Shown: piece after piece, positions 1 to 64,000 of the stretch
Layout of the letters: every line of letters begins with the position of its first letter
Numbering within the stretch: the first letter of the stretch is position 1
DNA from: Escherichia coli
Lineage (GTDB): Bacteria > Pseudomonadota > Gammaproteobacteria > Enterobacterales > Enterobacteriaceae
Assembly (NCBI RefSeq): GCF_030013205.1
Contig: NZ_CP122648.1
Direction: 5' to 3' (one strand)
DNA length: 64,000 nt
Position numbers and translations under genes: made by a program
Notes under the pieces: model-generated
Told to the model about the DNA's origin: nothing
Seen by the model: the letters and a program-made list of their open reading frames with translations, nothing else
The model's database searches: none

Positions 1-245
1 CACCGCCGGAGCAGTTCCGTGTGCCGATGATGGTCTGGATGTCAGATAAATATCTAGAAAATCCGGCCAATGCGCAGGCATTTGCGCAGCTGAAAAAAGA
101 AGCCGACATGAAAGTGCCACGCCGTCATGTAGAGCTGTACGACACCATCATGGGTTGTCTTGGCTATACTTCACCGGATGGTGGAATTAACGAAAACAAC
201 AACTGGTGCCACATCCCGCAGGCAAGAGAGGCGGCGGCTAACTAA
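1..245 (+). CDS. eptB: 3' end of a phosphoethanolamine transferase (EptB-like), truncated by window edge
   Basis: ORF 21..245 runs to a stop just upstream of proK; identity assigned from position relative to proK/dppA in the E. coli gene order, not from a search. Confidence 0.5.
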
Positions 246-295
246 GAGGCCTGCTGACTTTCTCGCCGATCAAAAGGCATTTTGCTATTAAGGGA

Positions 296-324
296 TTGAC
301 GAGGGCGTATCTGCGCAGTAAGAT
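296..324 (+). promoter_or_regulatory. sigma70 promoter of proK (-35 TTGACG, 17-bp spacer, -10 TAAGAT, GC-rich discriminator)
   Basis: TTGACG at 296-301, TAAGAT at 319-324, then GCGCCCC before the tRNA 5' end at 337. Confidence 0.6.
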
Positions 325-336
325 GCGCCCCGCATT

Positions 337-760
<424 letters not shown>

Positions 761-1348
761 GCACTCATTGTGGGATACAGCGTATCCGTCTTATCCGATC
801 TAAACGGCAACACACCACACATTTCCCTGCCAAATTTGCGCCCCATATCTCACTATCCATTAATGGATTTGTGACAGAAACCATTGTCTTTTTTTATATT
901 TGCTTAAATCTTTTTTTGCGTTACTTATGACTGGCGCTGGCATTTTCCGCTGTGCGTTTTAGCGTTCATGGTATTAATCGCTCAGATATCCACCTTTTCC
1001 TCAGATTTTTTTCACTAAATGCATAAAACTTAATCACCAAATGTTGCTAAATATTAAGCTGATTGTTCTGGTCATGTTGGAGTAGCACAAATTTCTCTGC
1101 TGCAAATAGCGGTTTGAAGTTTTTTTAATCTTTGTTTGTGGATTCTCACCGTTGGTGTAAATCCCGGTTGGCTGTATTGACGTTTTCACATTCTGTTGAC
1201 AGATTGTAGGTCACGAGGGGCATTTTATGGAGGATCCGCACTGTTACACTGATGTTAATTAGTACGGCATCCCCACCTCATAACGTTGACCCGACCGGGC
1301 AAAAAACAAAAAAGGTCAGGCGGCGACAACCCACTGCAAAGGGTTAAA

Positions 1349-1366
1349 ACAACAAACATCACAATT
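1349..1366 (+). promoter_or_regulatory. CA-rich element in the dppA 5' UTR, candidate GcvB sRNA target site
   Basis: AACAACAAACATCACAAT immediately upstream of the GGAG Shine-Dalgarno and the ATG at 1378. Confidence 0.45.
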
Positions 1367-1377
1367 GGAGCAGAATA

Positions 1378-2985
1378 ATGCGTATTTCCTTGAAAAAGTC
1401 AGGGATGCTGAAGCTTGGTCTCAGCCTGGTGGCTATGACCGTCGCAGCAAGTGTTCAGGCTAAAACTCTGGTTTATTGCTCAGAAGGATCTCCGGAAGGG
1501 TTTAACCCGCAGTTGTTTACCTCCGGTACTACCTATGACGCCTCTTCCGTGCCGCTTTATAACCGCCTGGTTGAATTTAAAATCGGCACCACCGAAGTGA
1601 TCCCGGGCCTCGCTGAAAAGTGGGAAGTCAGCGAAGACGGTAAAACCTATACCTTCCATCTGCGTAAAGGTGTGAAGTGGCACGACAATAAAGAATTCAA
1701 ACCGACGCGCGAACTGAACGCCGATGACGTGGTGTTCTCGTTCGATCGTCAGAAAAACGCGCAAAACCCGTACCATAAAGTTTCTGGCGGTAGCTACGAA
1801 TACTTTGAAGGCATGGGCTTGCCGGAGCTGATCAGCGAAGTGAAAAAGGTGGACGACAACACCGTTCAGTTTGTGCTGACTCGACCGGAAGCGCCGTTCC
1901 TCGCTGACCTGGCAATGGACTTCGCCTCTATTCTGTCAAAAGAATATGCTGACGCGATGATGAAAGCCGGTACACCGGAAAAACTGGACCTCAACCCAAT
2001 CGGCACCGGTCCGTTCCAGTTACAGCAGTACCAAAAAGATTCCCGTATCCGCTACAAAGCGTTTGATGGCTACTGGGGCACCAAACCGCAGATCGATACG
2101 CTGGTTTTCTCTATTACCCCTGATGCTTCCGTGCGTTACGCGAAATTGCAGAAGAATGAATGCCAGGTGATGCCGTACCCGAACCCGGCAGATATCGCTC
2201 GCATGAAGCAGGATAAATCCATCAATCTGATGGAAATGCCGGGGCTTAACGTCGGCTATCTTTCATATAACGTGCAGAAAAAACCACTTGATGACGTGAA
2301 AGTTCGCCAGGCTCTGACCTACGCGGTGAACAAAGACGCTATCATCAAAGCGGTTTATCAGGGCGCGGGCGTGGCAGCGAAAAACCTGATCCCGCCAACC
2401 ATGTGGGGCTATAACGACGACGTTCAGGACTACACCTACGATCCCGAAAAAGCGAAAGCCTTGCTGAAAGAAGCGGGCCTGGAAAAAGGCTTCTCCATCG
2501 ACCTGTGGGCAATGCCGGTACAACGTCCGTATAACCCGAATGCTCGACGCATGGCAGAGATGATTCAGGCAGACTGGGCGAAAGTGGGCGTGCAGGCCAA
2601 AATTGTCACCTACGAATGGGGTGAGTATCTCAAGCGTGCGAAAGATGGCGAGCATCAGACGGTAATGATGGGCTGGACTGGCGACAACGGGGATCCGGAT
2701 AACTTCTTCGCCACCCTGTTCAGCTGCGCCGCCTCTGAACAAGGCTCCAACTACTCAAAATGGTGCTACAAACCGTTTGAAGATCTGATTCAACCGGCGC
2801 GTGCTACCGACGACCATAACAAACGCGTTGAACTGTACAAGCAAGCGCAGGTGGTGATGCACGATCAGGCTCCGGCACTGATCATCGCTCACTCCACCGT
2901 GTTTGAACCGGTACGCAAAGAAGTTAAAGGCTATGTGGTTGATCCATTAGGCAAACATCACTTCGAAAACGTCTCTATCGAATAA
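1378..2985 (+). CDS. dppA: dipeptide ABC transporter periplasmic binding protein
   Basis: 535-aa ORF with signal peptide and SBP family-5 features; GGAG SD; followed by dppBCDF. Confidence 0.95.
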   Translation: MRISLKKSGMLKLGLSLVAMTVAASVQAKTLVYCSEGSPEGFNPQLFTSGTTYDASSVPLYNRLVEFKIGTTEVIPGLAEKWEVSEDGKTYTFHLRKGVKWHDNKEFKPTRELNADDVVFSFDRQKNAQNPYHKVSGGSYEYFEGMGLPELISEVKKVDDNTVQFVLTRPEAPFLADLAMDFASILSKEYADAMMKAGTPEKLDLNPIGTGPFQLQQYQKDSRIRYKAFDGYWGTKPQIDTLVFSITPDASVRYAKLQKNECQVMPYPNPADIARMKQDKSINLMEMPGLNVGYLSYNVQKKPLDDVKVRQALTYAVNKDAIIKAVYQGAGVAAKNLIPPTMWGYNDDVQDYTYDPEKAKALLKEAGLEKGFSIDLWAMPVQRPYNPNARRMAEMIQADWAKVGVQAKIVTYEWGEYLKRAKDGEHQTVMMGWTGDNGDPDNFFATLFSCAASEQGSNYSKWCYKPFEDLIQPARATDDHNKRVELYKQAQVVMHDQAPALIIAHSTVFEPVRKEVKGYVVDPLGKHHFENVSIE

Positions 2986-3003
2986 TTAAAAGCCATACCC
3001 GGT

Positions 3004-3029
3004 GGCGCTGCATCTCTGCGTGCAGCGCC
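3004..3029 (+). other. intercistronic stem-loop between dppA and dppB (no U-tract)
   Basis: GGCGCTGCA ... TGCAGCGCC inverted repeat with 8-nt loop. Confidence 0.5.
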
Positions 3030-3135
3030 ATCCGGCAGCAATACTTCATTCCCTGTCCGGCACGGGCGGGAATTGATTTGTGAGCAATACAGACACGCAG
3101 TTCCAGGCTGCGGGTCACTACAGAGAATCCGGGTT

Positions 3136-4155
3136 ATGTTGCAGTTTATTCTCCGACGTTTGGGACTCGTCATCCCCACGTTTATCGGTATTACCCTTCT
3201 CACATTTGCCTTTGTCCACATGATCCCGGGCGATCCGGTGATGATCATGGCGGGCGAACGTGGGATCTCCCCAGAGCGTCACGCGCAGCTGCTGGCTGAA
3301 CTCGGCTTAGATAAACCGATGTGGCAGCAGTATCTCAATTACATTTGGAGCGTAATGCACGGCGATTTAGGCATTTCGATGAAAAGCCGCATCCCGGTTT
3401 GGGAAGAGTTCGTGCCGCGCTTTCAGGCCACGCTGGAGCTTGGTGTCTGCGCGATGATTTTTGCGACTGCGGTCGGTATTCCAGTCGGTGTGCTGGCTGC
3501 GGTTAAACGCGGTTCCATTTTCGATCACACGGCGGTTGGTCTGGCGCTGACCGGCTACTCGATGCCGATCTTCTGGTGGGGCATGATGCTGATCATGCTG
3601 GTTTCGGTGCACTGGAACCTGACGCCCGTCTCCGGTCGCGTGAGCGACATGGTGTTCCTCGATGATTCCAATCCGTTAACCGGTTTTATGCTAATCGACA
3701 CCGCCATCTGGGGTGAAGACGGTAACTTTATCGATGCCGTCGCCCATATGATCCTGCCCGCCATTGTGCTGGGTACTATCCCGCTGGCGGTCATTGTACG
3801 TATGACACGCTCCTCGATGCTGGAAGTGCTGGGTGAAGATTACATCCGCACCGCGCGCGCCAAAGGGTTGGCCCGCATGCGGGTGATTATCGTCCATGCT
3901 CTGCGTAACGCGATGCTGCCGGTAGTGACCGTTATCGGCCTGCAGGTGGGAACATTGCTGGCGGGGGCGATTCTGACCGAAACCATCTTCTCGTGGCCCG
4001 GTCTGGGGCGCTGGTTGATTGACGCACTGCAACGCCGCGACTATCCGGTAGTGCAGGGCGGCGTATTGCTGGTGGCGACGATGATTATCCTCGTCAACTT
4101 GCTGGTCGATCTGCTGTACGGCGTGGTGAACCCGCGTATTCGTCATAAGAAGTAA
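3136..4155 (+). CDS. dppB: dipeptide ABC transporter permease
   Basis: ORF 3073..4155; start taken at the internal ATG giving a 339-aa product beginning MLQFILRRLG. Confidence 0.9.
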   Translation: MLQFILRRLGLVIPTFIGITLLTFAFVHMIPGDPVMIMAGERGISPERHAQLLAELGLDKPMWQQYLNYIWSVMHGDLGISMKSRIPVWEEFVPRFQATLELGVCAMIFATAVGIPVGVLAAVKRGSIFDHTAVGLALTGYSMPIFWWGMMLIMLVSVHWNLTPVSGRVSDMVFLDDSNPLTGFMLIDTAIWGEDGNFIDAVAHMILPAIVLGTIPLAVIVRMTRSSMLEVLGEDYIRTARAKGLARMRVIIVHALRNAMLPVVTVIGLQVGTLLAGAILTETIFSWPGLGRWLIDALQRRDYPVVQGGVLLVATMIILVNLLVDLLYGVVNPRIRHKK

Positions 4156-4164
4156 GGGGACATC

Positions 4165-5067
4165 ATGTCACAGGTTACTGAAAATAAAGTGATTAGCGCA
4201 CCGGTGCCGATGACCCCGTTACAGGAGTTCTGGCACTATTTTAAACGCAACAAAGGCGCGGTCGTCGGGCTGGTTTACGTCGTCATCGTGCTGTTTATCG
4301 CGATCTTTGCCAACTGGATTGCACCCTATAACCCGGCGGAACAGTTCCGCGATGCACTGCTCGCCCCGCCAGCCTGGCAGGAAGGCGGCAGCATGGCGCA
4401 CTTGCTGGGCACCGATGACGTAGGCCGTGATGTGCTGTCGCGTCTGATGTACGGTGCGCGATTGTCACTGCTGGTTGGCTGTCTGGTAGTTGTGTTATCG
4501 CTGATTATGGGCGTTATTCTCGGCCTGATCGCCGGTTACTTCGGCGGCCTGGTCGATAACATCATCATGCGCGTGGTCGATATCATGCTGGCGCTACCAA
4601 GTCTGCTGTTGGCACTGGTGCTGGTGGCGATTTTCGGCCCGTCGATTGGTAACGCCGCGCTGGCGCTGACCTTCGTTGCCTTGCCGCACTATGTGCGCTT
4701 AACACGCGCCGCCGTGCTGGTGGAGGTGAATCGCGATTACGTTACCGCGTCTCGCGTGGCAGGTGCCGGGGCGATGCGTCAGATGTTTATTAACATCTTC
4801 CCGAACTGCCTTGCGCCTCTGATTGTTCAGGCGTCGCTCGGTTTCTCTAACGCCATTCTCGATATGGCTGCTCTTGGTTTCCTCGGCATGGGGGCGCAGC
4901 CGCCAACGCCGGAGTGGGGCACCATGCTCTCCGACGTGTTGCAGTTCGCGCAAAGCGCCTGGTGGGTCGTGACCTTCCCGGGTCTGGCGATCCTGCTGAC
5001 GGTGCTGGCATTTAACCTGATGGGTGACGGTCTGCGTGACGCGCTCGATCCCAAACTGAAGCAGTAA
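4165..5067 (+). CDS. dppC: dipeptide ABC transporter permease
   Basis: 300-aa polytopic membrane ORF in operon position. Confidence 0.92.
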
Positions 5068-5077
5068 GAGGTTCGAG

Positions 5078-6057
<980 letters not shown>

Positions 6058-6061
<4 letters not shown>

Positions 6062-7062
6062 GTACGCATGAGGCCACCTCGCAACAACCGCTGTTGCAGG
6101 CTATCGACCTGAAAAAACATTATCCGGTGAAGAAAGGTATGTTCGCTCCGGAACGTCTGGTGAAGGCGCTGGATGGCGTTTCGTTTAACCTTGAACGTGG
6201 CAAAACGCTGGCGGTAGTAGGTGAATCCGGCTGCGGTAAATCTACCCTCGGTCGGTTGCTTACGATGATCGAAACGCCCACCGGCGGTGAGCTGTATTAC
6301 CAGGGGCAGGATCTGCTCAAGCACGATCCGCAGGCGCAGAAGCTGCGTCGGCAGAAAATCCAGATCGTCTTCCAGAATCCCTATGGTTCGCTAAATCCGC
6401 GTAAAAAAGTTGGGCAAATTCTTGAAGAGCCGCTGCTTATTAATACCAGCTTAAGCAAAGAACAGCGTCGGGAAAAAGCCCTGTCGATGATGGCGAAAGT
6501 CGGCCTGAAAACCGAGCATTACGACCGCTATCCGCATATGTTCTCCGGCGGTCAGCGTCAGCGTATCGCCATTGCCCGTGGTCTGATGCTCGACCCGGAT
6601 GTGGTGATTGCCGATGAACCGGTTTCCGCGCTGGACGTTTCAGTGCGTGCGCAGGTGCTGAATCTGATGATGGATTTGCAGCAGGAGTTGGGGCTGTCTT
6701 ATGTCTTTATCTCGCACGACCTGTCAGTGGTTGAGCACATTGCCGATGAAGTGATGGTGATGTACCTGGGCCGCTGCGTGGAGAAGGGAACGAAGGACCA
6801 AATCTTCAATAACCCGCGTCATCCGTACACTCAGGCGCTACTCTCCGCGACGCCGCGCCTGAACCCGGACGATCGCCGCGAGCGCATCAAGCTCACCGGT
6901 GAACTGCCAAGCCCGCTCAATCCACCGCCGGGCTGCGCGTTTAACGCCCGCTGTCGTCGGCGCTTCGGCCCCTGCACCCAGTTGCAGCCGCAGCTAAAAG
7001 ACTACGGCGGTCAACTGGTAGCTTGTTTTGCTGTTGATCAGGATGAAAATCCGCAGCGTTAA
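6058..7062 (+). CDS. dppF: dipeptide ABC transporter ATP-binding protein
   Basis: 334 aa; Walker [10 protein letters not shown]; 4-nt overlap with dppD. Confidence 0.93.
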
Positions 7063-7068
7063 CTCACA

Positions 7069-7093
7069 AAACCGGGGCCGTGCGCTCCGGTTT
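7069..7093. terminator. putative bidirectional stem-loop between convergent dppF and yhjV
   Basis: AAACCGG ... CCGGTTT inverted repeat. Confidence 0.4.
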
Positions 7094-8363
7094 ACTCAAT
7101 CAGCTTCAACAGTGGCGACAAGCATAGCAAAATGCCGTAAAGCAGAATCAGCCAGGCTTTAAATCCGCGAAGTTTTTCCAGTTGTGCGACTTTATAGATC
7201 AGGAAAAACGGAATGAGGCACGACACAATGCCATATAACGGGCTTCCCAACTGAAAGAACACCAGCACCGATACACGAAACGAAACCCAAATCGTCAACG
7301 TAATGACGATAAAAGCGCAGATCGCCAGAGTCAGCACGCGTGAATTAATTTTCTTGGTATCAATAATTCGGCTTAACAGATTGAGAATAATGCCTTTAAT
7401 GGCCTCGTGGAAACCGAGATAAATGCCAAAGAATGCGGTCAGTACGGCAAAGATATTCAGCACCGTAGAGGTGATATGAATGATATGCCCAGGGATCACC
7501 TGCGCGGCCAGTGCCAGTGCCGAGATATTTTGTTCAAAGGCAGAAACGGCTTCTTCGTGGCTAATTGAGAAGGTAAACGAAAAGGCAAAAAACAGGATCA
7601 CCGCAATGAGCGTGATATAACTAATTCGGTGGGTACGCAGCGCGAGCCGGGTTGCCAGTACTTTATCTGCTTCCCGTTTACGATAGGCAATATTCATTGG
7701 GTTAAGTACCTGAATAAATACTGCAGAAAAGAAGCAAAATGGAATGGTAAGCAGGACATCGCGGAAAAAGACGGAGGCTTGCGGGAAGGCGGTTATATTG
7801 GCGAAATTCCAGTGCGGGATCATCGCAAAACCGAACACGACAATAATCCCTACTTTGACCACCACCATTGGCCCGGAAATCTTAAACAGTAATCGTTCAC
7901 CACCAGACGCAATTGCCACCAGTACGGCGAAAATGGCGACTTTATAAAGTAGAGATTGTGAAAGATCGGCATCGGTTAAACCGAAGGTTTTCAGGTACGA
8001 GGCGCTGTCGAAAACCACGGAGAGAGAGTAGATAAAAATCCCGTGGATAATCATCAAAAAGTAGATAACCCCGAGGAAAATTCCCCAGTTCTTCCCCAGG
8101 TAATGACTGATAATATCGGTGTAGTCATTACAGGAATCGCTTTCAGAAAGGGTTTTTAAATAAATGTCCTGCACTACCCAGGTGGCAGGATAAGCAATGA
8201 TCGCTGCGGTAATAAATACCCAAATTCCCTTCAAGCCAATTTGTACTGGCATCAGCACGGTTCCGGCACCAATCGCCATGCCTATGCATAATAAAACCCA
8301 GCCGAAGTCGTAGCGTGTAAACGGCAATTTCTGATTGTGTTTCGGTAGTGTGTTGTGCTGCAT
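7092..8363 (-). CDS. yhjV: amino acid permease family inner-membrane transporter
   Basis: ORF 7092..8426; start taken at the internal ATG (8363) giving 423 aa beginning [10 protein letters not shown]; multi-TM. Confidence 0.85.
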
Positions 8364-8721
8364 AAAGTCCTGTCCAGAAAGAAGTCGGCCTCGCAAAAAT
8401 GAATAAACCCAGTTTCTCTTGCGCAACAGGTGGAGAAGTCGAATACGCAGTATGTAAAAAATGAGGCAACAGATTCACTGGGGAGGTCGCGAGGAGGCGC
8501 AATTCTACAAAATTGCGCATTTCACTACCAGTCTGGAGTCAGCTCGGATATGAACTGCAACTATTGCAAATAAAGAAATTAAGCTGGAAGGCATCGCGCA
8601 ATGAGGAAGATTGCCGGGTGCTGACGGTAAAAAGCAATCGTAAAATCAGCGGCAAGCCGGAAAGGTTCCGGTGAGGCGCAATGTTGCGGGGGCTTAATCC
8701 CTGGTGGCATTGGTTGCTGGA

Positions 8722-8790
8722 GAGAGAAAACCCCCGCACGTTGCAGGTATGCACCTGACAACATCACGGGGGCTAATCTTGAACCTAGAC
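8722..8790 (-). ncRNA. rdl: Rdl-type antisense sRNA (antitoxin of ldr), copy 1, approximate ends
   Basis: Antisense of the ldr leader; sequence GTCTAGGTTCAAGATTAGCCCCCG...GCGGGGGTTTTCTC recalled as Rdl-like. Confidence 0.4.
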
Positions 8791-8838
8791 CACTCAAGAA
8801 TAGCCGCGAAACGTTGTCATTACAACACAGGCGGCTAT

Positions 8839-8946
8839 ATGACGCTCGCAGAACTGGGCATGGCCTTCTGGCATGATTTAGCGGCTCCGGTCATTGCTGG
8901 CATTCTTGCCAGCATGATCGTGAACTGGCTGAATAAGCGGAAGTAA
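8839..8946 (+). CDS. ldrD: Ldr family type I toxin, 35 aa (MTLAELGMAFWHDLAAPVIAGILASMIVNWLNKRK)
   Basis: Sits at the 3' end of ORF 8704..8946; product matches the 35-aa Ldr peptide family. Confidence 0.8.
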   Translation: MTLAELGMAFWHDLAAPVIAGILASMIVNWLNKRK

Positions 8947-9205
8947 CGTGTCAGACGGGCGTCAGGCTGCCGTAATGGCAAGTTGCGTCCGGATCAGGCC
9001 GCAGGGATAAAACTCTGCGGCCTTTTTCGTAAGAAAAATGCAACGGTTGCAAGCGGATAATATTCTGCGGAATGCGCAGCACAGAGTGAAGACGTGACGG
9101 ATTCCGGAACAGAAAAACAGTCGTAGAATCAGCGGCAAGCCGGAAAGGTTCCGGTGAGGCGCAATGTTGCGGGGGCTTTATCCCTGGTGGCATTGGTTGC
9201 TGGAG

Positions 9206-9273
9206 AGAGAAAACCCCCGCACGTTGCAGGTATGCACCTGACAACACCACGGGGGCCATTCTTGCATCCAAAC
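9206..9273 (-). ncRNA. rdl: Rdl-type antisense sRNA, copy 2, approximate ends
   Basis: Paralogous position in repeat unit 2; the 5' portion diverges from copy 1. Confidence 0.35.
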
Positions 9274-9321
9274 AATACAAGAATAGCCGCGAAACGTTGT
9301 CATTACAACAGAGGCGGCTAT

Positions 9322-9429
9322 ATGACGCTCGCAGAGCTGGGCATGGCCTTCTGGCATGATTTAGCGGCTCCGGTCATTGCTGGCATTCTTGCCAGCATGA
9401 TCGTGAACTGGCTGAATAAGCGGAAGTAA
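9322..9429 (+). CDS. Ldr family type I toxin, 35 aa, copy 2
   Basis: Same peptide as copy 1, in the second repeat unit. Confidence 0.8.
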   Translation: MTLAELGMAFWHDLAAPVIAGILASMIVNWLNKRK

Positions 9430-9687
9430 CGTGTCAGACGGGCGTCAGGCTGCCGTAATGGCAATTTGCGCCCGGACCAGGCCGCAGGGATAAAACTCTG
9501 CGGCCTTTTTCGTAAGAAAAATGCAACGGTTGCAAGCGGATAATATTCTGCGGAATGCGCAGCACAGAGTGAAGAAGTGATGGATTCCGGAACAGAAAAA
9601 CAGTCGTAGAATCAGCGGCAAGCCGGAAAGGTTCCGGTGAGGCGCAATGTTGCGGGGGCTTAATCCCTGGTGGCATTGGTTGCTGGA

Positions 9688-9756
9688 GAGAGAAAACCCC
9701 CGCACGTTGCAGGTATGCACCTGACAACACCACGGGGGCCATTCTTGCATCTAGAC
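9688..9756 (-). ncRNA. rdl: Rdl-type antisense sRNA, copy 3, approximate ends
   Basis: Paralogous position in repeat unit 3. Confidence 0.35.
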
Positions 9757-9804
9757 CATTCAAGAATAGCCGCGAAATGTTGTCATTACAACACAGGCGG
9801 CTAT

Positions 9805-9912
9805 ATGACGCTCGCAGAACTGGGCATGGCCTTCTGGCATGATTTAGCGGCTCCGGTCATTGCTGGCATTCTTGCCAGTATGATCATGAACTGGCTGAAC
9901 AAGCGGAAGTAA
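9805..9912 (+). CDS. Ldr family type I toxin, 35 aa, copy 3 (variant ...ASMIMNWLNKRK)
   Basis: Third repeat unit; one substitution (I to M) relative to copies 1 and 2. Confidence 0.8.
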   Translation: MTLAELGMAFWHDLAAPVIAGILASMIMNWLNKRK

Positions 9913-9998
9913 CGTGTCATGCGGGCGTCAGGCTGCCGTAATGGCAATTTGCGCCCGGACCAGGCCGCAGGGGTGAAACTCTGCGGCCTTTTTCGTTC

Positions 9999-10907
9999 TT
10001 ATTGCGGGTAAGGCACCCAGTCGCCGCCGTTCAGGCGAACGTACGGTTTATCCTGGTATTGAATAACTACTGCATTTGAGTTCTCGGAGACCGGTGCTGT
10101 TTGTGGTAACCCACTGGTGAGTTTTTTCCAGTCAACATTGTCTTCGGAGAAAATCTTGCCATCAAGAACGCGAACCACCAGATCGGAGATAGCCAGGAAG
10201 CTGCTCGGTTGGTCGATGACAATCGGTGCCCCCTGATGTGGTGCCTTCATGCCGAAGAATTTCACCCCAACGGGGACGTCTGTGATAGACGGGCTAGGGA
10301 TATCACGTAGGCCAGATACCTGCATTCTGTCGCCCTTCAGCGCGCCACCGTGTTCCGGCACCACTACCACCATCACTTTACGACCCGACTTCTCCAGTTC
10401 AGTAAAGAAGGCGTCCAGCTCATCAAAGAATTTCTGTGCTCGCGCTTTGTAATCCGCTGTTTTGCTGACGCCCGGATAATGGTTGCCGTCATGCAGTGGA
10501 AGCGTGTTGTAGAACGTGGCACTACGGCTGTTTTTATCTTTTTCGGTAACGTCCAGCCAGCGGTTAAGCACGGCGGTATCGTCATAAACCGGCGAACCAT
10601 CAAAGCCCAGCAAAATAACCGGCAGATTTGTTTGATCCATCAATTCGGTCTGCATGCCGCCATTTTCGCGAACTTCTTTCAAAAAACCGCCGAACTGGCC
10701 GTTATGTCCCATCATCAGGTGCTGGGTAAAGCCCAGTTTCGACAGGTTATCAAACAGATAGCAGTCATTATTTGCCGGTTGATACAGATTAGTATGCGAA
10801 GTCTGCCCGCAGCTGGCGCGCAGTAAACGGATCGCCGCCGGAAGGTGACATTGCCGTCGAGTACTGGAGTACGGTGGCGAAAATTCCGGCTCGCCGTGGC
10901 GAAGCGA
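9999..10907 (-). pseudogene. bcsG: 5'-truncated remnant of cellulose phosphoethanolamine transferase gene (C-terminal about 240-300 codons only)
   Basis: Minus-strand frame is open from 10907 to the stop at 9999 and encodes ...YLFDNLSKLGFTQHLMMGHNGQFGG...NGGDWVPYPQ; no N-terminal TM region, promoter or RBS; abuts a bcsC fragment on the opposite strand. Confidence 0.7.
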
Positions 10908-23463: not shown

Positions 23464-24786
23464 TTACAACGACTGATGTCGCGTCTCATGGGTCAGCAGC
23501 AGGGCGATTAACGTCAAGCCAGCCATCGCCGCCAGATATAACCCCACCGCACCTAACCCGTAGTTAGTCTGCAACCAGGCTGCGATATACGGCGCAACGG
23601 AAGCCCCGAGAATCGACGCTACGTTGTAAGAGAACGATGCTCCGGTGTAACGCACTTCTGTCGGGAACAGCTCTGGTAACAGCGCGCCCATCGGCCCGAA
23701 GGTCAGTCCCATCAGACTTAACCCCAGCAGCAGGAAGGCAAAAACCAGAATCGGGTTGCCAGAACCGAGTAGCGGGTTAAAGGCGAACAGCGCGAACAGG
23801 ATGATCAGCGTGGTGATGATTACCATGCTTTTACGGCGACCAAAGGCATCAGCCAGTAATCCGGCGACTGGTACCATCACGCCAAAACCAATCACTGCCA
23901 TCATCAGCATCCACAACACTTCGTTACGCGGCAGGCCAAGCCCAACTGGCGCGGCGGCGGTACTAAAGGTCATAGAGTAGACCGTCATGATGTAAAACAG
24001 CGTATAGGTTGCCAGCATGATGAAGGTACCGAGCACCGTGACGCGTACGTGTTTGGTCAGCAGCGTACCCAGCGGGATCTTCACCTGCTTTTTCGCTTTA
24101 GCGACTTTCTCAAACACCGGCGACTCATGCAGCGACACGCGAACATACAGGCCGATAATGACCAGCACCGCCGAGAAGATAAACGGCACACGCCAGCCCC
24201 AGCTCATAAACTGCTCGTCGGTCAGTAGCCAGGAAAGCAGCAAGAAAGTGCCGTTGGCAAAGAAGAAGCCAATCGGTGCGCCCAGCTGCGGGAAGGAGCC
24301 ATACAGTGCACGTTTGCGCGGTGGGGCGTTTTCAGTCGCCAGCAGCGCCGCGCCGCCCCATTCACCGCCTAAGCCCAGACCCTGACCAAATCGAGCCAGC
24401 GCCAGCAGCAGCGGGGCGAAAATACCAATCGTGGCATAGCCCGGCAGCAGACCAATCACCACGGTCGAAATCCCCATCGTTAGCAACGAGGCGACCAGCG
24501 TCGCTTTACGCCCAACGCGATCGCCAAAATGACCAAAAACGGCAGAGCCAATGGGGCGCGCGACGAAGGCGATGGCGAAGGTGGCGAGCGACTGGAGCGT
24601 TGCTGCCGTAGGATCGCCCTGCGGGAAGAAGATATGCGGAAACACAATAACGGCCGCAGTGGCGTAAATGTAAAAGTCGAAAAACTCAATGGCCGTGCCA
24701 ATGAGAGAGGCGACAAGGACTTTATTACGCGAGTTGATCGGCGTGTATTCTTGCTCGTGGTCGAGTGTTGTGGCTGTTGCTTGCAT
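23464..24786 (-). CDS. yhjE: MFS metabolite:H+ symporter family transporter
   Basis: 440 aa, 12 predicted TM helices; conserved position. Confidence 0.88.
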   Translation of the reverse strand: MQATATTLDHEQEYTPINSRNKVLVASLIGTAIEFFDFYIYATAAVIVFPHIFFPQGDPTAATLQSLATFAIAFVARPIGSAVFGHFGDRVGRKATLVASLLTMGISTVVIGLLPGYATIGIFAPLLLALARFGQGLGLGGEWGGAALLATENAPPRKRALYGSFPQLGAPIGFFFANGTFLLLSWLLTDEQFMSWGWRVPFIFSAVLVIIGLYVRVSLHESPVFEKVAKAKKQVKIPLGTLLTKHVRVTVLGTFIMLATYTLFYIMTVYSMTFSTAAAPVGLGLPRNEVLWMLMMAVIGFGVMVPVAGLLADAFGRRKSMVIITTLIILFALFAFNPLLGSGNPILVFAFLLLGLSLMGLTFGPMGALLPELFPTEVRYTGASFSYNVASILGASVAPYIAAWLQTNYGLGAVGLYLAAMAGLTLIALLLTHETRHQSL

Positions 24787-25101
24787 AATCTTTTCTTATT
24801 TTTTGGCTAACGAATAGCCATATTACGCACAGCAAAAGTGATATTTCAATGTGTAACAAATCGCGGAAATGGTCAAAAACCAGGCAAAAAGGGGATAATG
24901 TTTAGGCCAGTGATTTTTCTTCTATGAAATGCTTCACATAATTTTATAAATAGTGGATAAAACTGGTTTCAGGTTAAATAAAAGTTACCAACTGGATTTA
25001 TATGCTGGGGTTATGAGTTGGCATGAAATTGTTTGCTCCTGAAGAGATGTAGTTTCAGGTGGTTATGTGCATGTCATTGCCTGGCCTCTGGCTGGCTTGT
25101 T

Positions 25102-25140
25102 CCCCCTCACCCTAACCCTCTTCCCGAAGGGGCGAGGGGA
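25102..25140. repeat. second copy of the GC-rich palindromic intergenic repeat
   Basis: CCCCCTCACCCTAACCCTCTTCCCGAAGGGGCGAGGGGA; nearly identical to 23336-23374. Confidence 0.6.
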
Positions 25141-25177
25141 TCGACCGTGCGTTTATCAGGCATTATAAACCAATGAA

Positions 25178-26191
25178 TTACCGCTGCGTTTTCCCCGGCA
25201 TTCGCGGGTCGTCTTTATATTCGGCGGTGGCAATCCACGCCGCGCAAAACAGCGTCAAACGGGCGAAGAAGTAGAAAAACGCCATCAGCCCCAGCACGGA
25301 ACCAAATGCTGCGCCAGAGGGGGATTTCATCAGCGATGGCAGGGTGTAGGTCATCACGATTTTAATCACTTCAAAACCAATCGCAGCCAGAAATGTTCCA
25401 CGAATCAGGGCTTTTTTGCGCGGACGGTGGCGCGGCAACCGCCAGAAGATCCAGAAGAAAAGCAGATAGTTGGCGAAGATGGAAATCGCCAGGCCAATCA
25501 ACCGCCAAGTCGGTTTCAGCCACTCAATGCTGTTCAGGTGCAGGGCGCTAATAATCATTTGCTGCGCCGAACCGGCAACCGAGGTGATCGAAAGCGTCAC
25601 AATCAGCGCAATCAACAAACCAATCAGCGAAATAAAATCACGCAGATATTTTACCCAGAACTTCTCCTGATCTTGCGGCGAGCGTTCCCAGACATCGCGC
25701 GACTGGGCGCGAATCGCTTCACGCAGGTTACCCATCCAGTTGATGCCGGAATAAAGCGCCACCGCCAGGCCGACAAGCCCTACAGTCGTACGCTGCTGAA
25801 CGGCGGTGTTGATGGTGTTTTTCAACGTGGCGGCTAGCGTCGGATCGCTGATGTTTTGCAGAATTTTGTCGAAGATATCCTGTAGCAACATCGGATGGGA
25901 GGCCAGCACAAAGCCCCCTGCGGCAAACGACACCATCAAAATCGGGATCATCGACAAAAATGAGAAATAGGTGATAGCCGCACCAAACTGGTTACCCAGC
26001 CGATCGTTAAAGCGCTCTGTTGCGCGAATCAGGTGCGCAATAACCGGTTGGCGTTGGACTTTTTCGGCAGTGGTGGTGACGGTTTCCAGCGCCTGGCTAA
26101 CTTTGCCGCCTTTCTCGCTATTATCCAACTGCTTAATCGGCTCGTGCTCCAGATCCTGGGTGGGACGTTTGATCTCGTTTTCCTGCGTCAT
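25178..26191 (-). CDS. yhjD: inner membrane protein of the YihY/virulence-factor BrkB family
   Basis: 337-aa polytopic ORF in conserved position. Confidence 0.85.
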   Translation of the reverse strand: MTQENEIKRPTQDLEHEPIKQLDNSEKGGKVSQALETVTTTAEKVQRQPVIAHLIRATERFNDRLGNQFGAAITYFSFLSMIPILMVSFAAGGFVLASHPMLLQDIFDKILQNISDPTLAATLKNTINTAVQQRTTVGLVGLAVALYSGINWMGNLREAIRAQSRDVWERSPQDQEKFWVKYLRDFISLIGLLIALIVTLSITSVAGSAQQMIISALHLNSIEWLKPTWRLIGLAISIFANYLLFFWIFWRLPRHRPRKKALIRGTFLAAIGFEVIKIVMTYTLPSLMKSPSGAAFGSVLGLMAFFYFFARLTLFCAAWIATAEYKDDPRMPGKTQR

Positions 26192-26239
26192 CCGCTCTTT
26201 TGTCCTTCTGTCGTGGTCATTCTTAAAAAGTATAGTCGG

Positions 26240-27139
26240 TCAGTCCAGGTGCTCTTTCATTACGCCAGCCAGCCACTGCATAAACAGGTTTACACGCCGG
26301 GAAAGCTCCCGACGCTGCGGATAAACCAGCGAAAGGGAGAGCGGCTCGGCACGGTAGCCAGGTAATACTTCAATAAGCCTCCCGGCACGCAGGGCTTCGC
26401 GCACGGCAATGCGCGGGATCTGAATAATCCCCAGACCGGCAAGACCGGCGGCGAGATAGTTTTCGCGACTGTTTACCGTCAACATGCCGCCAGACTTAAA
26501 CCACTGGACGCCATTAACGCTGGCAACCTCAAAACCTAACGGATGTACACCCAGGTGCGGTGTGTAGCGCACTATTGCGTGCGAAGTCAGATCGTCGGGG
26601 CTTTGAGGATAACCAAAGCGCGTCAGATAGTGCGGACTGGCACAGTTGACCATGGTCAGTTTGCCGAGGGGACGGGCGATAACGCCATTTTCCGGTAACG
26701 CGCCAGTGCGTATCACGCAATCAAAACCATCGTGAAGAATATCTACCGGACGGTCATGGCTACTCAGCTCCAGCTCAATTCCCGGATGCAGATAGATAAA
26801 TTCCGACAGGCGCGGCAGTAACAGGCTTTTCGCGATTCCTGGCGGGATGTCGATGCGTAATTTACCGCTGATACTGGTGGCATCCTGTTGAAACAGACCG
26901 TCCAGTTCGCTGAGATTACTCAACACATCTTTTGCCCGTTGATAATAGGTCATGCCTTCTGGCGTGAGTTTGACCCGTCGCGTAGTGCGCTGGAGAAGCT
27001 GGGTGCCAAGTTGATGTTCCAGTGCCTGTATCTGGCGCGAAACACTTCCCTTTGGCAAAGCAAAGAAATCCGCCGCGCGGGAAAAACTTTCCAGCTCCGC
27101 GACTTTGATGAACAACTGCATTGCGTGAATTTTATCCAT
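26240..27139 (-). CDS. yhjC: LysR-family transcriptional regulator
   Basis: ORF 26240..27211 trimmed to the ATG at 27139 (MDKIHAMQLFIKVAELESFSRAADFF, 299 aa) with N-terminal HTH. Confidence 0.85.
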   Translation of the reverse strand: MDKIHAMQLFIKVAELESFSRAADFFALPKGSVSRQIQALEHQLGTQLLQRTTRRVKLTPEGMTYYQRAKDVLSNLSELDGLFQQDATSISGKLRIDIPPGIAKSLLLPRLSEFIYLHPGIELELSSHDRPVDILHDGFDCVIRTGALPENGVIARPLGKLTMVNCASPHYLTRFGYPQSPDDLTSHAIVRYTPHLGVHPLGFEVASVNGVQWFKSGGMLTVNSRENYLAAGLAGLGIIQIPRIAVREALRAGRLIEVLPGYRAEPLSLSLVYPQRRELSRRVNLFMQWLAGVMKEHLD

Positions 27140-27659
27140 TTCTTTGACCGATTGTTGTTCACAGCGAAACAGTAACGCGCATATCGCATTGTTTATTGTT
27201 TTTTCTAACATCTAATGCCGGGTTTCACAATGTTGTCATGACGAATGTGGCGATTTCTCAGCAGGAAAAGGGCGGAATAGCTTTATGAGAAAGGTGAATT
27301 TCCCTAAACAGAGCGTTTTTTTTCAGCGATTCCCTTTAAAGTGAACAGAGGACGTGTTGGCTATTTGTGCTTATTTTTGTCTCATTGCCATTTGTTATTT
27401 TTGCTTGTGGTCGCGGAGTTTCATTTTTAATTGCATGCGTACTAACCATCAATATAAGGAAATCCTCAAAATTGTTTTAAATAGTGCCCTCGACATGTAA
27501 TTTTAGGCGTTTAGCTGTAACGATTTATATCGGCAACTATTTTCTACGCGTCATCTCTGTAGAATGGCCACCGCCAAATGGCGAATTCTTATTTTTTCTC
27601 GCGGGTAATACCCTTCCACTACTTAAGTCTTTTTAACGTATTCAGGTGGAGATTCAGTT

Positions 27660-28262
27660 ATGCAAATAGTCATGTTTGACAGGCAGTCAATATTTATTCA
27701 TGGAATGAAAATCAGTTTACAGCAGCGTATTCCAGGAGTGAGTATTCAGGGGGCCGGTCAGGCAGACGAGTTATGGCAGAAGCTGGAAAGTTACCCTGAA
27801 GCCTTAGTGATGCTCGATGGCGATCAGGATGGTGAGTTTTGTTACTGGTTGCTGCAAAAAACCGTGGTGCAATTTCCTGAGGTTAAGGTGTTAATTACGG
27901 CGACGGATTGCAATAAACGGTGGTTACAGGAAGTTATCCATTTTAATGTGCTGGCCATTGTGCCTCGTGGTTCAACCGTTGAGACATTTGCGTTGGCGGT
28001 AAATAGTGCGGCGATGGGGATGATGTTTCTGCCTGGAGACTGGCGAACGACGCCGGAAAAGGACATTAAAGATCTTAGATCGTTAAGCGCCCGCCAGCGG
28101 GAGATTTTAACCATGTTAGCGGCGGGCGAATCAAATAAAGAGATCGGCAGGGCGCTGAATATCAGTACCGGAACGGTAAAAGCGCATCTGGAATCACTGT
28201 ATCGCCGTCTGGAAGTGAAAAATCGCACCCAGGCGGCAATGATGTTAAATATCTCCTCCTGA
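27660..28262 (+). CDS. yhjB: LuxR/FixJ-family response-regulator-like transcription factor
   Basis: 200 aa; C-terminal LuxR HTH (ARQREILTMLAAGESNKEIGRALNIS). Confidence 0.88.
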   Translation: MQIVMFDRQSIFIHGMKISLQQRIPGVSIQGAGQADELWQKLESYPEALVMLDGDQDGEFCYWLLQKTVVQFPEVKVLITATDCNKRWLQEVIHFNVLAIVPRGSTVETFALAVNSAAMGMMFLPGDWRTTPEKDIKDLRSLSARQREILTMLAAGESNKEIGRALNISTGTVKAHLESLYRRLEVKNRTQAAMMLNISS

Positions 28263-28270
28263 AGAGGATA

Positions 28271-28311
28271 ATTTTACAGCCAGCAGGAAGTTAGCGGCTG
28301 GCTGTAAAAAT
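28271..28311. terminator. bidirectional hairpin between convergent yhjB and treF
   Basis: TTACAGCCAGC ... GCTGGCTGTAA inverted repeat flanked by T-run and A-run. Confidence 0.55.
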
Positions 28312-28312
28312 A

Positions 28313-29992
<1,680 letters not shown>

Positions 29993-30245
29993 TTATAGGG
30001 CTTTTCTTTAAGGGTAGTCATTCGCTCCGCCTGGTGGGCGACAAACCGTGCGGTGGATCACGTTTATTAACTTGTCAAAAAATATAACGCACTAATATCA
30101 ATGGAATTTATAAAAATACGGATTTCGTGTTGTTTTTCATTTTCAGAACATTCAATCCTGCTCTCGCCGCAATCATGATATGCCATTCCTGATCTGGGTA
30201 ATAGGCACAGGCTATCTTATTGATAGTTTATATTCATGTAATTGA

Positions 30246-30259
30246 TTGATTCCTATCAA
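30246..30259 (+). promoter_or_regulatory. FNR box (TTGAT-N4-ATCAA) upstream of ccp
   Basis: Perfect TTGATTCCTATCAA about 108 bp upstream of the ccp ATG; ccp is remembered as anaerobically (FNR/OxyR) activated. Confidence 0.55.
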
Positions 30260-30366
30260 AAAGCGTATTTCCCTGTTTTTTATGATGGCTTTGTCTCGCA
30301 GAGACGTTTGCAGCATTCTGGAAAATTTTCTGGGTCACAATAACTCACCACCGTGAGGGAAGAATA

Positions 30367-31764
30367 ATGAAAATGGTCTCACGTATTACCGCGATCGGCC
30401 TGGCTGGCGTCGCGATTTGCTATTTAGGGTTATCTGGTTATGTGTGGTACCACGATAATAAACGCAGTAAACAGGCTGATGTTCAGGCATCTGCTGTCAG
30501 TGAAAATAATAAGGTTTTAGGCTTTCTCCGCGAAAAAGGATGCGACTATTGCCACACGCCTTCGGCAGAATTACCCGCCTATTATTATATTCCTGGCGCG
30601 AAACAGTTGATGGATTACGACATTAAGCTTGGATATAAATCTTTTAACCTCGAGGCCGTGCGTGCGGCTCTGCTGGCTGATAAACCCGTTTCGCAAAGCG
30701 ATCTGAATAAGATTGAATGGGTGATGCAGTATGAAACCATGCCACCAACGCGTTATACCGCGCTACACTGGGCGGGTAAGGTGAGTGATGAAGAGCGGGC
30801 GGAAATACTCGCCTGGATTGCAAAACAGCGCGCGGAATATTACGCCAGCAATGACACTGCACCGGATCATCGTAATGAACCGGTGCAGCCCATCCCGCAA
30901 AAACTGCCTACCGATGCGCAAAAAGTGGCGTTGGGCTTTGCGCTGTATCACGATCCCCGTTTATCGGCGGATAGCACCATTTCATGCGCTCATTGCCATG
31001 CGTTGAATGCGGGGGGCGTCGATGGCAGAAAAACATCGATTGGTGTTGGTGGCGCAGTGGGGCCGATTAACGCGCCGACGGTATTTAACTCAGTATTTAA
31101 CGTTGAGCAGTTCTGGGATGGTCGTGCGGCAACATTGCAGGATCAGGCTGGTGGACCGCCGTTGAATCCGATTGAAATGGCGTCGAAATCCTGGGACGAA
31201 ATTATTTCTAAGCTGGAAAAAGATCCGCAGCTTAAAGCGCAGTTCCTCGAAGTCTATCCGCAAGGTTTCAGTGGCGAAAATATTACTGATGCCATTGCTG
31301 AATTTGAGAAAACATTAATTACGCCGGATTCCCCATTTGATAAATGGTTGCGTGGAGATGAGAATGCGCTGACGGCACAACAGAAAAAAGGCTATCAATT
31401 ATTTAAAGATAATAAATGTGCAACTTGTCATGGTGGTATTATTCTCGGCGGACGTTCCTTCGAACCGTTGGGGCTGAAAAAAGACTTTAACTTTGGTGAA
31501 ATTACGGCGGCGGATATTGGTCGTATGAATGTTACTAAAGAAGAGCGCGATAAATTGCGTCAGAAAGTACCCGGTTTACGTAACGTTGCACTAACGGCAC
31601 CGTACTTCCATCGCGGTGATGTGCCGACGCTGGACGGGGCGGTGAAACTGATGTTGCGCTATCAGGTAGGCAAAGAGCTGCCGCAGGAGGATGTGGATGA
31701 TATCGTAGCTTTCCTGCACAGTCTGAACGGGGTTTACACGCCGTATATGCAGGATAAACAATAA
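30367..31764 (+). CDS. ccp: di-haem cytochrome c peroxidase
   Basis: 465 aa; several CxxCH haem-binding motifs (CDYCH, CAHCH, CATCH). Confidence 0.92.
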   Translation: MKMVSRITAIGLAGVAICYLGLSGYVWYHDNKRSKQADVQASAVSENNKVLGFLREKGCDYCHTPSAELPAYYYIPGAKQLMDYDIKLGYKSFNLEAVRAALLADKPVSQSDLNKIEWVMQYETMPPTRYTALHWAGKVSDEERAEILAWIAKQRAEYYASNDTAPDHRNEPVQPIPQKLPTDAQKVALGFALYHDPRLSADSTISCAHCHALNAGGVDGRKTSIGVGGAVGPINAPTVFNSVFNVEQFWDGRAATLQDQAGGPPLNPIEMASKSWDEIISKLEKDPQLKAQFLEVYPQGFSGENITDAIAEFEKTLITPDSPFDKWLRGDENALTAQQKKGYQLFKDNKCATCHGGIILGGRSFEPLGLKKDFNFGEITAADIGRMNVTKEERDKLRQKVPGLRNVALTAPYFHRGDVPTLDGAVKLMLRYQVGKELPQEDVDDIVAFLHSLNGVYTPYMQDKQ

Positions 31765-31773
31765 TTAATTTAA

Positions 31774-31805
31774 TCGCCCGAACAGGAATGTTTGGGCGAT
31801 TTTCA
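31774..31805 (+). terminator. rho-independent terminator after ccp
   Basis: TCGCCCGAACA / loop / TGTTTGGGCGA followed by TTTTC. Confidence 0.7.
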
Positions 31806-31875
31806 TTACGATAATAAAGTCTGTTTTTAATATTATCATGTTAAATGTTTATATTATAAAAAGTCGTTTTTCTGC

Positions 31876-31895
31876 TTAGGATTTTGTTATTTAAA
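31876..31895 (+). promoter_or_regulatory. GAD box (GadE binding site) upstream of gadA
   Basis: TTAGGATTTTGTTATTTAAA, matching the 20-bp GAD-box consensus, about 80 bp upstream of the gadA ATG. Confidence 0.7.
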
Positions 31896-31974
31896 TTAAG
31901 CCTGTAATGCCTTGCTTCCATTGCGGATAAATCCTACTTTTTTATTGCCTTCAAATAAATTTAAGGAGTTCGAA

Positions 31975-33375
31975 ATGGACCAGAAGCTGTTAACGGATTT
32001 CCGCTCAGAACTACTCGATTCACGTTTTGGCGCAAAGGCCATTTCTACTATCGCGGAGTCAAAACGATTTCCGCTGCACGAAATGCGCGATGATGTCGCA
32101 TTCCAGATTATCAATGATGAATTATATCTTGATGGCAACGCTCGTCAGAACCTGGCCACTTTCTGCCAGACCTGGGACGACGAAAACGTCCATAAATTGA
32201 TGGATTTGTCGATCAATAAAAACTGGATCGACAAAGAAGAATATCCGCAATCTGCAGCCATCGACCTGCGTTGCGTAAACATGGTTGCCGATCTGTGGCA
32301 TGCGCCTGCGCCGAAAAATGGTCAGGCCGTTGGCACCAACACCATTGGTTCTTCCGAGGCCTGTATGCTCGGCGGGATGGCGATGAAATGGCGTTGGCGC
32401 AAGCGTATGGAAGCCGCAGGTAAGCCGACCAACAAACCAAACCTGGTGTGCGGTCCGGTACAAATCTGCTGGCATAAATTCGCCCGCTACTGGGATGTGG
32501 AGCTGCGTGAGATCCCTATGCGCCCCGGTCAGTTGTTTATGGACCCGAAACGCATGATTGAAGCCTGCGACGAAAATACCATCGGCGTGGTGCCGACTTT
32601 CGGCGTGACCTACACCGGTAACTATGAGTTCCCGCAACCGCTGCACGATGCGCTGGATAAACTCCAGGCCGACACCGGTATCGACATCGACATGCACATC
32701 GACGCTGCCAGCGGTGGCTTCCTGGCACCGTTCGTTGCCCCGGATATCGTCTGGGACTTCCGCCTGCCGCGTGTGAAATCGATCAGTGCTTCAGGCCATA
32801 AATTCGGTCTGGCTCCGCTGGGCTGCGGCTGGGTTATCTGGCGTGATGAAGAAGCGCTGCCGCAGGAACTGGTGTTCAACGTTGACTACCTCGGTGGTCA
32901 GATTGGGACTTTCGCCATCAACTTCTCCCGCCCGGCGGGTCAGGTAATTGCACAGTACTATGAATTCCTGCGCCTTGGTCGTGAAGGCTATACCAAAGTA
33001 CAGAACGCTTCCTACCAGGTTGCCGCTTATCTGGCGGATGAAATCGCCAAACTGGGGCCGTATGAGTTCATCTGTACCGGTCGCCCGGACGAAGGCATCC
33101 CGGCGGTTTGCTTCAAACTGAAAGATGGTGAAGATCCGGGATACACCCTCTACGACCTCTCTGAACGTCTGCGTCTGCGCGGCTGGCAGGTTCCGGCCTT
33201 CACTCTCGGCGGTGAAGCCACCGACATCGTGGTGATGCGCATTATGTGTCGTCGCGGCTTCGAAATGGACTTTGCTGAACTGTTGCTGGAAGACTACAAA
33301 GCCTCCCTGAAATATCTCAGCGACCACCCGAAACTGCAGGGTATTGCCCAGCAGAACAGCTTTAAACATACCTGA
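31975..33375 (+). CDS. gadA: glutamate decarboxylase alpha
   Basis: 466-aa product starting [16 protein letters not shown] within ORF 31912..33375; PLP-lysine region [10 protein letters not shown]. Confidence 0.93.
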
Positions 33376-33394
33376 TAACATAACGTTGTAAAAA

Positions 33395-33438
33395 CCGAAT
33401 GCCCAACTTTTAAAAAACAGCTGGGCATTCGGTTGCTT
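33395..33438 (+). terminator. putative terminator after gadA
   Basis: CCGAATGCCCA ... TGGGCATTCGG hairpin. Confidence 0.5.
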
Positions 33439-33742
33439 ATTAATCGCAATAATATATTGGCTGTCTATTCATCGTGTTGATAAGATATATGTTATATGAA
33501 TGTTTATTAAATGTGCGATTATATTTAATGTAACGGAAATGGATTATTTGCTTACTATTAATTTCCCTGCGTTCTTAAACACGTTTTTGTATTATAAATC
33601 CAGTCATCCTGCCCGTAGAACATCACACATTATCATCCTGTTCTCCCGCTTCGTTTAAATTTATTTATCAATCAATTTGACTTAAGAGAGCGGCGTGCTA
33701 CATTAATAAACAGTAATATGTTTATGTAATATTAAGTCAACT

Positions 33743-34567
33743 ATGCAATCATTACATGGGAATTGTCTAATTGCGTACGCAAGACATAAATATATTCTCA
33801 CCATGGTTAATGGTGAATATCGCTATTTTAATGGCGGTGATCTGGTTTTTGCGGATGCAAGCCAAATTCAAGTGGATAAGTGTGTTGAGAATTTCGTATT
33901 AGTTTCAAGAGACACGCTTTCATTATTTCTCCCGATGCTCAAGGAGGAGGCATTAAAACTTCATGCACATAAAAAAGTTCCTTCATTACTCGTTCATCAC
34001 TGTACCAGAGATATTCCTGTTTTTCAGGAGGTTGCGCAACTATCGCAGAATAAGAATCTTCGCTATGCAGAAATGCTACGTAAAAGGGCATTAATCTTTG
34101 CGTTGTTATCTGTTTTTCTTGAGGATACGCAGTTTATACCGTTACTTCTGAACGTGTTGCAACCGAATATGCGAACACGAGTTTGTACGGTCATCAATAA
34201 TAATATCGCCCATGAGTGGACATTAGCCCGAATCGCTAGCGAATTGTTGATGAGTCCAAGCCTGTTAAAGAAAAAATTGCGCGAAGAAGGTACGTCATAT
34301 TCACAGTTGCTTACTGAGTGTAGGATGCAGCGTGCTTTACAACTTATTGTTATATATGGGGTTTCAATTAAGAGAGTTGCAGTGTCCTGTGGATATCACA
34401 GCGTGTCGTATTTCATTTACGTCTTTCGAAATTATTATGGGATGACGCCCACAGAGTATCAGGAGCGATCGGCGCAGGGATTGTCGAACCGTGACTCGGC
34501 GGCAAGTATTGTTGCGCAAGGGAATTTTTACGGCACTGACTGTTCTGCGGAAGGAATAAGATTATAG
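33743..34567 (+). CDS. gadX: AraC-family acid-resistance regulator
   Basis: 274 aa; C-terminal AraC HTH; conserved position after gadA. Confidence 0.92.
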   Translation: MQSLHGNCLIAYARHKYILTMVNGEYRYFNGGDLVFADASQIQVDKCVENFVLVSRDTLSLFLPMLKEEALKLHAHKKVPSLLVHHCTRDIPVFQEVAQLSQNKNLRYAEMLRKRALIFALLSVFLEDTQFIPLLLNVLQPNMRTRVCTVINNNIAHEWTLARIASELLMSPSLLKKKLREEGTSYSQLLTECRMQRALQLIVIYGVSIKRVAVSCGYHSVSYFIYVFRNYYGMTPTEYQERSAQGLSNRDSAASIVAQGNFYGTDCSAEGIRL

Positions 34568-34583
34568 AGTTTTACTCTGACAT

Positions 34584-34689
34584 AAAAAAAACCCGGCATA
34601 GGGGACCGGGAAGAGGATAGTCTGCCGTCTCCAGACTAATAAACCGTTATAACACTCCCTGTTGGCACGGGAAACTTTGTGCTCTCAGT
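34584..34689 (-). ncRNA. gadY: GadY small RNA, antisense to the gadX 3' end
   Basis: Minus-strand sequence ACTGAGAGCACAAAGTTTCCCGTGCCAACAGGGAG...CCCGGTCCCCTATGCCGGGTTTTTTTT matches my recollection of GadY and ends in a hairpin plus U-run. Confidence 0.75.
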
Positions 34690-34935
34690 AAGTTAAATAT
34701 AACTTTTACTGGAAATAAGATCAGCCATTTTTTTATAAACATAAGCTATACGCTGTGCGAAAATATATTCGTGTTGCATTTACTTATTATCAATTAACTG
34801 TTATGCAAAACTACTTTGTGGATAAATTTTGGTCCTACCAAATCTGGCAGTTTTTGCGCTAAGAAACAGTCTGGCATCATTTCATTAGTATACTGAAATT
34901 GAAATAATCGCAGTAATGAAATATAAGGGATAGTC

Positions 34936-35664
34936 ATGACTCATGTCTGCTCGGTGATCCTCGTTCGTCGTTCATTCGATATTTATCATGAACAGCAAAA
35001 AATATCGTTGCACAACGAGAGTATCCTGTTACTGGATAAAAATTTGGCAGACGATTTTGCGTTTTGTTCACCGGATACGCGACGACTGGATATCGATGAG
35101 CTGACAGTTTGCCATTACTTACAAAATATTCGTCAGATACCACGCAATTTAGGGTTACATAGCAAAGACCGTCTGTTAATTAACCAGTCACCCCCCATGC
35201 CGCTGGTGACGGCGATTTTTGATAGTTTCAATGACTCCGGGGTAAATTCACCGATACTGAGCAAAATGCTCTATCTTTCCTGTTTATCGATGTTTTCTCA
35301 TAAGAAAGAACTGATCCCCTTACTTTTCAATAGTATCAGTACTGTTTCAGGAAAAGTTGAACGCCTTATTAGCTTTGATATCGCCAAACGTTGGTATCTG
35401 CGCGATATTGCGGAAAGAATGTATACCAGCGAGAGTCTAATCAAAAAAAAGTTGCAGGATGAAAATACCTGTTTCAGTAAAATATTACTCGCCTCCAGGA
35501 TGTCGATGGCCAGACGATTACTCGAGTTACGTCAAATTCCTCTGCATACTATTGCGGAAAAATGTGGCTATAGCAGTACATCGTACTTTATAAACACATT
35601 TCGACAATATTATGGTGTAACGCCACATCAGTTTGCGCAACATTCGCCAGGTACCTTTTCCTGA
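34936..35664 (+). CDS. gadW: AraC-family acid-resistance regulator
   Basis: 242 aa; AraC HTH C-terminus. Confidence 0.92.
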   Translation: MTHVCSVILVRRSFDIYHEQQKISLHNESILLLDKNLADDFAFCSPDTRRLDIDELTVCHYLQNIRQIPRNLGLHSKDRLLINQSPPMPLVTAIFDSFNDSGVNSPILSKMLYLSCLSMFSHKKELIPLLFNSISTVSGKVERLISFDIAKRWYLRDIAERMYTSESLIKKKLQDENTCFSKILLASRMSMARRLLELRQIPLHTIAEKCGYSSTSYFINTFRQYYGVTPHQFAQHSPGTFS

Positions 35665-36026
35665 CATATTTTGCATTTGAATATTGGTCAGGATCTCACA
35701 CCTGCTTCATGTGAAACTCTTCCCTGATGATTTCTGCCGGGCTACCGGCTAGTTCTCTTTCGCAGTTTGCCAGGCGGTATAGGTATTTTCAGGAGGAAAA
35801 GACTCGGCATGTTTGGGATTATTAAGCTGACAATTCATACGATTACGGGAATGTGGGTCAGTATTGTGTTGTTTAAATTGATGACGAATGGCTGGAGTGG
35901 TTTCTACTTTCAGTGCTGTGTACTAAGCCTGGTATTCCTGACGGTTAGCTGGTTGTTGAGTGGTGAATGGTTAGCGGGAAAGAGTAAGGCTGAACCCTCA
36001 CGTTCAACCTTACTCTCATTTACACG

Positions 36027-39000
36027 TTACGCTTTTTTAAAGCGGGCAAAGAGATGTTCCACTACAACGAAAAAGACCGGAACGAAGTAAATTGCCAGCA
36101 CTGTTGCGGCAAACATCCCGCCCATCACGCCGGTACCTACCGCGTTTTGCGCGCCAGAACCGGCACCATGACTGATAACCAGCGGCAGCACGCCGAGAAT
36201 AAAGGCCAGAGAGGTCATCAGGATTGGGCGTAAACGCATCCGCGCCGCTTCGATGATTGCCTCTATCGGCGTTTTCCCTTCTTTCTGCATCATCTCAACG
36301 GCAAATTCGACAATCAGGATGGCGTTCTTGGCGGAAAGCCCGATGGTGGTCAGCAAACCAACCTGGAAGTAGACGTCATTACTTAAGCCGCGTAGATCGG
36401 TGGCCAGTAATGCGCCAACGACGCCTAACGGTACAACCAACATCACCGAGAACGGAATTGACCAGCTCTCATAAAGTGCGGCGAGGGCGAGGAACACCAC
36501 GACCAGTGAAATGGCATACAGCGCGGGAGCCTGATTTGAGGATAACGCTTCCTGATACGACAGTCCGGTCCATGAGTAGCCGACGCCTGCCGGAAGTTTA
36601 GCGACCAGGTCTGCCATAAATTTCATGGCGTCACCGGTACTTTTCCCGGCCGCCGCTTCACCTAAAATCTCCATTGACGGGATGCCGTTGTAGCGTTCCA
36701 GTCGCGGTGAACCATAGGTCCATTCGGTAGACGAATAGGCAGAAAGCGGTGCCATCGTGCCAGAGGCGTTGCGTACATACCATTGGTTGATGTTATCCGG
36801 CAACATACGGAACGGCGTGCCTGCCTGGACATACACTTTTTTCACCCGCCCCTGGTTGAGGAAGTCGTTCACGTAGCTGCTGCCGAAGGCGGTGGAAATT
36901 GTCTGGTTGATATCAGACAGCGCCACGCCCATCGCTTCAGCTTTCGCGGCGTTGACGTTCACTTTGAACATCGGCGTATCTTCCAGTCCGTTCGGACGTA
37001 CCCCGGTGACTTGATTCGGTGATTGCGCTGCCAGTGATAATAGCTCGTTTCGCGCCTGGGTCAGTTTTTCGTGCCCCAGGTTGCCGTTGTCCAGCAGTTC
37101 CATATCAAAACCTGACGCGGTACCCAGTTCAGCCACCGCGGGTAAGTTGAACGGGAAGACGACGGCTTTATTGATACTGCTTAACGCAATCATTGCCCGC
37201 TGAATGATCGCGGTAACCGAGTTTTCCTCACCGACACGTTCAGACCACGGCTTGAGACTGATAAACGCCAGACCGTTGTTTTGCCCCTGGCCGCTGAAGC
37301 CAAAGCCGCCAACGGTAAACACCGACTGAACATTATCTTTCTCTTTAGTCAGATAATAATCCGTCACCTGTTGCAGCACTTTCGTGGTGTTAACCATGGT
37401 GGCACCGGAAGGTAACTGCGCGGTGGTCATAAATACCCCCTGATCCTCTTCTGGTAAGAAAGAGGTCGGCGTACGCAGGAACAGCACCGCCATCCCAGCG
37501 CAAATCAGCAGGTAGACCACCATGTAGCGACCGGTACAACGCAACAGCGAGCGGGTGCTGTCGGTATAGTGCTGAGTTGATTTTTCAAACAGCGTGTTGA
37601 AGCGTGCGAACAGGGCGTTAGGTTTATGACCGCCTTCCGGCGCGGCTTTCAGAATGGTGGCGCACAGGGCAGGGGTCAGGCTCATTGCCACAAATACTGA
37701 AAGCAGCATGGAGGAGATCAGCGTGATGGAGAACTGGCGGTAGATCTCCCCGGTTGCACCGCTCATAAAGGCCATCGGCATAAACACTGCGGAAAGAACA
37801 ACGGCAATCCCGACCAGCGCACGTTGGATCTGCCCCATCGATTTATGCGTCGCTTCCTTCGGCGGTAGCTTATCTTCCGCAATGACACGCTCGACGTTCT
37901 CCACCACCACGATGGCGTCATCCACCAGTAACCCTATCGCCAGCACCATCCCGAACATAGTTAACGTGTTGATGGTGAAACCGACCGCCGACAAGATCGC
38001 AAACGTCCCGAGAATAACCACCGGTACGGCAATCGTCGGGATGATTGTGGCACGGAAATTCTGCAAAAACAGATACATGACCAGGAAGACGAGGATGATA
38101 GCCTCAACCAGTGTTTTGAAAACTTCCTGAATAGAAATTTCGATAAACGGCGTGGTGTCGTAAGGATAAACCGTCTTCAGACTTGCCGGGAAATAGGCTG
38201 ATAAGCGGTTCAGTTCCTCTTTGACTGCCCGCGAGGTATCCAGGGCGTTTGCTCCGGCAGCCAGTTTGATGGCGATCCCGGCAGCAGGTTTGCCGTTATA
38301 GCGCGCCACGGTGGAATAATCTTCCGCCCCAAGTTCGACGCGGGCGACATCACGCAGCAGCACTTGCGAACCATCTTGCTGAACTTTCAACAGGATTTTG
38401 CCAAATTCTTCCGGCGTTTGCAGACGCGTCTGCACAATGATCGAGGCGTTTAGTTGCTGGTCTGCCGCCTGTGGCATGCCACCCAGTTGACCACCGGAAA
38501 TCTGGTTGTTTTGCACCTTAATCTGGGAAATAACATCGGAAGGTACCAGATTGTATTTATTGAGTTTTTGCGGGTCCAGCCAGATACGCATGGCGTACTC
38601 GGAACCAAAGAGCTGTACGCTACCAACGCCCGCGGTACGGCTTAGCGGGTCTTTGATATTAGACGCTACATAGTCCGCGATATCGTACTGGTTGAGGCTG
38701 CCGTTATCAGAAATAAACGCCGCTACCATCAGAATATTACTGCTCGACTTATCAACGCTAATCCCCTGCTGCTGCACCGCTTCAGGTAATGAAGGCATAG
38801 CGAGTTGCAGTTTATTTTGCACCTGAACCTGTGCGATATCAGGAGATGTCCCAGTCTCGAAGGTCAGAGTGATAGAGGCATTACCCGCCGCATCACTGGT
38901 TGAAGACATGTACATCAGGCCATCAAGCCCATTCATATTTTGCTCAATCACCTGAGTGACCGAGTCTTCTACCGTTTGCGCATCGGCACCTGGATAGGTA

Positions 39001-39140
39001 GCGCTGACGGTAATGGTCGGTGGCGCAATCTGCGGATACTGCGCAACCGGTAAGTTCATGATCGCCAGACCACCTGCAAGCATCATAATAATGGCAAGTA
39101 CCCAGGCAAAAACCGGGCGATCAATAAAATAGTTAGCCAT
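36027..39140 (-). CDS. mdtF: RND multidrug efflux pump, inner-membrane transporter
   Basis: 1037-aa AcrB-family ORF. Confidence 0.93.
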
Positions 39141-39164
39141 GAAAGTCCCCTTAAGCCTGCAACG

Positions 39165-40322
39165 TTATTGTTTCGATTCGGTGCTGGCGTTTTCCTGGCT
39201 GGAGGAAATTGCTCGTGCTTTGATACCCGGACGAATGCGTTGCAAACCGGAAACGATCACCCGATCGCCAGCCTGCAAGCCAGAGGTGACAACCCACTGG
39301 TCGCCGATGGCTTTGCTGGCTTCGATTTCGCGTAGCTGCACGACATCGTCTTTATCCAGAATGAGCGCCGTTGCTTTACCCTGGGCGTTGTGGGTGACGC
39401 CTTCCTGCGGCACCAGTAATACATTCTGGCGGCTACCTTCATCCACTAATGCCGTAACGTACATGCCAGGCAGCAAGTCACCATTTGGGTTGGGGAAAAT
39501 CGCCCGTAACGTCACGGAGCCCGTGGTTTCATCCACCGTCGGGTCGGAGAATTTCAGCGTGCCGGTCTGGCTGTAACGTTTACCATTTTCCAGATTGAGC
39601 TGTACTGGCGTACTGCCCTGAACCTGTTTGATTTGCCCACTGGCGACCTCTTCTTTCATACGCAAGAAATCCTGCACCGACTGCGTGAGATCGACATAAA
39701 TCGGGTCCAGACGTTGTACGGTAACCAGCGAATCTGCCTGATTAGCGGTAACGAGTGCGCCGACGGTCACCGACGATTTCCCGCTGACGCCCGTAATCGG
39801 CGAGGTGACATTCGCGTATTGCAAATTGATCGTCGCCTGTTCAACAGCCGCTTTGGCGACGGTGACATTGGCTTCTGCTTCATTCAGCTGGGTGCGCGCG
39901 GTGTCGTAATCCTGACGGCTAACGTAGTTGGTCTTCAGCAACGATGCCTGGCGGTTAAAGGTGATGCGGGCATTGCTGGCGGTAGAGAGCGCTTTCGCCA
40001 GCGTGCCTTTGGCGGAGTTCAGCTCGGCCTGTAAAGGTGCAGGATCAATCTGATACAGCGAATCGCCCTGGTTCACTTTATCGCCTTCGATAAAGTTGCG
40101 TTTAATGATAATACCGCCAACCTGGGGACGTATCTCGGCAACTTCATAAGGAACGGTTCTACCGGGCAATTCGCTCAATACATTGACCGAACCGGGGGAG
40201 AGTGTGACGACACCGACCTCAGGCGTCATGGCGGCGGCGTTTTCCGCCGATTTGTCATCGCAGGCGGTGAGCATCGCGCCGCAGAATAACAACGGTATTA
40301 ACAGCTTTCTTCTTCTGTTCAT
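39165..40322 (-). CDS. mdtE: RND efflux periplasmic adaptor (membrane fusion protein) lipoprotein
   Basis: 385 aa; lipobox LTAC; AcrA-like. Confidence 0.93.
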   Translation of the reverse strand: MNRRRKLLIPLLFCGAMLTACDDKSAENAAAMTPEVGVVTLSPGSVNVLSELPGRTVPYEVAEIRPQVGGIIIKRNFIEGDKVNQGDSLYQIDPAPLQAELNSAKGTLAKALSTASNARITFNRQASLLKTNYVSRQDYDTARTQLNEAEANVTVAKAAVEQATINLQYANVTSPITGVSGKSSVTVGALVTANQADSLVTVQRLDPIYVDLTQSVQDFLRMKEEVASGQIKQVQGSTPVQLNLENGKRYSQTGTLKFSDPTVDETTGSVTLRAIFPNPNGDLLPGMYVTALVDEGSRQNVLLVPQEGVTHNAQGKATALILDKDDVVQLREIEASKAIGDQWVVTSGLQAGDRVIVSGLQRIRPGIKARAISSSQENASTESKQ

Positions 40323-40660
40323 TTTAGTCCCTGAAAATTCTTGAGAAATAACGGTTCTTTAAATTGCGCGCGAGGAGAGATATGAGGGATTTACAGACCA
40401 GCGGCATAGTGGGGTTGTCAGCCAGTAAGGTGGGATACAGGCATAGTGATCGACATGGTGAGGTCAACGACAAAAAAAATGTTGCCGTTCTGCCAACAGT
40501 TCCTGCCAGCATTCGGGCAACGAAGGGTTCTACTGGTGGATACACATACCAGGGGAATAAAGTCGTTTTAACCTCTCCTTTAGTAATCACCGGGGGTAAT
40601 GAAATCAGCATCTGCATCCCTCGTCATGCCAGCCATCAATTTCAGTTGCTTATGTCCTGA

Positions 40661-41188
40661 CTAAAAATAAGATGTGATACCCAGGGTGACGATGTCGCTC
40701 ATACGTCTTAGTTTCAGCTTGTACATAATGTTGAATTTCTGAATCTTTAATGTTTGTTGCGAAATATTGAGCGTCGACGTGATATTGCTTTCATTTTTAT
40801 TTTTCAGAATCAGTTGCATAATTTTGAACTGATTATGTGAAAAACATAATTGTGAATTCTTATGGGGCAAGTGTTTACCATAAGTAATCTCAAGAAGATT
40901 TTTGATACTTTCTTTGCGGCTGACAAAATAAATAGGCGCTTTAGCTTTTAGTTTACTGATGTGATAAGGTGCCAAAACAATAATTCTCTCGGCATCTAAT
41001 TTCTCCAGAAATTTAATCGCTTCTTCATCAAGGATATGATTGTGATAGGTATCAATGATAACCTTGAAGGGTTTATTGCCTACTTTTTTGATCTCTGACA
41101 GGGAATTGATTTTTATCATTTCGTGATTATCTTTCAACTGCCAAAAGCCCTGTAAAAGAAAAGAATCTTTCGTCATGAGAAAAATCAT
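40661..41188 (-). CDS. gadE: LuxR-family acid-resistance activator
   Basis: ORF 40661..41266 trimmed to the ATG at 41188 (MIFLMTKDSF..., 175 aa); AT-rich. Confidence 0.88.
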   Translation of the reverse strand: MIFLMTKDSFLLQGFWQLKDNHEMIKINSLSEIKKVGNKPFKVIIDTYHNHILDEEAIKFLEKLDAERIIVLAPYHISKLKAKAPIYFVSRKESIKNLLEITYGKHLPHKNSQLCFSHNQFKIMQLILKNKNESNITSTLNISQQTLKIQKFNIMYKLKLRRMSDIVTLGITSYF

Positions 41189-41986
41189 AACTTGCTCCTT
41201 AGCCGTTATCGTTTCGAACATGTCATCCTTTTCATTATTTACATCCTTGTCCGAATCGTTGTTCAATATAGTAAACGCCTATAAGAACTTTGCCCTTCGT
41301 GAACTAATACGTCTATTAACACTAATCAATGCTTCAGATTTATCCATCACACACTCCATATATTGATCCTAAGTAAAATTCCTGGTTGTTATCAGTTTGC
41401 AAACGGCAAACAAAAACTTAACGTTTACGGATTACTGCCCAAGAATAAGTTATCAATAACCAGTTTGTGATCTCTGAAGAATATTACTAAAGTTAAAATG
41501 TAATCCGATTTAAATATCGAGTCTCCTTGTTTCGACTTAAGCTGGCAATTGGATTGCCAGCTTTCTTTTAACGCATTGAAATTACCTGAGTAAATAACTC
41601 ATTCATGTCTTCAGGTTTTTATATAGCGTCTGGAGACACGGATATTTATGCAATGTAATCAACGCCAGTTGCAAAAAAATGAACCCGGATTACTTATTTA
41701 ACCGCCCATAGCATCAACGCTTACGGAACTCTTTGTTCACTTTCCCACAGCACTTTTAAAACATTAAACCTGACTACGGAAAATATCAGCCATGATAATG
41801 TTTGAAATGGCTAATTTGCCATGGAATGAAAAAAATTAGATGAAATTCAGTAGGTTGAAATAATCATCAGCAGGTAATTATTTCAATGATAGTGCGCAAT
41901 TGATCTACAACGCTGTGTAGCGGAGAGAGTATTAATCGGATCATAGTCACATCAAGTGACTATGATCCGGGTGACAACAGGAATAA

Positions 41987-42559
41987 TTATTGCTGCTTAA
42001 CGAACAAACTGGCGAAGCTGAACAGGCTGGCGGCGCTAAATATCAGTTCAATACCCACCAGTGTGGAAACCAAAGTTACAGACACCATCGGCGTTGCACC
42101 AAGGAATATCCATGCAATGACGATATCCAGCACACCAATAACGAGCTGTAGCCAGCTGCCTTTCATTGAACGCTGACGATACCAACTCATCAGGCGAATA
42201 ACCCCTGCAACACAGAACAAACCGGCAATAAATGCCGCAATGGCAAAAATGCCCAGCTCCGGTGCGCGGATGAAGAAATAGCCGATCAATAAATAGGCGA
42301 CTGCGACGAGGAAACCGGATAATACCGGCCAGAAATTATGACTGCGGTTGCTGAATAATCCAACAATAAGCGCAACGCCCGAGCAGATTAATAATGCACC
42401 CACTACCGTGCTTAAAATATCGCCAGAGACGAACGGGAAACTGATACACAGCAACCCGACGATAAACAGCAACACGGCAATAAACTGGATTGCTCTGCGA
42501 TGCTTTTTCAGCATCTCCAGATCAAACTTCAAAATTGTTGCCTTATCTATATATAACAT
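41987..42559 (-). CDS. hdeD: acid-resistance membrane protein
   Basis: 190 aa, multi-TM; divergent from hdeAB. Confidence 0.9.
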   Translation of the reverse strand: MLYIDKATILKFDLEMLKKHRRAIQFIAVLLFIVGLLCISFPFVSGDILSTVVGALLICSGVALIVGLFSNRSHNFWPVLSGFLVAVAYLLIGYFFIRAPELGIFAIAAFIAGLFCVAGVIRLMSWYRQRSMKGSWLQLVIGVLDIVIAWIFLGATPMVSVTLVSTLVGIELIFSAASLFSFASLFVKQQ

Positions 42560-42813
42560 AGAACCACCCTATAAAATTAAGAAGAAAATCCCCTGCTATC
42601 AATCTATGCCAAAAACGCGTCTAAGAATGCAGTCGATTTAATAAAAATTTCCTAATTACAGTATCTGATGCATCTGTAACTCATTGTATTGAAATAAAAA
42701 TATCTGATTTTGATATTTTCCATCAACATGACATATACAGAAAACCAGGTTATAACCTCAGTGTCGAAATTGATTCGTGACGGCTCTTTCACTTTATAGT
42801 TGAGGATATTACG

Positions 42814-43146
42814 ATGAAAAAAGTATTAGGCGTTATTCTTGGTGGTCTGCTTCTTCTGCCAGTTGTGAGCAATGCAGCGGATGCGCAAAAAGCAGCTGAT
42901 AACAAAAAACCGGTCAACTCCTGGACCTGTGAAGATTTCCTGGCTGTGGACGAATCCTTCCAGCCAACTGCAGTTGGTTTTGCTGAAGCGCTGAACAACA
43001 AAGATAAACCAGAAGATGCGGTTTTAGATGTTCAGGGTATTGCAACCGTAACCCCAGCTATCGTTCAGGCTTGTACTCAGGATAAACAAGCCAACTTTAA
43101 AGATAAAGTTAAAGGCGAGTGGGACAAAATTAAGAAAGATATGTAA
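42814..43146 (+). CDS. hdeA: periplasmic acid-stress chaperone
   Basis: 110 aa with signal peptide (MKKVLGVILGGLLLLPVVSNA). Confidence 0.93.
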   Translation: MKKVLGVILGGLLLLPVVSNAADAQKAADNKKPVNSWTCEDFLAVDESFQPTAVGFAEALNNKDKPEDAVLDVQGIATVTPAIVQACTQDKQANFKDKVKGEWDKIKKDM

Positions 43147-43261
43147 TTCCGGGAATGCGTTACATCGTACTTCCTTGCATATTGAACAGGCCGGAATATC
43201 TTCTTTAAAAGCAGCTATTCCTCCTGTTCATATATAATCTCTATATTGAATGGGTTACAAA

Positions 43262-43588
43262 ATGAATATTTCATCTCTCCGTAAAGCGTTTATTTTTATG
43301 GGCGCTGTAGCGGCTTTGTCACTGGTGAACGCACAATCTGCGCTGGCAGCCAATGAATCCGCTAAAGATATGACCTGCCAGGAATTTATTGATCTGAATC
43401 CAAAAGCAATGACACCGGTTGCATGGTGGATGCTGCATGAAGAGACAGTATATAAAGGTGGCGATACCGTTACTTTAAATGAAACCGATCTCACTCAAAT
43501 TCCTAAAGTGATCGAATACTGCAAGAAAAACCCGCAGAAAAATTTGTATACCTTCAAAAATCAAGCATCTAATGACTTGCCGAATTAA
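43262..43588 (+). CDS. hdeB: periplasmic acid-stress chaperone
   Basis: 108-aa product starting MNISSLRKAF within ORF 43250..43588. Confidence 0.9.
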   Translation: MNISSLRKAFIFMGAVAALSLVNAQSALAANESAKDMTCQEFIDLNPKAMTPVAWWMLHEETVYKGGDTVTLNETDLTQIPKVIEYCKKNPQKNLYTFKNQASNDLPN

Positions 43589-43604
43589 TGAGGTACAAGT
43601 AAAA

Positions 43605-43649
43605 AGGAGTAGCAAGTTGAGCCATCTTGCTGCTCCTTTTTGCTTTTTT
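43605..43649 (+). terminator. rho-independent terminator after hdeAB
   Basis: AGGAGTAGCAAG ... CTTGCTGCTCCT stem followed by T-runs. Confidence 0.7.
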
Positions 43650-43651
43650 AT

Positions 43652-44299
43652 ATGACAGCAGAATTTATTATACGTCTTATACTCGCAGCAATTGCCTGTG
43701 GCGCTATTGGCATGGAAAGGCAAATGCGCGGCAAAGGAGCAGGGTTACGCACACATGTATTAATTGGCATGGGAAGCGCCCTGTTTATGATTGTTTCGAA
43801 ATATGGTTTTGCTGACGTGCTGTCTTTAAATCACGTCGGACTGGACCCCAGCCGTATTGCTGCTCAGGTGGTGACGGGCGTCGGGTTTATCGGCGCAGGT
43901 AACATTCTCGTTCGTAACCAAAATATTGTAGGTCTGACGACGGCAGCGGATATCTGGGTGACCGCCGCCATTGGTATGGTTATTGGTAGCGGTATGTACG
44001 AACTGGGCATTTATGGTTCAGTGATGACCTTGCTGGTGCTGGAAGTCTTCCATCAATTAACCTTCCGCCTGATGAACAAAAATTACCATTTACAGCTGAC
44101 ATTAGTGAACGGTAATACGGTATCAATGCTCGACTGGTTTAAGCAGCAAAAAATAAAAACGGATTTAGTTTCGTTGCAGGAAAGTGAAGATCATGAAGTG
44201 GTCGCCATTGATATCCAGCTTCATGCCACAACGTCGATAGAAGATCTGTTGCGATTATTAAAAGAGATGGCAGGGGTGAAAGGCGTTTCAATTAGCTAA
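43652..44299 (+). CDS. yhiD: MgtC/SapB-family inner membrane protein
   Basis: 215-aa product from the ATG at 43652 (MTAEFIIRLILAA...). Confidence 0.85.
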   Translation: MTAEFIIRLILAAIACGAIGMERQMRGKGAGLRTHVLIGMGSALFMIVSKYGFADVLSLNHVGLDPSRIAAQVVTGVGFIGAGNILVRNQNIVGLTTAADIWVTAAIGMVIGSGMYELGIYGSVMTLLVLEVFHQLTFRLMNKNYHLQLTLVNGNTVSMLDWFKQQKIKTDLVSLQESEDHEVVAIDIQLHATTSIEDLLRLLKEMAGVKGVSIS

Positions 44300-44350
44300 T
44301 CTGTATAGTTATTTATTCACAGGAGTACCAGAGCGGTACTCCTGTTGGTT

Positions 44351-45121
44351 TTAATGATCGAGGACGATCAGTGGTGAATGGTTGGCAGGATCTTTAAGTA
44401 CGGTAATATCCGCGCCGTAGAGCATTGTCAGCGCCTGCTGTGTCAATACGTCCTGCGGTTTACCATTTGCGATAACCTTTCCTTTTTGCATTAATACAAT
44501 ACGGTCTGCATAACGCGCGGCAAGATTTAGATCGTGCAATACGCAGCAAACATTGAACTGCCGTTCGTGAACTAACTGGCGTAATAAACGGAACAAGTGC
44601 TGCTGATGGTGAATATCCAGCGCCGAAGTTGGTTCATCAAGAAATAACCATTTCGGTGAGGGAGTAGGTTCCCAGAGTTGCACCAGCAGGCGCGCTAATT
44701 GTACGCGCTGTTGTTCACCACCGGATAATTGCCGATAGTCGCGGTTTGCTAACGCCTGACAGTCACATAACGCCATTATTTGTGCTGTTTCATTATCCTG
44801 ATTACCAGTACGATGCGGATGCCGACCCATCTGGATAACTTCTTGTACGCTGAATGGAAACGCCATGTGGCTATTTTGACGCATCACGGCCCGGTGTTTC
44901 GCCAGTTCAGTAATCGACCATTCATTTAATGGCTTATTAAACAACCGACATTCGCCGCTATCAGGTTGAAGATAGCCGGTTAACTGGCGAAGCAGCGTAG
45001 ATTTTCCCGCACCATTAGGGCCGAGAATGGCAACAATTTCCCCACCGGGAAAAGTCAGCGAGACATTGTCAGTCAGACGCCGCCCCTGAAGGCTATAAAC
45101 CAGATTCTGGGCGCTGATCAT
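44351..45121 (-). CDS. chuV: haem ABC transporter ATP-binding protein
   Basis: 256 aa from the internal ATG ([11 protein letters not shown]...); Walker [10 protein letters not shown]; signature LSGGEQQR; 4-nt overlap with the upstream permease gene. Confidence 0.85.
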
Positions 45122-46110
45122 GTGATCCTCCGGTTGCGCAGAATCAACCACATAAAATAAGGACCGCCAAGCAGGCTGGTTAATAATCCCACGGGCATTT
45201 CTGCTGGCTGTACCAGCGTGCGGGCAAGCGTGTCTGCCATCAGCAATAAACAGGCTCCGGCGAGGGCGGAGCAAGGGATTAGCCAGCGGTGATTTGCCCC
45301 GGTAGTCATACGAATCAGATGCGGGATCACCAGGCCAATAAAGCCGATAATGCCGCTTACCGATACGGCGGCACCAACGAGCAGTGAGCTCACTAACAGT
45401 AATTGCTGGCGTTTACGCTTAACGTTCACGCCGAGGTAGTGGGCTTCTTCATCACCGAGCTGCAGTAAATTCAGCGTTCCGGCGAGACAAGTTGTTGCGA
45501 TAATGGCCGGTAGGATGAATGAACTGGCAACCAATAACGTCGGCCATTGCGCCTTTCCAAGATTGCCCATCATCCACAATGTGAGTTGTCGTAGCTGCTG
45601 CTCATCGCCGATATAGCTCAGGATGCCGATCGCTGCGCCGCACAGGGCATTGATGGCGATACCGGCGAGTAATAATTGCATCATGCTGCCATCGCGATGG
45701 CGCTGCGTGATGAGAAAAATGATGGTGCAGACCACTAAACTTCCGGCAATGGCAAACACCATTTGCTCATAGAGCACCAGCACCACTGGGAAGGAGAAGG
45801 GCAGCACAATAGCAACGCCAACCATTAATGCAGAACCGCTACTGACGCCGAGTAATCCAGGGTCAGCCATTGGGTTGCGAAAAAGCCCCTGCATAATTAC
45901 CCCGGCGGTTGCCAACGCTGCACCTACCAGCACCGCCAGCAAAACCCGTGGTAGACGAATATTGAGCCAGATATCGCGGTATTCCTCATCAAAAAGGGCA
46001 TCAAAACTGATCTTTAACGCTCCCTGACTGGCACCGAACAGCACCAGGGCAAGCAATAATAGTGATAGCCCCATAAAGACCCTGGCGGATGAAAATGAAT
46101 CCTTGAGCAC
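45118..46110 (-). CDS. chuU: haem ABC transporter permease (FecCD family)
   Basis: 330-aa polytopic ORF, translationally coupled to chuV. Confidence 0.85.
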
Positions 46111-46160
46111 GCAAAACTCCGTTATGACGTTGCGGCGCGGAGAGTCTGCGCCGCATGGGA

Positions 46161-46784
46161 TTACGCCGGTTTCAGGTCAGGTTCAATCAGACTGTAGATC
46201 TGCTTGTTGAGTGCTGGCGCGTTTGCCAGTTCATGAATGTGTGCAGCGACATCGGCACGGTGAACAAAACCATGACACTCCTGATTTTGTATCCGTTGTG
46301 CTTTGCCCGTTGCCGCCCCATCAAGCAGACCGCCAGGGCGGAGAATGGCGTAATCAAGCTGGCTGGTTTGCAACCAGCTTTCCGCCAGCGTTTTTTCCCG
46401 TACCGCCTGACCAAACGCAGCCTTTGCCCGCTCCGATAAAAACGGCCAGCTATCGCCGCATCCCAAAGAGGTCACCAGAATCATGCGACTGATGCCGGCC
46501 TTTTCGGCCTCATCAATCACTGTTCTGTGCGCCAGATAATCCTGAGCTCCTCCCATTGTTGAGATGATAAGCGCATCCGGGCCAGCTGCGCGGCAAGCAG
46601 CCGCAACTACGCTGGCATCACAGGCGTCGCCTGTAAAAACCTGTACGCCTTGTTGCGCCAGTTTCGTGGCGGCATCGGCATGACGAACGACAGCAACGAC
46701 CGGACGTTGTTCCGCCAGCGCCAGTTCAAGCGTTCTGGCACCCACACCTTTTCCGCCTGCGCCAAAGAGTAGCCACGGCGTCAT
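46161..46784 (-). CDS. chuY: NAD(P)-binding Rossmann-fold protein of the haem-utilisation operon (anaerobilin reductase-like)
   Basis: 207 aa with N-terminal GAGGKGVG dinucleotide-binding motif; 1-nt overlap with chuX. Confidence 0.75.
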   Translation of the reverse strand: MTPWLLFGAGGKGVGARTLELALAEQRPVVAVVRHADAATKLAQQGVQVFTGDACDASVVAAACRAAGPDALIISTMGGAQDYLAHRTVIDEAEKAGISRMILVTSLGCGDSWPFLSERAKAAFGQAVREKTLAESWLQTSQLDYAILRPGGLLDGAATGKAQRIQNQECHGFVHRADVAAHIHELANAPALNKQIYSLIEPDLKPA

Positions 46785-47278
46785 CAGGCGTGTTCCTTTA
46801 ACGATGCCGCCAGAGCATGGAAAGCGTTGACCTGTTCGCTCAGGAGCTGACGATGGTCATCCCTGCCGAGGAAGATTTTCAGCATGGCGCTGCCTTCCTT
46901 ATTGAAAAAGAGAATAGAGGCGGTGTCCATGCCCATAAATTTACGTTCGATCAAGGCAATATGCGTGCAGTTTTCTGCTTTGATATGCCCGGACATGCCG
47001 TGCTTTCCGCGTAGGTTGAAATAGCCGTGGCGGTGGAAACCCGAAGGCAGTTCGCCGCTAAATTCGAGGATTACATCGGCAGTATGTACTAACGTGGTGA
47101 CGTTGCCCCATTCGCAGACGGTATCCCAGACAGTATCGAATTTATCGCCTGACACTATGGTAGAGGAGGGCAGATTTTTCACTACTTCCAGCAGTGTGGT
47201 GTTGTATTGTTCGGCTACCACCTCCAGCGTACCGTCCGGCTCCGTTTTCAAAAATTCTTGTAACGAGACATGGCTCAT
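46784..47278 (-). CDS. chuX: small cytoplasmic haem-binding protein
   Basis: 164-aa ORF between chuW and chuY in the operon. Confidence 0.75.
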   Translation of the reverse strand: MSHVSLQEFLKTEPDGTLEVVAEQYNTTLLEVVKNLPSSTIVSGDKFDTVWDTVCEWGNVTTLVHTADVILEFSGELPSGFHRHGYFNLRGKHGMSGHIKAENCTHIALIERKFMGMDTASILFFNKEGSAMLKIFLGRDDHRQLLSEQVNAFHALAASLKEHA

Positions 47279-47290
47279 AAATCACTCCTG

Positions 47291-48628
47291 TTATGGTTTT
47301 TCACGCACAATCGCTGGCGCATTAAGTACCTGAATTAGTTCATTAAGAGACTGCAAAATATTGCTTGCCCAGAAACGACCTTCATTAGTCAGCCGCAGGC
47401 AAGTTGAAGCATCGCGACTTAAGCCTTTTTGGTGCCATTGAGCCAGTAACGGCGCGAGTTTTTCGGCATGTGGCGTAAGTTCATCCAGCGGTACACGCGC
47501 TGTTTCAACACCTGACTGCAAGGTATGACGCCATTGCGCATCACGTTCGGCGTTACGCATGATCATCATCAGCGGTTTTTTGCCTGCCGCGACGGATTCA
47601 TGCCAGGTCTGAAGATTGCGTTCGTTCATCCAGGAGTAACCATTAATCGAACCGCCGGCTCCGGAACCAAAGGCCAGACAATCGGCACCTTGTTTAATCA
47701 GCAGGTTATAGAGATTGCGTTCGCGTGTGGTACGGCCCCAGTGGCTGTTACTGATGCAGCGCCAACCGGCTTCGTCCATGAAGTCACACCCTTGCAGATA
47801 AAGATCGCGACGTTCTGCCGGAGAGGGCACGGTAGTACGCCCATTTTCCACGGCTTTGCCCAGCGGTGTATTGGGCAGGACATTGAGCGCATAGAGATCG
47901 ACGCCGTCGAGACCGATATCGCGAGCAATAGCCAGATCTTCTCCCCAGGTTTGCGCATCCTGACCCGGCAGGCCAAACAGCAGGTCACAGACCACCGCTG
48001 CACGGTCGCGTTTGACCAGGCTTTCCATAAACGCAATGGCGGTTGGGCCATCCGAGGTGCGGGCCATTTTCTTGCGGATTTTGCTGTTAAACGACTGAAT
48101 ACCAATTGAGAAGCGGTTTGCTCCTGCATCAAGGCAAGCATCGATTCGCTCAGCGTCAAAATTCAGTACCCGGCCTTCGATAGTGATTTCACAATCAGGG
48201 GTCAGTGGCAGCTTTTCTCGTAATGTATTGATAATTCTGGCTAAATCGTGTGCAGAAAGCGCGGAAGGCGTGCCGCCACCGAAATAGACCGCGTGGATGG
48301 GGGCAGACTGATGCAATACGCTGTCCGCTTCCATTTCTATTTCACGAATCAGGGCGTCGGTATAATGAGCACACGCATCTTCATTAAAACGGTTCTGATA
48401 AAAACCACAAAACGTGCAGTGTGTCGCACAAAAAGGAATGTGTAGATAAACCAGTCGCTTACGTGGTGATACCGTTTGATTGATCATCTCTTGCCAGGTC
48501 TGTGCCAGTTGCTCTTTGGCAACCGGAATGGCTCCACGAAACGGCATCATGGCGCGCCTGTCTTTAAATGGCTGATCACCGTCTAAAGCAAAATGTGGCG
48601 TGAGATCCAGGGTGTTATTTGCGTTCAT
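47291..48628 (-). CDS. chuW: radical-SAM, HemN-like anaerobic haem-degrading enzyme
   Basis: 445 aa; radical-SAM cysteine motif CATHCTFC near the N-terminus. Confidence 0.8.
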   Translation of the reverse strand: MNANNTLDLTPHFALDGDQPFKDRRAMMPFRGAIPVAKEQLAQTWQEMINQTVSPRKRLVYLHIPFCATHCTFCGFYQNRFNEDACAHYTDALIREIEMEADSVLHQSAPIHAVYFGGGTPSALSAHDLARIINTLREKLPLTPDCEITIEGRVLNFDAERIDACLDAGANRFSIGIQSFNSKIRKKMARTSDGPTAIAFMESLVKRDRAAVVCDLLFGLPGQDAQTWGEDLAIARDIGLDGVDLYALNVLPNTPLGKAVENGRTTVPSPAERRDLYLQGCDFMDEAGWRCISNSHWGRTTRERNLYNLLIKQGADCLAFGSGAGGSINGYSWMNERNLQTWHESVAAGKKPLMMIMRNAERDAQWRHTLQSGVETARVPLDELTPHAEKLAPLLAQWHQKGLSRDASTCLRLTNEGRFWASNILQSLNELIQVLNAPAIVREKP

Positions 48629-48647
48629 TCGTCTGATTTAAATCCAT

Positions 48648-49562
48648 TTATTGCGGCCAAAGCTGCTGGTGTAAAGACTCAACGACATCAGCAATACGCG
48701 GACCCATTCCCAGAATCAGGTTTTGATCAACGGTGATAATGCGCTGGTTTTTCCATGCGGCAGTGTGGGTAATTCCGGCAATAGAACGTAGCCGATTAAT
48801 ATCGCCATCGACCATTTGTGAGGTTACGACAATCACTTCTGGATTGGCCGCAATCAGTGATTCTGCACTGTAGCTTTTGTACTGCTGGTGGGTTGCGACG
48901 TTTTCTGCTCCGGCAAGCGAAAGAATGGCGTCCGCGACGCTGCCTTTACCGGCAACTTGTGGCGCACTTCCGCCTGCGGAGAGAATAAACATGGCTTTAA
49001 CCGGGGCTTTTTTGGCCGCCACGTTTTGCTGTACTCGCTCCAGGCGTTGGTTGATCTGTGTCACCAGCGCCTCGCCTTGTTCAGGAACCTGTAGCGTTTT
49101 TGCCAGTTGGCGAATGTTGGCGTACATCTGCTCAAGGGTGGCAGGCACACGCGGCAGGGTAACGACGTTGACTTTCTGCGCCCGTAGTTGGTCGAGCACA
49201 ATTTGCGGTCCAGCATCCTGCCAGGTAATTACGCTATCCGGGCGAAGTGACAAAATGCCTTCGCTGCTGAGTTGTTTCCAGTAGCCAATATGCGGCAGTT
49301 TGGCGGTTTCTGGTGGATAAGATGTCGTTTCATCGACACCAACCACGCGTTCGCCAGCGCCCATCGCGTAGATTAGCTCCGTCAGCGATCCTCCTGCGAC
49401 CACGATACGTTCGGCAGCCGTTACGCTAAAAGCCCAGCTAAGAGCCAGTACTGCCGTAAACAATTTTTTTCGTTTTACCGCGGTCTTCGCGGCAGAGGCC
49501 ACGGCTGAAATACATAACGTTAGTGGGGAAAAAAGAAACGGCCTGGTGATGATCCTTGGCAT
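48648..49562 (-). CDS. chuT: periplasmic haem-binding protein of the ABC system
   Basis: ORF 48648..49640; start placed at the ATG at 49562 (304 aa) because a Fur-box-like sequence at 49587-49606 would otherwise lie inside the coding region; start uncertain. Confidence 0.75.
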   Translation of the reverse strand: MPRIITRPFLFSPLTLCISAVASAAKTAVKRKKLFTAVLALSWAFSVTAAERIVVAGGSLTELIYAMGAGERVVGVDETTSYPPETAKLPHIGYWKQLSSEGILSLRPDSVITWQDAGPQIVLDQLRAQKVNVVTLPRVPATLEQMYANIRQLAKTLQVPEQGEALVTQINQRLERVQQNVAAKKAPVKAMFILSAGGSAPQVAGKGSVADAILSLAGAENVATHQQYKSYSAESLIAANPEVIVVTSQMVDGDINRLRSIAGITHTAAWKNQRIITVDQNLILGMGPRIADVVESLHQQLWPQ

Positions 49563-49586
49563 AATATGAGAACTCTTATCAAATTG

Positions 49587-49606
49587 AGAATGATCATGAT
49601 TATCAT
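49587..49606. promoter_or_regulatory. Fur box upstream of chuT (chuTWXYUV operon)
   Basis: GAATGATCATGATTATCATT resembles the Fur consensus GATAATGATAATCATTATC. Confidence 0.6.
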
Positions 49607-49935
49607 TTGGGTTATATATGAAATACAACCGTCGATTCAATACGTAAGGCGTTACAAGCGTATTTATTTTTGATTTTTATCAAGATGCTTCGTCAGCTAA
49701 CGTTCTTGTTACCGACTAAATTTCAGCGCGGGAAAAAGCTGAGAACCCAGAGATATCAAGGCTTGCAGAGCAAAGCGAAGAGAAAATTATCACTGTTAAC
49801 GACAAAGTTTAGTGATGAGGTCATGGGGGAATAACCATAAAAACAAAGTGGTTTCCAGGGCGCAGGATAAGTTTCATAACCCCCTGTTTATTGTGTTAAT
49901 GGCGGTTAAAAAAAGCTTGATCATAAAAAATTGAT

Positions 49936-49954
49936 CGATAATAATTCTCATTAT
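49936..49954. promoter_or_regulatory. Fur box in the chuT–chuA divergent region (candidate chuA promoter operator)
   Basis: GATAATAATTCTCATTATC, about 290 bp upstream of the chuA ATG. Confidence 0.6.
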
Positions 49955-50244
49955 CACGTTTGCGCTTAACAAAACACGACCATATGGATAACAAAACCAT
50001 AGCATTTGCAAGGGATAACGCACAGCGCTCTTCACTCCTGATGGGGCATATCGTTTTGCCTGACAAAGAGGGCGTGCTTTTGCGTATTTGCCGAGATACC
50101 AGGCAATTTCATGGGATATAAACGCCTGTAAACTCACCCGGCGAATATTATCGCTCTGAATTTTAAATAAATTTATTTTTCGCCAGCCACCCCGGTATTA
50201 ACCCAGGCAGCCAGCATTTTTTATTTTCCTCATGGAGAATCGCT

Positions 50245-52227
50245 ATGTCACGTCCGCAATTTACCTCGTTGCGTTTGAGTTTGTTGGCTTTGGCTGTTTC
50301 TGCCACCTTGCCAACGTTTGCTTTTGCTACTGAAACCATGACCGTTACGGCAACGGGGAATGCCCGTAGTTCCTTCGAAGCGCCTATGATGGTCAGCGTC
50401 ATCGACACTTCCGCTCCTGAAAATCAAACGGCTACTTCAGCCACCGATCTGCTGCGTCATGTTCCTGGAATTACTCTTGATGGTACCGGACGAACCAACG
50501 GTCAGGATGTAAATATGCGTGGCTATGATCATCGCGGCGTGCTGGTTCTTGTCGATGGTGTTCGCCAGGGAACGGATACCGGACACCTGAATGGTACTTT
50601 TCTTGATCCGGCGCTGATCAAGCGTGTTGAGATTGTTCGCGGACCTTCAGCATTACTGTATGGCAGTGGCGCGCTGGGTGGAGTGATCTCCTACGATACG
50701 GTCGATGCAAAAGATTTATTGCAGGAAGGACAAAGTAGTGGTTTTCGTGTCTTTGGTACTGGCGGCACGGGGGACCATAGCCTGGGATTAGGCGCGAGCG
50801 CGTTTGGGCGAACTGAAAATCTGGATGGTATTGTGGCCTGGTCCAGTCGCGATCGGGGTGATTTACGCCAGAGCAATGGTGAAACCGCGCCGAATGACGA
50901 GTCCATTAATAACATGCTGGCGAAAGGGACCTGGCAAATTGATTCAGCCCAGTCTCTGAGCGGTTTAGTGCGTTACTACAACAACGACGCGCGTGAACCA
51001 AAAAATCCGCAGACCGTTGAAGCTTCTGATAGCAGCAACCCGATGGTTGATCGTTCTACAATTCAACGCGATGCGCAGCTTTCTTATAAACTCGCCCCGC
51101 AGGGCAACGACTGGTTAAATGCAGATGCAAAAATTTACTGGTCGGAAGTCCGTATTAATGCGCAAAACACGGGGAGTTCCGGCGAGTATCGTGAACAGAT
51201 AACAAAAGGAGCAAGGCTGGAGAACCGTTCCACTCTATTTGCCGACAGTTTCGCTTCTCACTTACTGACATATGGCGGTGAGTATTATCGTCAGGAACAA
51301 CATCCGGGCGGCGCGACGACGGGCTTCCCGCAAGCAAAAATCGATTTTAGCTCTGGCTGGCTACAGGATGAGATCACCTTACGCGATCTGCCGATTACCC
51401 TGCTTGGCGGAACCCGCTATGACAGTTATCGCGGTAGCAGCGACGGCTACAAAGATGTTGATGCTGACAAATGGTCATCTCGTGCGGGGATGACTATCAA
51501 CCCGACCAACTGGCTGATGTTATTTGGCTCATATGCCCAGGCATTCCGCGCCCCGACGATGGGCGAAATGTATAACGATTCTAAGCACTTCTCGATTGGT
51601 CGCTTCTATACCAACTATTGGGTGCCAAACCCGAACTTACGTCCGGAAACTAACGAAACTCAGGAGTACGGTTTTGGGCTGCGTTTTGATGACCTGATGT
51701 TGTCCAATGATGCCCTGGAATTTAAAGCCAGCTACTTTGATACCAAAGCGAAGGATTACATCTCCACGACCGTCGATTTCGCGGCGGCGACGACTATGTC
51801 GTATAACGTCCCGAACGCCAAAATCTGGGGCTGGGATGTGATGACGAAATATACCACTGATCTGTTTAGCCTTGATGTGGCCTATAACCGAACCCGCGGC
51901 AAAGACACCGATACCGGCGAATATATCTCCAGTATTAACCCGGATACCGTTACCAGTACCCTGAATATTCCGATCGCTCATAGTGGCTTCTCTGTTGGTT
52001 GGGTCGGTACGTTTGCCGATCGCTCAACACATATCAGCAGCAGCTACAGCAAACAACCTGGCTATGGCGTGAATGATTTCTACGTCAGTTATCAAGGACA
52101 ACAGGCGCTCAAAGGCATGACCACTACTTTGGTGTTGGGTAACGCTTTCGACAAAGAGTACTGGTCGCCACAAGGCATCCCACAGGATGGTCGTAATGGA
52201 AAAATTTTCGTGAGTTATCAATGGTAA
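50245..52227 (+). CDS. chuA: TonB-dependent outer-membrane haem/haemoglobin receptor
   Basis: 660 aa; signal peptide; TonB-dependent receptor architecture; C-terminal aromatic residue (...SYQW). Confidence 0.9.
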   Translation: MSRPQFTSLRLSLLALAVSATLPTFAFATETMTVTATGNARSSFEAPMMVSVIDTSAPENQTATSATDLLRHVPGITLDGTGRTNGQDVNMRGYDHRGVLVLVDGVRQGTDTGHLNGTFLDPALIKRVEIVRGPSALLYGSGALGGVISYDTVDAKDLLQEGQSSGFRVFGTGGTGDHSLGLGASAFGRTENLDGIVAWSSRDRGDLRQSNGETAPNDESINNMLAKGTWQIDSAQSLSGLVRYYNNDAREPKNPQTVEASDSSNPMVDRSTIQRDAQLSYKLAPQGNDWLNADAKIYWSEVRINAQNTGSSGEYREQITKGARLENRSTLFADSFASHLLTYGGEYYRQEQHPGGATTGFPQAKIDFSSGWLQDEITLRDLPITLLGGTRYDSYRGSSDGYKDVDADKWSSRAGMTINPTNWLMLFGSYAQAFRAPTMGEMYNDSKHFSIGRFYTNYWVPNPNLRPETNETQEYGFGLRFDDLMLSNDALEFKASYFDTKAKDYISTTVDFAAATTMSYNVPNAKIWGWDVMTKYTTDLFSLDVAYNRTRGKDTDTGEYISSINPDTVTSTLNIPIAHSGFSVGWVGTFADRSTHISSSYSKQPGYGVNDFYVSYQGQQALKGMTTTLVLGNAFDKEYWSPQGIPQDGRNGKIFVSYQW

Positions 52228-52275
52228 TCATCTGCCCCGATATTTCGGGGCATTTATCTGGAAGGAAGAGAGACA

Positions 52276-53304
52276 ATGAACCACTACACACGCTGGCTTG
52301 AGTTAAAAGAACAAAATCCCGGAAAGTACGCGCGTGACATCGCAGGTTTAATGAATATTAGCGAAGCAGAACTGGCATTTGCGCGCGTCACGCACGATGC
52401 GTGGCGGATGTGCGGCGATATCCGTGACATTCTGGCGGCGCTCGAAAGTGTTGGCGAGACCAAATGTATTTGTCGTAATGAATATGCAGTCCATGAGCAA
52501 GTTGGTGCGTTCACAAACCAGCATTTGAACGGACATGCCGGATTGATCCTCAATCCGCGCGCGCTGGATTTGCGTCTGTTTCTCAATCAATGGGCCAGTG
52601 TTTTTCACATTAAAGAAAATACGACTCGTGGCGAACGCCAGAGTATTCAGTTCTTTGATCATCAGGGCGATGCATTACTAAAAGTTTATGCCACCGACAA
52701 TACCGATATGGCGGCATGGAGTGAGCTTCTGGCACGGTTTATCACCGATGAGAATACGTCGCTTGAGTTAAAAGCCGTTGATGCGCCAGTTGTTCAAACG
52801 CGAGCCGATGCCAGTGTGGTCGAGCAAGAGTGGCGGGCGATGACCGACGTTCATCAGTTTTTTACGTTGCTCAAGCGCCACAACCTGACGCGCCAACAGG
52901 CGTTCAATCTGGTGGCAGATGATTTGGCCTGCAAAGTATCCAACAGTGCGTTGGCGCAAATTCTTGAATCTGCACAGCAGGATGGCAATGAAATCATGGT
53001 GTTTGTTGGCAACCGTGGCTGCGTACAGATTTTCACCGGTGTGGTAGAAAAAGTGGTGCCAATGAAAGGTTGGCTGAATATTTTTAACCCGACGTTTACT
53101 CTTCATCTATTAGAAGAGAGCATTGCTGAAACCTGGGTAACCCGTAAACCTGCTAGTGACGGTTATGTGACCAGTCTGGAATTGTTTGCCCATGATGGTA
53201 CGCAGATAGCGCAACTTTATGGTCAACGTACAGAAGGCGAACAGGAGCAAGCGCAATGGCGTAAGCAAATTGCTTCGCTGATACCGGAAGGCGTTACTGC
53301 ATAA
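52276..53304 (+). CDS. chuS: cytoplasmic haem-degrading / haem-trafficking protein
   Basis: 342-aa ORF immediately downstream of chuA. Confidence 0.85.
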   Translation: MNHYTRWLELKEQNPGKYARDIAGLMNISEAELAFARVTHDAWRMCGDIRDILAALESVGETKCICRNEYAVHEQVGAFTNQHLNGHAGLILNPRALDLRLFLNQWASVFHIKENTTRGERQSIQFFDHQGDALLKVYATDNTDMAAWSELLARFITDENTSLELKAVDAPVVQTRADASVVEQEWRAMTDVHQFFTLLKRHNLTRQQAFNLVADDLACKVSNSALAQILESAQQDGNEIMVFVGNRGCVQIFTGVVEKVVPMKGWLNIFNPTFTLHLLEESIAETWVTRKPASDGYVTSLELFAHDGTQIAQLYGQRTEGEQEQAQWRKQIASLIPEGVTA

Positions 53305-53364
53305 CGTATAATTAACGGGAGGTCTGGCTATTTATTGCTGGGCCTCTTTATATTAATCAATCGA

Positions 53365-53895
53365 TCACACCAGATAATCAATATGCTGATGGCGTACCAA
53401 CTCATTGATCCGCTTAAGATTGAGGATCATCATGATATTGTGTTTATGGCAGTAGAACGTTTTTAGCGATATTTTCAGTTTCTCCAGAATATCTTCCGTT
53501 GTCATTTGATTCGCAATGCAGCTCAGAACCTGATGCTGCTTGCGCGAAAGGGACACATCCGCTTCAGGCACAGAGCAGTAACTGCCATTGATGAGTGCGA
53601 CAAAGTCGATGATGGTGATAGTTCGCGGAACAAAGGTCACCGGTACTTTCCCCAGGCAGCGTTTAATATTAAAGGGAGAGAAAATAATCACATGGACAGG
53701 TTTTAATCGTTCAATTTGAGTGAGCAAATTAGAATGAAATACATTATTCATTAATGTATCAATAATGACGAAGGCATGCTGATGCAACATTACGTCGATC
53801 TCTTCTTCGTTCTGTATATGAACGACATTACCTTTACTCAGAATGTTTTTCATCGCAGTGAAGAACATCGTATCCCTGGTAATTATAAGAAACAT
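53365..53895 (-). CDS. dctR: LuxR-family transcriptional regulator
   Basis: 176 aa, AT-rich; conserved position next to slp. Confidence 0.85.
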   Translation of the reverse strand: MFLIITRDTMFFTAMKNILSKGNVVHIQNEEEIDVMLHQHAFVIIDTLMNNVFHSNLLTQIERLKPVHVIIFSPFNIKRCLGKVPVTFVPRTITIIDFVALINGSYCSVPEADVSLSRKQHQVLSCIANQMTTEDILEKLKISLKTFYCHKHNIMMILNLKRINELVRHQHIDYLV

Positions 53896-54047
53896 AACCG
53901 ACTCCTGGTGCGGACATTAACTTTATAATCAGTTTGCCAAAGGTAATTAACAGGACAGGGCTTATAATAATAGTTAGCTGGCTGTGTATTAATTTGATGT
54001 AATGCATGATGCAGATGCTGAGAAAGCATCTGCATCTCTCGGTGGTG

Positions 54048-54614
54048 TTATTTGACCAGCTCAGGTGTTACCTGACTCACCGCATTGGTGTAGTAAGGCG
54101 CGCCCCAGCCTGGTTCCGGCCAGAATGCACCATAGCCGTAATCCCACAGGTTATAGGTGGTATTAACCATTTCTCTCAAATGCCACACCTGAATGCCCTG
54201 CATATTCACTTCCAGGAAGTTATACGGGACTTTATTGATAAAGCCAGGTTGTTCACCCTGAATGGTACCGAGGATGGTAACAAAGTGATTACGATAGTTC
54301 ACTGGATCAAGGAAGCCGCTTTGTCTGGCGAGCAGTCGGCCCTGATAGTTGGCTTCAATATCAGGCTTCGCATAGCTATCCAACGGTAATACAGCGATTT
54401 CTAACAACGTATCCGTTTTGCCATTGATAACGTTGATAACCTTCCCACCAAAGCGCGCTTGTTGACCAACATATAACCCCGGCTGGTTATGAACAGCAAC
54501 AAAACTTTTTTGAATATCAGGTTGGTTATTGCCTTTGATATTTTGCGGAATTGAACTACATGCGGCAAGCAAAAATGAAAGGCTGAGGATGAGTGCACCT
54601 TTTGTCATGTTCAT
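54048..54614 (-). CDS. slp: starvation/acid-inducible outer-membrane lipoprotein
   Basis: 188-aa product from the internal ATG (MNMTKGALILSLSFLLAACSS, lipobox LAAC) within ORF 54048..54833. Confidence 0.88.
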   Translation of the reverse strand: MNMTKGALILSLSFLLAACSSIPQNIKGNNQPDIQKSFVAVHNQPGLYVGQQARFGGKVINVINGKTDTLLEIAVLPLDSYAKPDIEANYQGRLLARQSGFLDPVNYRNHFVTILGTIQGEQPGFINKVPYNFLEVNMQGIQVWHLREMVNTTYNLWDYGYGAFWPEPGWGAPYYTNAVSQVTPELVK

Positions 54615-54858
54615 GTTACTATCCTTATCAACAAATATTAAAACCATAATAGATATTTCTTTATAGTTTTCATCTGATTCTGAGGCGATATGCCTGATAG
54701 TAACGTAAACCTGTCTGATGTTTATATCCCTTCTGTTTAGTTTAATTCTGTTAATTTTGGGGCGTGACATGAGTATCCATCGCCCCATAAAATAGCCTTT
54801 TTTTAAAGGTACATAAAATCTATTTTTATTCAATGATTATAAAGTGCTAATGTTCATA

Positions 54859-56082
54859 TTATGGGATTATATTCTGGTAATGATTTGATAAGCGAATTCT
54901 TTTGCCAGATGGTGTTTCTATTTCCACCCCATAATTTATAGTTTTTTCATCAGGTAGCGATCTCTTTAAATAAGGTGCGTATGACATTTTTTTTGGGTTA
55001 AGCGTCTCGTATTGAAATACTTCGAATTGATATTCAGACATTTCTGCCCATGTTTGAATTTTATTGTATCGGGGTAGTGTCGTAAAGGCTTTAACTTGCT
55101 TATAACATTGTTTTTTGAATTCTTGCTGATATTTTAATATGTCATTGTATGAAATATTGGTTATCCTGGCCTCTAAGAATTTAATTATTGTCGAAGCAAT
55201 TTCCGCTTTTGCTCGTAAAAAGTTGTCATTAATGGTTAATAATGTTGAAAATAAACCTTCGATTTGTTTGTCAAGATATTGTTCGTCTTTATATAATTTT
55301 GGGGTAGGGTGTTCTTTATGTGAAAAAATAGTGTCACCTAAATTTGCGTCAGTGAAATTTATATTAAGTAGATCTTCGAAATAAAACCTTGACAAGGTTA
55401 GAACGAACCCGGACAGGTTCTGTCCTGTCATATTGAAATCAATAAAGTTGGTTCCGGCAAAGACTTTCATCCTGTTTTTATTTTCACTGTGTTCAATATA
55501 TAACTTCGTCATTTTTTGATACAGGCTTTGAATATCTTTTATATTAGTCGGTAAGTCAGCTCGTTGTTCAGCAATAAAATTAGTATCTGAAAATATGGTT
55601 TGGACACTGAATGTTATGGGTATTCCCTCTTCTACGCTAATTTTAGTTATGATTGCCTTGTCGGGTTTAGGATTAGCGACAACAATGATTCGACATTCAG
55701 CACTTTTGTTCTTTTCGTATCTAATGTTATTAATTTGATTAAGTAGTCCCTGTGCCTGCCGCGTAAGTGGTGTCGAACTTATCGATTCAATGTTAGTAAT
55801 AAGACTTACAAGTTGAGCCACAACTTTTGAGTAGTCTGCATTTGTATATGTGGTGTTCGTGTGGCACGCATTAATTTGTTGGAGTTGTTGTTGCGCTAAA
55901 TCAAATTGTTCAGCGTTATATCCTTCTTCAGACAATGAAAAATTAATGGGTTGCTGTTCTTCCTGATTATCACAAGGCCACATCGGTGTGTCTGGTGTTT
56001 TAACATTGTCGGTATCTGTTGTGCGGTTATAAATATCGCCGTGATATGTATTTATCATACCTGGGGTAAAGTCAATTGACAT
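54859..56082 (-). CDS. yhiS: hypothetical protein, YhiS-like, apparently intact
   Basis: 407-aa uninterrupted ORF in an AT-rich segment; assigned from position between slp and the ars genes; function unknown. Confidence 0.6.
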
Positions 56083-56662
56083 AACATTCCTTATTGTTCA
56101 TCTATTTCGCTAAATTTTTGTAAATCGGAGAATTAGAGCAGGAATGGATTTTCTTCTACGCGGAAATAAACACAATGCGTCATATCTTCCTGATATAATT
56201 ATCTTTAACTTCCCTTTCATTTCCACCCGGTAATATTTGTGTATAAAAAAAGGGCAGTGATAGTATCGTAAAGGAAAACGTTAACAACTATCAAAAAGCG
56301 CTCATTTTAAAAAGTTATGATGTTCACCGATAGTGTGTGAAGTGATATTTTTGTGATGTTTTAGATGTGTAATAATGAACCAGGTTAAAGTGTATTTAAA
56401 AATGTGTTGTATTGGCGACTGAAATCTGCCCTTTAAAAGGGGGGATAGCACTGAAACAAAGAGACATTGCTTCTCCGATAAAATGTCAGAGAAGCATGAT
56501 TGCGTGGTGATTGTCGATTGATGACTTACTGACGGATCCGTCATCATTCTCAAAGCATTAGTTAAGTTATTTGTGATTTTTAAGGATTATCCTATCTATG
56601 ATTTTCTACTCAGAAGGATAAGGCACTCACAATGCTCCTTATAGTTTACTGCTGGCATCTAT

Positions 56663-57676
56663 TTAAAATAGCATTTGAGTCAAATAGCCCATCAAGATAG
56701 CCATACCTAATATAACCGTCAGGAATGCAACTATCATCGGTATTCTGAACATTGATTTAAGTAATATCACTTCCGTCAGACTTGCGCCGGCACTGCCGAT
56801 GATTAATGCCATTAATGCCCCCAGACCCATGCCTTTCGTCATCAGAACTGATGCCAGAGGGATAACCGCCTCTGCCCGGATATATAGCGGAATACCGACA
56901 ACGGCGCTCAATGGGATGGCGAAGGGATTATCTGCCCCTGCATGAGCGGCAATCCACTCTGAGGGAATAAAGCCATAAATAAAAGAGCCTATTAATACCC
57001 CTAACAAAAGATATGGCAGTACATCTTTAAACTGTTGCAACGCATCTTTGGTGGCTAGTTTTATGGGATTAATACTTACCACAGCTTTGGTACTGCAACA
57101 GTTTACTACAGGTTTCTCAATGGCTTTAGCCGCTGGACTACAGCAACTCACTTTTATTGGCGTATATGTCGTCCCCGGCGAAGTTTTGGCTGGAGCACAA
57201 CAATTTGCTGATGAGCTTTTACTGGCAATGATATGACGTTCAAATCCCAGGGAATCCAGGATAATACTGGCAAGTACGGAGACGCCGGCGGCGATAATCG
57301 CGTACAACAAGGTAACTTTCCAGCCAAAGGTCACCCACATTAACCCGACGATAATGGGATTAAGTAATGGGGAAACAAATAAAAAAGTGAGGGTCGGACC
57401 GAACCCGGCTTTCGCTGACAACAATCCACGTAACATTGGGATTGTCGAGCAACTACAGAACGGGGTAACGGCTCCCAACAGAGCCGCCAGGAGATAGCCT
57501 CTCCCTTTTCTGGCCCCCATCATCTGCCGGATTTTATGGTCTGGCACCTTTTGTCTTATCAGGCTCACACCGGCACTAATCACTATAAACAGCAAAGAAA
57601 GCTCAACGGCGAGAAACACAAACATCTCTGCGGCATCTTGCAGCATCGCAAGCCAACTACTCATACGTAACCTCAT
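56663..57676 (-). CDS. ArsP/DUF318-family permease with TPFCSCS motif and cysteine-rich loop (putative organoarsenical or metal(loid) efflux permease)
   Basis: 337-aa polytopic ORF containing GAVTPFCSCSTIP, which I recall as the ArsP signature, plus a central CC-rich segment (NCCAPAK...VSCCSPAAK...VNCCSTK). Confidence 0.7.
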   Translation of the reverse strand: MRLRMSSWLAMLQDAAEMFVFLAVELSLLFIVISAGVSLIRQKVPDHKIRQMMGARKGRGYLLAALLGAVTPFCSCSTIPMLRGLLSAKAGFGPTLTFLFVSPLLNPIIVGLMWVTFGWKVTLLYAIIAAGVSVLASIILDSLGFERHIIASKSSSANCCAPAKTSPGTTYTPIKVSCCSPAAKAIEKPVVNCCSTKAVVSINPIKLATKDALQQFKDVLPYLLLGVLIGSFIYGFIPSEWIAAHAGADNPFAIPLSAVVGIPLYIRAEAVIPLASVLMTKGMGLGALMALIIGSAGASLTEVILLKSMFRIPMIVAFLTVILGMAILMGYLTQMLF

Positions 57677-57771
57677 TGAATAAATCTATATTTCCAGAAT
57701 AATCGAAATGAAATTCAGATCAAGATATTTCTGGTATTATCGAAATATCAACCAGACAAAGGGGGTGTCAT

Positions 57772-58068
57772 ATGCAGTTGGAAGAAGTTGCTAAAGCGCT
57801 GAAAGAGCTAGGTCACCCGAGCCGTTTGTTCATATTCAAACACCTGGTCAAAGCGGGGGAACAAGGTTTGCCCGTCGGTGAGTTGCAAAAGCAGCTTGGG
57901 ATACCCGGCTCTACACTCAGTCACCATATTTCAGCACTGGTATCGGTAGGGCTGGTCAAACAAAACCGTGAGAGTCGAACGCTGATGTGTGTTTCGCAAT
58001 ACGCAATGCTGGAAGCGATAATTGAATTCTTACGCGAGGAGTGCTGCGTAAATAGCAAAATTGCCTGA
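57772..58068 (+). CDS. ArsR/SmtB-family metalloregulatory transcriptional repressor
   Basis: 98 aa with winged-HTH core (GELQKQLGIPGSTLSHHISALVSVGLV) and a C-terminal cysteine pair (EECCVN); divergent from the permease gene. Confidence 0.7.
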   Translation: MQLEEVAKALKELGHPSRLFIFKHLVKAGEQGLPVGELQKQLGIPGSTLSHHISALVSVGLVKQNRESRTLMCVSQYAMLEAIIEFLREECCVNSKIA

Positions 58069-58190
58069 TGCGCTACGCGCTACAGATTTCATGCCATGCA
58101 CGGTTTTGTAGGTCGGATAAGACGCGTTAGCGTCGCATCCGACATAAACAAAGCGCACTTTACCAACTATGGGCAGTGGATATCGCCGCT

Positions 58191-58616
58191 TTATTTCAAG
58201 CGTTTACCCGCTTCATCAACCACTTTCTCGCCATCTTCCTTGGTGAACGCGCCTTGTTGCGCATCTGGCAGAATTTCCAGCACGACTTCTGAAGGGCGGC
58301 ACAGGCGAGTTCCCAACGGCGTCACCACAATCGGGCGATTAATCAGAATCGGGTGCTGAAGCATAAAGTCGATTAACCGATCGTCAGTAAATTTATCTTC
58401 TGCAAGGCCCAGTTCCTCATACGGCTCGACGTTTTTACGCAGCAGCGCGCGTACGGAAATCCCCATATCGGCAATGAGTTTGACCAGTTCATCACGCGTC
58501 GGTGGGGTTTCCAGATAATAGACGATGGTCGGTTCTGTACCGCTGTTGCGGATCATCTCCAGCGTATTACGCGACGTACCGCAGGCCGGGTTGTGATAAA
58601 TGGTAATGTTGCTCAT
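58191..58616 (-). CDS. arsC: arsenate reductase (glutaredoxin-coupled)
   Basis: 141 aa; catalytic cysteine context YHNPACGTSRN. Confidence 0.93.
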   Translation of the reverse strand: MSNITIYHNPACGTSRNTLEMIRNSGTEPTIVYYLETPPTRDELVKLIADMGISVRALLRKNVEPYEELGLAEDKFTDDRLIDFMLQHPILINRPIVVTPLGTRLCRPSEVVLEILPDAQQGAFTKEDGEKVVDEAGKRLK

Positions 58617-58628
58617 ATCAATATCTCA

Positions 58629-59918
58629 TTACAAAGTGAAAGAGAGACGTAGCGCCAGCGCAGCCAGCGTCACAAACAGCACCGGCAGGGTCATGATAAT
58701 CCCTGTACGGAAGTAATATCCCCAGCTGATAGTTATATTCTTCTGCGAAAGTACGTGCAGCCATAGTAGCGTTGCCAGGCTACCAATCGGGGTAATTTTC
58801 GGCCCCAAATCGCAGCCAATTACGTTGGCATAAACCATCGCTTCTTTGATAACGCCAGATGCCGTGCTGCCATCAATGGACAACGCGCCAACCAGTACCG
58901 TCGGCATATTGTTCATAATAGAAGAGAGGAAGGCGGTGAGGAATCCGGTGCCGAGCGTCGCGGCCCACAGGCCATTATCCGCCAGCACGTTGAGTACGCC
59001 AGAAAGATATTCCGTTAGTCCGGCATTGCGCAGGCCATAAACCACCAGATACATGCCGAGCGAGAAGATGACAATCTGCCAGGGCGCACCGCGCAGGACT
59101 TTACCCGTATTAATTGCATGACCGCGTTTAGCGACGGCAAATAATATCAGCGCGCCCACTGCCGCAATGGCGCTGACCGGAATGCCGAGCGGTTCCAGGA
59201 CGAAAAATCCCACCAGCAGAAACAGTAAAACAACCCAGCCAGTTTTGAAGGTGGCAGGATCTTTAATCGCTTCTGCGGGAGATTTCAGCAGCGCCATATC
59301 GTAGTTCTGCGGAATATCTTTGCGGAAATAGAGATGCAACATCACCAGCGTGGCAACAATCGCGGCGATATCCACCGGCACCATCACCGAGGCATATTCG
59401 CGAAAGCCGAGGCCAAAGAAATCTGCGGAAACGATATTCACCAGGTTGGAGACAATAAGCGGCAGGCTGGCGGTATCGGCAATGAACCCGGCCGCCATCA
59501 CGAACGCAAGCGTCGTGCCTTTACTGAACCCTAAAGCCAGCAGCATGGCGATGACAATCGGTGTCAAAATAAGCGCCGCGCCATCATTGGCAAACAGAGC
59601 TGCAACGGCAGCACCGAGCAGGACAATCCAGGTAAACAGCAAGCGACCGCGTCCATTGCCCCAGCGTGAGACGTGCAGCGCCGCCCATTCAAAAAAGCCG
59701 GACTCATCCAGCAGCAGGCTGATGATAATGACGGCAATAAACGCCGCCGTCGCGTTCCAGACGATATTCCACACCACCGGAATATCACCCGGATGTACCA
59801 CGCCCGTAACTAACGCCAGTACTGCGCCAAGCGTTGCACTCCAGCCGATGCCTAAACCTTTCGGCTGCCAGATAACCAATACGATGGTCAGGACAAAGAT
59901 AGCGCCTGCCAGTAACAT
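58629..59918 (-). CDS. arsB: arsenite/antimonite efflux pump
   Basis: 429-aa product from the internal ATG ([10 protein letters not shown]...) within ORF 58629..59939. Confidence 0.9.
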
Positions 59919-59972
59919 AATGCCTCCCGGAAAAAACACATGTGAAAATCCATATGTGTTTAGATAAATTTT

Positions 59973-60326
59973 TTAACTACAAGTGTTCTTACAGTCTACG
60001 GAACAATTTTGTCTGGCCAGGTTGCGGACAATCACCTGAACCTTTTCCTGTTCGCATCGCCAGGCCTGCTCAATAATTTTCGCGGCCCATGATGGAATAT
60101 GCGGTGATAAGCGGTAATGAACCCACTTACCCTGCTTGCGATCCAGCAACAAACCGCTTTCACGAAGAAGCGCCAGATGGCGGGAGATCTTGGGCTGCGA
60201 CTGGTCGAGAGCAGTGCAGAGATCACAGACGCATAACTCTCCCAGCTCGCTGAGCAGTAAAACGATGCCCAGACGGGTTTCATCAGCAAGAATTTTGAAC
60301 AGTTGGATGGGTAACAGAAATGACAT
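59973..60326 (-). CDS. arsR: arsenic-responsive repressor
   Basis: 117 aa; metal-binding site ELCVCDLC and HTH. Confidence 0.92.
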   Translation of the reverse strand: MSFLLPIQLFKILADETRLGIVLLLSELGELCVCDLCTALDQSQPKISRHLALLRESGLLLDRKQGKWVHYRLSPHIPSWAAKIIEQAWRCEQEKVQVIVRNLARQNCSVDCKNTCS

Positions 60327-60478
60327 ATTGCGCTCCTGATTGTTGCAGGTAGTGTCTCTCTTCGAAGCGGATAAGTCAAAAACATATATGGTTTAACGAA
60401 TGTGTATGTGCAGAGGAAGGTAATAGGTGTGAATTTTGAGTTGGCTATTTATTTGAAAGGAGGTCTGAATCAGGACGT

Positions 60479-60562
60479 AAAAAAACCGACTTTGCGTCGG
60501 TTTTTTACTTTCCAGCCCTGAGTTGGTGGCTCTGGCCGGAGTGAGAATGCCCACATCTAACG
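60479..60562 (-). ncRNA. agrB: AgrB-like antisense sRNA (approximate ends)
   Basis: Minus-strand unit ending in hairpin CCGAC...GTCGG plus U-run (plus-strand 60479-60506); complementary to the dinQ leader repeat at about 60940-61000. Confidence 0.45.
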
Positions 60563-60710
60563 GTTCAATACTATTAGCCAGTGGCTAACATTGCAAGCGT
60601 TAGCGATTTCTTCAGCTGGCGAAGGGACAGTTTGCTATACATGTTGGTGAAAGAGGATTTATATACTTTCATCGGGTCGCTGCCGTACCAGGCCTTGTCC
60701 GAATCCGGAC

Positions 60711-60795
60711 GTAAAAAAACCGACTTCGCGTCGGTTTTTTACTTTGCAGCCCAGAGTTGGTGGCTCTGGCTGGAGTGAGAATGCCATCATCTAAC
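60711..60795 (-). ncRNA. agrA: AgrA-like antisense sRNA (approximate ends)
   Basis: Second copy of the same repeat/terminator unit (hairpin at 60718-60738). Confidence 0.45.
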
Positions 60796-60859
60796 GCATC
60801 AATGCTAATACCATACTGAAACTATTGCAAGGACATGCTGGTTTTATAACCTGTATGTA

Positions 60860-60875
60860 CTGTATGATTATCCAG
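60860..60875 (+). promoter_or_regulatory. LexA (SOS) box upstream of dinQ
   Basis: CTGTATGATTATCCAG fits CTGT-N8-ACAG. Confidence 0.7.
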
Positions 60876-61068
60876 TTAGTTCTGAGGCATTTTCACTCTG
60901 GTAATGCGCATAAACGCTTTCAAAGTCCTGGTCAGAAGTACGGGTGGTGCCGTTAACTGATGCTCTGGCCGGAGTGAGAATGCCCACATCTAACAATGGG
61001 GCATGCGCCGTGACAGGCAGTGGATGAGTAAGCGGATGCATTCTCACTCCATCGCATGGAGAAAACGG

Positions 61069-61152
61069 GTGATTGATAAAGCAATCATCGTTCTTGGGGC
61101 GTTAATTGCGCTACTGGAACTGATCCGCTTCCTGCTTCAGCTTCTGAACTGA
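61069..61152 (+). CDS. dinQ: DinQ type I toxin peptide, 27 aa (GTG start; VIDKAIIVLGALIALLELIRFLLQLLN)
   Basis: Small hydrophobic ORF translated by hand; matches the DinQ peptide as I recall it; downstream of the LexA box. Confidence 0.7.
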   Translation: MIDKAIIVLGALIALLELIRFLLQLLN

Positions 61153-61168
61153 TAGCGGAAACGTAGCT

Positions 61169-61200
61169 AAGGGCTAAGAGCACACTACTCTTAGCCCTTT
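61169..61200. terminator. bidirectional 12-bp hairpin between convergent dinQ and gor
   Basis: AAGGGCTAAGAG / loop CACACTA / CTCTTAGCCCTT. Confidence 0.55.
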
Positions 61201-61205
61201 AACAT

Positions 61206-62558
61206 TTAACGCATGGTCACGAACTCTTCTGCCGCCGTCGGGTGAATGGCGACGGTATTGTCGAAGTCTTTTTTGGTTGCGCCCATCTTCAGCGCCACCG
61301 CGAAGCCCTGCAACATTTCATCCATACCAAAACCAATGCCGTGAATTCCGACAATCTTCTCTTCCGGTCCAACGCATACCAGTTTCATGCGGCACGGCTG
61401 GCGGTGAGTGGTGACTGCGGTATACATCGCGGTGAAAGAGGATTTATACACTTTCACCTGATCGTCGCCGTACTGCTCGCGCGCCTGCGGTTCCGTTAAA
61501 CCAACAGTCCCAATCGGCGGATGGCTGAAGACCACGGTCGGAATGTTGCTGTAATCCAGATGCTCATCCGGCTTGTTATTAAACAGGCGTTCAGAGAGAC
61601 GGCGACCCGCTGCAACTGCTACCGGTGTCAGTTCCACTGCCCCCGTGTTATCGCCCACCGCGTAAATACCTTCAACGTTGGTATTTTGATATTTATCGAC
61701 GACGATATAGCCTTTTTCGTTAGTTTTAACGCCAGCGGCTTCCAGGTTGATGTTGTTATTGGCAGGCTCGCGACCAATCGCCCAAATCAGGCAATCTACC
61801 GTTTCACTGCGACCATCTTCCAGCTCCAGCGTCAGGCTGCCGTCGGCATTTTTCACCACCGCTTTCGGGATGGCGTTGGTGTGCAGCTGCGGGCCTTCGG
61901 CGTTCATCACTTCGACCAGCGTTTCAGAGATCATCGGGTCGAAGCTGCGCAGCGGCGCATGTTTACGCACAAACAGATGCGTTTTCGCGCCGAGGCCGTT
62001 AATCACGCCCGCCAGCTCAACGGCGATGTAACCCGCGCCAACAACCGCCACGCGCTCTGGCAAAGCAGGAAGGGCGAAGAAGCCATCAGAATCAATACCG
62101 TATTCCACGCCCGGAATATCCGGGTGGCTCGGACGACCGCCGGTGGCGATCAGAATATGATCGGCCGTGATGGTTTCGCCGTTTACCTCCAGCGTTTTGG
62201 CATCAACGAAGCGGGCAAAGCCTTTGATTACATCAACGTTATTTTTACCGAGCACGTTTTCATAGGAAGTATGAATACGGTCGATATAGGCGGTACGCCT
62301 GGCGATCAACGTTTCCCAGTTGAATTTATTTATAGTGGTATCGAAACCATAATCCGGACCGTACATGTGGATCGCTTCACGGATTTGCGCCGCGTGCCAC
62401 ATCACTTTCTTCGGTACGCAGCCGACGTTCACGCAGGTGCCGCCCAGCTCTTTGGCTTCAATCAGCGCGCATTTCTGGCCGTACATAGCCGCGCGGTTGA
62501 TGGAGGCGATACCGCCGCTGCCGCCGCCGATGGCGATGTAATCATAGTGTTTAGTCAT
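61206..62558 (-). CDS. gor: glutathione-disulfide reductase
   Basis: 450 aa; FAD-binding GGGSGG near the N-terminus and redox-active CVNVGC. Confidence 0.95.
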
Positions 62559-62629
62559 GACAGAGTGTCCTTATCGTTGATTACTGCGATTGTAGCGCGA
62601 GACGTAATAGGTGCCAGCAATGGCTGCAA

Positions 62630-63472
62630 TTACTCCGGCACGATCCAGCTTACGGTGGCGTGCCCGGTGCCTGCCGGAACCAGTTTGCTGTGCAGCCACG
62701 GCAGCACGTTATTCATCTGCTGTTCCAGCTTCCACGGCGGGTTAATCACAATCATGCCGGAAGCGGTCATACCTCGGCGATCGCTGTCTGGCAGCACCGC
62801 CAGTTCAATTTGCAGAATTTTGCGAATGCCGGTCGCTTCCAGGTCGTGGATCATGCGCTTAATTTGCTGGCGCAGCACCACTGGATACCACAATGCGTAA
62901 GTGCCAGTGGCGAAACGTTTGTAGCCTTCTGCTATCCCGCTGACCACCGCCTGATAGTCGGTTTTCATTTCATACGGCGGGTCGATAAGGATTAAACCAC
63001 GGCGGGAAACCGGCGGCAGCTTGGCCTTAAGCTGCTGGAAACCGTCGGCTTTTTCCACGCGCGCACGGCTGTCTTTCTGAAATTCAGAACGCAGCAACGG
63101 GTAATCGCTCGGGTGCAGTTCGGTTAGTTGCAGGCTGTCCTGTTCACGCAGTAACTGACGGGCAATCAACGGTGAACCGGGGTAGTAACGCAACTGACCG
63201 CTACGGTTAAAGTGTTTTACCACATTGATGTACGCCTCCAGCTCTGCAGGCAAATCGTCCTGCTGCCAGATACGGGCGATACCTTCGAGATATTCGCCGG
63301 TACGCTCGGCATGTTCGCTGCCTAACTGATAACGCCCGGCCCCAGCGTGGGTATCGAGATAGAGAAACGGTTTATCTTTCTCTTTCAGCGACTCGATGAT
63401 CAGGCTCTGAACGGTATGTTTAAGGACGTCGGCGTGGTTGCCAGCGTGAAAGCTGTGGCGATAACTGAGCAT
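62630..63472 (-). CDS. rlmJ: 23S rRNA m6A2030 methyltransferase
   Basis: 280-aa product from the internal ATG (MLSYRHSFHAGNHADV...) within ORF 62630..63523. Confidence 0.85.
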   Translation of the reverse strand: MLSYRHSFHAGNHADVLKHTVQSLIIESLKEKDKPFLYLDTHAGAGRYQLGSEHAERTGEYLEGIARIWQQDDLPAELEAYINVVKHFNRSGQLRYYPGSPLIARQLLREQDSLQLTELHPSDYPLLRSEFQKDSRARVEKADGFQQLKAKLPPVSRRGLILIDPPYEMKTDYQAVVSGIAEGYKRFATGTYALWYPVVLRQQIKRMIHDLEATGIRKILQIELAVLPDSDRRGMTASGMIVINPPWKLEQQMNNVLPWLHSKLVPAGTGHATVSWIVPE

Positions 63473-63674
63473 GGGTAAAGGTGTTCCGGTAAGTAAAAAT
63501 CGGCCCGTATTCGGGGCGCACAAAAGCCTATCAGGACAGTATACCGAAAAGAGGCCGCCGCCGCGAAAGCGTAACGTTTCTCATTGAAATTCACTACACT
63601 TAACCCCATGCTACACACATTATGTAAAGCGCCTGTTGAGCGCTTCCTTAACCTCTTTAACCAGGACTGCGCTA

Positions 63675-64000
63675 ATGACGAATCCGTTACTGACTCCCTT
63701 TGAATTGCCTCCGTTTTCTAAAATTCTCCCGGAACATGTCGTTCCAGCCGTGACTAAGGCGCTGAACGACTGCCGCGAAAATGTGGAGCGCGTAGTAGCG
63801 CAAGGGGCACCGTACACCTGGGAAAATCTCTGCCAGCCGTTGGCGGAAGTGGACGATGTGCTGGGGCGTATCTTCTCCCCGGTCAGCCATCTGAACTCGG
63901 TGAAAAATAGCCCGGAACTGCGTGAAGCGTACGAACAAACCCTGCCGCTGCTGTCAGAATACAGCACCTGGGTAGGGCAACATGAAGGGCTGTATAAAGC
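63675..64000 (+). CDS. prlC: oligopeptidase A, N-terminal part (continues beyond window end)
   Basis: Open frame from the ATG at 63675 (MTNPLLTPFELPPFSKI...) running off the window. Confidence 0.85.
   Translation, partial: MTNPLLTPFELPPFSKILPEHVVPAVTKALNDCRENVERVVAQGAPYTWENLCQPLAEVDDVLGRIFSPVSHLNSVKNSPELREAYEQTLPLLSEYSTWVGQHEGLYK

Follow-up and report, generated by a model that had tools for sequence, protein, structure and literature searches.

The 32 nucleotides at positions 50216-50247 (plus strand) of the window, the whole 64-kb stretch of Escherichia coli DNA analysed here, are with high probability (about 0.93) the published shuA/chuA FourU RNA thermometer, which lies 3'-terminally in the 291-nt chuA leader, itself controlled by Fur. 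Through this element, pathogenic E. coli and Shigella tie synthesis of the haem receptor to the temperature of the host. The thermometer is already known and its identification holds nothing new; as a textbook virulence-associated RNA thermometer, its presence in the window represents correct annotation and no discovery.

Identity and structure of the chuA leader element

The stretch matches Rfam family RF02597 ('shuA/chuA 5' UTR thermoregulator') with 60.1 bits (gathering score 58; E = 2.7e-9), untruncated over model positions 1-32 of 32 and identical to the consensus at 32/32 nucleotides. The match corresponds to nt -29 to +3 of Kouse et al. and includes, and ends at, the chuA ATG (50245-50247), immediately 5' of the coding sequence. 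Sequence (32/32 nt), position, the 7-bp stem with UUUU opposite the Shine-Dalgarno sequence and the long Fur-regulated leader are all shared with the described thermoregulator, and the element itself shows no difference in the window. A match to the Rfam FourU family is absent from the window even at E values up to 10; sub-threshold matches to further families (Hammerhead_HH9, E = 0.074, and others) were dismissed as chance.

A preliminary description of this DNA had noticed a U-rich tract before the chuA Shine-Dalgarno sequence and proposed a FourU-type thermometer. The tract is indeed present at 50217-50247 (TTTTTTATTTTCCTCATGGAGAATCGCTATG), with the ATG at 50245 opening chuA, and the proposal is supported by the RF02597 match and by published work on the same nucleotides. 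On the plus strand, a U6 run (50217-50222) is followed by A (50223), UUUU (50224-50227), CC (50228-50229) and, further downstream, the Shine-Dalgarno GGAG (50234-50237). In the Rfam consensus structure and in the minimum free energy (MFE) structure at 15-50 °C, the 5' arm AUUUUCC (50223-50229), the anti-Shine-Dalgarno strand, pairs across the loop UCAU (50230-50233) with the 3' arm GGAGAAU (50234-50240) that holds GGAG. The 7 bp are C50229-G50234, C50228-G50235, U50227-A50236, U50226·G50237, U50225-A50238, U50224-A50239 and A50223-U50240, that is 4 A-U, 1 U·G and 2 G-C pairs. The earlier suggestion that runs of at least four U could pair with GGAG thus holds for the proximal run, as in the predicted fold the four consecutive U of 50224-50227 pair with A50239, A50238, G50237 and A50236 of the Shine-Dalgarno region and the adjoining CC with GG, but not for the U6 run, which lies outside the validated stem.

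This 7-bp stem with its UCAU loop is both the MFE and the centroid structure of the 32-mer, and its pair probability is 0.86-0.98 in seven of eight sequence contexts (the 32-nt, 87-nt, 120-nt, ~300-nt and 447-nt ones among them). In the full leader at 25-37 °C, pair probabilities range from 0.75 to 0.99, with the terminal A-U pair lowest and the other six at least 0.89; in one short context a register-shifted alternative helix competes (P = 0.28-0.46). At an MFE of -6.1 kcal/mol, the 32-nt hairpin scores z = -2.83, and 5 of 200 shuffled sequences equal or surpass its stability, so that folding alone makes only a moderate case.

Identity to the family consensus together with conservation is the decisive evidence beyond chance. 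In 2,200 of the 2,236 chuA-positive genomes, positions 50186-50265 (80 nt) show at least 99% identity, the label chuA (TonB-dependent heme/hemoglobin receptor ChuA/ShuA) being carried by the open reading frame in 2,236 of 5,426 complete E. coli genomes. Between alleles, the last 84 nt of the UTR (+208 to +291) are 98.8-100% identical, and the two main alleles show just 74% identity over +1 to +207. Upstream of +208, the window leader is 96.6% identical to the allele of the cattle isolate F1 E4 and differs by 26% from a second, ~88%-identity allele group (L003, strain SCU-301). A 48-nt leader deletion is a singleton, since the query with the intact leader is covered to 80% or more in 2,235 of the 2,236 genomes.

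The regulated gene chuA (50245-52227, plus strand) is a 660-aa open reading frame, with chuS (52276-53304) downstream. Its 5' UTR is placed at 49954-50244 (plus strand, 291 nt) by homology to EHEC Sakai, where dRNA-seq mapped the +1 site 291 nt 5' of the ATG (Sy and Tree, 2022, PMC9002310); between the mapped +1 and the ATG the window has no indel relative to the F1 E4 allele. The long leader that had been predicted, with a start near 49960, is thus supported, and by this homology its start would lie at about 49954. A promoter-like site on the plus strand at 49917-49945 (-35 TTGATC at 49917-49922, 17-nt spacer, -10 AATAAT at 49940-49945) has 9/12 consensus matches in a consensus scan and agrees in position with the EHEC-mapped transcription start, and probably functions as the chuA promoter. 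Overlapping its -10 hexamer and the transcription start is a Fur box (GATAATAATTCTCATTATC, 49937-49955, no strand assigned) with 2-3 mismatches to the consensus GATAATGATAATCATTATC, one of only two Fur-box-like sites in the 64-kb window, where 0.01 would be expected by chance. Repression of chuA/shuA by Fur is cited by Sy and Tree and by Kouse et al. (PMC9002310; PMC3660397).

Published experiments and temperature dependence

For the response to temperature, its post-transcriptional character and the effects of the mutations, the literature is the source. Kouse et al. (2013; PLoS One 8:e63781, PMC3660397) showed thermoregulation in Shigella dysenteriae shuA and in UPEC chuA itself, so that the analogy to the shuA leader drawn previously was right but too narrow. 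In their experiments, nt -29 to +3 are enough to thermoregulate a reporter with the mRNA level unchanged; expression at 37 °C drops with U-19C, which stabilizes the stem, and expression at 25 °C rises with C-17A and U-19A, which destabilize it. They describe complete conservation of the element among EHEC, EPEC, UPEC, NMEC and ExPEC. In the window, U-19C/A correspond to U50226 and C-17A to C50228. The thermometer was confirmed in EHEC, where U273A, which falls on U50226 as well (mapped via the primer CCAGGCAGCCAGCATTTTTTATTATCC), led to a 2.6-fold increase at 25 °C (PMC9002310). The published effects are modest in size (~2.6-fold). Direct demonstration of melting for shuA/chuA by probing, NMR or toeprinting is not reported in the available text of PMC3660397.

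The strain analysed here would be expected to behave like the tested ones, as it has the identical sequence throughout the element that was tested. At ~25 °C, AUUUUCC (50223-50229) would pair with GGAGAAU (50234-50240) into the 7-bp hairpin with loop UCAU and hide GGAG, and with the Shine-Dalgarno sequence buried 30S subunits would be unable to bind. A stem of four A-U, one U·G and two G-C pairs would open at 37 °C often enough to permit translation of the haem receptor. Jointly, Fur and the thermometer would restrict ChuA production to iron-poor and warm conditions, as in the host.

Folding at 25 versus 37 °C had been suggested as a check: the Shine-Dalgarno sequence is paired at 25 °C and also at 37 and 42 °C, and only the stem energy weakens (ΔG -8.4 kcal/mol at 25 °C, -6.1 at 37 °C and -5.1 at 42 °C). 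As the Shine-Dalgarno pairing probability computed with ViennaRNA is at least 0.98 at all three temperatures in every context folded, the check cannot discriminate; with an in silico melting midpoint of ~80 °C, the nearest-neighbour model fails to reproduce melting. The predicted stabilities of the mutants at 37 °C (U50226C -8.7, wild type -6.1, U50226A -2.5 and C50228A -1.7 kcal/mol) follow the order of the published phenotypes, and the mutated bases are all in the stem.

The CyaR site and a candidate extended helix

Upstream of the hairpin, the pairing site of the sRNA CyaR (50203-50220, plus strand) holds the conserved motif AGGCAGCCAGC (50205-50215) and ends in the U6 run. The best short duplex, obtained from a 22-nt sliding-window scan, as RNAduplex of full-length CyaR versus the whole leader gives meaningless long duplexes, joins CyaR nt 19-40 with leader 50202-50221 (-18.1 kcal/mol) and includes the pair G50214-C26. 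The published compensatory mutants chuA G298C (CAGCCAGCA to CAGCCACCA) and CyaR C27G (PMC9002310) represent exactly this predicted pair, and the identity of CyaR was verified by Rfam RF00112. Of 32 haem-receptor leaders from 10 genera, 31 carry the motif AGGCAGCCAGC unchanged, and that of E. albertii has one C-to-U change. A literature search linking CyaR to hemR, hmuR or hasR found no link.

The location of this site bears on a reading, in our estimate improbable, in which a register-shifted larger helix replaces or joins the 7-bp hairpin as the repressor and would be opened by CyaR binding at 50203-50220. In this extended helix the U6 run (50217-50222) would become the anti-Shine-Dalgarno strand and pair with GGAGAA, AGC (50213-50215) with GCU (50242-50244) and GGCA (50206-50209) with UGUC (50246-50249), burying both Shine-Dalgarno sequence and AUG. 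The CyaR site as defined by experiment serves as its 5' arm, the -40 to +6 segment adopts it as MFE structure (-9.6 kcal/mol at 37 °C), and an equivalent helix reaches -13 to -18 kcal/mol in Enterobacter, Lelliottia, Cedecea, Atlantibacter and Buttiauxella A111. With the window sequence, however, seven of eight contexts, the full leader and the extents of the published reporters among them, give this helix a pair probability of 0.11 or less.

RNAalifold on 11 Enterobacteriaceae leaders chooses the extended-helix register, in which 86.9% of the cells are paired compared with at most 50% in slid controls, and one of its pairs covaries (U-A, C-G and A-U at columns 16-39). But the covariation amounts to ~3 cells from few independent lineages, and the published register fits the alignment equally well with 89.9% of cells paired. 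In the 86.9% count for the extended helix the outer helices are penalized, as the start codons of Cedecea and Buttiauxella are out of register in the MAFFT alignment A2.

Of the mutational data, activation by CyaR is kept, and is larger, in U273A (1.6-fold versus 1.3-fold; PMC9002310), a mutation that the extended helix would survive as U50226 lies in its loop, and C50228A folds into the extended register at 25 °C in silico. Sy and Tree state that there must be an additional element of repression, which CyaR overcomes (PMC9002310). On the other hand, U-19C, U-19A and C-17A, all in the extended-helix loop, should be silent if this helix were the repressor, yet they change expression (PMC3660397; PMC9002310), and the 32-nt construct is sufficient for thermoregulation although it lacks the outer helices (PMC3660397).

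The 7-bp hairpin is preferred as the thermometer, and the extended helix enters a speculative lead that we consider improbable as a whole. In this lead, the last ~45 nt of the leader would hold two mutually exclusive helices sequestering the Shine-Dalgarno sequence, the FourU hairpin and an older extended helix that buries the AUG and whose 5' arm AGGCAGCCAGC, essentially invariant across Enterobacterales, is the CyaR site. CyaR would then activate by an anti-antisense mechanism on the extended helix, which would be the additional repressive element of Sy and Tree. The lead also comprises FourU-type (CUUUUC/GGAGAG) elements, undescribed and undetected by RF02597, in the chuA/hemR orthologues of Kluyvera, Enterobacter, Lelliottia, Citrobacter, Cedecea, Buttiauxella and Atlantibacter, and in orthologues of other genera the extended helix is predicted to be dominant. 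A CyaR site and a helix sequestering Shine-Dalgarno sequence and AUG appear to be conserved in the haem-receptor leaders of several genera; if confirmed, this could explain the activation of chuA by CyaR, and the thermometer family would no longer be confined to Escherichia and Shigella.

In all 11 Enterobacteriaceae orthologues, the Shine-Dalgarno sequence is predicted to be paired (P at least 0.83) with a U-rich pyrimidine strand. The Shine-Dalgarno sequences of Yersinia and Serratia are ~50-80% paired in the folds with no consistent U4 partner. At the gathering threshold, RF02597 matched in Escherichia only among 15 orthologous loci, a result uninformative on the relatives as the threshold in effect demands near-identity.

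Transcriptional readings, background frequency and related thermometers

It is very unlikely that the U-rich tract and hairpin serve mainly transcription elongation or termination (Rho-dependent leader 3' ends) or repressing sRNAs (RyhB, Esr41), with temperature sensing as a secondary function. Term-seq 3' ends at +271 and +297 of the EHEC leader do fall on 50224 and 50250 of the window, and read-through upon bicyclomycin peaks at +267-273 (PMC9002310). However, the Rho effect is ~1.4-fold and depends not on the hairpin but on the upstream leader segment 50131-50169 (plus strand). This segment, a literature assignment only, lies between the published truncations T3 (-114) and T4 (-75), whose primer sequences in the supplement were mapped onto the window; when it is removed, expression increases 9-fold and the response to bicyclomycin (Rho) disappears (PMC9002310). 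The thermometer effect, by contrast, leaves the mRNA level unchanged and occurs also with heterologous promoters and the 32-nt insert (PMC3660397). The Rho and sRNA functions are layered on the thermometer and not alternatives to it, as the authors likewise conclude (PMC9002310). In the window itself, a minus-strand promoter-like match (50251-50223) and terminator-like leader sites are within or near shuffle expectation (3 versus 2.1±1.4 and 3 versus 0.6±0.8).

The pairing pattern alone is not rare, as arsB also has a U-run opposite its ribosome binding site. At least four consecutive U are paired opposite this region in 2 (chuA and arsB) of 50 annotated genes of a homologous 64-kb region, counted on the own sequence and gene starts of NZ_CP062824.1, with which the window is not collinear as indels shift the coordinates. 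Among these 50 genes, chuA ranks 7th by MFE and 1st by pairing probability over -14 to -5. The leader of Yersinia enterocolitica hemR1, which precedes the orthologous haem-receptor gene, shares a U-run predicted to pair with GGAGAA, the upstream motif AGGCAGCCAGC and the downstream GGAGAAUUGC, but differs in that experiments found no thermoregulation (PMC6158557), and a FourU-like motif alone is therefore no proof of function. That an AU-rich leader merely happens to provide U-runs complementary to a purine-rich Shine-Dalgarno sequence, with no regulatory role in this strain, as a folding z-score of just -2.83, the comparable arsB hairpin and the non-thermoregulated FourU-like hairpin of hemR1 (PMC6158557) might suggest, is next to negligible in probability given a sequence that is identical to the experimentally validated element and near-invariant across 2,236 genomes, whereas the adjacent leader diverges by 26%.

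The agsA FourU thermometer of Salmonella is reportedly the founding member of the FourU class, as ascribed to Waldminghaus and co-workers in 2007. With chuA it shares the principle of four consecutive U pairing with the Shine-Dalgarno sequence in a short weak hairpin that opens as the temperature rises, but the two have unrelated sequences and genes, agsA being a heat-shock gene and chuA that of a haem receptor, and, unlike agsA, the chuA hairpin terminates a 291-nt multi-input leader. In the chuA experiments agsA was the positive control (PMC3660397).

The window contains a second RNA thermometer, the shuT/chuT element of Wei et al. (2017; PMC5458455), located on the minus strand at 49563-49604. 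It shares the locus and the logic of Fur plus temperature with chuA, but its entire 42-nt UTR is a single hsp17-like hairpin and, as it lacks a U4 run opposite the Shine-Dalgarno sequence, it belongs to a different thermometer class. For this neighbouring shuT element, structure probing at several temperatures has been reported (PMC5458455).

Identity and published function of the element before chuA

The sequence immediately upstream of chuA is confirmed as it stood in the preliminary description (50217-50247, TTTTTTATTTTCCTCATGGAGAATCGCTATG), and its interpretation as a FourU-type RNA thermometer is supported by a family match as well as by published experiments. In a scan against all Rfam families, the sole significant match within 49000-51000 is RF02597, the 'shuA/chuA 5' UTR thermoregulator', at 50216-50247 on the plus strand (60.1 bits, gathering score 58), covering model positions 1-32 of 32 and identical to the consensus at every position. 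The consensus structure is a stem of 7 bp, in which AUUUUCC (50223-29) pairs with GGAGAAU (50234-40) around the loop UCAU. A U-run does face the Shine-Dalgarno sequence (SD), as had been proposed, but the choice of run has to be corrected, the proximal UUUU of AUUUUCC being the one that pairs.

The proposed analogy with shuA also holds, except that chuA itself had already been tested experimentally. Kouse et al. (2013; PMC3660397) report more ShuA and more reporter protein at 37 than at 25 °C without a rise in mRNA, and show that nucleotides -29 to +3 are sufficient for thermoregulation. According to the same source, the stem-stabilising U-19C lowers expression at 37 °C, the destabilising C-17A and U-19A increase it at 25 °C, uropathogenic E. 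coli chuA behaves as shuA does and the element is 'completely conserved' in EHEC, EPEC, UPEC, NMEC and ExPEC (PMC3660397). The destabilising mutation was redone in EHEC, where U273A gave a 2.6-fold increase at 25 °C (Sy & Tree 2022; PMC9002310). The mutagenesis primer CCAGGCAGCCAGCATTTTTTATTATCCTCATGGAGA (PMC9002310) places U273A, the equivalent of U-19A, at U50226, which forms a U·G pair with G50237, while C-17 is C50228 with G50235 as partner. The element at 50216-50247 is already known.

Predicted folding and conservation in E. coli

The published hairpin is predicted for the isolated 32-mer at all temperatures from 15 to 50 °C, with a ΔG of -8.4, -6.1 and -5.1 kcal/mol at 25, 37 and 42 °C, respectively, and a z-score of -2.83 versus dinucleotide shuffles (5 of 200 as stable). 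The mean probability of the seven stem pairs is 0.86-0.98 in seven of eight sequence contexts, the contexts including 32 nt, 87 nt, 120 nt, the full leader (297-336 nt) and 447 nt. Predicted ΔG values at 37 °C are -8.7 (U50226C), -6.1 (wild type), -2.5 (U50226A) and -1.7 kcal/mol (C50228A), and the rank of these modelled stabilities is the rank of the published phenotypes. The nearest-neighbour model leaves the SD at least 98% paired whether at 25, 37 or 42 °C and puts the in silico midpoint at approximately 80 °C. Folding at 25 and 37 °C, suggested in the preliminary description as a check, thus finds the SD paired at low temperature but no opening at 37 °C and cannot discriminate a thermometer. 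Such in silico folding is uninformative about the temperature response, which, as the model shows no opening at 37 °C, rests on the published experiments.

At least four consecutive paired U facing the ribosome binding site (RBS) region are found in two of 50 annotated genes, chuA and arsB, in -29..+3 folds across the homologous 64-kb region, where chuA ranks 7th by minimum free energy (MFE) and 1st by pairing probability. The U-run pattern by itself gives modest support, and conservation is the stronger argument against chance. A 660-bp query spanning the intergenic region and the ORF start is present in 2,236 of 5,426 complete E. coli genomes (top match E. coli O169:H41, 100% identical); in 2,200 of these chuA-positive genomes, identity over the 80 nt at 50186-50265 is 99% or higher. 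Compared with the second leader allele group, represented by strain SCU-301, identity of the window allele is 74% over UTR positions +1..+207 (49954-50160) versus 98.8% over +208..+291 (50161-50244), with the same ChuA protein accession in both backgrounds. Divergence is mosaic, 49954-50160 versus 50161-50700, with 98.5-98.8% identity through the final 84 nt of the UTR and the first 152 codons; on sequence comparison this suggests recombination, or else selection on the upstream leader that is relaxed or diversifying.

Relatives, the CyaR site and a possible alternative helix

A DNA-pattern scan for the receptor motif GN[AE]RSSFEAPMMV with one genome per species recovered 32 loci in Escherichia, Kluyvera, Enterobacter, Lelliottia, Citrobacter, Cedecea, Buttiauxella, Atlantibacter, Yersinia and Serratia. 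The other four Escherichia loci, E. albertii among them, all have the identical hairpin, and RF02597 matches at gathering threshold in Escherichia loci only, with no match in the loci of other genera tested. In 11 of 11 distinct Enterobacteriaceae leaders the SD is predicted to pair, at a P of 0.83 or more, with a pyrimidine strand rich in U, the partner being the proximal run (UUUUCC or AUUUUC) in Escherichia, Cedecea and Buttiauxella, the distal CUUUUC in Kluyvera, Enterobacter, MGYG110 and C. koseri, and the distal CUUUCC, a three-U run, in Atlantibacter and Lelliottia. Folds of the Yersinia and Serratia leaders leave the SD only ~50-80% paired without a consistent U4 partner, and this weak predicted pairing fits the report that a FourU-like hairpin of Y. 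enterocolitica hemR1 confers no thermoregulation (PMC6158557). In Citrobacter koseri NCTC10786, only a TTG start puts the chuA-like ORF in frame with the receptor motif; the ATG aligned with the start codons of other species belongs to another reading frame, which suggests a frameshift, a pseudogene or faulty assembly close to the 5' end.

Just 5' of the U-runs, AGGCAGCCAGC (50205-50215) is invariant in 31 of the 32 haem-receptor leaders, across 10 genera including Yersinia and Serratia, the sole exception being E. albertii, with a single C-to-U change. The motif coincides with the site at which the sRNA CyaR was shown experimentally to pair with EHEC chuA; the literature yielded no paper on conservation of the motif outside E. 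coli. The CyaR site lies at 50203-50220 on the plus strand, as located by the published site and a duplex search. The best duplex in the sliding-window search joins CyaR nt 19-40 (identity verified by Rfam RF00112) to leader 50202-50221 at -18.1 kcal/mol and includes G50214-C26, exactly the published compensatory pair chuA G298C / CyaR C27G (PMC9002310). A second exact copy of AGGCAGCCAGC at 15421-15431 (minus strand; two copies in the window versus 0.01 expected by chance) probably falls in a coding region and is coincidental.

For the -40..+6 segment the MFE structure is not the published hairpin but a register-shifted extended helix (-9.6 kcal/mol at 37 °C), pairing the U6 run 50217-22 with GGAGAA, AGC 50213-15 with GCU 50242-44, and GGCA 50206-09 with UGUC 50246-49, thereby covering the UG of the start codon. 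Equivalent helices reach -13 to -18 kcal/mol in Enterobacter, Lelliottia, Cedecea, Atlantibacter and Buttiauxella A111, and the extended register is the RNAalifold choice on 11 leaders. In this alignment 86.9% of cells are paired in the extended register (at most 50% in slid controls; one covarying pair) and 89.9% in the published one (at most 73.9%; no covariation); therefore both are compatible with the alignment. In every longer context, the extended form of the window sequence is predicted with a probability of 0.11 or less, and the published mutants at U50226 and C50228 fall at loop positions of the extended helix and would be silent there; thus the published hairpin is the primary structure in E. 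coli. Sy & Tree left the mechanism of CyaR activation unexplained and concluded that another repressive element must exist (PMC9002310). As the CyaR site is the 5' arm of the extended helix, the idea that CyaR opens this helix merits direct testing, although it seems unlikely.

Anatomy of the leader and neighbouring elements

The 660-aa ORF (50245..52227) starts at ATG 50245 and is annotated as chuA (TonB-dependent heme/hemoglobin receptor ChuA/ShuA) in all 2,236 matching genomes. The surrounding chu locus is standard, with chuT, chuW, chuX, chuY, chuU and chuV divergent on the minus strand and chuS downstream of chuA. Of the only two Fur-box matches in 64 kb, where chance would give 0.01, one (49937-49955) overlaps both the -10 hexamer of chuA and its transcription start, and the other (49586-49604) is located at the start of chuT. 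A promoter-like pair of hexamers, TTGATC and AATAAT with 17 nt between them, spans 49917-49945. According to dRNA-seq, the EHEC chuA transcript begins 291 nt before the ATG (Sy & Tree 2022; PMC9002310); by homology this start maps to 49954, as the window and the allele of the cattle isolate F1 E4 differ by no indels between start and ATG. The primer sequences (PMC9002310) place the truncation points T3 (-114) and T4 (-75) at 50131 and 50170, between which lies a strongly repressive, Rho-related region (PMC9002310).

At the 5' end of the UTR, an A-rich imperfect direct repeat (49967-50008; TAACAAAACACGACCATATG and TAACAAAACCATAGCATTTG, 75% identical, 22 nt apart) sits where Sy & Tree put most (ARN)4 Hfq-binding motifs (PMC9002310). 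One of the 2,236 genomes, E. coli O16:H6 CU37RT-2 (NZ_CP082774.1), carries a 48-nt deletion between two direct copies of TTTATTTT (window equivalent 50172-50219), losing the CyaR site and the U6 run and keeping the FourU hairpin; its additional U50240 to C substitution disrupts the A-U pair that closes the stem, for a predicted ΔG of -5.1 versus -6.1 kcal/mol at 37 °C. In E. coli NZ_AP022044.1, the chuT-chuA intergenic query matched at two separate places, the best covering 51%, which suggests an insertion or rearrangement within the chuA leader.

The 42-nt leader (49563-49604) of chuT (48648..49562, minus strand), which overlaps the Fur box 49586-49604, folds into a single hairpin over the RBS (-5.8 kcal/mol, z = -0.12). 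This hairpin is the counterpart of the hsp17-like RNA thermometer published for shuT (Wei et al. 2017; PMC5458455), so that two known thermometers, each of a different class, are present in the window. At 59916-59939 on the minus strand, GUGUUUUUUCCGGGAGGCAUUAUG precedes the translation start of arsB; a U-run and a C are predicted to pair there with the SD GGGAGG (-4.4 kcal/mol at 37 °C), by which arsB is the only gene besides chuA with a predicted FourU-like arrangement among the 50 in the region.

Follow-up and report, generated by a model that had tools for sequence, protein, structure and literature searches.

The Escherichia coli gene yhiS as an uninterrupted 407-residue coding sequence with a pentapeptide-repeat core and highly divergent alleles

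The gene yhiS is usually dismissed, either as a K-12 pseudogene or as an 'unknown gene' on the border of the acid-fitness island, and a literature search found no functional study of yhiS or of its O157:H7 counterpart Z4907. In the 64,000-nucleotide stretch of Escherichia coli DNA analysed here (the window), an uninterrupted reading frame stands at this locus, which raises the questions of whether yhiS is a genuine gene, what kind of protein it specifies and how the intact copy relates to the damaged ones found elsewhere. The following features define the reading frame:

54859-56082, minus strand: yhiS CDS, 407 aa, intact (ORF listing, homologues, dN/dS, K-12 synteny)
56087-56092, minus strand: Shine-Dalgarno sequence AAGGAA, four bases 5' of the ATG at 56082 (sequence read)
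54862-54984, minus strand: conserved C-terminal tail, residues 367-407, near-invariant across all alleles and absent from the 371-aa forms
54987-54994, minus strand: A8 homopolymer in codons P363-K-K-M366, a recurrent frameshift site

yhiS is a real coding gene and the window copy is uninterrupted. The frame opens with an ATG and contains zero internal stops in the ORF listing, as the initial annotation had stated in describing it as intact and yhiS-like, and its correspondence to yhiS is established by the K-12 locus and by 92.8% nucleotide identity between window positions 54700-56401 (query 1-1702) and K-12 JM83. The same annotation placed the frame between slp and an ArsP-like gene and noted an IS5-disrupted copy in K-12, and both statements hold: the true CDS of slp lies downstream at 54048-54614, the upstream neighbour is a 337-aa permease (56663-57676) whose orthologues have Pfam ArsP_1, and JM83 yhiS is annotated as two pseudogene fragments, separated by IS5. 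The gene order slp-dctR / yhiS / ars genes is the same in K-12, O157 and eight other strains, and yhiS is located at the edge of the acid-fitness island that faces the arsenic operon. The window ORF is the orthologue of the K-12 b3504 pseudogene and of EDL933 Z4907. The sequence ATAAGGAATGTT-ATG is unchanged across 8 strains, and the predicted ribosome-binding site is graded good. Homologues at 62-97% amino acid identity are all 407-410 aa long with the frame kept; the last 36 residues hardly vary, the 62%-identity allele included, and the 407-aa frame is therefore the conserved frame. The ancestral form of yhiS is a 407-aa CDS with a pentapeptide-repeat core.

Loss of this frame is common. 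The yhiS ORF is kept in 12 of 30 evenly sampled complete genomes, and lesions of at least seven kinds are found in the remaining 18; the sample is small and its source database is skewed towards clinical clones, and within it intact yhiS, at about 40% of genomes, is neither rare nor universal. Most lineages lost yhiS independently, through frameshifts, a nonsense mutation, IS insertions and deletions, and yhiS is a dispensable accessory gene. The A8 tract is hit in both directions: loss of one A gives rise to 371-aa forms on several allele backgrounds, and gain of one A to the P0048 and P0105 forms (the +1 change being deduced from the protein frames). Tract variants include CCCCA6 in O157:H7 and CCCA7 in strain ST865. 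Other lesions comprise a -1 frameshift at alignment column 772, a +1 frameshift at column 978, IS insertions and deletions. Intact copies are also misread by annotation pipelines. PGAP calls a 100%-identical sequence from E. coli O139:H1 P15-25 'frameshifted', a label that is, on comparison of the sequences, an annotation artefact, because the PGAP model takes its end from the stop codon of WP_001303709.1, the 371-aa form of O157:H7. Among the copies examined, three intact ones are mislabelled as frameshifted by the NCBI pipeline.

The composition and the surroundings of the ORF involve three further features:

56083-56662, minus strand: AT-rich non-coding leader, from permease stop to yhiS start, GC 0.34-0.37
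56468-56496, minus strand: GC-rich hairpin, terminator-like match, identical in 8/8 strains
54615-54858, minus strand: yhiS-slp intergenic region, slp promoter region, at the right-hand edge of the divergence peak

GC content is 0.29-0.39 over 54500-56700 and 0.45-0.55 on either side. The initial annotation had described the ORF and the DNA upstream of it as strongly AT-rich, and the GC profile agrees (ORF 0.345, 580-bp leader 0.34-0.37); GC3 of yhiS is 0.306, against 0.48-0.57 for slp, arsC and the permease. The leader was rightly taken to be non-coding: its sole sizeable ORF (83 aa, TTG start) is broken in 3/8 strains and was rejected as a gene for this lack of conservation. Across 8 strains 508/581 leader columns are invariant, a conservation above that of the yhiS ORF, and the leader probably holds the yhiS promoter or promoters. 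The hairpin at 56468-56496 probably terminates transcription of the upstream permease gene. A simple sigma-70 scan gave 13 sites against 10.2 +/- 3.5 expected, showing no enrichment over composition-matched shuffles, and an Rfam search of the leader found no RNA family.

The proposal that this DNA is silenced by H-NS is supported indirectly. Its AT-richness stands, while H-NS/StpA binding comes from the K-12 ChIP literature, and in K-12 yhiS is broken and the leader only partly shared (316 bp, 56083-56398, at 88% identity). The K-12 arsC/yhiS intergenic and insH11/slp regions are two of 78 listed 'promoter islands' that are H-NS-bound in ChIP data sets (PMC3661553, Panyukov and Ozoline 2013, Table 1), and a preprint counts yhiS as one of the high-affinity StpA/H-NS sites (bioRxiv 10.64898/2026.02.10.705075). 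The window leader is AT-rich like these islands but differs from them in lacking sigma-70 site enrichment beyond composition and in having only its 316-bp portion in common with K-12. YdeO did not induce yhiS despite a nearby binding site (PMC4222967). Binding of H-NS/StpA to the AT-rich gene body and leader, as the K-12 data suggest, would probably keep yhiS transcriptionally quiet.

The further claim that the segment was horizontally acquired did not find support, as no donor, flanking repeats, tRNA genes, mobility genes, plasmid copies or phage copies were found. The yhiS locus lies at the same place in 5418/5426 complete E. coli genomes (99.9%), and any acquisition would therefore predate the diversification of E. 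coli. A search of 5.8 billion proteins returned 136 matches, all from E. coli or Shigella, and an HMM search of 1.84 billion cluster representatives returned one full-length yhiS cluster plus fragments, and no further protein related to the N- or C-terminal domain; neither the protein nor the HMM searches found homologues beyond Escherichia/Shigella. In tblastn searches, three 'plasmid' matches proved to be mislabelled chromosomes and phage sequences gave no matches, and a repeat search found no flanking direct or inverted repeats suggestive of a mobile element. A scan of 100,044 species-representative genomes yielded only a 409-bp contaminant contig, a weak negative given that the scan missed E. 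coli's own representative. By these searches, yhiS is restricted to E. coli and Shigella.

The initial annotation recognised no motifs in the protein, but a periodicity test and profile searches identify ten tandem pentapeptide repeats:

55318-55467, minus strand: pentapeptide-repeat segment, residues 206-255, ten units (periodicity, profile matches)

Between residues 208 and 253, every fifth position holds leucine, phenylalanine or methionine, and a run of 10 occurred in 0/20000 shuffles (maximum 8). The units resemble A(D/N)LXX, with D/N before the central position in 6/10. The YhiS profile matches bona fide pentapeptide proteins, whose own PF00805 E-values range from 1e-36 to 1e-91, at library-wide E-values of 6.6e-9 to 7e-4 through YhiS residues ~200 to 280; among PDB profiles it matches Rfr 2f3l (E 0.0054) and, weakly, at an E of about 3 within the repeats, QnrB1. 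The Pfam gathering threshold is not reached for PF00805 (12.7 bits, cut-off 20.2) or PF13599 (7.8 bits, cut-off 38), and searches of Pfam, NCBIfam, PADLOC and PHROGs gave only this sub-threshold pentapeptide signal. Single-sequence and profile searches of the PDB returned generic pentapeptide proteins only, with no SopA, NleL or PipB2 chains among the matches. Residues 206-255 are thus identified, by periodicity and profile, as pentapeptide repeats, which were previously unannotated in YhiS.

The repeat unit appears to be embedded between orphan N- and C-terminal domains in a protein of about 47 kDa that is predicted to be soluble and to have neither signal peptide nor membrane segment (hydrophilic N-terminus; maximum 19-residue Kyte-Doolittle hydropathy 0.99). 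Judged from sequence alone, the ten repeats would form about 2.5 turns of right-handed beta-helix. AlphaFold2, run with 11-allele alignments, reached no confident model (full length, pLDDT 39.5; residues 196-407, pLDDT 40.6) and built no beta-helix; it places a low-confidence beta-hairpin at the C-terminal tail, and a Foldseek search of the PDB with the full-length model (pLDDT 39.5) found nothing at E <= 0.001. A beta-helix of this length would be far too short for DNA mimicry of the Qnr/MfpA kind and would most likely serve as a rigid protein-protein interaction surface.

The alleles of yhiS are far more divergent than the DNA around them. In the most divergent pair, the window and L008, yhiS has 77.0% nucleotide identity, against 99.1% for slp, 99.4% for dctR, 99.3% for chuS, 92.7% for arsC and 95.7% for arsB, and the lowest amino acid identity of yhiS within E. 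coli is 62%. Synonymous divergence (dS) is 0.08-0.65 in yhiS and 0.025-0.06 in slp, only 244 bp away, and identity to other strains climbs from 0.73-0.98 in the ORF through 0.87-0.99 and 0.94-0.99 to 1.00 across the yhiS-slp intergenic region. Nucleotide diversity (pi) of yhiS is 0.059 in 20 evenly sampled genomes and 0.087 in 28 alleles. The alleles are mosaic: the four-gamete test is failed by 31% of informative site pairs. Tajima's D is -0.43 in the even sample, so that variants at intermediate frequency are not in excess. Allele classes that are very old and recombine persist in the yhiS ORF amid near-identical flanks. This pattern suggests either a variable partner of the protein or repeated import of alleles.

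Intact yhiS is under relaxed purifying selection that is weak and patchy. Over all allele pairs dN/dS is 0.27-0.62, with bootstrap upper bounds of at most 0.71; the whole-gene comparisons cited for the CDS give 0.32-0.47, again with intervals below 1, and no region of yhiS has dN/dS above 1; the pentapeptide segment has the lowest value within the gene, 0.28. Neighbouring genes have values of 0.04-0.12, so that the 0.3-0.5 of yhiS is 5-10 times higher. Indels among intact alleles are limited to +12 and -3 nt, all in-frame. Such a dN/dS of 0.3-0.5, combined with loss in 60% of genomes, is equally what a drifting gene of no present use would show.

Taken as a whole, yhiS is best explained, if tentatively, as a real but dispensable gene of E. 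coli and Shigella that has a pentapeptide core likely to act as an interaction surface, is probably quieted by H-NS/StpA and exists as old recombining alleles. It is doubtful that yhiS is instead a decaying relic, once functional and now neutral, with the window copy merely unhit so far. Decay would accommodate the lesions in 18/30 genomes, of at least seven kinds, and the dN/dS above that of the neighbours, and it agrees with the absence of phenotype in K-12 studies (a yhiS deletion strain had no chlorhexidine phenotype; PMC8170033) and with a region that is H-NS-bound and transcriptionally poor (PMC3661553). However, dN/dS is significantly <1 in every comparison, a 1224-nt ORF at 34% GC has stayed open with in-frame indels only across alleles with dS up to 0.65, the pentapeptide core and C-terminal tail are selectively conserved, and silent divergence is 10-20 times that of slp, beyond neutral drift. 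Doubtful, too, is long-term balancing or diversifying selection, under which ancient allele classes (as low as 62% amino acid identity, dS 0.65) would be kept and would recombine within the one ORF, 250 bp from DNA that is 99% identical, on account of a changing external partner encountered by the pentapeptide-repeat protein. Candidate partners would be a host factor (if YhiS is secreted), a phage or a competitor, with gene loss as an alternative escape route. If this were true, yhiS would be a cytoplasmic-looking orphan joining the hypervariable loci of E. coli (flagellin, O-antigen, fimbrial and restriction genes). A role in conflict, such as phage exclusion or inter-strain competition, would attribute both the allelic diversity and the frequent loss to an arms race, and the confinement of hyperdivergent mosaic alleles to an AT-rich ORF adjoining a variable indel region points the same way. 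It is nonetheless very unlikely, as three divergent alleles gave no PADLOC (E <= 1) or PHROGs match, yhiS is a lone gene in which no enzymatic or sensor domain can be recognised, its one fixed locus in 99.9% of genomes is not a turnover hotspot with alternative cargo, and dN/dS nowhere exceeds 1.

Three other readings assign YhiS a more particular role. On the reading of YhiS as an effector-like protein of type III secretion, the LEE system or the decayed ETT2 system would have it as an orphan substrate; it would engage a host target through its beta-helix and helical C-terminus, and would be decaying together with ETT2. EspX1 (Sakai ECs_0025) lends this some plausibility, being likewise Escherichia-restricted, of similar size and sub-threshold for Pentapeptide_4 (18.2 bits against a 38-bit cut-off), and BLASTP against it gives two weak colinear matches, at the repeat end (E 0.092) and at the start of the C-terminal helical part (E 0.057; against GVFKTLASIDDK). 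The near-universal presence and widespread mutational attrition of yhiS also resemble ETT2, which Ren and colleagues are said to have described in 2004 as near-universal yet widely eroded by mutation. The hydrophilic N-terminus is rich in Ser/Thr/Ile/Asn and free of Leu, but the same composition runs throughout AT-rich YhiS, so the N-terminal bias carries no weight. With a profile-profile probability below 1% for YhiS against EspX1, no NCBIfam or Pfam effector family match, and a truncated 371-aa form in O157:H7, which has a working LEE system, the effector reading is quite unlikely. Slippage in the A8 tract could alternatively make yhiS a phase-variable contingency gene that toggles between full-length and truncated YhiS, as the position of the tract within the ORF and its -1 and +1 length changes on several allele backgrounds might suggest. 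This is highly improbable: in mismatch-repair-proficient E. coli an A8 tract is short for slippage switching at high frequency, substitutions have interrupted it in some intact alleles (CCCCA7) that keep the frame, and the majority of inactivating lesions lie outside it. Barely credible is a DNA mimic of the Qnr/MfpA type that would shield a topoisomerase. The weak QnrB1 matches in the repeat region favour it, but they are generic repeat matches, and 85% of YhiS is non-repeat, with ten repeats only (about 2.5 coils), whereas Qnr/MfpA proteins are almost wholly repeats (QnrB1, 217 aa).

With its pentapeptide-repeat core, its intact form in roughly 40% of sampled genomes and a diversity far above that of its surroundings, yhiS is a concrete candidate for the study of orphan genes, H-NS-silenced DNA and locus-specific diversity in E. 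coli. Its extreme allelic divergence and the presence of an intact copy in only about 40% of sampled genomes had escaped the initial annotation. In practical terms, the results offer a simple annotation fix and a possible high-resolution typing marker; the finding by itself leaves understanding of every pathway as before.

Among the closest counterparts of the window gene, K-12 yhiS (b3504, UniProt P37635) is the same gene at the same locus, with slp-dctR on one side and ars genes on the other, but is interrupted by IS5, whereas the window copy is whole; counted from the conserved start, the K-12 ORF is open for 260 codons and then terminates in IS-derived sequence; its 3' fragment is also frameshifted, and the 1.6-kb upstream ArsP/ArsR-like module is absent from K-12. 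O157:H7 Z4907 (WP_001303709.1), listed in PMC9729726 as an 'Unknown gene' next to the acid fitness island, is an orthologue in the same position with about 94% nucleotide identity over the shared part, but is 371 aa long, as its tract at codons 363-366 is one A shorter and the conserved tail of 41 residues is lost with the frame. EspX1 (ECs_0025) resembles YhiS in being Escherichia-restricted and present in most strains, and in having, within 473 aa, a helical C-terminus that comes after a pentapeptide segment of degenerate type. Homology between the two was rejected (BLASTP best E 0.057; hhalign probability 0.6-0.9%), and their diversity differs, in that E. coli alleles of EspX1 are at least 89% identical, its 69% form being that of E. 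albertii, whereas yhiS falls to 62% within E. coli. Like the pentapeptide-repeat proteins (PF00805/PF13599; Rfr23 2f3l, TL15 3n90, QnrB1 2xtw), YhiS has tandem A(D/N)LXX-like units, ten in its case, with a central L/F/M; unlike them, its repeats make up 50/407 residues, are sub-threshold in Pfam and are flanked by domains that have no relatives.

An uninterrupted 407-codon ORF lies between slp and an ArsP-like gene, as the initial annotation had read it, and the ORF listing and the neighbouring genes agree on the following arrangement.

Features around yhiS
54048-54614 (-): slp, true coding sequence, downstream of yhiS on the same strand
54859..56082 (-): yhiS ORF, 407 aa, ATG start, from a six-frame ORF listing
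54987-54994: A8 tract in yhiS, spanning codons P363-K-K-M366
56663-57676 (-): permease, 337 aa, upstream of yhiS; Pfam ArsP_1 in orthologues
57772-58068 (+): ArsR/SmtB regulator, 98 aa, past the permease and before arsC
58191-58616: arsC, past the ArsR/SmtB gene
58629-59918: arsB, next to arsC

The dctR gene also lies downstream with slp, on the same strand. AAGGAA sits four bases 5' of the yhiS ATG, and this start context is identical in eight strains. GC content is 0.29-0.39 over approximately 54500 to 56700 against 0.45-0.55 in both flanks, bearing out the proposal of an AT-rich segment that includes about 580 bp of non-coding upstream DNA; the ORF itself has a GC of 0.345 and a GC3 of 0.306, compared with a GC3 of 0.48-0.57 in its neighbours. 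The 580-bp leader between permease and yhiS (56083-56662) is non-coding, its sole sizeable ORF (83 aa, TTG start) being broken in three of eight strains. In K-12 JM83, IS5 divides yhiS into two annotated pseudogene fragments, in agreement with the disruption already ascribed to K-12. The ArsP-type permease and most of the ArsR/SmtB gene form a 1.6-kb presence/absence polymorphism (56399-57998), in place of which K-12 carries ~100 bp of unrelated sequence; the module is likewise missing from O157:H7, strain C and others.

A hairpin at 56468-56496 (-), with an 11-bp stem (TGCTTCTCTGA…TCGGAGAAGCA) and lying ~170 nt 3' of the permease stop codon, is unchanged in all eight strains although its surroundings vary, and is probably the permease terminator. 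Between the ArsR-like gene and arsC, 58111-58149 matches naRNA4/REP-type sequence in Rfam below threshold (29.7 bits; gathering score 59.5) and probably represents a REP element. The mechanical ORF of slp, 54048-54833 (-), runs to a TTG and gives 261 aa, against 188 aa for the annotated lipoprotein, which starts MNMTKG…; two metagenome gene calls make the same over-extension.

Protein searches returned 136 relatives of YhiS, every one from E. coli or Shigella; full-length alleles span 97% to 62% identity at a constant length of 407 aa, apart from 410 aa in the most divergent one. When the window copy was codon-aligned to eight alleles retrieved together with flanking sequence, dN/dS was 0.32-0.47 (0.27-0.62 over all pairs) with 97.5% bootstrap bounds of at most 0.71, and the sole indels among intact alleles, over 28 nucleotide sequences, were of +12 and -3 nt. 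An AT-rich 1.2-kb frame kept open over a silent divergence of 0.65 is not the product of chance and, together with dN/dS below 1 and in-frame indels, establishes yhiS as a protein-coding gene, now or recently, under relaxed purifying selection. A 409-bp low-coverage contig in the assembly of Ensifer sp. MPMI2T (L003, NZ_SRXN01000179.1) encodes a 90%-identical YhiS C-terminus and almost certainly stems from contaminating E. coli DNA. Three PLSDB records matched by YhiS (NZ_CP134663.1, NZ_CP141089.1 and NZ_OL790696.1; H31-H33) are E. coli chromosomes of 4.8-4.9 Mb filed as plasmids, and such misfiling yields false plasmid matches for chromosomal genes.

Of 5426 complete E. coli genomes, 5418 contain the yhiS locus, and most copies are merely 80-95% identical in nucleotides. 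In a sliding-window comparison, divergence was limited to the ORF, with identity of 0.72-0.91 inside 54860-56080, 0.95-1.00 over slp and dctR, and 0.91-1.00 over the leader (0.77-0.84 in the most divergent strain). Nucleotide identity between this strain (L008) and the window is 77.0% for yhiS but 98.4% for chuA, 99.3% for chuS, 99.4% for dctR, 99.1% for slp, 92.7% for arsC and 95.7% for arsB. Between the window and eight other strains, dS is 0.08-0.65 for yhiS, 0.025-0.06 for slp, 0-0.115 for dctR and 0.065-0.17 for the permease. The silent divergence of arsC is itself unusually high among E. coli strains (dS 0.08-0.32) and, with the arsB value, indicates that the peak of diversity fades leftwards into the ars operon and ends abruptly before slp. 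Typing of yhiS in 150-nt segments revealed blocks common to alleles in differing combinations, 31% of informative site pairs failed the four-gamete test, and one identical -1 frameshift was found on four different 5' backgrounds. An allele class of 76% identity is present in strains that lack the chu island and the K-12 allele (92.8% nucleotide identity to the window) likewise comes from a chu-less strain, so that allele classes do not simply track the clonal frame. Across 20 evenly sampled genomes, pi was 0.059 and Tajima's D -0.43. Relaxed constraint alone cannot lift silent divergence tenfold over that of a gene 244 bp away; the divergence may reflect old alleles retained by selection, repeated import out of unsampled lineages, or a locally elevated mutation rate.

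Decay was assessed by reading 30 records evenly spaced down the search ranking of complete genomes. The 407-aa ORF was intact in 12 of these (40%; Wilson 95% interval ~25-58%), so that an intact yhiS is neither rare nor universal. The remaining records carry a -1 frameshift giving 281 aa (6/30), a +1 frameshift giving 327 aa (2/30), A-tract loss giving 371 aa (O157:H7; 1/30), an early stop at codon 105 (1/30), an IS element within the ORF (IS5 in K-12, IS1A; 2/30), a large deletion leaving ~380 bp (5/30, two read directly) or replacement by IS1 (1/30), a variety of lesions which indicates repeated, independent loss. One intact copy has IS1 at 214 bp upstream of its start. IS elements recur in this AT-rich stretch at six of the compared loci (L001, L002, L005, L034, L035 and L036), with IS5 and IS1A inside the ORF, IS1 and IS1203 in the leader, and further IS1 copies in place of yhiS and within the neighbouring permease.

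In E. coli O139:H1 P15-25, a 100%-identical sequence is labelled by RefSeq as a 'hypothetical protein, frameshifted', and two other sampled strains bear this label despite 407 uninterrupted codons. Pseudogene marks of this kind from RefSeq/PGAP are seen on intact copies at L002 (NZ_CP080233.1), L017 and L026. The labels arise because the A8 tract has lost one A in O157:H7 and some other lineages, giving a 371-aa product that ends …KKCH(T/A)(H/R)LI. PGAP apparently scores yhiS against this truncated O157 form, since its gene model stops precisely at the stop codon of the 371-aa product. The longer, 407-aa frame is ancestral: its last residues are almost unchanged, even in an allele of 62% overall identity. 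The labels look like a systematic annotation error touching many genomes.

YhiS has no predicted signal peptide or membrane segment (maximum 19-residue hydropathy 0.99), and no significant match in Pfam, NCBIfam, PADLOC or PHROGs. Its weak signals all fall on residues 205-255: Pfam Pentapeptide at 12.7 bits (cut-off 20.2), and the PDB entries Rfr23 (2f3l; profile E 0.0054), TL15 and QnrB1. An 11-allele profile run against 1.84 billion cluster representatives recovered one full-length cluster and its fragments, followed by a series of large proteins matched solely via residues ~200 to 280 (best E 6.6e-9), and all ten of those checked are strong pentapeptide-repeat proteins (PF00805 E-values 1e-36 to 1e-91). 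Read directly, residues 206-255 form ten pentapeptide units in which every fifth position is L, F or M, preceded by D or N in six of the ten; a run of ten arose in none of 20,000 shuffles, the longest being eight. Constraint on the protein is strongest in this same segment (omega 0.28). YhiS thus carries a short, degenerate pentapeptide-repeat core, long enough for ~2.5 turns of the family's beta-helix, and the initial view that it holds no recognisable motif does not stand. Homology reaches the repeat region only: no search detected relatives of the first 200 residues or of the last 150. AlphaFold2 pLDDT (39.5 for the full length, 40.6 for residues 196-407) is too low to confirm a fold, and Foldseek on this low-confidence model gave no match.

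In K-12, the arsC/yhiS intergenic and insH11/slp regions belong to 78 'promoter islands', both linked to genes predicted to be foreign, and the arsC/yhiS region is H-NS-bound in every ChIP data set compared (PMC3661553, Table 1). K-12 yhiS is also named among sites of chromatin structures held by StpA/H-NS (bioRxiv 10.64898/2026.02.10.705075), and is uninduced under YdeO over-expression (PMC4222967). The window leader is common to K-12 solely over 56083-56398, at 88% identity, and a simple sigma-70 scan showed no promoter enrichment over composition. Horizontal acquisition, as initially proposed, was not borne out: protein and profile searches gave no donor or relative outside E. coli/Shigella, neither mobility genes nor flanking repeats were detected, searches of plasmid and phage sequences gave no copy, and the position is fixed species-wide. 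Any transfer is ancient, and in-situ orphan origin is equally open. In composition and taxonomic range, yhiS resembles an outermost member of the acid-fitness island, which is specific to E. coli/Shigella; one study of genomes places it as an 'unknown gene' just beyond the island border (PMC9729726).

The initial annotation is therefore correct as observation and partly correct as interpretation. Databases already list the product as a hypothetical protein that is uncharacterised; new here are its pentapeptide-repeat core, the demonstration of coding constraint, the cause of the 'frameshifted' labels, and extreme ORF-confined mosaic diversity together with recurrent loss. We tentatively favour, at somewhat less than even odds, a protein-interaction factor that is dispensable, probably silenced by H-NS, and in patchy decay. 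A pure relic, to be set beside both the recurrent lesions and the constrained codons, is unlikely. A conflict gene, set beside the allelic mosaic and the blank PADLOC search, is very doubtful; phase variation through the A tract is more doubtful still, and a Qnr-like DNA mimic is the least credible.

An AT-rich gene confined to Escherichia and carrying pentapeptide repeats is reminiscent of the EspX/PipB2/SopA type III effectors, and this possibility was tested. BLASTP of YhiS against EspX1 (O157 Sakai) aligned two colinear stretches weakly (E 0.057 and 0.092), but profile-profile probability was below 1%, and neither effector structures in PDB searches nor NCBIfam effector models matched; membership of this group is thus unsupported. 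That YhiS might act as an EspX-like secreted effector, by functional analogy, is improbable, if less so than conflict, phase variation or mimicry: EspX1 shares its restriction to Escherichia, similar size and sub-threshold pentapeptide signal, but no profile-level homology. EspX1 is likewise an AT-rich, Escherichia-only backbone gene, but its E. coli alleles are at least 89% identical.

Follow-up and report, generated by a model that had tools for sequence, protein, structure and literature searches.

A divergent ArsP-like permease and ArsR/SmtB regulator beside arsRBC in Escherichia coli: a likely counterpart of the SpArsR/arsP system of Shewanella putrefaciens 200

Why should a stretch of E. 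coli DNA that carries an arsRBC operon hold, directly beside it, another regulator of the ArsR type, back to back with a permease gene? The locus lies in a window of 64,000 nucleotides (64 kb), the whole stretch of DNA analysed here. The initial annotation had read it as a divergent pair, consisting of a permease with an ArsP signature and an ArsR-family regulator, and both open reading frames and their divergent arrangement are confirmed. The canonical arsRBC operon (58191..60326, minus strand; NCBIfam and the PGAP annotation of an identical genome) is adjacent to this two-gene module and outside it. It consists of arsC (58191-58616, minus strand; PRK10026, 305 bits), arsB (58629-59918, minus strand; PGAP annotation of the identical genome) and arsR (59973-60326, minus strand; PRK10141, 228 bits). 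The distance from the stop codon of the regulator to that of arsC at 58191 is 122 bp, rather than the approximately 100 bp first given. The pair thus adjoins arsRBC, which supports the earlier idea of a composite arsenic cluster with two regulators. The classical ArsR next door contains the sequence ELCVCDLC, and in this it is unlike the 98-residue regulator of the pair.

The permease gene is here annotated at 56663..57664 (minus strand), encoding 333 residues. The reading frame of 337 residues reported at first (56663..57676, minus strand) is present, and its ATG at 57676 is an alternative upstream start, but RefSeq/PGAP places the start at the second ATG, at 57664 (M5 of the longer frame). 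A GAGG sequence 6 nt 5' of this ATG fits the shorter form. The whole protein matches the Pfam family ArsP_1 (PF03773; E = 2.8e-52, model positions 3-293 of 294), so that its assignment to DUF318/ArsP, the organo-arsenical exporter family of TCDB, holds. AlphaFold2 generated a model with a pLDDT of 85.3 and a pTM of 0.80. A search of solved structures with the permease sequence gave no match, and a Foldseek fold search with the model found nothing (best E = 0.59); the permease fold is without an experimental representative.

The assignment as ArsP had been based on the motif TPFCSCS (57446..57466, minus strand; residues 67-73 in the 333-residue numbering), which was read from the sequence. In the AlphaFold2 model, which is of high confidence, it coincides with the break that separates H52-66 from H71-83, and Cys70 and Cys72 are presumed to be the intramembrane substrate-binding thiol pair. 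Since TPFCSCST was among the search patterns, its invariance across the 80 fetched loci is partly circular, and its conservation was therefore judged on paralogues of 29-34% identity and on superfamily data. Residues T67-S73 are invariant in a 49-sequence alignment that includes such paralogues, and a second Shewanella PF03773 permease, which is only 30% identical, also has TPFCSCS. Across the superfamily the most conserved motif is the CSC tripeptide, and this includes the SO_0444 Cu/Zn efflux and SaoE families. Because CSC is present in relatives that are not ArsP, the Cys-x-Cys is necessary but not diagnostic for ArsP function. The motif is thus present, at a membrane helix break, but it is no hallmark of organoarsenical specificity, and the decisive support for the predicted ArsP function is the homology of the pair to Sput200_1227 and Sput200_1226 of S. 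putrefaciens 200. SO_0444 and SaoE are also the nearest curated NCBIfam models. The permease shares their superfamily and the CSC motif, and is a member of neither, scoring 107.7 bits against a cutoff of 300 (SO_0444, NF033936) and 84.1 bits against 325 (SaoE, NF040736).

The regulator gene (57772..58068, plus strand; identified by reading frame and HMM) encodes a second ArsR/SmtB regulator of 98 residues, of the SpArsR type. Its ArsR helix-turn-helix, proposed from the start, is recognised by HTH_20 (E = 1.6e-13) and HTH_5, both above cutoff, and by NCBIfam NF033788 (59.8 bits, cutoff 55). The only cysteines are Cys73, Cys91 and Cys92, with none in residues 1-72. The protein had been said to end in a Cys-Cys pair. 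There is a C-terminal pair, but it occupies residues 91-92 of 98 (codons 58042..58047, plus strand), and is followed by VNSKIA and the stop codon, with no further Cys. Cys91-Cys92 are predicted to be a two-coordinate site for trivalent organoarsenicals, and alignments with AfArsR and with the S. putrefaciens regulator support the prediction that this pair is the functional site. It is kept in all 60 partner regulators from other species. Cys73 (codon 57988..57990, plus strand) is a family-conserved Cys in the beta-wing, found in 58 of the 60. A further Cys shortly past the pair (CCx4C) is present in 27 of these 60 proteins, mainly from Vibrio, so the sensing range of the family overall may extend to inorganic As(III)/Sb(III) or other thiophilic ions.

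The best match of the regulator in the PDB is AfArsR of Acidithiobacillus ferrooxidans (6J05; E = 9.6e-10), although the two are only about 32% identical. Cys95 and Cys96 of AfArsR align on Cys91-Cys92, the pair lying in both proteins where the last helix ends. AfArsR, a sensor of inorganic As(III), possesses Cys102 as an additional ligand, whereas the E. coli protein stops six residues past the pair. It has only the first two cysteines of the Cys95/Cys96/Cys102 site, and was not classed as an AfArsR-type (type 2) As(III) sensor. With no third Cys past the pair, inorganic As(III) should be a poor inducer. An R773/E. coli ArsR-type (type 1) As(III) sensor was also rejected, on the lack of Cys in residues 1-72, as was a BigR/SqrR-type persulfide sensor (NF040642; 38.4 bits against a cutoff of 155, and no Cys in the N-terminal half of the regulator, where that type has one in the alpha-2 helix).

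Between the two genes lies a divergent promoter/operator region of 107 bp (57665..57771, both strands), which has promoter-like hexamers on both strands, overlapping two putative operator boxes. This control region is conserved in E. coli, IncF plasmids, Aeromonas and Citrobacter. Box 1, ATTTCCAGAATAATCGAAAT (57690..57709, plus strand), has the form ATTTC-N10-GAAAT and is conserved among the spacers of all four. Box 2, GATATTTCTGGTATTATCGAAATATC (57724..57749, plus strand), has perfect 8-nt inverted arms, and its 22 invariant columns, ATATTTCTGGTATTATCGAAAT (57725-57746), are common to the four genera or replicons. A degenerate form of the box pattern finds just 2 matches in the 64-kb window, where 0.03 would be expected by chance. 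A near-identical sequence, AGATATTTCTGGTATTATCGAATTAC, occurs in the published arsP promoter of S. putrefaciens 200, and the box ATTTCTGGTATTATCGAA is found in both promoters.

The comparison with S. putrefaciens 200 was made using near-identical Shewanella contigs as stand-ins for the strain, namely the locus L089 and its 105-residue regulator P0242. The sequence of SpArsR (Sput200_1227) was taken from Text S3 of PMC12124457, where the arsR text has dropped letters and was matched piecewise by reading frame; translation of this synthetic arsR matches P0242. The published arsP promoter, a segment of 222 bp that precedes Sput200_1226, shares 96% identity with the L089 spacer, which is flanked by a PF03773 permease with a Cys-containing loop and by P0242, with its Cys-Cys at residues 101-102.

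Identity between the E. coli regulator and P0242 is 55%. Along its entire length the E. coli permease shares 53% identity with the stand-in for Sput200_1226, both permeases having a CC-rich loop. Cys91-Cys92 align on Cys101/Cys102, with no third Cys afterwards, and Cys73 aligns on Cys83, the same wing Cys. The sequence STLSHHIS, which is probably in the DNA-recognition helix, is identical in the two regulators. The two-gene divergent layout is common to both systems, and the operator box is nearly identical. They differ in that the spacer is 107 bp in E. coli but 221-222 bp in Shewanella, that the E. coli regulator lacks a 10-residue N-terminal extension of P0242, and that the E. coli pair is next to arsRBC whereas the Shewanella pair is in an arsJ/arsC/arr island. 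A eukaryotic-type glutathione-synthase-like gene lies 3' of the Shewanella permease.

SpArsR was reportedly described by Chen, Nadar and Rosen in 2017 as an MAs(III)-selective repressor with arsP as its target permease gene, and is said also to control arsH. A literature search combining S. putrefaciens 200, arsP and arsH found nothing, and arsH is absent beside the pair in the Shewanella contigs examined. SpArsR senses MAs(III) and not As(III), a selectivity ascribed to the presence of Cys101/Cys102 and the absence of the third Cys of AfArsR (PMC11868830, PMC13236881). The SpArsR/arsP system has been employed as a biosensor (PMC12124457). In E. coli MG1655 ΔarsRBC carrying SpArsR/ParsP, 1 µM MMAs(III) gave 73% of full derepression and 50 µM As(III) gave 9%, while pentavalent forms gave none. 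Since Cys83 is present in this SpArsR-type protein, the wing Cys alone confers no As(III) response there. No transport assay of the Shewanella permease itself was found in the open-access literature.

The characterised transporter of the family is ArsP of Campylobacter jejuni, which, like the E. coli permease, combines PF03773, a CxC pair in a membrane segment and an arsenic gene cluster. Its Cys-x-Cys pair is reportedly required for transport (attributed to Chen et al., 2015), and the protein is said to be shorter, at 315 residues. Epsilonproteobacterial relatives are only about 28-35% identical to the E. coli permease, with TM-scores near 0.8, and the transport specificity of the E. coli protein is thus an extrapolation. 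The compounds that C. jejuni ArsP pumps out include MAs(III) and trivalent roxarsone, whereas As(III) is not exported (PMC6205960).

In our view, the E. coli genes probably form a self-contained unit that senses and expels trivalent organoarsenicals, the counterpart of SpArsR/arsP. We hypothesise that a dimer of the 98-residue repressor binds the two ATTTC-N10-GAAAT operators, 37 bp apart within the 107-bp region, and would thereby repress both its own gene and that of the permease, as suggested by the operator conservation and the Shewanella system. Methylarsenite, and probably also reduced roxarsone and similar As(III) compounds with an aromatic group, would bind the vicinal thiols of Cys91-Cys92 at the end of the C-terminal helix. 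Such compounds require no more than two sulfur ligands. By analogy with SpArsR and AfArsR, inorganic As(III), which needs three ligands, should induce poorly. Derepression would lead to production of the PF03773 permease, and the organoarsenical would, judging from family membership, be exported via the Cys70/Cys72 site at the membrane helix break. For inorganic arsenic there is the neighbouring arsRBC operon, and the two together would make a cluster whose two regulators differ in specificity. On the other side, the identity between the E. coli and Shewanella proteins is only 53-55%, and the conserved Cys73 could act as a third ligand. The initial annotation left the substrate as unknown. It is less open than this, given the homology to a pair induced by MAs(III) and the linkage to arsH, but the substrate itself is still a prediction.

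The central loop of the permease is a low-complexity segment rich in Cys and Lys and predicted to be disordered (57065..57232, minus strand; approximately residues 145-200). It contains three Cys-Cys pairs (NCCA, SCCS and NCCS), as had been noticed at the outset, and residues 160-192 have a pLDDT below 50 in the AlphaFold2 model. Across 79 species the loop ranges from 35 to 112 residues with 1-10 Cys, from one CxxxC to five Cys-Cys pairs, and at least one CC is present in 54 of the 79. Its Cys content is 8.1%, compared with 0.77% in the remainder of the permease, and His and Met are nearly absent. The charged residues of the loop (+9/-2) suggest that it is on the cytoplasmic side. It may be that this disordered and hypervariable loop is a built-in device for substrate capture, in which each vicinal thiol pair holds one two-coordinate organoarsenical and passes it to the membrane Cys-x-Cys site (here Cys70/Cys72), and that capacity or specificity could be tuned as the length and the number of Cys-Cys pairs change rapidly from one strain or species to another. 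This proposal is speculative, and we regard it as possible rather than likely. In the metallochaperone ArsD, vicinal Cys-Cys pairs bind trivalent arsenic and hand it over to a pump. ArsD has no sequence relationship to the loop, which with its three such pairs is a disordered segment of the transporter itself, and the analogy is offered as a hypothesis only.

The gene neighbourhoods provide further evidence on function. Over 79 species-level loci the only gene conserved next to that of the permease is the ArsR/SmtB regulator. Sixty of the loci have it, 54 of them within 400 bp, and 47 of these 54 pairs are divergent. Neighbourhood clustering over 83 loci identified no conserved third gene, so that context alone gives no substrate outside Enterobacterales and Shewanella. 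In most marine species the pair is on its own: an arsB or arsC homologue is absent within 10 kb, and no further gene recurs among the neighbours within 6 kb. Enterobacterales and Shewanella repeatedly have the pair in arsenic islands, sometimes followed by arsH. In Citrobacter it is with arsRDABC inside a prophage, in Buttiauxella the ars genes are on the other side of the permease, and in Salmonella it is with arsRDABC and has arsH directly 3' of the regulator (ArsH, 405 bits). IncF plasmids carry the pair with an arsH cut by IS26, a Proteus plasmid carries it with arrA-like, arsB and arsC genes, and in Shewanella it is within an ars/arr island. ArsH is an oxidase of trivalent organoarsenicals, and its recurrent linkage supports a substrate of the MAs(III) type.

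Could the pair instead serve general efflux of thiophilic metals and metalloids, such as As(III)/Sb(III), Cd, Hg or Cu(I)? The loop thiols and CSC would then bind soft ions, the regulator would sense them, perhaps with Cys73 as a third ligand, and organoarsenicals would be minor substrates or one of several. The closest curated families, SO_0444 and SaoE, both with CSC, point in this direction, as do a loop rich in Cys with almost no His or Met, the third Cys in 27 of the 60 partner regulators, as in the As(III)-sensing AfArsR, and the distance of most loci from ars genes. However, the scores to both families are far under their cutoffs, and the E. coli regulator has no Cys past the pair. SpArsR, wing Cys included, is nearly blind to 50 µM As(III), the gene that accompanies the regulator on IncF plasmids and in Salmonella is arsH, and ArsB is already adjacent in E. 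coli for As(III)/Sb(III). We consider general metal efflux unlikely, although it is the alternative to which we give most weight. Far less probable is that the regulator, like BigR, SqrR or YgaV, senses persulfide or thiol redox state, that the permease exports a sulfur compound or an electrophile, and that the pair is beside ars genes only incidentally. The second and third PDB matches are indeed YgaV (E = 1.6e-7) and BigR (E = 4.4e-7), there is a weak match to NCBIfam BigR (38 bits), and the glutathione-synthase-like gene 3' of the Shewanella permease could be read in the same way. Against this, the BigR score is well below its cutoff of 155, and with only Cys73, Cys91 and Cys92 the regulator has no counterpart of the Cys in the N-terminal half which, in BigR and SqrR, partners a C-terminal one. 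A response to MAs(III) has been demonstrated for the Shewanella homologue, and the pair is linked repeatedly to ars, arr and arsH.

A different kind of explanation is that in E. coli the pair is a non-functional remnant in the course of being lost, like its counterparts in K-12 and Shigella, with no present role in resistance. The initial annotation was correct that K-12 lacks these genes: blastn junctions and alignments show a deletion scar of 1.6 kb, in which the stretch 56399..57998 (both strands) is replaced by about 99 unrelated bases. K-12 retains a decayed final part of the regulator gene, approximately 65 bp, in which the TGCTGC codons read TACTGT. A full copy is missing from more than half of complete E. 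coli genomes, permease entries from Shigella are shortened to 223-257 residues, and no arsH accompanies the chromosomal copy. Nevertheless, both reading frames are intact here, and 2224 of 5426 complete E. coli genomes (approximately 41%) carry the pair, taking presence as a match covering at least 80% of a 1.8-kb query. Protein clusters with 97% identity to the permease have thousands of members, and conservation extends to the operator boxes and the Cys-Cys pair. There are 995 plasmid records that match a related copy, and many IncF-type plasmids from E. coli, Salmonella and Klebsiella carry the pair. Loss of function appears very unlikely, and a unit for sensing and exporting trivalent organoarsenicals is the explanation that we prefer.

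Methylarsenite, whose toxicity far exceeds that of arsenite, is produced by microbes that methylate arsenic. The pair belongs to the already known SpArsR/arsP kind, as an uncharacterised E. coli member. According to a review of the gut microbiome, gut bacteria have yet to be assessed for ArsP and ArsH activities. A likely methylarsenite sensor and pump would be carried by about 41% of complete E. coli genomes and by many IncF-type plasmids, and annotation pipelines label it merely as "permease" and "ArsR/SmtB family transcription factor". The Δars biosensor host derives from K-12, which has lost the pair, and this loss may explain why the pair was overlooked. For biosensors selective for MAs(III), the regulator and its operator are a possible alternative native to E. 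coli. If the loop does capture substrate as proposed, this clade would work differently from C. jejuni ArsP, whose function has been characterised, and there may be members of the family tuned beyond methylarsenite, for example in Vibrio species with three-Cys regulators.

Gene order in the window, a segment of E. coli chromosome, is chuA, chuS, dctR, slp, a yhiS-like ORF, the permease, the second regulator, arsC, arsB, arsR, dinQ and gor. The two ORFs of interest lie where the initial annotation placed them, the permease at 56663..57676 on the minus strand (337 aa) and the regulator at 57772..58068 on the plus strand (98 aa). An identical genome in RefSeq has the permease start annotated at the second ATG (57664, giving 333 aa), and a GAGG six bases upstream of this ATG fits that choice. 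The TPFCSCS motif is at 57446-57466 (minus strand), and the three Cys-Cys pairs of the permease are all in its central loop. The regulator was said to end in Cys-Cys about 100 bp from arsC: the pair is present, but at residues 91-92 of 98 rather than at the very end, and the gene is close to arsC, but at 122 bp from stop codon to stop codon. Between them is a REP-like palindromic element (gtaggtcggataagacgcgttagcgtcgcatccgac, 58100-58150), the source of the numerous short hits that the query (positions 1708-1745) gives in other parts of E. coli genomes.

The permease matches Pfam ArsP_1 (PF03773, DUF318) from end to end (E = 2.8e-52), as had been predicted. Among curated NCBIfam models, the SO_0444 Cu/Zn efflux family and SaoE come closest, and both were rejected (107.7 bits against a cutoff of 300, and 84.1 against 325, respectively). 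A preprint on these types of family reports the CSC tripeptide as the most strongly conserved motif between them, and TPFCSCS is also present in a second Shewanella PF03773 permease that is only 30% identical. The motif, originally read as the hallmark of ArsP, therefore marks the superfamily and not organoarsenical specificity. This second permease is found in Shewanella arsenic islands (L040:6646-7892 and L089:4857-6103) and has no Cys-rich loop, so that two distinct PF03773 clades coexist in one island. Its downstream neighbour in L089 scores as an MTH895/ArsE-family thioredoxin-like protein (82.8 bits), and L040 has an 83-aa ORF in the matching place. Tandem PF03773 pairs also occur in loci L012 and L013.

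Profile searches identify the regulator as an ArsR/SmtB protein, which bears out the proposed ArsR-type HTH. Its best solved relative is AfArsR of Acidithiobacillus ferrooxidans (PDB 6J05, E = 9.6e-10). Cys91-Cys92 align exactly on the AfArsR As(III) ligands Cys95-Cys96, whereas the third ligand, Cys102, has no counterpart. One ArsR with such a two-Cys arrangement has been described, SpArsR of Shewanella putrefaciens 200 (PMC11868830, PMC13236881).

The biosensor study of SpArsR (PMC12124457) gives the locus tags Sput200_1227 (arsR) and Sput200_1226 (arsP); it takes the 222 bp preceding arsP as the arsP promoter and includes the sequence of the synthetic construct. In the Shewanella locus L089 a 221-bp spacer is 96% identical (214/222) to this promoter; on one side it has a PF03773 permease whose loop is CC-rich, on the other a 105-aa regulator, P0242, with Cys-Cys at residues 101-102. 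The arsR translation of the construct, read piecewise because letters are missing from the PDF text, matches P0242. These two matches show SpArsR/arsP and the E. coli pair to be members of one two-gene family. Over 92 residues the E. coli regulator shares 55% identity with P0242; both have the Cys-Cys pair, a wing Cys and the stretch STLSHHIS, which is probably the DNA-recognition helix. Full-length alignment of the permeases gives 53% identity. When the SpArsR/ParsP sensor was run in E. coli MG1655 ΔarsRBC, 1 µM MMAs(III) brought it to 73% of full derepression and 50 µM As(III) to 9%, with no response to pentavalent forms (PMC12124457). Directly downstream of the Shewanella permease, and co-oriented, is a eukaryotic-type glutathione-synthase-like gene (L040:11120-12553, L089:770-2197; about 220 bits against TIGR01986, under the cutoff), which may supply thiol.

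The 107-bp spacer between permease and regulator contains two ATTTC-N10-GAAAT boxes 37 bp apart, box 1 at 57690-57709 and box 2 at 57727-57746, which are candidate operators. The degenerate pattern matches twice in the 64-kb window, both times in the spacer, with 0.03 matches expected by chance. Box 2 lies within a 26-bp element whose 8-nt inverted arms match perfectly; the box is invariant across E. coli, the IncF plasmid copy, Aeromonas and Citrobacter, and almost unchanged in the S. putrefaciens arsP promoter. Promoter-like hexamers, which are consensus matches only, overlap the boxes on both strands. The MAs(III)-responsive repressor of Noviherbaspirillum denitrificans also ends ...QQRCCQG (Nd-ars-gBlock, Text S3, PMC12124457), and its promoter contains ATTTCCAGTATTTTGAAAT, similar to box 1; this operator type may be common to a wider regulator clade.

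In a scan of species-representative genomes, 80 loci encoded a permease with 48-74% identity (best segment), mostly in Vibrio, Shewanella and Photobacterium. When all genes within 6 kb were clustered, the sole conserved neighbour was the regulator (60/79 species-level loci), which lies within 400 bp of the permease in 54 loci and is divergent in 47 of these. The Cys-Cys pair is kept in all 60 partner regulators and Cys73 in 58. A further Cys follows within 9 residues in 27 of the 60, typically as CCx4C in Vibrio, resembling the three-Cys site of AfArsR. Many Vibrio partners, whose genes lie some 100-400 bp upstream of that for the permease, end ECC-x4-C, for example ECCADEECQ (L017, L025, L035, L037, L038, L044, L045 and others; compare AfArsR Cys95/96/102), a pattern which suggests that their ligand may be inorganic As(III)/Sb(III) or a different thiophilic ion, and not methylarsenite alone.

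Arsenic genes adjoin the pair in some lineages only, but in several arrangements. The pair is beside arsRBC in E. coli; in Buttiauxella arsRBC flanks the permease on its other side; a Proteus plasmid has arrA-like, arsC and arsB genes; and in Shewanella the pair is in an arsJ/arsC/arr/arsDAB island. Citrobacter has it with arsRDABC inside a lambdoid prophage (L006-L008 and L010, about 3230-9092), between replication genes (DnaT, lambda-P-like) and DinI/RusA/lysis genes, and there the arsenic island is apparently phage cargo. Salmonella has arsRDABC, with arsH directly downstream of the regulator (405.6 bits against a cutoff of 292), and IncF plasmids carry the pair with the same arsH, cut by IS26. 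In PLSDB the pair matches 995 records, and in 264 the match covers at least 80% of the query. According to the literature, ArsH oxidises trivalent organoarsenicals (PMC6205960), and its co-transcription with the regulator thus fits an organoarsenical role.

The AlphaFold2 model of the permease is confident (pLDDT 85.3, pTM 0.80), with helices 52-66 and 71-83 separated by a break at TPFC, and with disorder at residues 160-192. Neither sequence nor fold searches matched the permease fold among solved structures, and its relatives in the AlphaFold database are all unnamed permeases. Across 79 species the loop is 35-112 residues long with 1-10 Cys (median 7), which make up 8.1% of the loop against 0.77% of the rest; at least one Cys-Cys pair is present in 54/79, and His and Met are almost absent. 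Its composition is conserved but its sequence is not. Both this loop (+9/-2) and the TM1-TM2 loop (+5/-1) are strongly positive, and are thus predicted to be cytoplasmic. E. coli alleles range from 298 to 338 aa (P0005-P0009, P0035-P0036), with the length differences of the aligned variants falling in the Cys-rich loop, and Shigella copies are truncated to 223-257 aa (AFDB A0AB36PK37, A0A0I0R8U0, A0A376M2I0).

Of 5426 complete E. coli genomes, 2224 have a match to at least 80% of a 1.8-kb query comprising both genes and flanks. As initially noted, the pair is absent from the K-12 gene order, where about 99 bases replace 56399-57998. Between arsC and yhiS, K-12 retains the regulator gene's final ~65 bp in decayed form (57999-58068 against NC_000913.3 ~3650760-3650875), with TGCTGC changed to TACTGT; the K-12 lineage has therefore lost the pair, as opposed to this strain having gained it. 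The deletion scar sits in seemingly plain intergenic DNA. Nearby, the yhiS-like ORF (407 aa, 54859-56082, minus strand) is intact and has no NCBIfam match; yhiS is split by IS5 in K-12 and annotated as frameshifted in the otherwise identical strain ETEC1748. A second departure from the K-12 order in this neighbourhood is that the chuA-chuS heme-uptake genes (50245-53304) adjoin dctR, where K-12 has yhiD-hdeB.

The reading as an ArsP-type permease with an ArsR regulator is thus essentially right, and the finding is real. Judged by sequence, the pair is not a new system but belongs to the known SpArsR/ArsP kind of organoarsenical sensor and pump, of which E. coli carries a further, uncharacterised member.

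Follow-up and report, generated by a model that had tools for sequence, protein, structure and literature searches.

The 879-nt intergenic region between arsR (positions 59973 to 60326, minus strand) and gor (positions 61206 to 62558, minus strand) of the 64,000-nt stretch of Escherichia coli DNA analyzed here (the window) extends from position 60327 to position 61205 and carries dinQ on the plus strand and two small RNA (sRNA) genes, agrA and agrB, on the minus strand. End-to-end alignment of this region with that of E. coli K-12 MG1655 revealed 96% identity, with the three genes in the same order and orientation and the two sequences fully collinear. Several E. coli genomes in RefSeq are 100% identical to the window over the region, which is annotated there as arsR/dinQ/gorA, with a "damage-inducible type I toxin DinQ" at exactly the coordinates of dinQ in the window. 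A sequence-only reading of this DNA had proposed a dinQ–agrAB type I toxin–antitoxin module with all of its parts present. The K-12 alignment, the RefSeq annotation, and the Rfam and NCBIfam models (see below) agree with that proposal, and each of the listed parts was found no more than a few bases from the place assigned to it. The alignment to K-12 dinQ, agrA, and agrB, which that reading had named as its own check, thus gave collinear identity rather than an absence of identity. We are highly confident that the window contains an intact chromosomal dinQ–agrAB type I toxin–antitoxin locus, which most likely works as in K-12, and nothing contradicts this identification. Sequence identity, anatomy, complementarity, and the predicted 1:2 and 3:4 helices (see below) are established directly. 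The K-12 system (b4613, b4712, and b4713; Weel-Sneve et al. 2013, Kristiansen et al. 2016), with which the window shares the chromosomal site, the peptide, the operator, and the sRNA architecture, has been characterized genetically and biochemically since 2013 and already has an Rfam family, an NCBIfam model, and a RefSeq annotation. The finding is correct but ordinary, its only twist being that the RNA-pairing segment is present in a rare natural form; a small and easily missed module was nevertheless identified correctly from raw sequence.

Both sRNA genes matched the Rfam model RF02891 (AgrB; gathering score of 40) over its full length, with 106.2 bits (model positions 1 to 84) for the arsR-proximal copy at positions 60477 to 60560 and 98.3 bits for the dinQ-proximal paralog at positions 60711 to 60794, both on the minus strand. 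The former copy is syntenic with K-12 b4713 and was therefore designated agrB, and the latter is syntenic with b4712 and was designated agrA, an assignment that the earlier reading had left open. They lie in a 114-nt direct repeat (positions 60463 to 60576 and 60697 to 60810; 89% identity), and each copy ends in a hairpin of the type A6-CCGAC...GUCGG-U7, RNA folds placing the intrinsic terminator of agrB at about positions 60480 to 60506. The Rfam matches and the folds confirm the earlier description of two opposite-strand repeats (about 60479 to 60562 and 60711 to 60795) ending in terminators. A putative sigma-70 promoter of agrB (positions 60568 to 60596, minus strand), read directly from the sequence, consists of a −35 hexamer TTGCAA (60591 to 60596), a 17-nt spacer, and a −10 hexamer TAGTAT (60568 to 60573), with 8 of 12 positions matching the consensus; the transcription start site at position 60560 was taken from the K-12 annotation and from position 1 of the Rfam model. 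The putative agrA promoter (positions 60802 to 60830, minus strand) has a −35 hexamer TTGCAA (60825 to 60830), a 17-nt spacer, a −10 hexamer TAGCAT (60802 to 60807), and a start site at position 60794, and this stretch is identical to that of K-12. The agr promoters are reported to be constitutive (PMC3567139). A simple promoter and terminator scan was uninformative, as it called none of the elements of the locus and its output was limited to a weak promoter-like site in antisense orientation and a hairpin within gor. The agr promoters score 8/12 against a threshold of 9/12, and the A and U tracts become part of the terminator stems.

The agrB–agrA spacer, which is 4 nt longer in the window than in K-12, contains a 53-nt relic of an internal part of gor (positions 60636 to 60688) that is 83% identical to positions 61421 to 61473 of gor in the same orientation (blastn, E = 2e-11). 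The translation of an open reading frame (ORF) at positions 60574 to 60672 (minus strand) contains a stretch resembling the gor peptide. The relic was probably left behind by the duplication from which the 234-nt agr repeat unit arose. The presence of a gor pseudo-fragment in a tandemly duplicated unit, together with the many short ORFs of similar size in the region, could suggest that the locus is a set of generic intergenic repeats, either REP-like or arising by neutral tandem duplication, next to an ORF occurring by chance. However, the curated Rfam and NCBIfam models were passed by wide margins, the peptide is conserved without change among Escherichia species although its flanks vary, and the K-12 locus has been characterized by direct experimentation (PMC3567139, PMC5066626). 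The full-length RF02891 matches led us to reject a REP-type repeat, and in combination with the K-12 alignment, the NCBIfam match, and the cross-species conservation they effectively refute the generic-repeat and chance-ORF explanation, which retains a negligible probability.

The LexA operator is the 20-mer TACTGTATGATTATCCAGTT at positions 60858 to 60877 (plus strand), which is identical to the K-12 operator. It overlaps the dinQ −10 hexamer TATGAT (positions 60863 to 60868), itself identical to the experimentally characterized K-12 hexamer, and the deduced +1 position (60875). A LexA box had been placed earlier at positions 60860 to 60875 with the form CTGT-N8-ACAG; the site stands, as part of the K-12-identical operator, but its core reads CTGTATGATTATCCAG, that is, CTGT-N8-CCAG. 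Searching for the 20-nt palindromic LexA consensus with up to 3 mismatches gave no match, because the real operator differs from it at 5 of 20 positions, and the loose LexA motif is not significant alone, with 10 sites in the window versus 5.1 expected. The LexA box is thus credible because of its identity to the K-12 20-mer and not because of motif statistics. The K-12 dinQ operator has a heterology index of 4.83, and regulation by LexA and UV has been demonstrated for it (PMC3567139). Just upstream of the operator, the window has a T at position 60854 where K-12 has a C, so that CTGC in K-12 reads CTGT here; a weak second LexA operator is reported to lie near the promoter.

The dinQ ORF (positions 61069 to 61152, plus strand) comprises 27 codons with a GTG start and encodes the single-transmembrane toxin MIDKAIIVLGALIALLELIRFLLQLLN, the translation reading V/M-IDKAIIVLGALIALLELIRFLLQLLN. 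A longer ATG ORF of 49 amino acids (positions 61003 to 61152) contains the GTG ORF as its C-terminal portion. A Shine-Dalgarno (SD) sequence, GGAG, is located at positions 61058 to 61061, 7 nt 5′ of the GTG. The peptide is identical to K-12 DinQ, all 4 nucleotide differences in the ORF being synonymous, and it scored 54 bits with the NCBIfam equivalog model NF041472 (toxin_DinQ) for a cut-off of 30. These three results (translation, K-12 identity, and NF041472 match) bear out the hydrophobic 27-residue, GTG-initiated ORF recognized at this position from the letters alone. Pfam contained no family matching DinQ, the extended 49-amino-acid ORF, or an antisense ORF of 59 amino acids. The dinQ terminator hairpin (positions 61169 to 61200, plus strand; arms AAGGGCUAAGAG and CUCUUAGCCCUU, 12 bp), present in all minimum free energy (MFE) folds, is placed back to back with the stop codon of gor, the end of which is at position 61206, in agreement with the published description (PMC3567139).

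Loci of the dqlA/dqlB type, found on chromosomes and plasmids of Enterobacteriaceae, have a related 5′ untranslated region (UTR) with four switch elements and encode a related hydrophobic peptide (PMC5066626). A dql paralog was rejected, since the DqlB model NF041473 gave 14.9 bits, below its cut-off of 35, compared to 54 bits with the DinQ model; the DinQ equivalog match and the canonical arsR–gor site indicate that the locus is dinQ proper. In Escherichia albertii and Escherichia whittamii, the locus, the LexA 20-mer, and the DinQ peptide are all conserved without change in the 20-mer or the peptide; the locus and an unchanged peptide also occur in Escherichia sp. E1V33, where a single position of the 20-mer is substituted. 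The peptide does not vary across Escherichia species, although the flanking DNA does. Scanning a genome collection returned 33 hits, of which about two thirds were chance matches in unrelated phyla, and the Enterobacteriaceae hits alone were used. Leaders related to that of dinQ were found in Serratia, Pantoea, and another Enterobacteriaceae genome.

Mapping of the published numbering (U16-C28, G88-A119, G94-G106, U167-U178, and A182-G187; PMC5066626) placed the +1 end of the primary dinQ transcript at position 60875, giving an RNA of about 326 nt (positions 60875 to 61200, plus strand) with the +44 processed 5′ end at position 60918, and all of the mapped elements landed on the expected window sequences. 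Element 1, UUUUCACUCUGGU (positions 60890 to 60902), is the 5′ strand of the S1 (1:2) lock duplex; element 2 (60968 to 60980) lies in a 33-nt repeat of the leader; elements 3 (61041 to 61052) and 4 (61056 to 61061) form the hairpin sequestering the SD sequence. The inverted repeat I2 (positions 61038 to 61051) is complementary to the repeat core GGAGTGAGAATGC. In the MFE fold of the +1 RNA, nucleotides 17 to 28 pair with 94 to 105 (1:2) and nucleotides 173 to 178 with 182 to 187 (3:4), so that the published lock duplex and SD hairpin are both reproduced by direct prediction for the window and K-12 alleles. A consensus fold of 12 leaders retained the 1:2 duplex and contained a compensatory pair at columns 14:110. 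The plain MFE fold of the +44 RNA did not recover the published 2:3 duplex for either the window or the K-12 allele, so that the evidence for this step is that of the published SHAPE and mutational experiments; the failure is a limit of plain MFE prediction and not counter-evidence to the model. Elements 3 and 4, the SD sequence, and the start codon are identical to those of K-12, and elements 1 and 2 differ by one base each. The predicted energies were −37.4 kcal/mol for S1 (−30.4 kcal/mol in K-12) and −26.5 kcal/mol for 2:3 (−20.3 kcal/mol in K-12).

The switch and the antitoxin mechanism have been published for K-12 (PMC3567139, PMC5066626), and the following sequence of events would apply to the window by analogy. 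LexA bound at positions 60858 to 60877 would repress the dinQ promoter until derepression upon DNA damage. The primary +1 mRNA would be translationally inert, with element 1 paired to element 2 in the S1 lock and the 3:4 hairpin hiding the SD sequence. Removal of the first 43 nt would generate the +44 RNA, in which element 2 would be free to pair with element 3, thereby opening the SD sequence and allowing synthesis of the 27-residue DinQ from the GTG at position 61069; the peptide would then depolarize the inner membrane. The 5′ 32 nt of the constitutively produced AgrB would pair with leader nucleotides +88 to +119 and recapture element 2, and this pairing would re-close the SD hairpin and expose the duplex to RNase III. 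Toxicity (membrane depolarization and loss of ATP), processing at +44, and cleavage of the duplex by RNase III are known from K-12 experiments (PMC3567139, PMC5066626), from which we infer these properties, as well as control by LexA, for the strain analyzed here.

This organization resembles that of tisB–istR-1, an SOS-induced type I toxin–antitoxin system of E. coli, which also combines a LexA-repressed toxin gene with a primary mRNA that is inert until its 5′ end is processed (at +42 for tisB and +44 for dinQ), a divergently transcribed trans-acting sRNA whose pairing site in the 5′ UTR is distant from the SD sequence, cleavage by RNase III, and a small membrane-depolarizing peptide (PMC5066626). 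The sequences of the two systems are unrelated, however, and tisB relies on a ribosome standby site, whereas mutually exclusive helices gate the SD sequence of dinQ. Unlike dinQ, tisB has no second sRNA paralog.

The antisense RNAs target the copy of the 33-nt repeat that lies in the dinQ leader (positions 60962 to 60994, plus strand), the AgrB target proper (published +88 to +119) being at positions 60962 to 60993. This leader copy contains element 2 and a polymorphic 8-nt block, ATGCCCAC (positions 60980 to 60987). Analysis of the sequence had already pointed to a third, complementary repeat copy in the leader at about positions 60940 to 61000; its presence and complementarity were verified, but the complementary core of 32 to 33 nt is confined to positions 60962 to 60994. 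The leader copy shares 100% identity with the copy on the agrB side and 91% with that on the agrA side, and the 5′ 32 nt of agrB are perfectly complementary to the leader. Duplex energies were calculated from restricted segments, and match counts were obtained from the repeat identities and the K-12 counts. The AgrB:dinQ duplex of the window comprises 33 contiguous base pairs with a predicted energy of −72.2 kcal/mol, and AgrA matches 30 of the 33 target positions (−57.0 kcal/mol). The K-12 duplexes gave −62.8 kcal/mol for AgrB:dinQ and −46.4 kcal/mol for AgrA:dinQ, with 32 and 26 of the 33 positions matching, respectively. Cross-allele AgrB:dinQ pairs (−56.1 and −42.5 kcal/mol) were weaker than either cognate pair. 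In comparison to K-12, the S1, 2:3, and AgrB duplexes of the window are thus all predicted to be stronger by 6 to 10 kcal/mol. The 8-nt block reads ATGCCCAC in the window and GAGTTCTT in K-12, a difference found in agrB as well as in the dinQ leader, and two further leader changes, AATGAGAC to AATGGGGC, lengthen a local hairpin.

These differences also bear on whether the locus might be a decaying, nonfunctional remnant that has kept its similarity to K-12 but has lost regulated expression of the toxin. In favor of decay, the region is unusually variable, and both promoters and the LexA box are deleted in roughly 15% of complete E. coli genomes. In the window, by contrast, no part of the locus is damaged, and it retains the two sRNA genes, each with its promoter and terminator, the LexA operator and the −10 hexamer, elements 1 to 4, the SD sequence, the GTG codon, the ORF, and the dinQ terminator. 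Furthermore, the substitutions that distinguish the window from K-12 are either compensatory, affecting the sRNA, the target, and the hairpin arm together, or synonymous, which is a signature of selection and not of decay. A decayed locus was rejected on the basis of the intact parts, and we regard this explanation as very improbable.

A second question is whether the two sRNAs have the same roles as in K-12, in which AgrB is the only effective antitoxin and AgrA is considered a paralog that does not bind. Both AgrB and AgrA might act on dinQ in this strain, providing redundant control. The 30 matching positions of AgrA in the window, against 26 in K-12, point in this direction, as does an AgrA duplex energy (−57.0 kcal/mol) that is near that of the functional K-12 AgrB:dinQ duplex and far better than that of K-12 AgrA. 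In addition, the copy in the agrA position is the best or the only good match to dinQ in other sampled E. coli loci (L006/L007, L009, and L010), and Escherichia species with a single agr copy carry one of the agrA type. Conversely, 2 of the 3 AgrA mismatches form an adjacent pair within the 8-nt block, which may decide specificity, duplex free energies take no account of kinetics or of the accessibility of the seed, and the perfectly matched AgrB is expected to dominate. We consider redundant control by two antitoxins to be possible but on balance doubtful, and the preferred reading is that of a locus working as in K-12.

The variation of the pairing segment in E. coli was surveyed as summary counts over about 5,400 complete-genome records, and about 25 loci were compared as sequence. 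The 8-nt block is polymorphic and changes together in the sRNA and in its target. The haplotype of the window, with its perfect 33/33 AgrB–dinQ pairing and near-cognate AgrA, is rare (27 of the approximately 5,400 records); ST2747 and the ETEC O139:H1 strains are among those that share it. The L006-type haplotype is common (about 1,250 records), and in the locus sampled from this type dinQ is matched better by the agrA-position copy; among the loci compared as sequence, L007, L009, and L010 likewise have their best or only good match to dinQ in that position. We tentatively suggest, as a reading that falls somewhat short of being the probable one, that the 8-nt block is an evolving specificity determinant, shuffled among the agrB, agrA, and dinQ leader copies by gene conversion, and that lineages differ in the copy that is the cognate antitoxin. 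K-12-type strains would then use the agrB-position copy and L006-type strains the agrA-position copy, the window combining a perfect AgrB with a near-cognate AgrA. If so, AgrA would not be a dead paralog but would serve as an alternative or reserve antitoxin, and the rule that only AgrB is active would be specific to K-12-type strains. Our literature search found no description of switching between antitoxin copies or of a shuffled 8-nt block, and T1TAdb mentions only the choice of the more stable of two predicted sRNAs.

[quoted passage not shown] The deletion present in about 15% of the complete E. coli genomes occurs between the agr and dinQ repeat copies, and in this repeat-mediated event both promoters are lost together with the LexA box, but the annotated dinQ ORF stays in place. 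Loss of the system is thus tolerated in nature, given the frequency of this deletion. These side observations are of modest value for research on type I toxin–antitoxin systems: the concerted variation of sRNA, target, and hairpin, the dependence of the best-matching copy on the haplotype, and the loss of promoters all bear on the generalization of K-12 results and on the annotation of such loci.

A 1-kb query at the locus matched several RefSeq E. coli chromosomes at 100% identity, including those of ST2747 and porcine ETEC/O139:H1 strains, and the annotation beneath these matches reads arsR, "damage-inducible type I toxin DinQ", and gorA. The gene order of K-12 MG1655, namely, gor, dinQ (b4613), agrA (b4712), agrB (b4713), and arsR, is also that of the window, and the 879-nt intergenic region (60327-61205) aligned end to end with its K-12 counterpart at 96% identity. 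The sequence-only reading, which had proposed a dinQ–agrAB type I toxin–antitoxin module with all parts present and an alignment to K-12 as a check, is thus supported, every described feature being located in 60200-61500 with minor corrections. The locus has all the sequence-level defining features of K-12 dinQ–agrAB and, because both the gene set and the chromosomal site are the same, it is already known; both the mechanism in K-12 and the dql family have been described (PMC3567139, PMC5066626). The tisB–istR-1 system, which likewise combines LexA control with 5' processing, an sRNA site at a distance, and RNase III, has a common logic with dinQ–agrAB but is unlike it in sequence.

The 27-aa open reading frame (ORF) with a GTG start, V/M-IDKAIIVLGALIALLELIRFLLQLLN, was borne out at 61069-61152 (+) by translation and by the dinQ CDS of one identical RefSeq genome, which falls exactly on these coordinates. 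It is preceded by a GGAG Shine-Dalgarno (SD) sequence at 61058-61061 (+). The peptide is identical to that of K-12, since all four nucleotide differences in the ORF are synonymous. A search of Pfam with the peptide returned no family matches. The NCBIfam equivalog NF041472 (toxin_DinQ) scored 54 bits (cut-off, 30) and the DqlB model just 14.9 bits (cut-off, 35), leading us to reject assignment to a dql paralog: the window gene is dinQ proper, outside the dql family. For an ORF of 57 to 59 aa antisense to the dinQ leader (60868-61047, -), only a part of the RefSeq genomes carry an annotation, as a hypothetical protein (WP_001316702.1 and relatives). It overlaps the LexA box, the dinQ leader, and the AgrB target, gave zero matches in a Pfam search, and is probably a spurious gene call.

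A LexA box is present at 60860-60875, as proposed, although its spelling had been off by one base: the core reads CTGTATGATTATCCAG, i.e., CTGT-N8-CCAG rather than CTGT-N8-ACAG. The 20-mer operator TACTGTATGATTATCCAGTT (60858-60877) is identical to that of K-12, which has a heterology index of 4.83 and for which UV induction has been demonstrated (PMC3567139). A loose LexA motif occurred at 10 sites in the window versus 5.1 expected, which alone is not significant, and a scan of the window for the palindromic consensus with up to three mismatches returned zero sites. Besides the main operator, a weak one (HI, 13.82) has been reported for K-12 "in close proximity" (PMC3567139). At position 60854, 4 bases upstream of the main operator, the window has T versus C in K-12, changing CTGC to CTGT.

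The two repeats reported on the opposite strand were confirmed as full-length matches to Rfam RF02891 (AgrB; gathering score, 40), with 106.2 bits for the arsR-proximal copy (60477-60560, -) and 98.3 bits for the dinQ-proximal copy (60711-60794, -), identified as agrB and agrA, respectively, by synteny with K-12. In folds, both sRNAs terminate in the expected A-tract/CCGAC-GUCGG/U-tract hairpin. A repeat search revealed a 114-nt direct repeat (60463-60576 and 60697-60810; 89% identity; offset of 234 nt) and three copies of a 33-nt repeat (60529-60561, 60763-60795, and 60962-60994). Of these three, only the middle copy deviates (91% identity); the copy anticipated in the dinQ leader matches the agrB-side copy at 100%. 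A generic promoter and terminator scan of the region called no element of the locus. Between agrB and agrA, a 53-nt stretch (60636-60688) displays 83% identity to an internal segment of gor (61421-61473) in the same orientation; this stretch is the part of the locus most diverged from K-12 and is probably left over from the duplication that made the second agr copy.

The anatomy of the locus, its complementarity, and its predicted helices were shown directly for the window. The published numbering of dinQ elements (PMC5066626) fits with +1 at 60875. Element 1 (mRNA U16-C28) lies at 60890-60902, the AgrB target (G88-A119) at 60962-60993, element 2 (G94-G106) at 60968-60980, element 3 (U167-U178) at 61041-61052, and element 4, comprising the SD (A182-G187), at 61056-61061; the processed +44 5' end corresponds to 60918 and the terminator hairpin to 61169-61200. 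Minimum free energy (MFE) folds of the +1 RNA recovered the 1:2 lock duplex (S1) and the SD-sequestering 3:4 hairpin for both the window and K-12 alleles, and the 1:2 duplex was retained when 12 distinct leaders from Escherichia and Serratia were folded to a consensus. Plain MFE folding of the +44 RNA did not recover the 2:3 duplex for either allele; in isolation, this duplex is favorable (-26.5 kcal/mol for the window and -20.3 kcal/mol for K-12). The mechanism published for K-12 (PMC3567139, PMC5066626) most likely applies here, with LexA control, processing, cleavage, and toxicity carried over by analogy. The dinQ promoter would be repressed by LexA and the +1 RNA would be inert; 5' processing to +44 would release element 2, which would pair with element 3 and open the SD; DinQ would be made and the membrane depolarized; and AgrB pairing at +88 to +119 would close the SD hairpin again and trigger RNase III cleavage.

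Differences between the window and K-12 are concentrated in the pairing segment and are concerted. The 8-nt block within the 33-nt repeat (60980-60987 in the leader) reads GAGTTCTT in K-12 and ATGCCCAC in the window, a change present in agrB and the dinQ leader alike, in a pattern resembling that of concerted evolution or of gene conversion among the repeat copies. Two more leader changes, AATGAGAC to AATGGGGC, lengthen a local hairpin at +106 to +130 (60995-61005 affected). The cognate AgrB:dinQ duplexes reach -72.2 kcal/mol in the window (33 perfect bp) and -62.8 kcal/mol in K-12, versus -56.1 and -42.5 kcal/mol for the cross-allele duplexes, cognate pairs thus being 16 to 20 kcal/mol more stable. 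AgrA matches its own dinQ target at 30 of 33 positions in the window (-57.0 kcal/mol) and 26 of 33 in K-12 (-46.4 kcal/mol). Because the S1 lock (-37.4 versus -30.4 kcal/mol in K-12) and the 2:3 duplex are both stronger in the window, the switch logic is preserved with tighter helices.

Thirteen E. coli loci, fetched as an evenly spaced sample of the match ranking, fell into at least four types of dinQ block, and each type was accompanied by corresponding changes in one agr copy and the hairpin arm. The agrB-position copy is the better fit to dinQ in the K-12-type loci L005, L008, and L011 (-63.0 versus -43.6 to -46.4 kcal/mol), whereas the agrA-position copy is the better fit in L006, L007, L009, and L010 (-57 to -62 versus -46 to -49 kcal/mol; -57.3 versus -46.1 kcal/mol in L006) and, by a smaller margin, in L004 from O157:H7 (-55.1 versus -49.6 kcal/mol). 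Both copies fit about equally in L003 (-62.2 versus -61.8 kcal/mol). At ≥99% identity, taken over aligned pieces only and hence giving approximate counts, the K-12-like, L006-like, and L009-like haplotypes accounted for 1577, 1250, and 141 records, respectively, and the rare window haplotype for 27 of ~5,425 matching records. Since the agrA-position copy fits dinQ best in several loci, the division of roles known from K-12, with AgrB as the antitoxin and AgrA inactive, may be strain specific. Tentatively, the pairing block might be a naturally shuffled specificity determinant, with AgrA serving many lineages, perhaps that of the window strain among them, as an alternative antitoxin. T1TAdb mentions an AgrA paralog and selects the more stable predicted partner. 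A limited literature search, which leaves novelty unproven, returned no account of the cognate agr copy switching within a species, nor of the fusion haplotype lacking promoters that is described below. Queries with L008 (K-12-like), L006, and L009 also gave 45 to 126 matches on plasmids, presumably dql genes.

The agr repeat unit of 231 to 234 nt varies from one to three copies, with one in L012, L013, E. albertii (L016), and a further locus (L037) and three in L011. In single-copy genomes, the agr gene has an agrA-type promoter flank, which suggests that the agrA-type copy is ancestral. In L014 and L015 (e.g., E. coli U15A), the agr terminator and body are joined at the 33-nt repeat to the downstream dinQ leader (about positions 441-600), with loss of the promoters of both agr and dinQ, of the LexA box in the latter, and of nucleotides +1 to +87; the RefSeq annotation retains an intact dinQ CDS. 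A ≥99% identity cut-off gave 796 records with this fusion form, ~15% of the complete E. coli genomes, in agreement with 837 genomes covering <80% of the window query. In L003, L013, L014, and L015, arsC instead of arsR adjoins the agr side, and these strains seem either to lack arsR-arsB or to have it rearranged.

A scan of species-representative genomes revealed the locus and an invariant DinQ peptide in E. albertii, E. whittamii, and Escherichia sp. E1V33, the LexA 20-mer being identical in the first two and carrying one substitution in E1V33. The same scan identified dinQ-like leaders in Serratia, Pantoea, and one further Enterobacteriaceae genome. In Citrobacter amalonaticus, it identified a gene for an agr-like sRNA together with a LexA-like box.

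Elsewhere in the window, a REP-like palindromic element downstream of the ars operon (58111-58149) gave sub-threshold naRNA4 scores on both strands (29.7 and 24.4 bits; gathering score, 59.5). Curated RNA matches comprised a tRNA followed by two RtT repeats (337-749, +), the sRNAs GadY (34579-34692, -) and ES205 (40472-40543, -), and a shuA/chuA 5'-UTR thermoregulator (50216-50247, +) directly upstream of a 660-aa ORF (50245-52227). Since K-12 is not known to carry chuA, this chuA-type element suggests that the E. coli background is other than K-12. Three tandem Rfam rdlD matches (8725-8790, 9208-9273, and 9691-9756, -; 82 to 90 bits), ~483 nt apart, presumably form a triplicated ldr/rdl type I toxin–antitoxin array.
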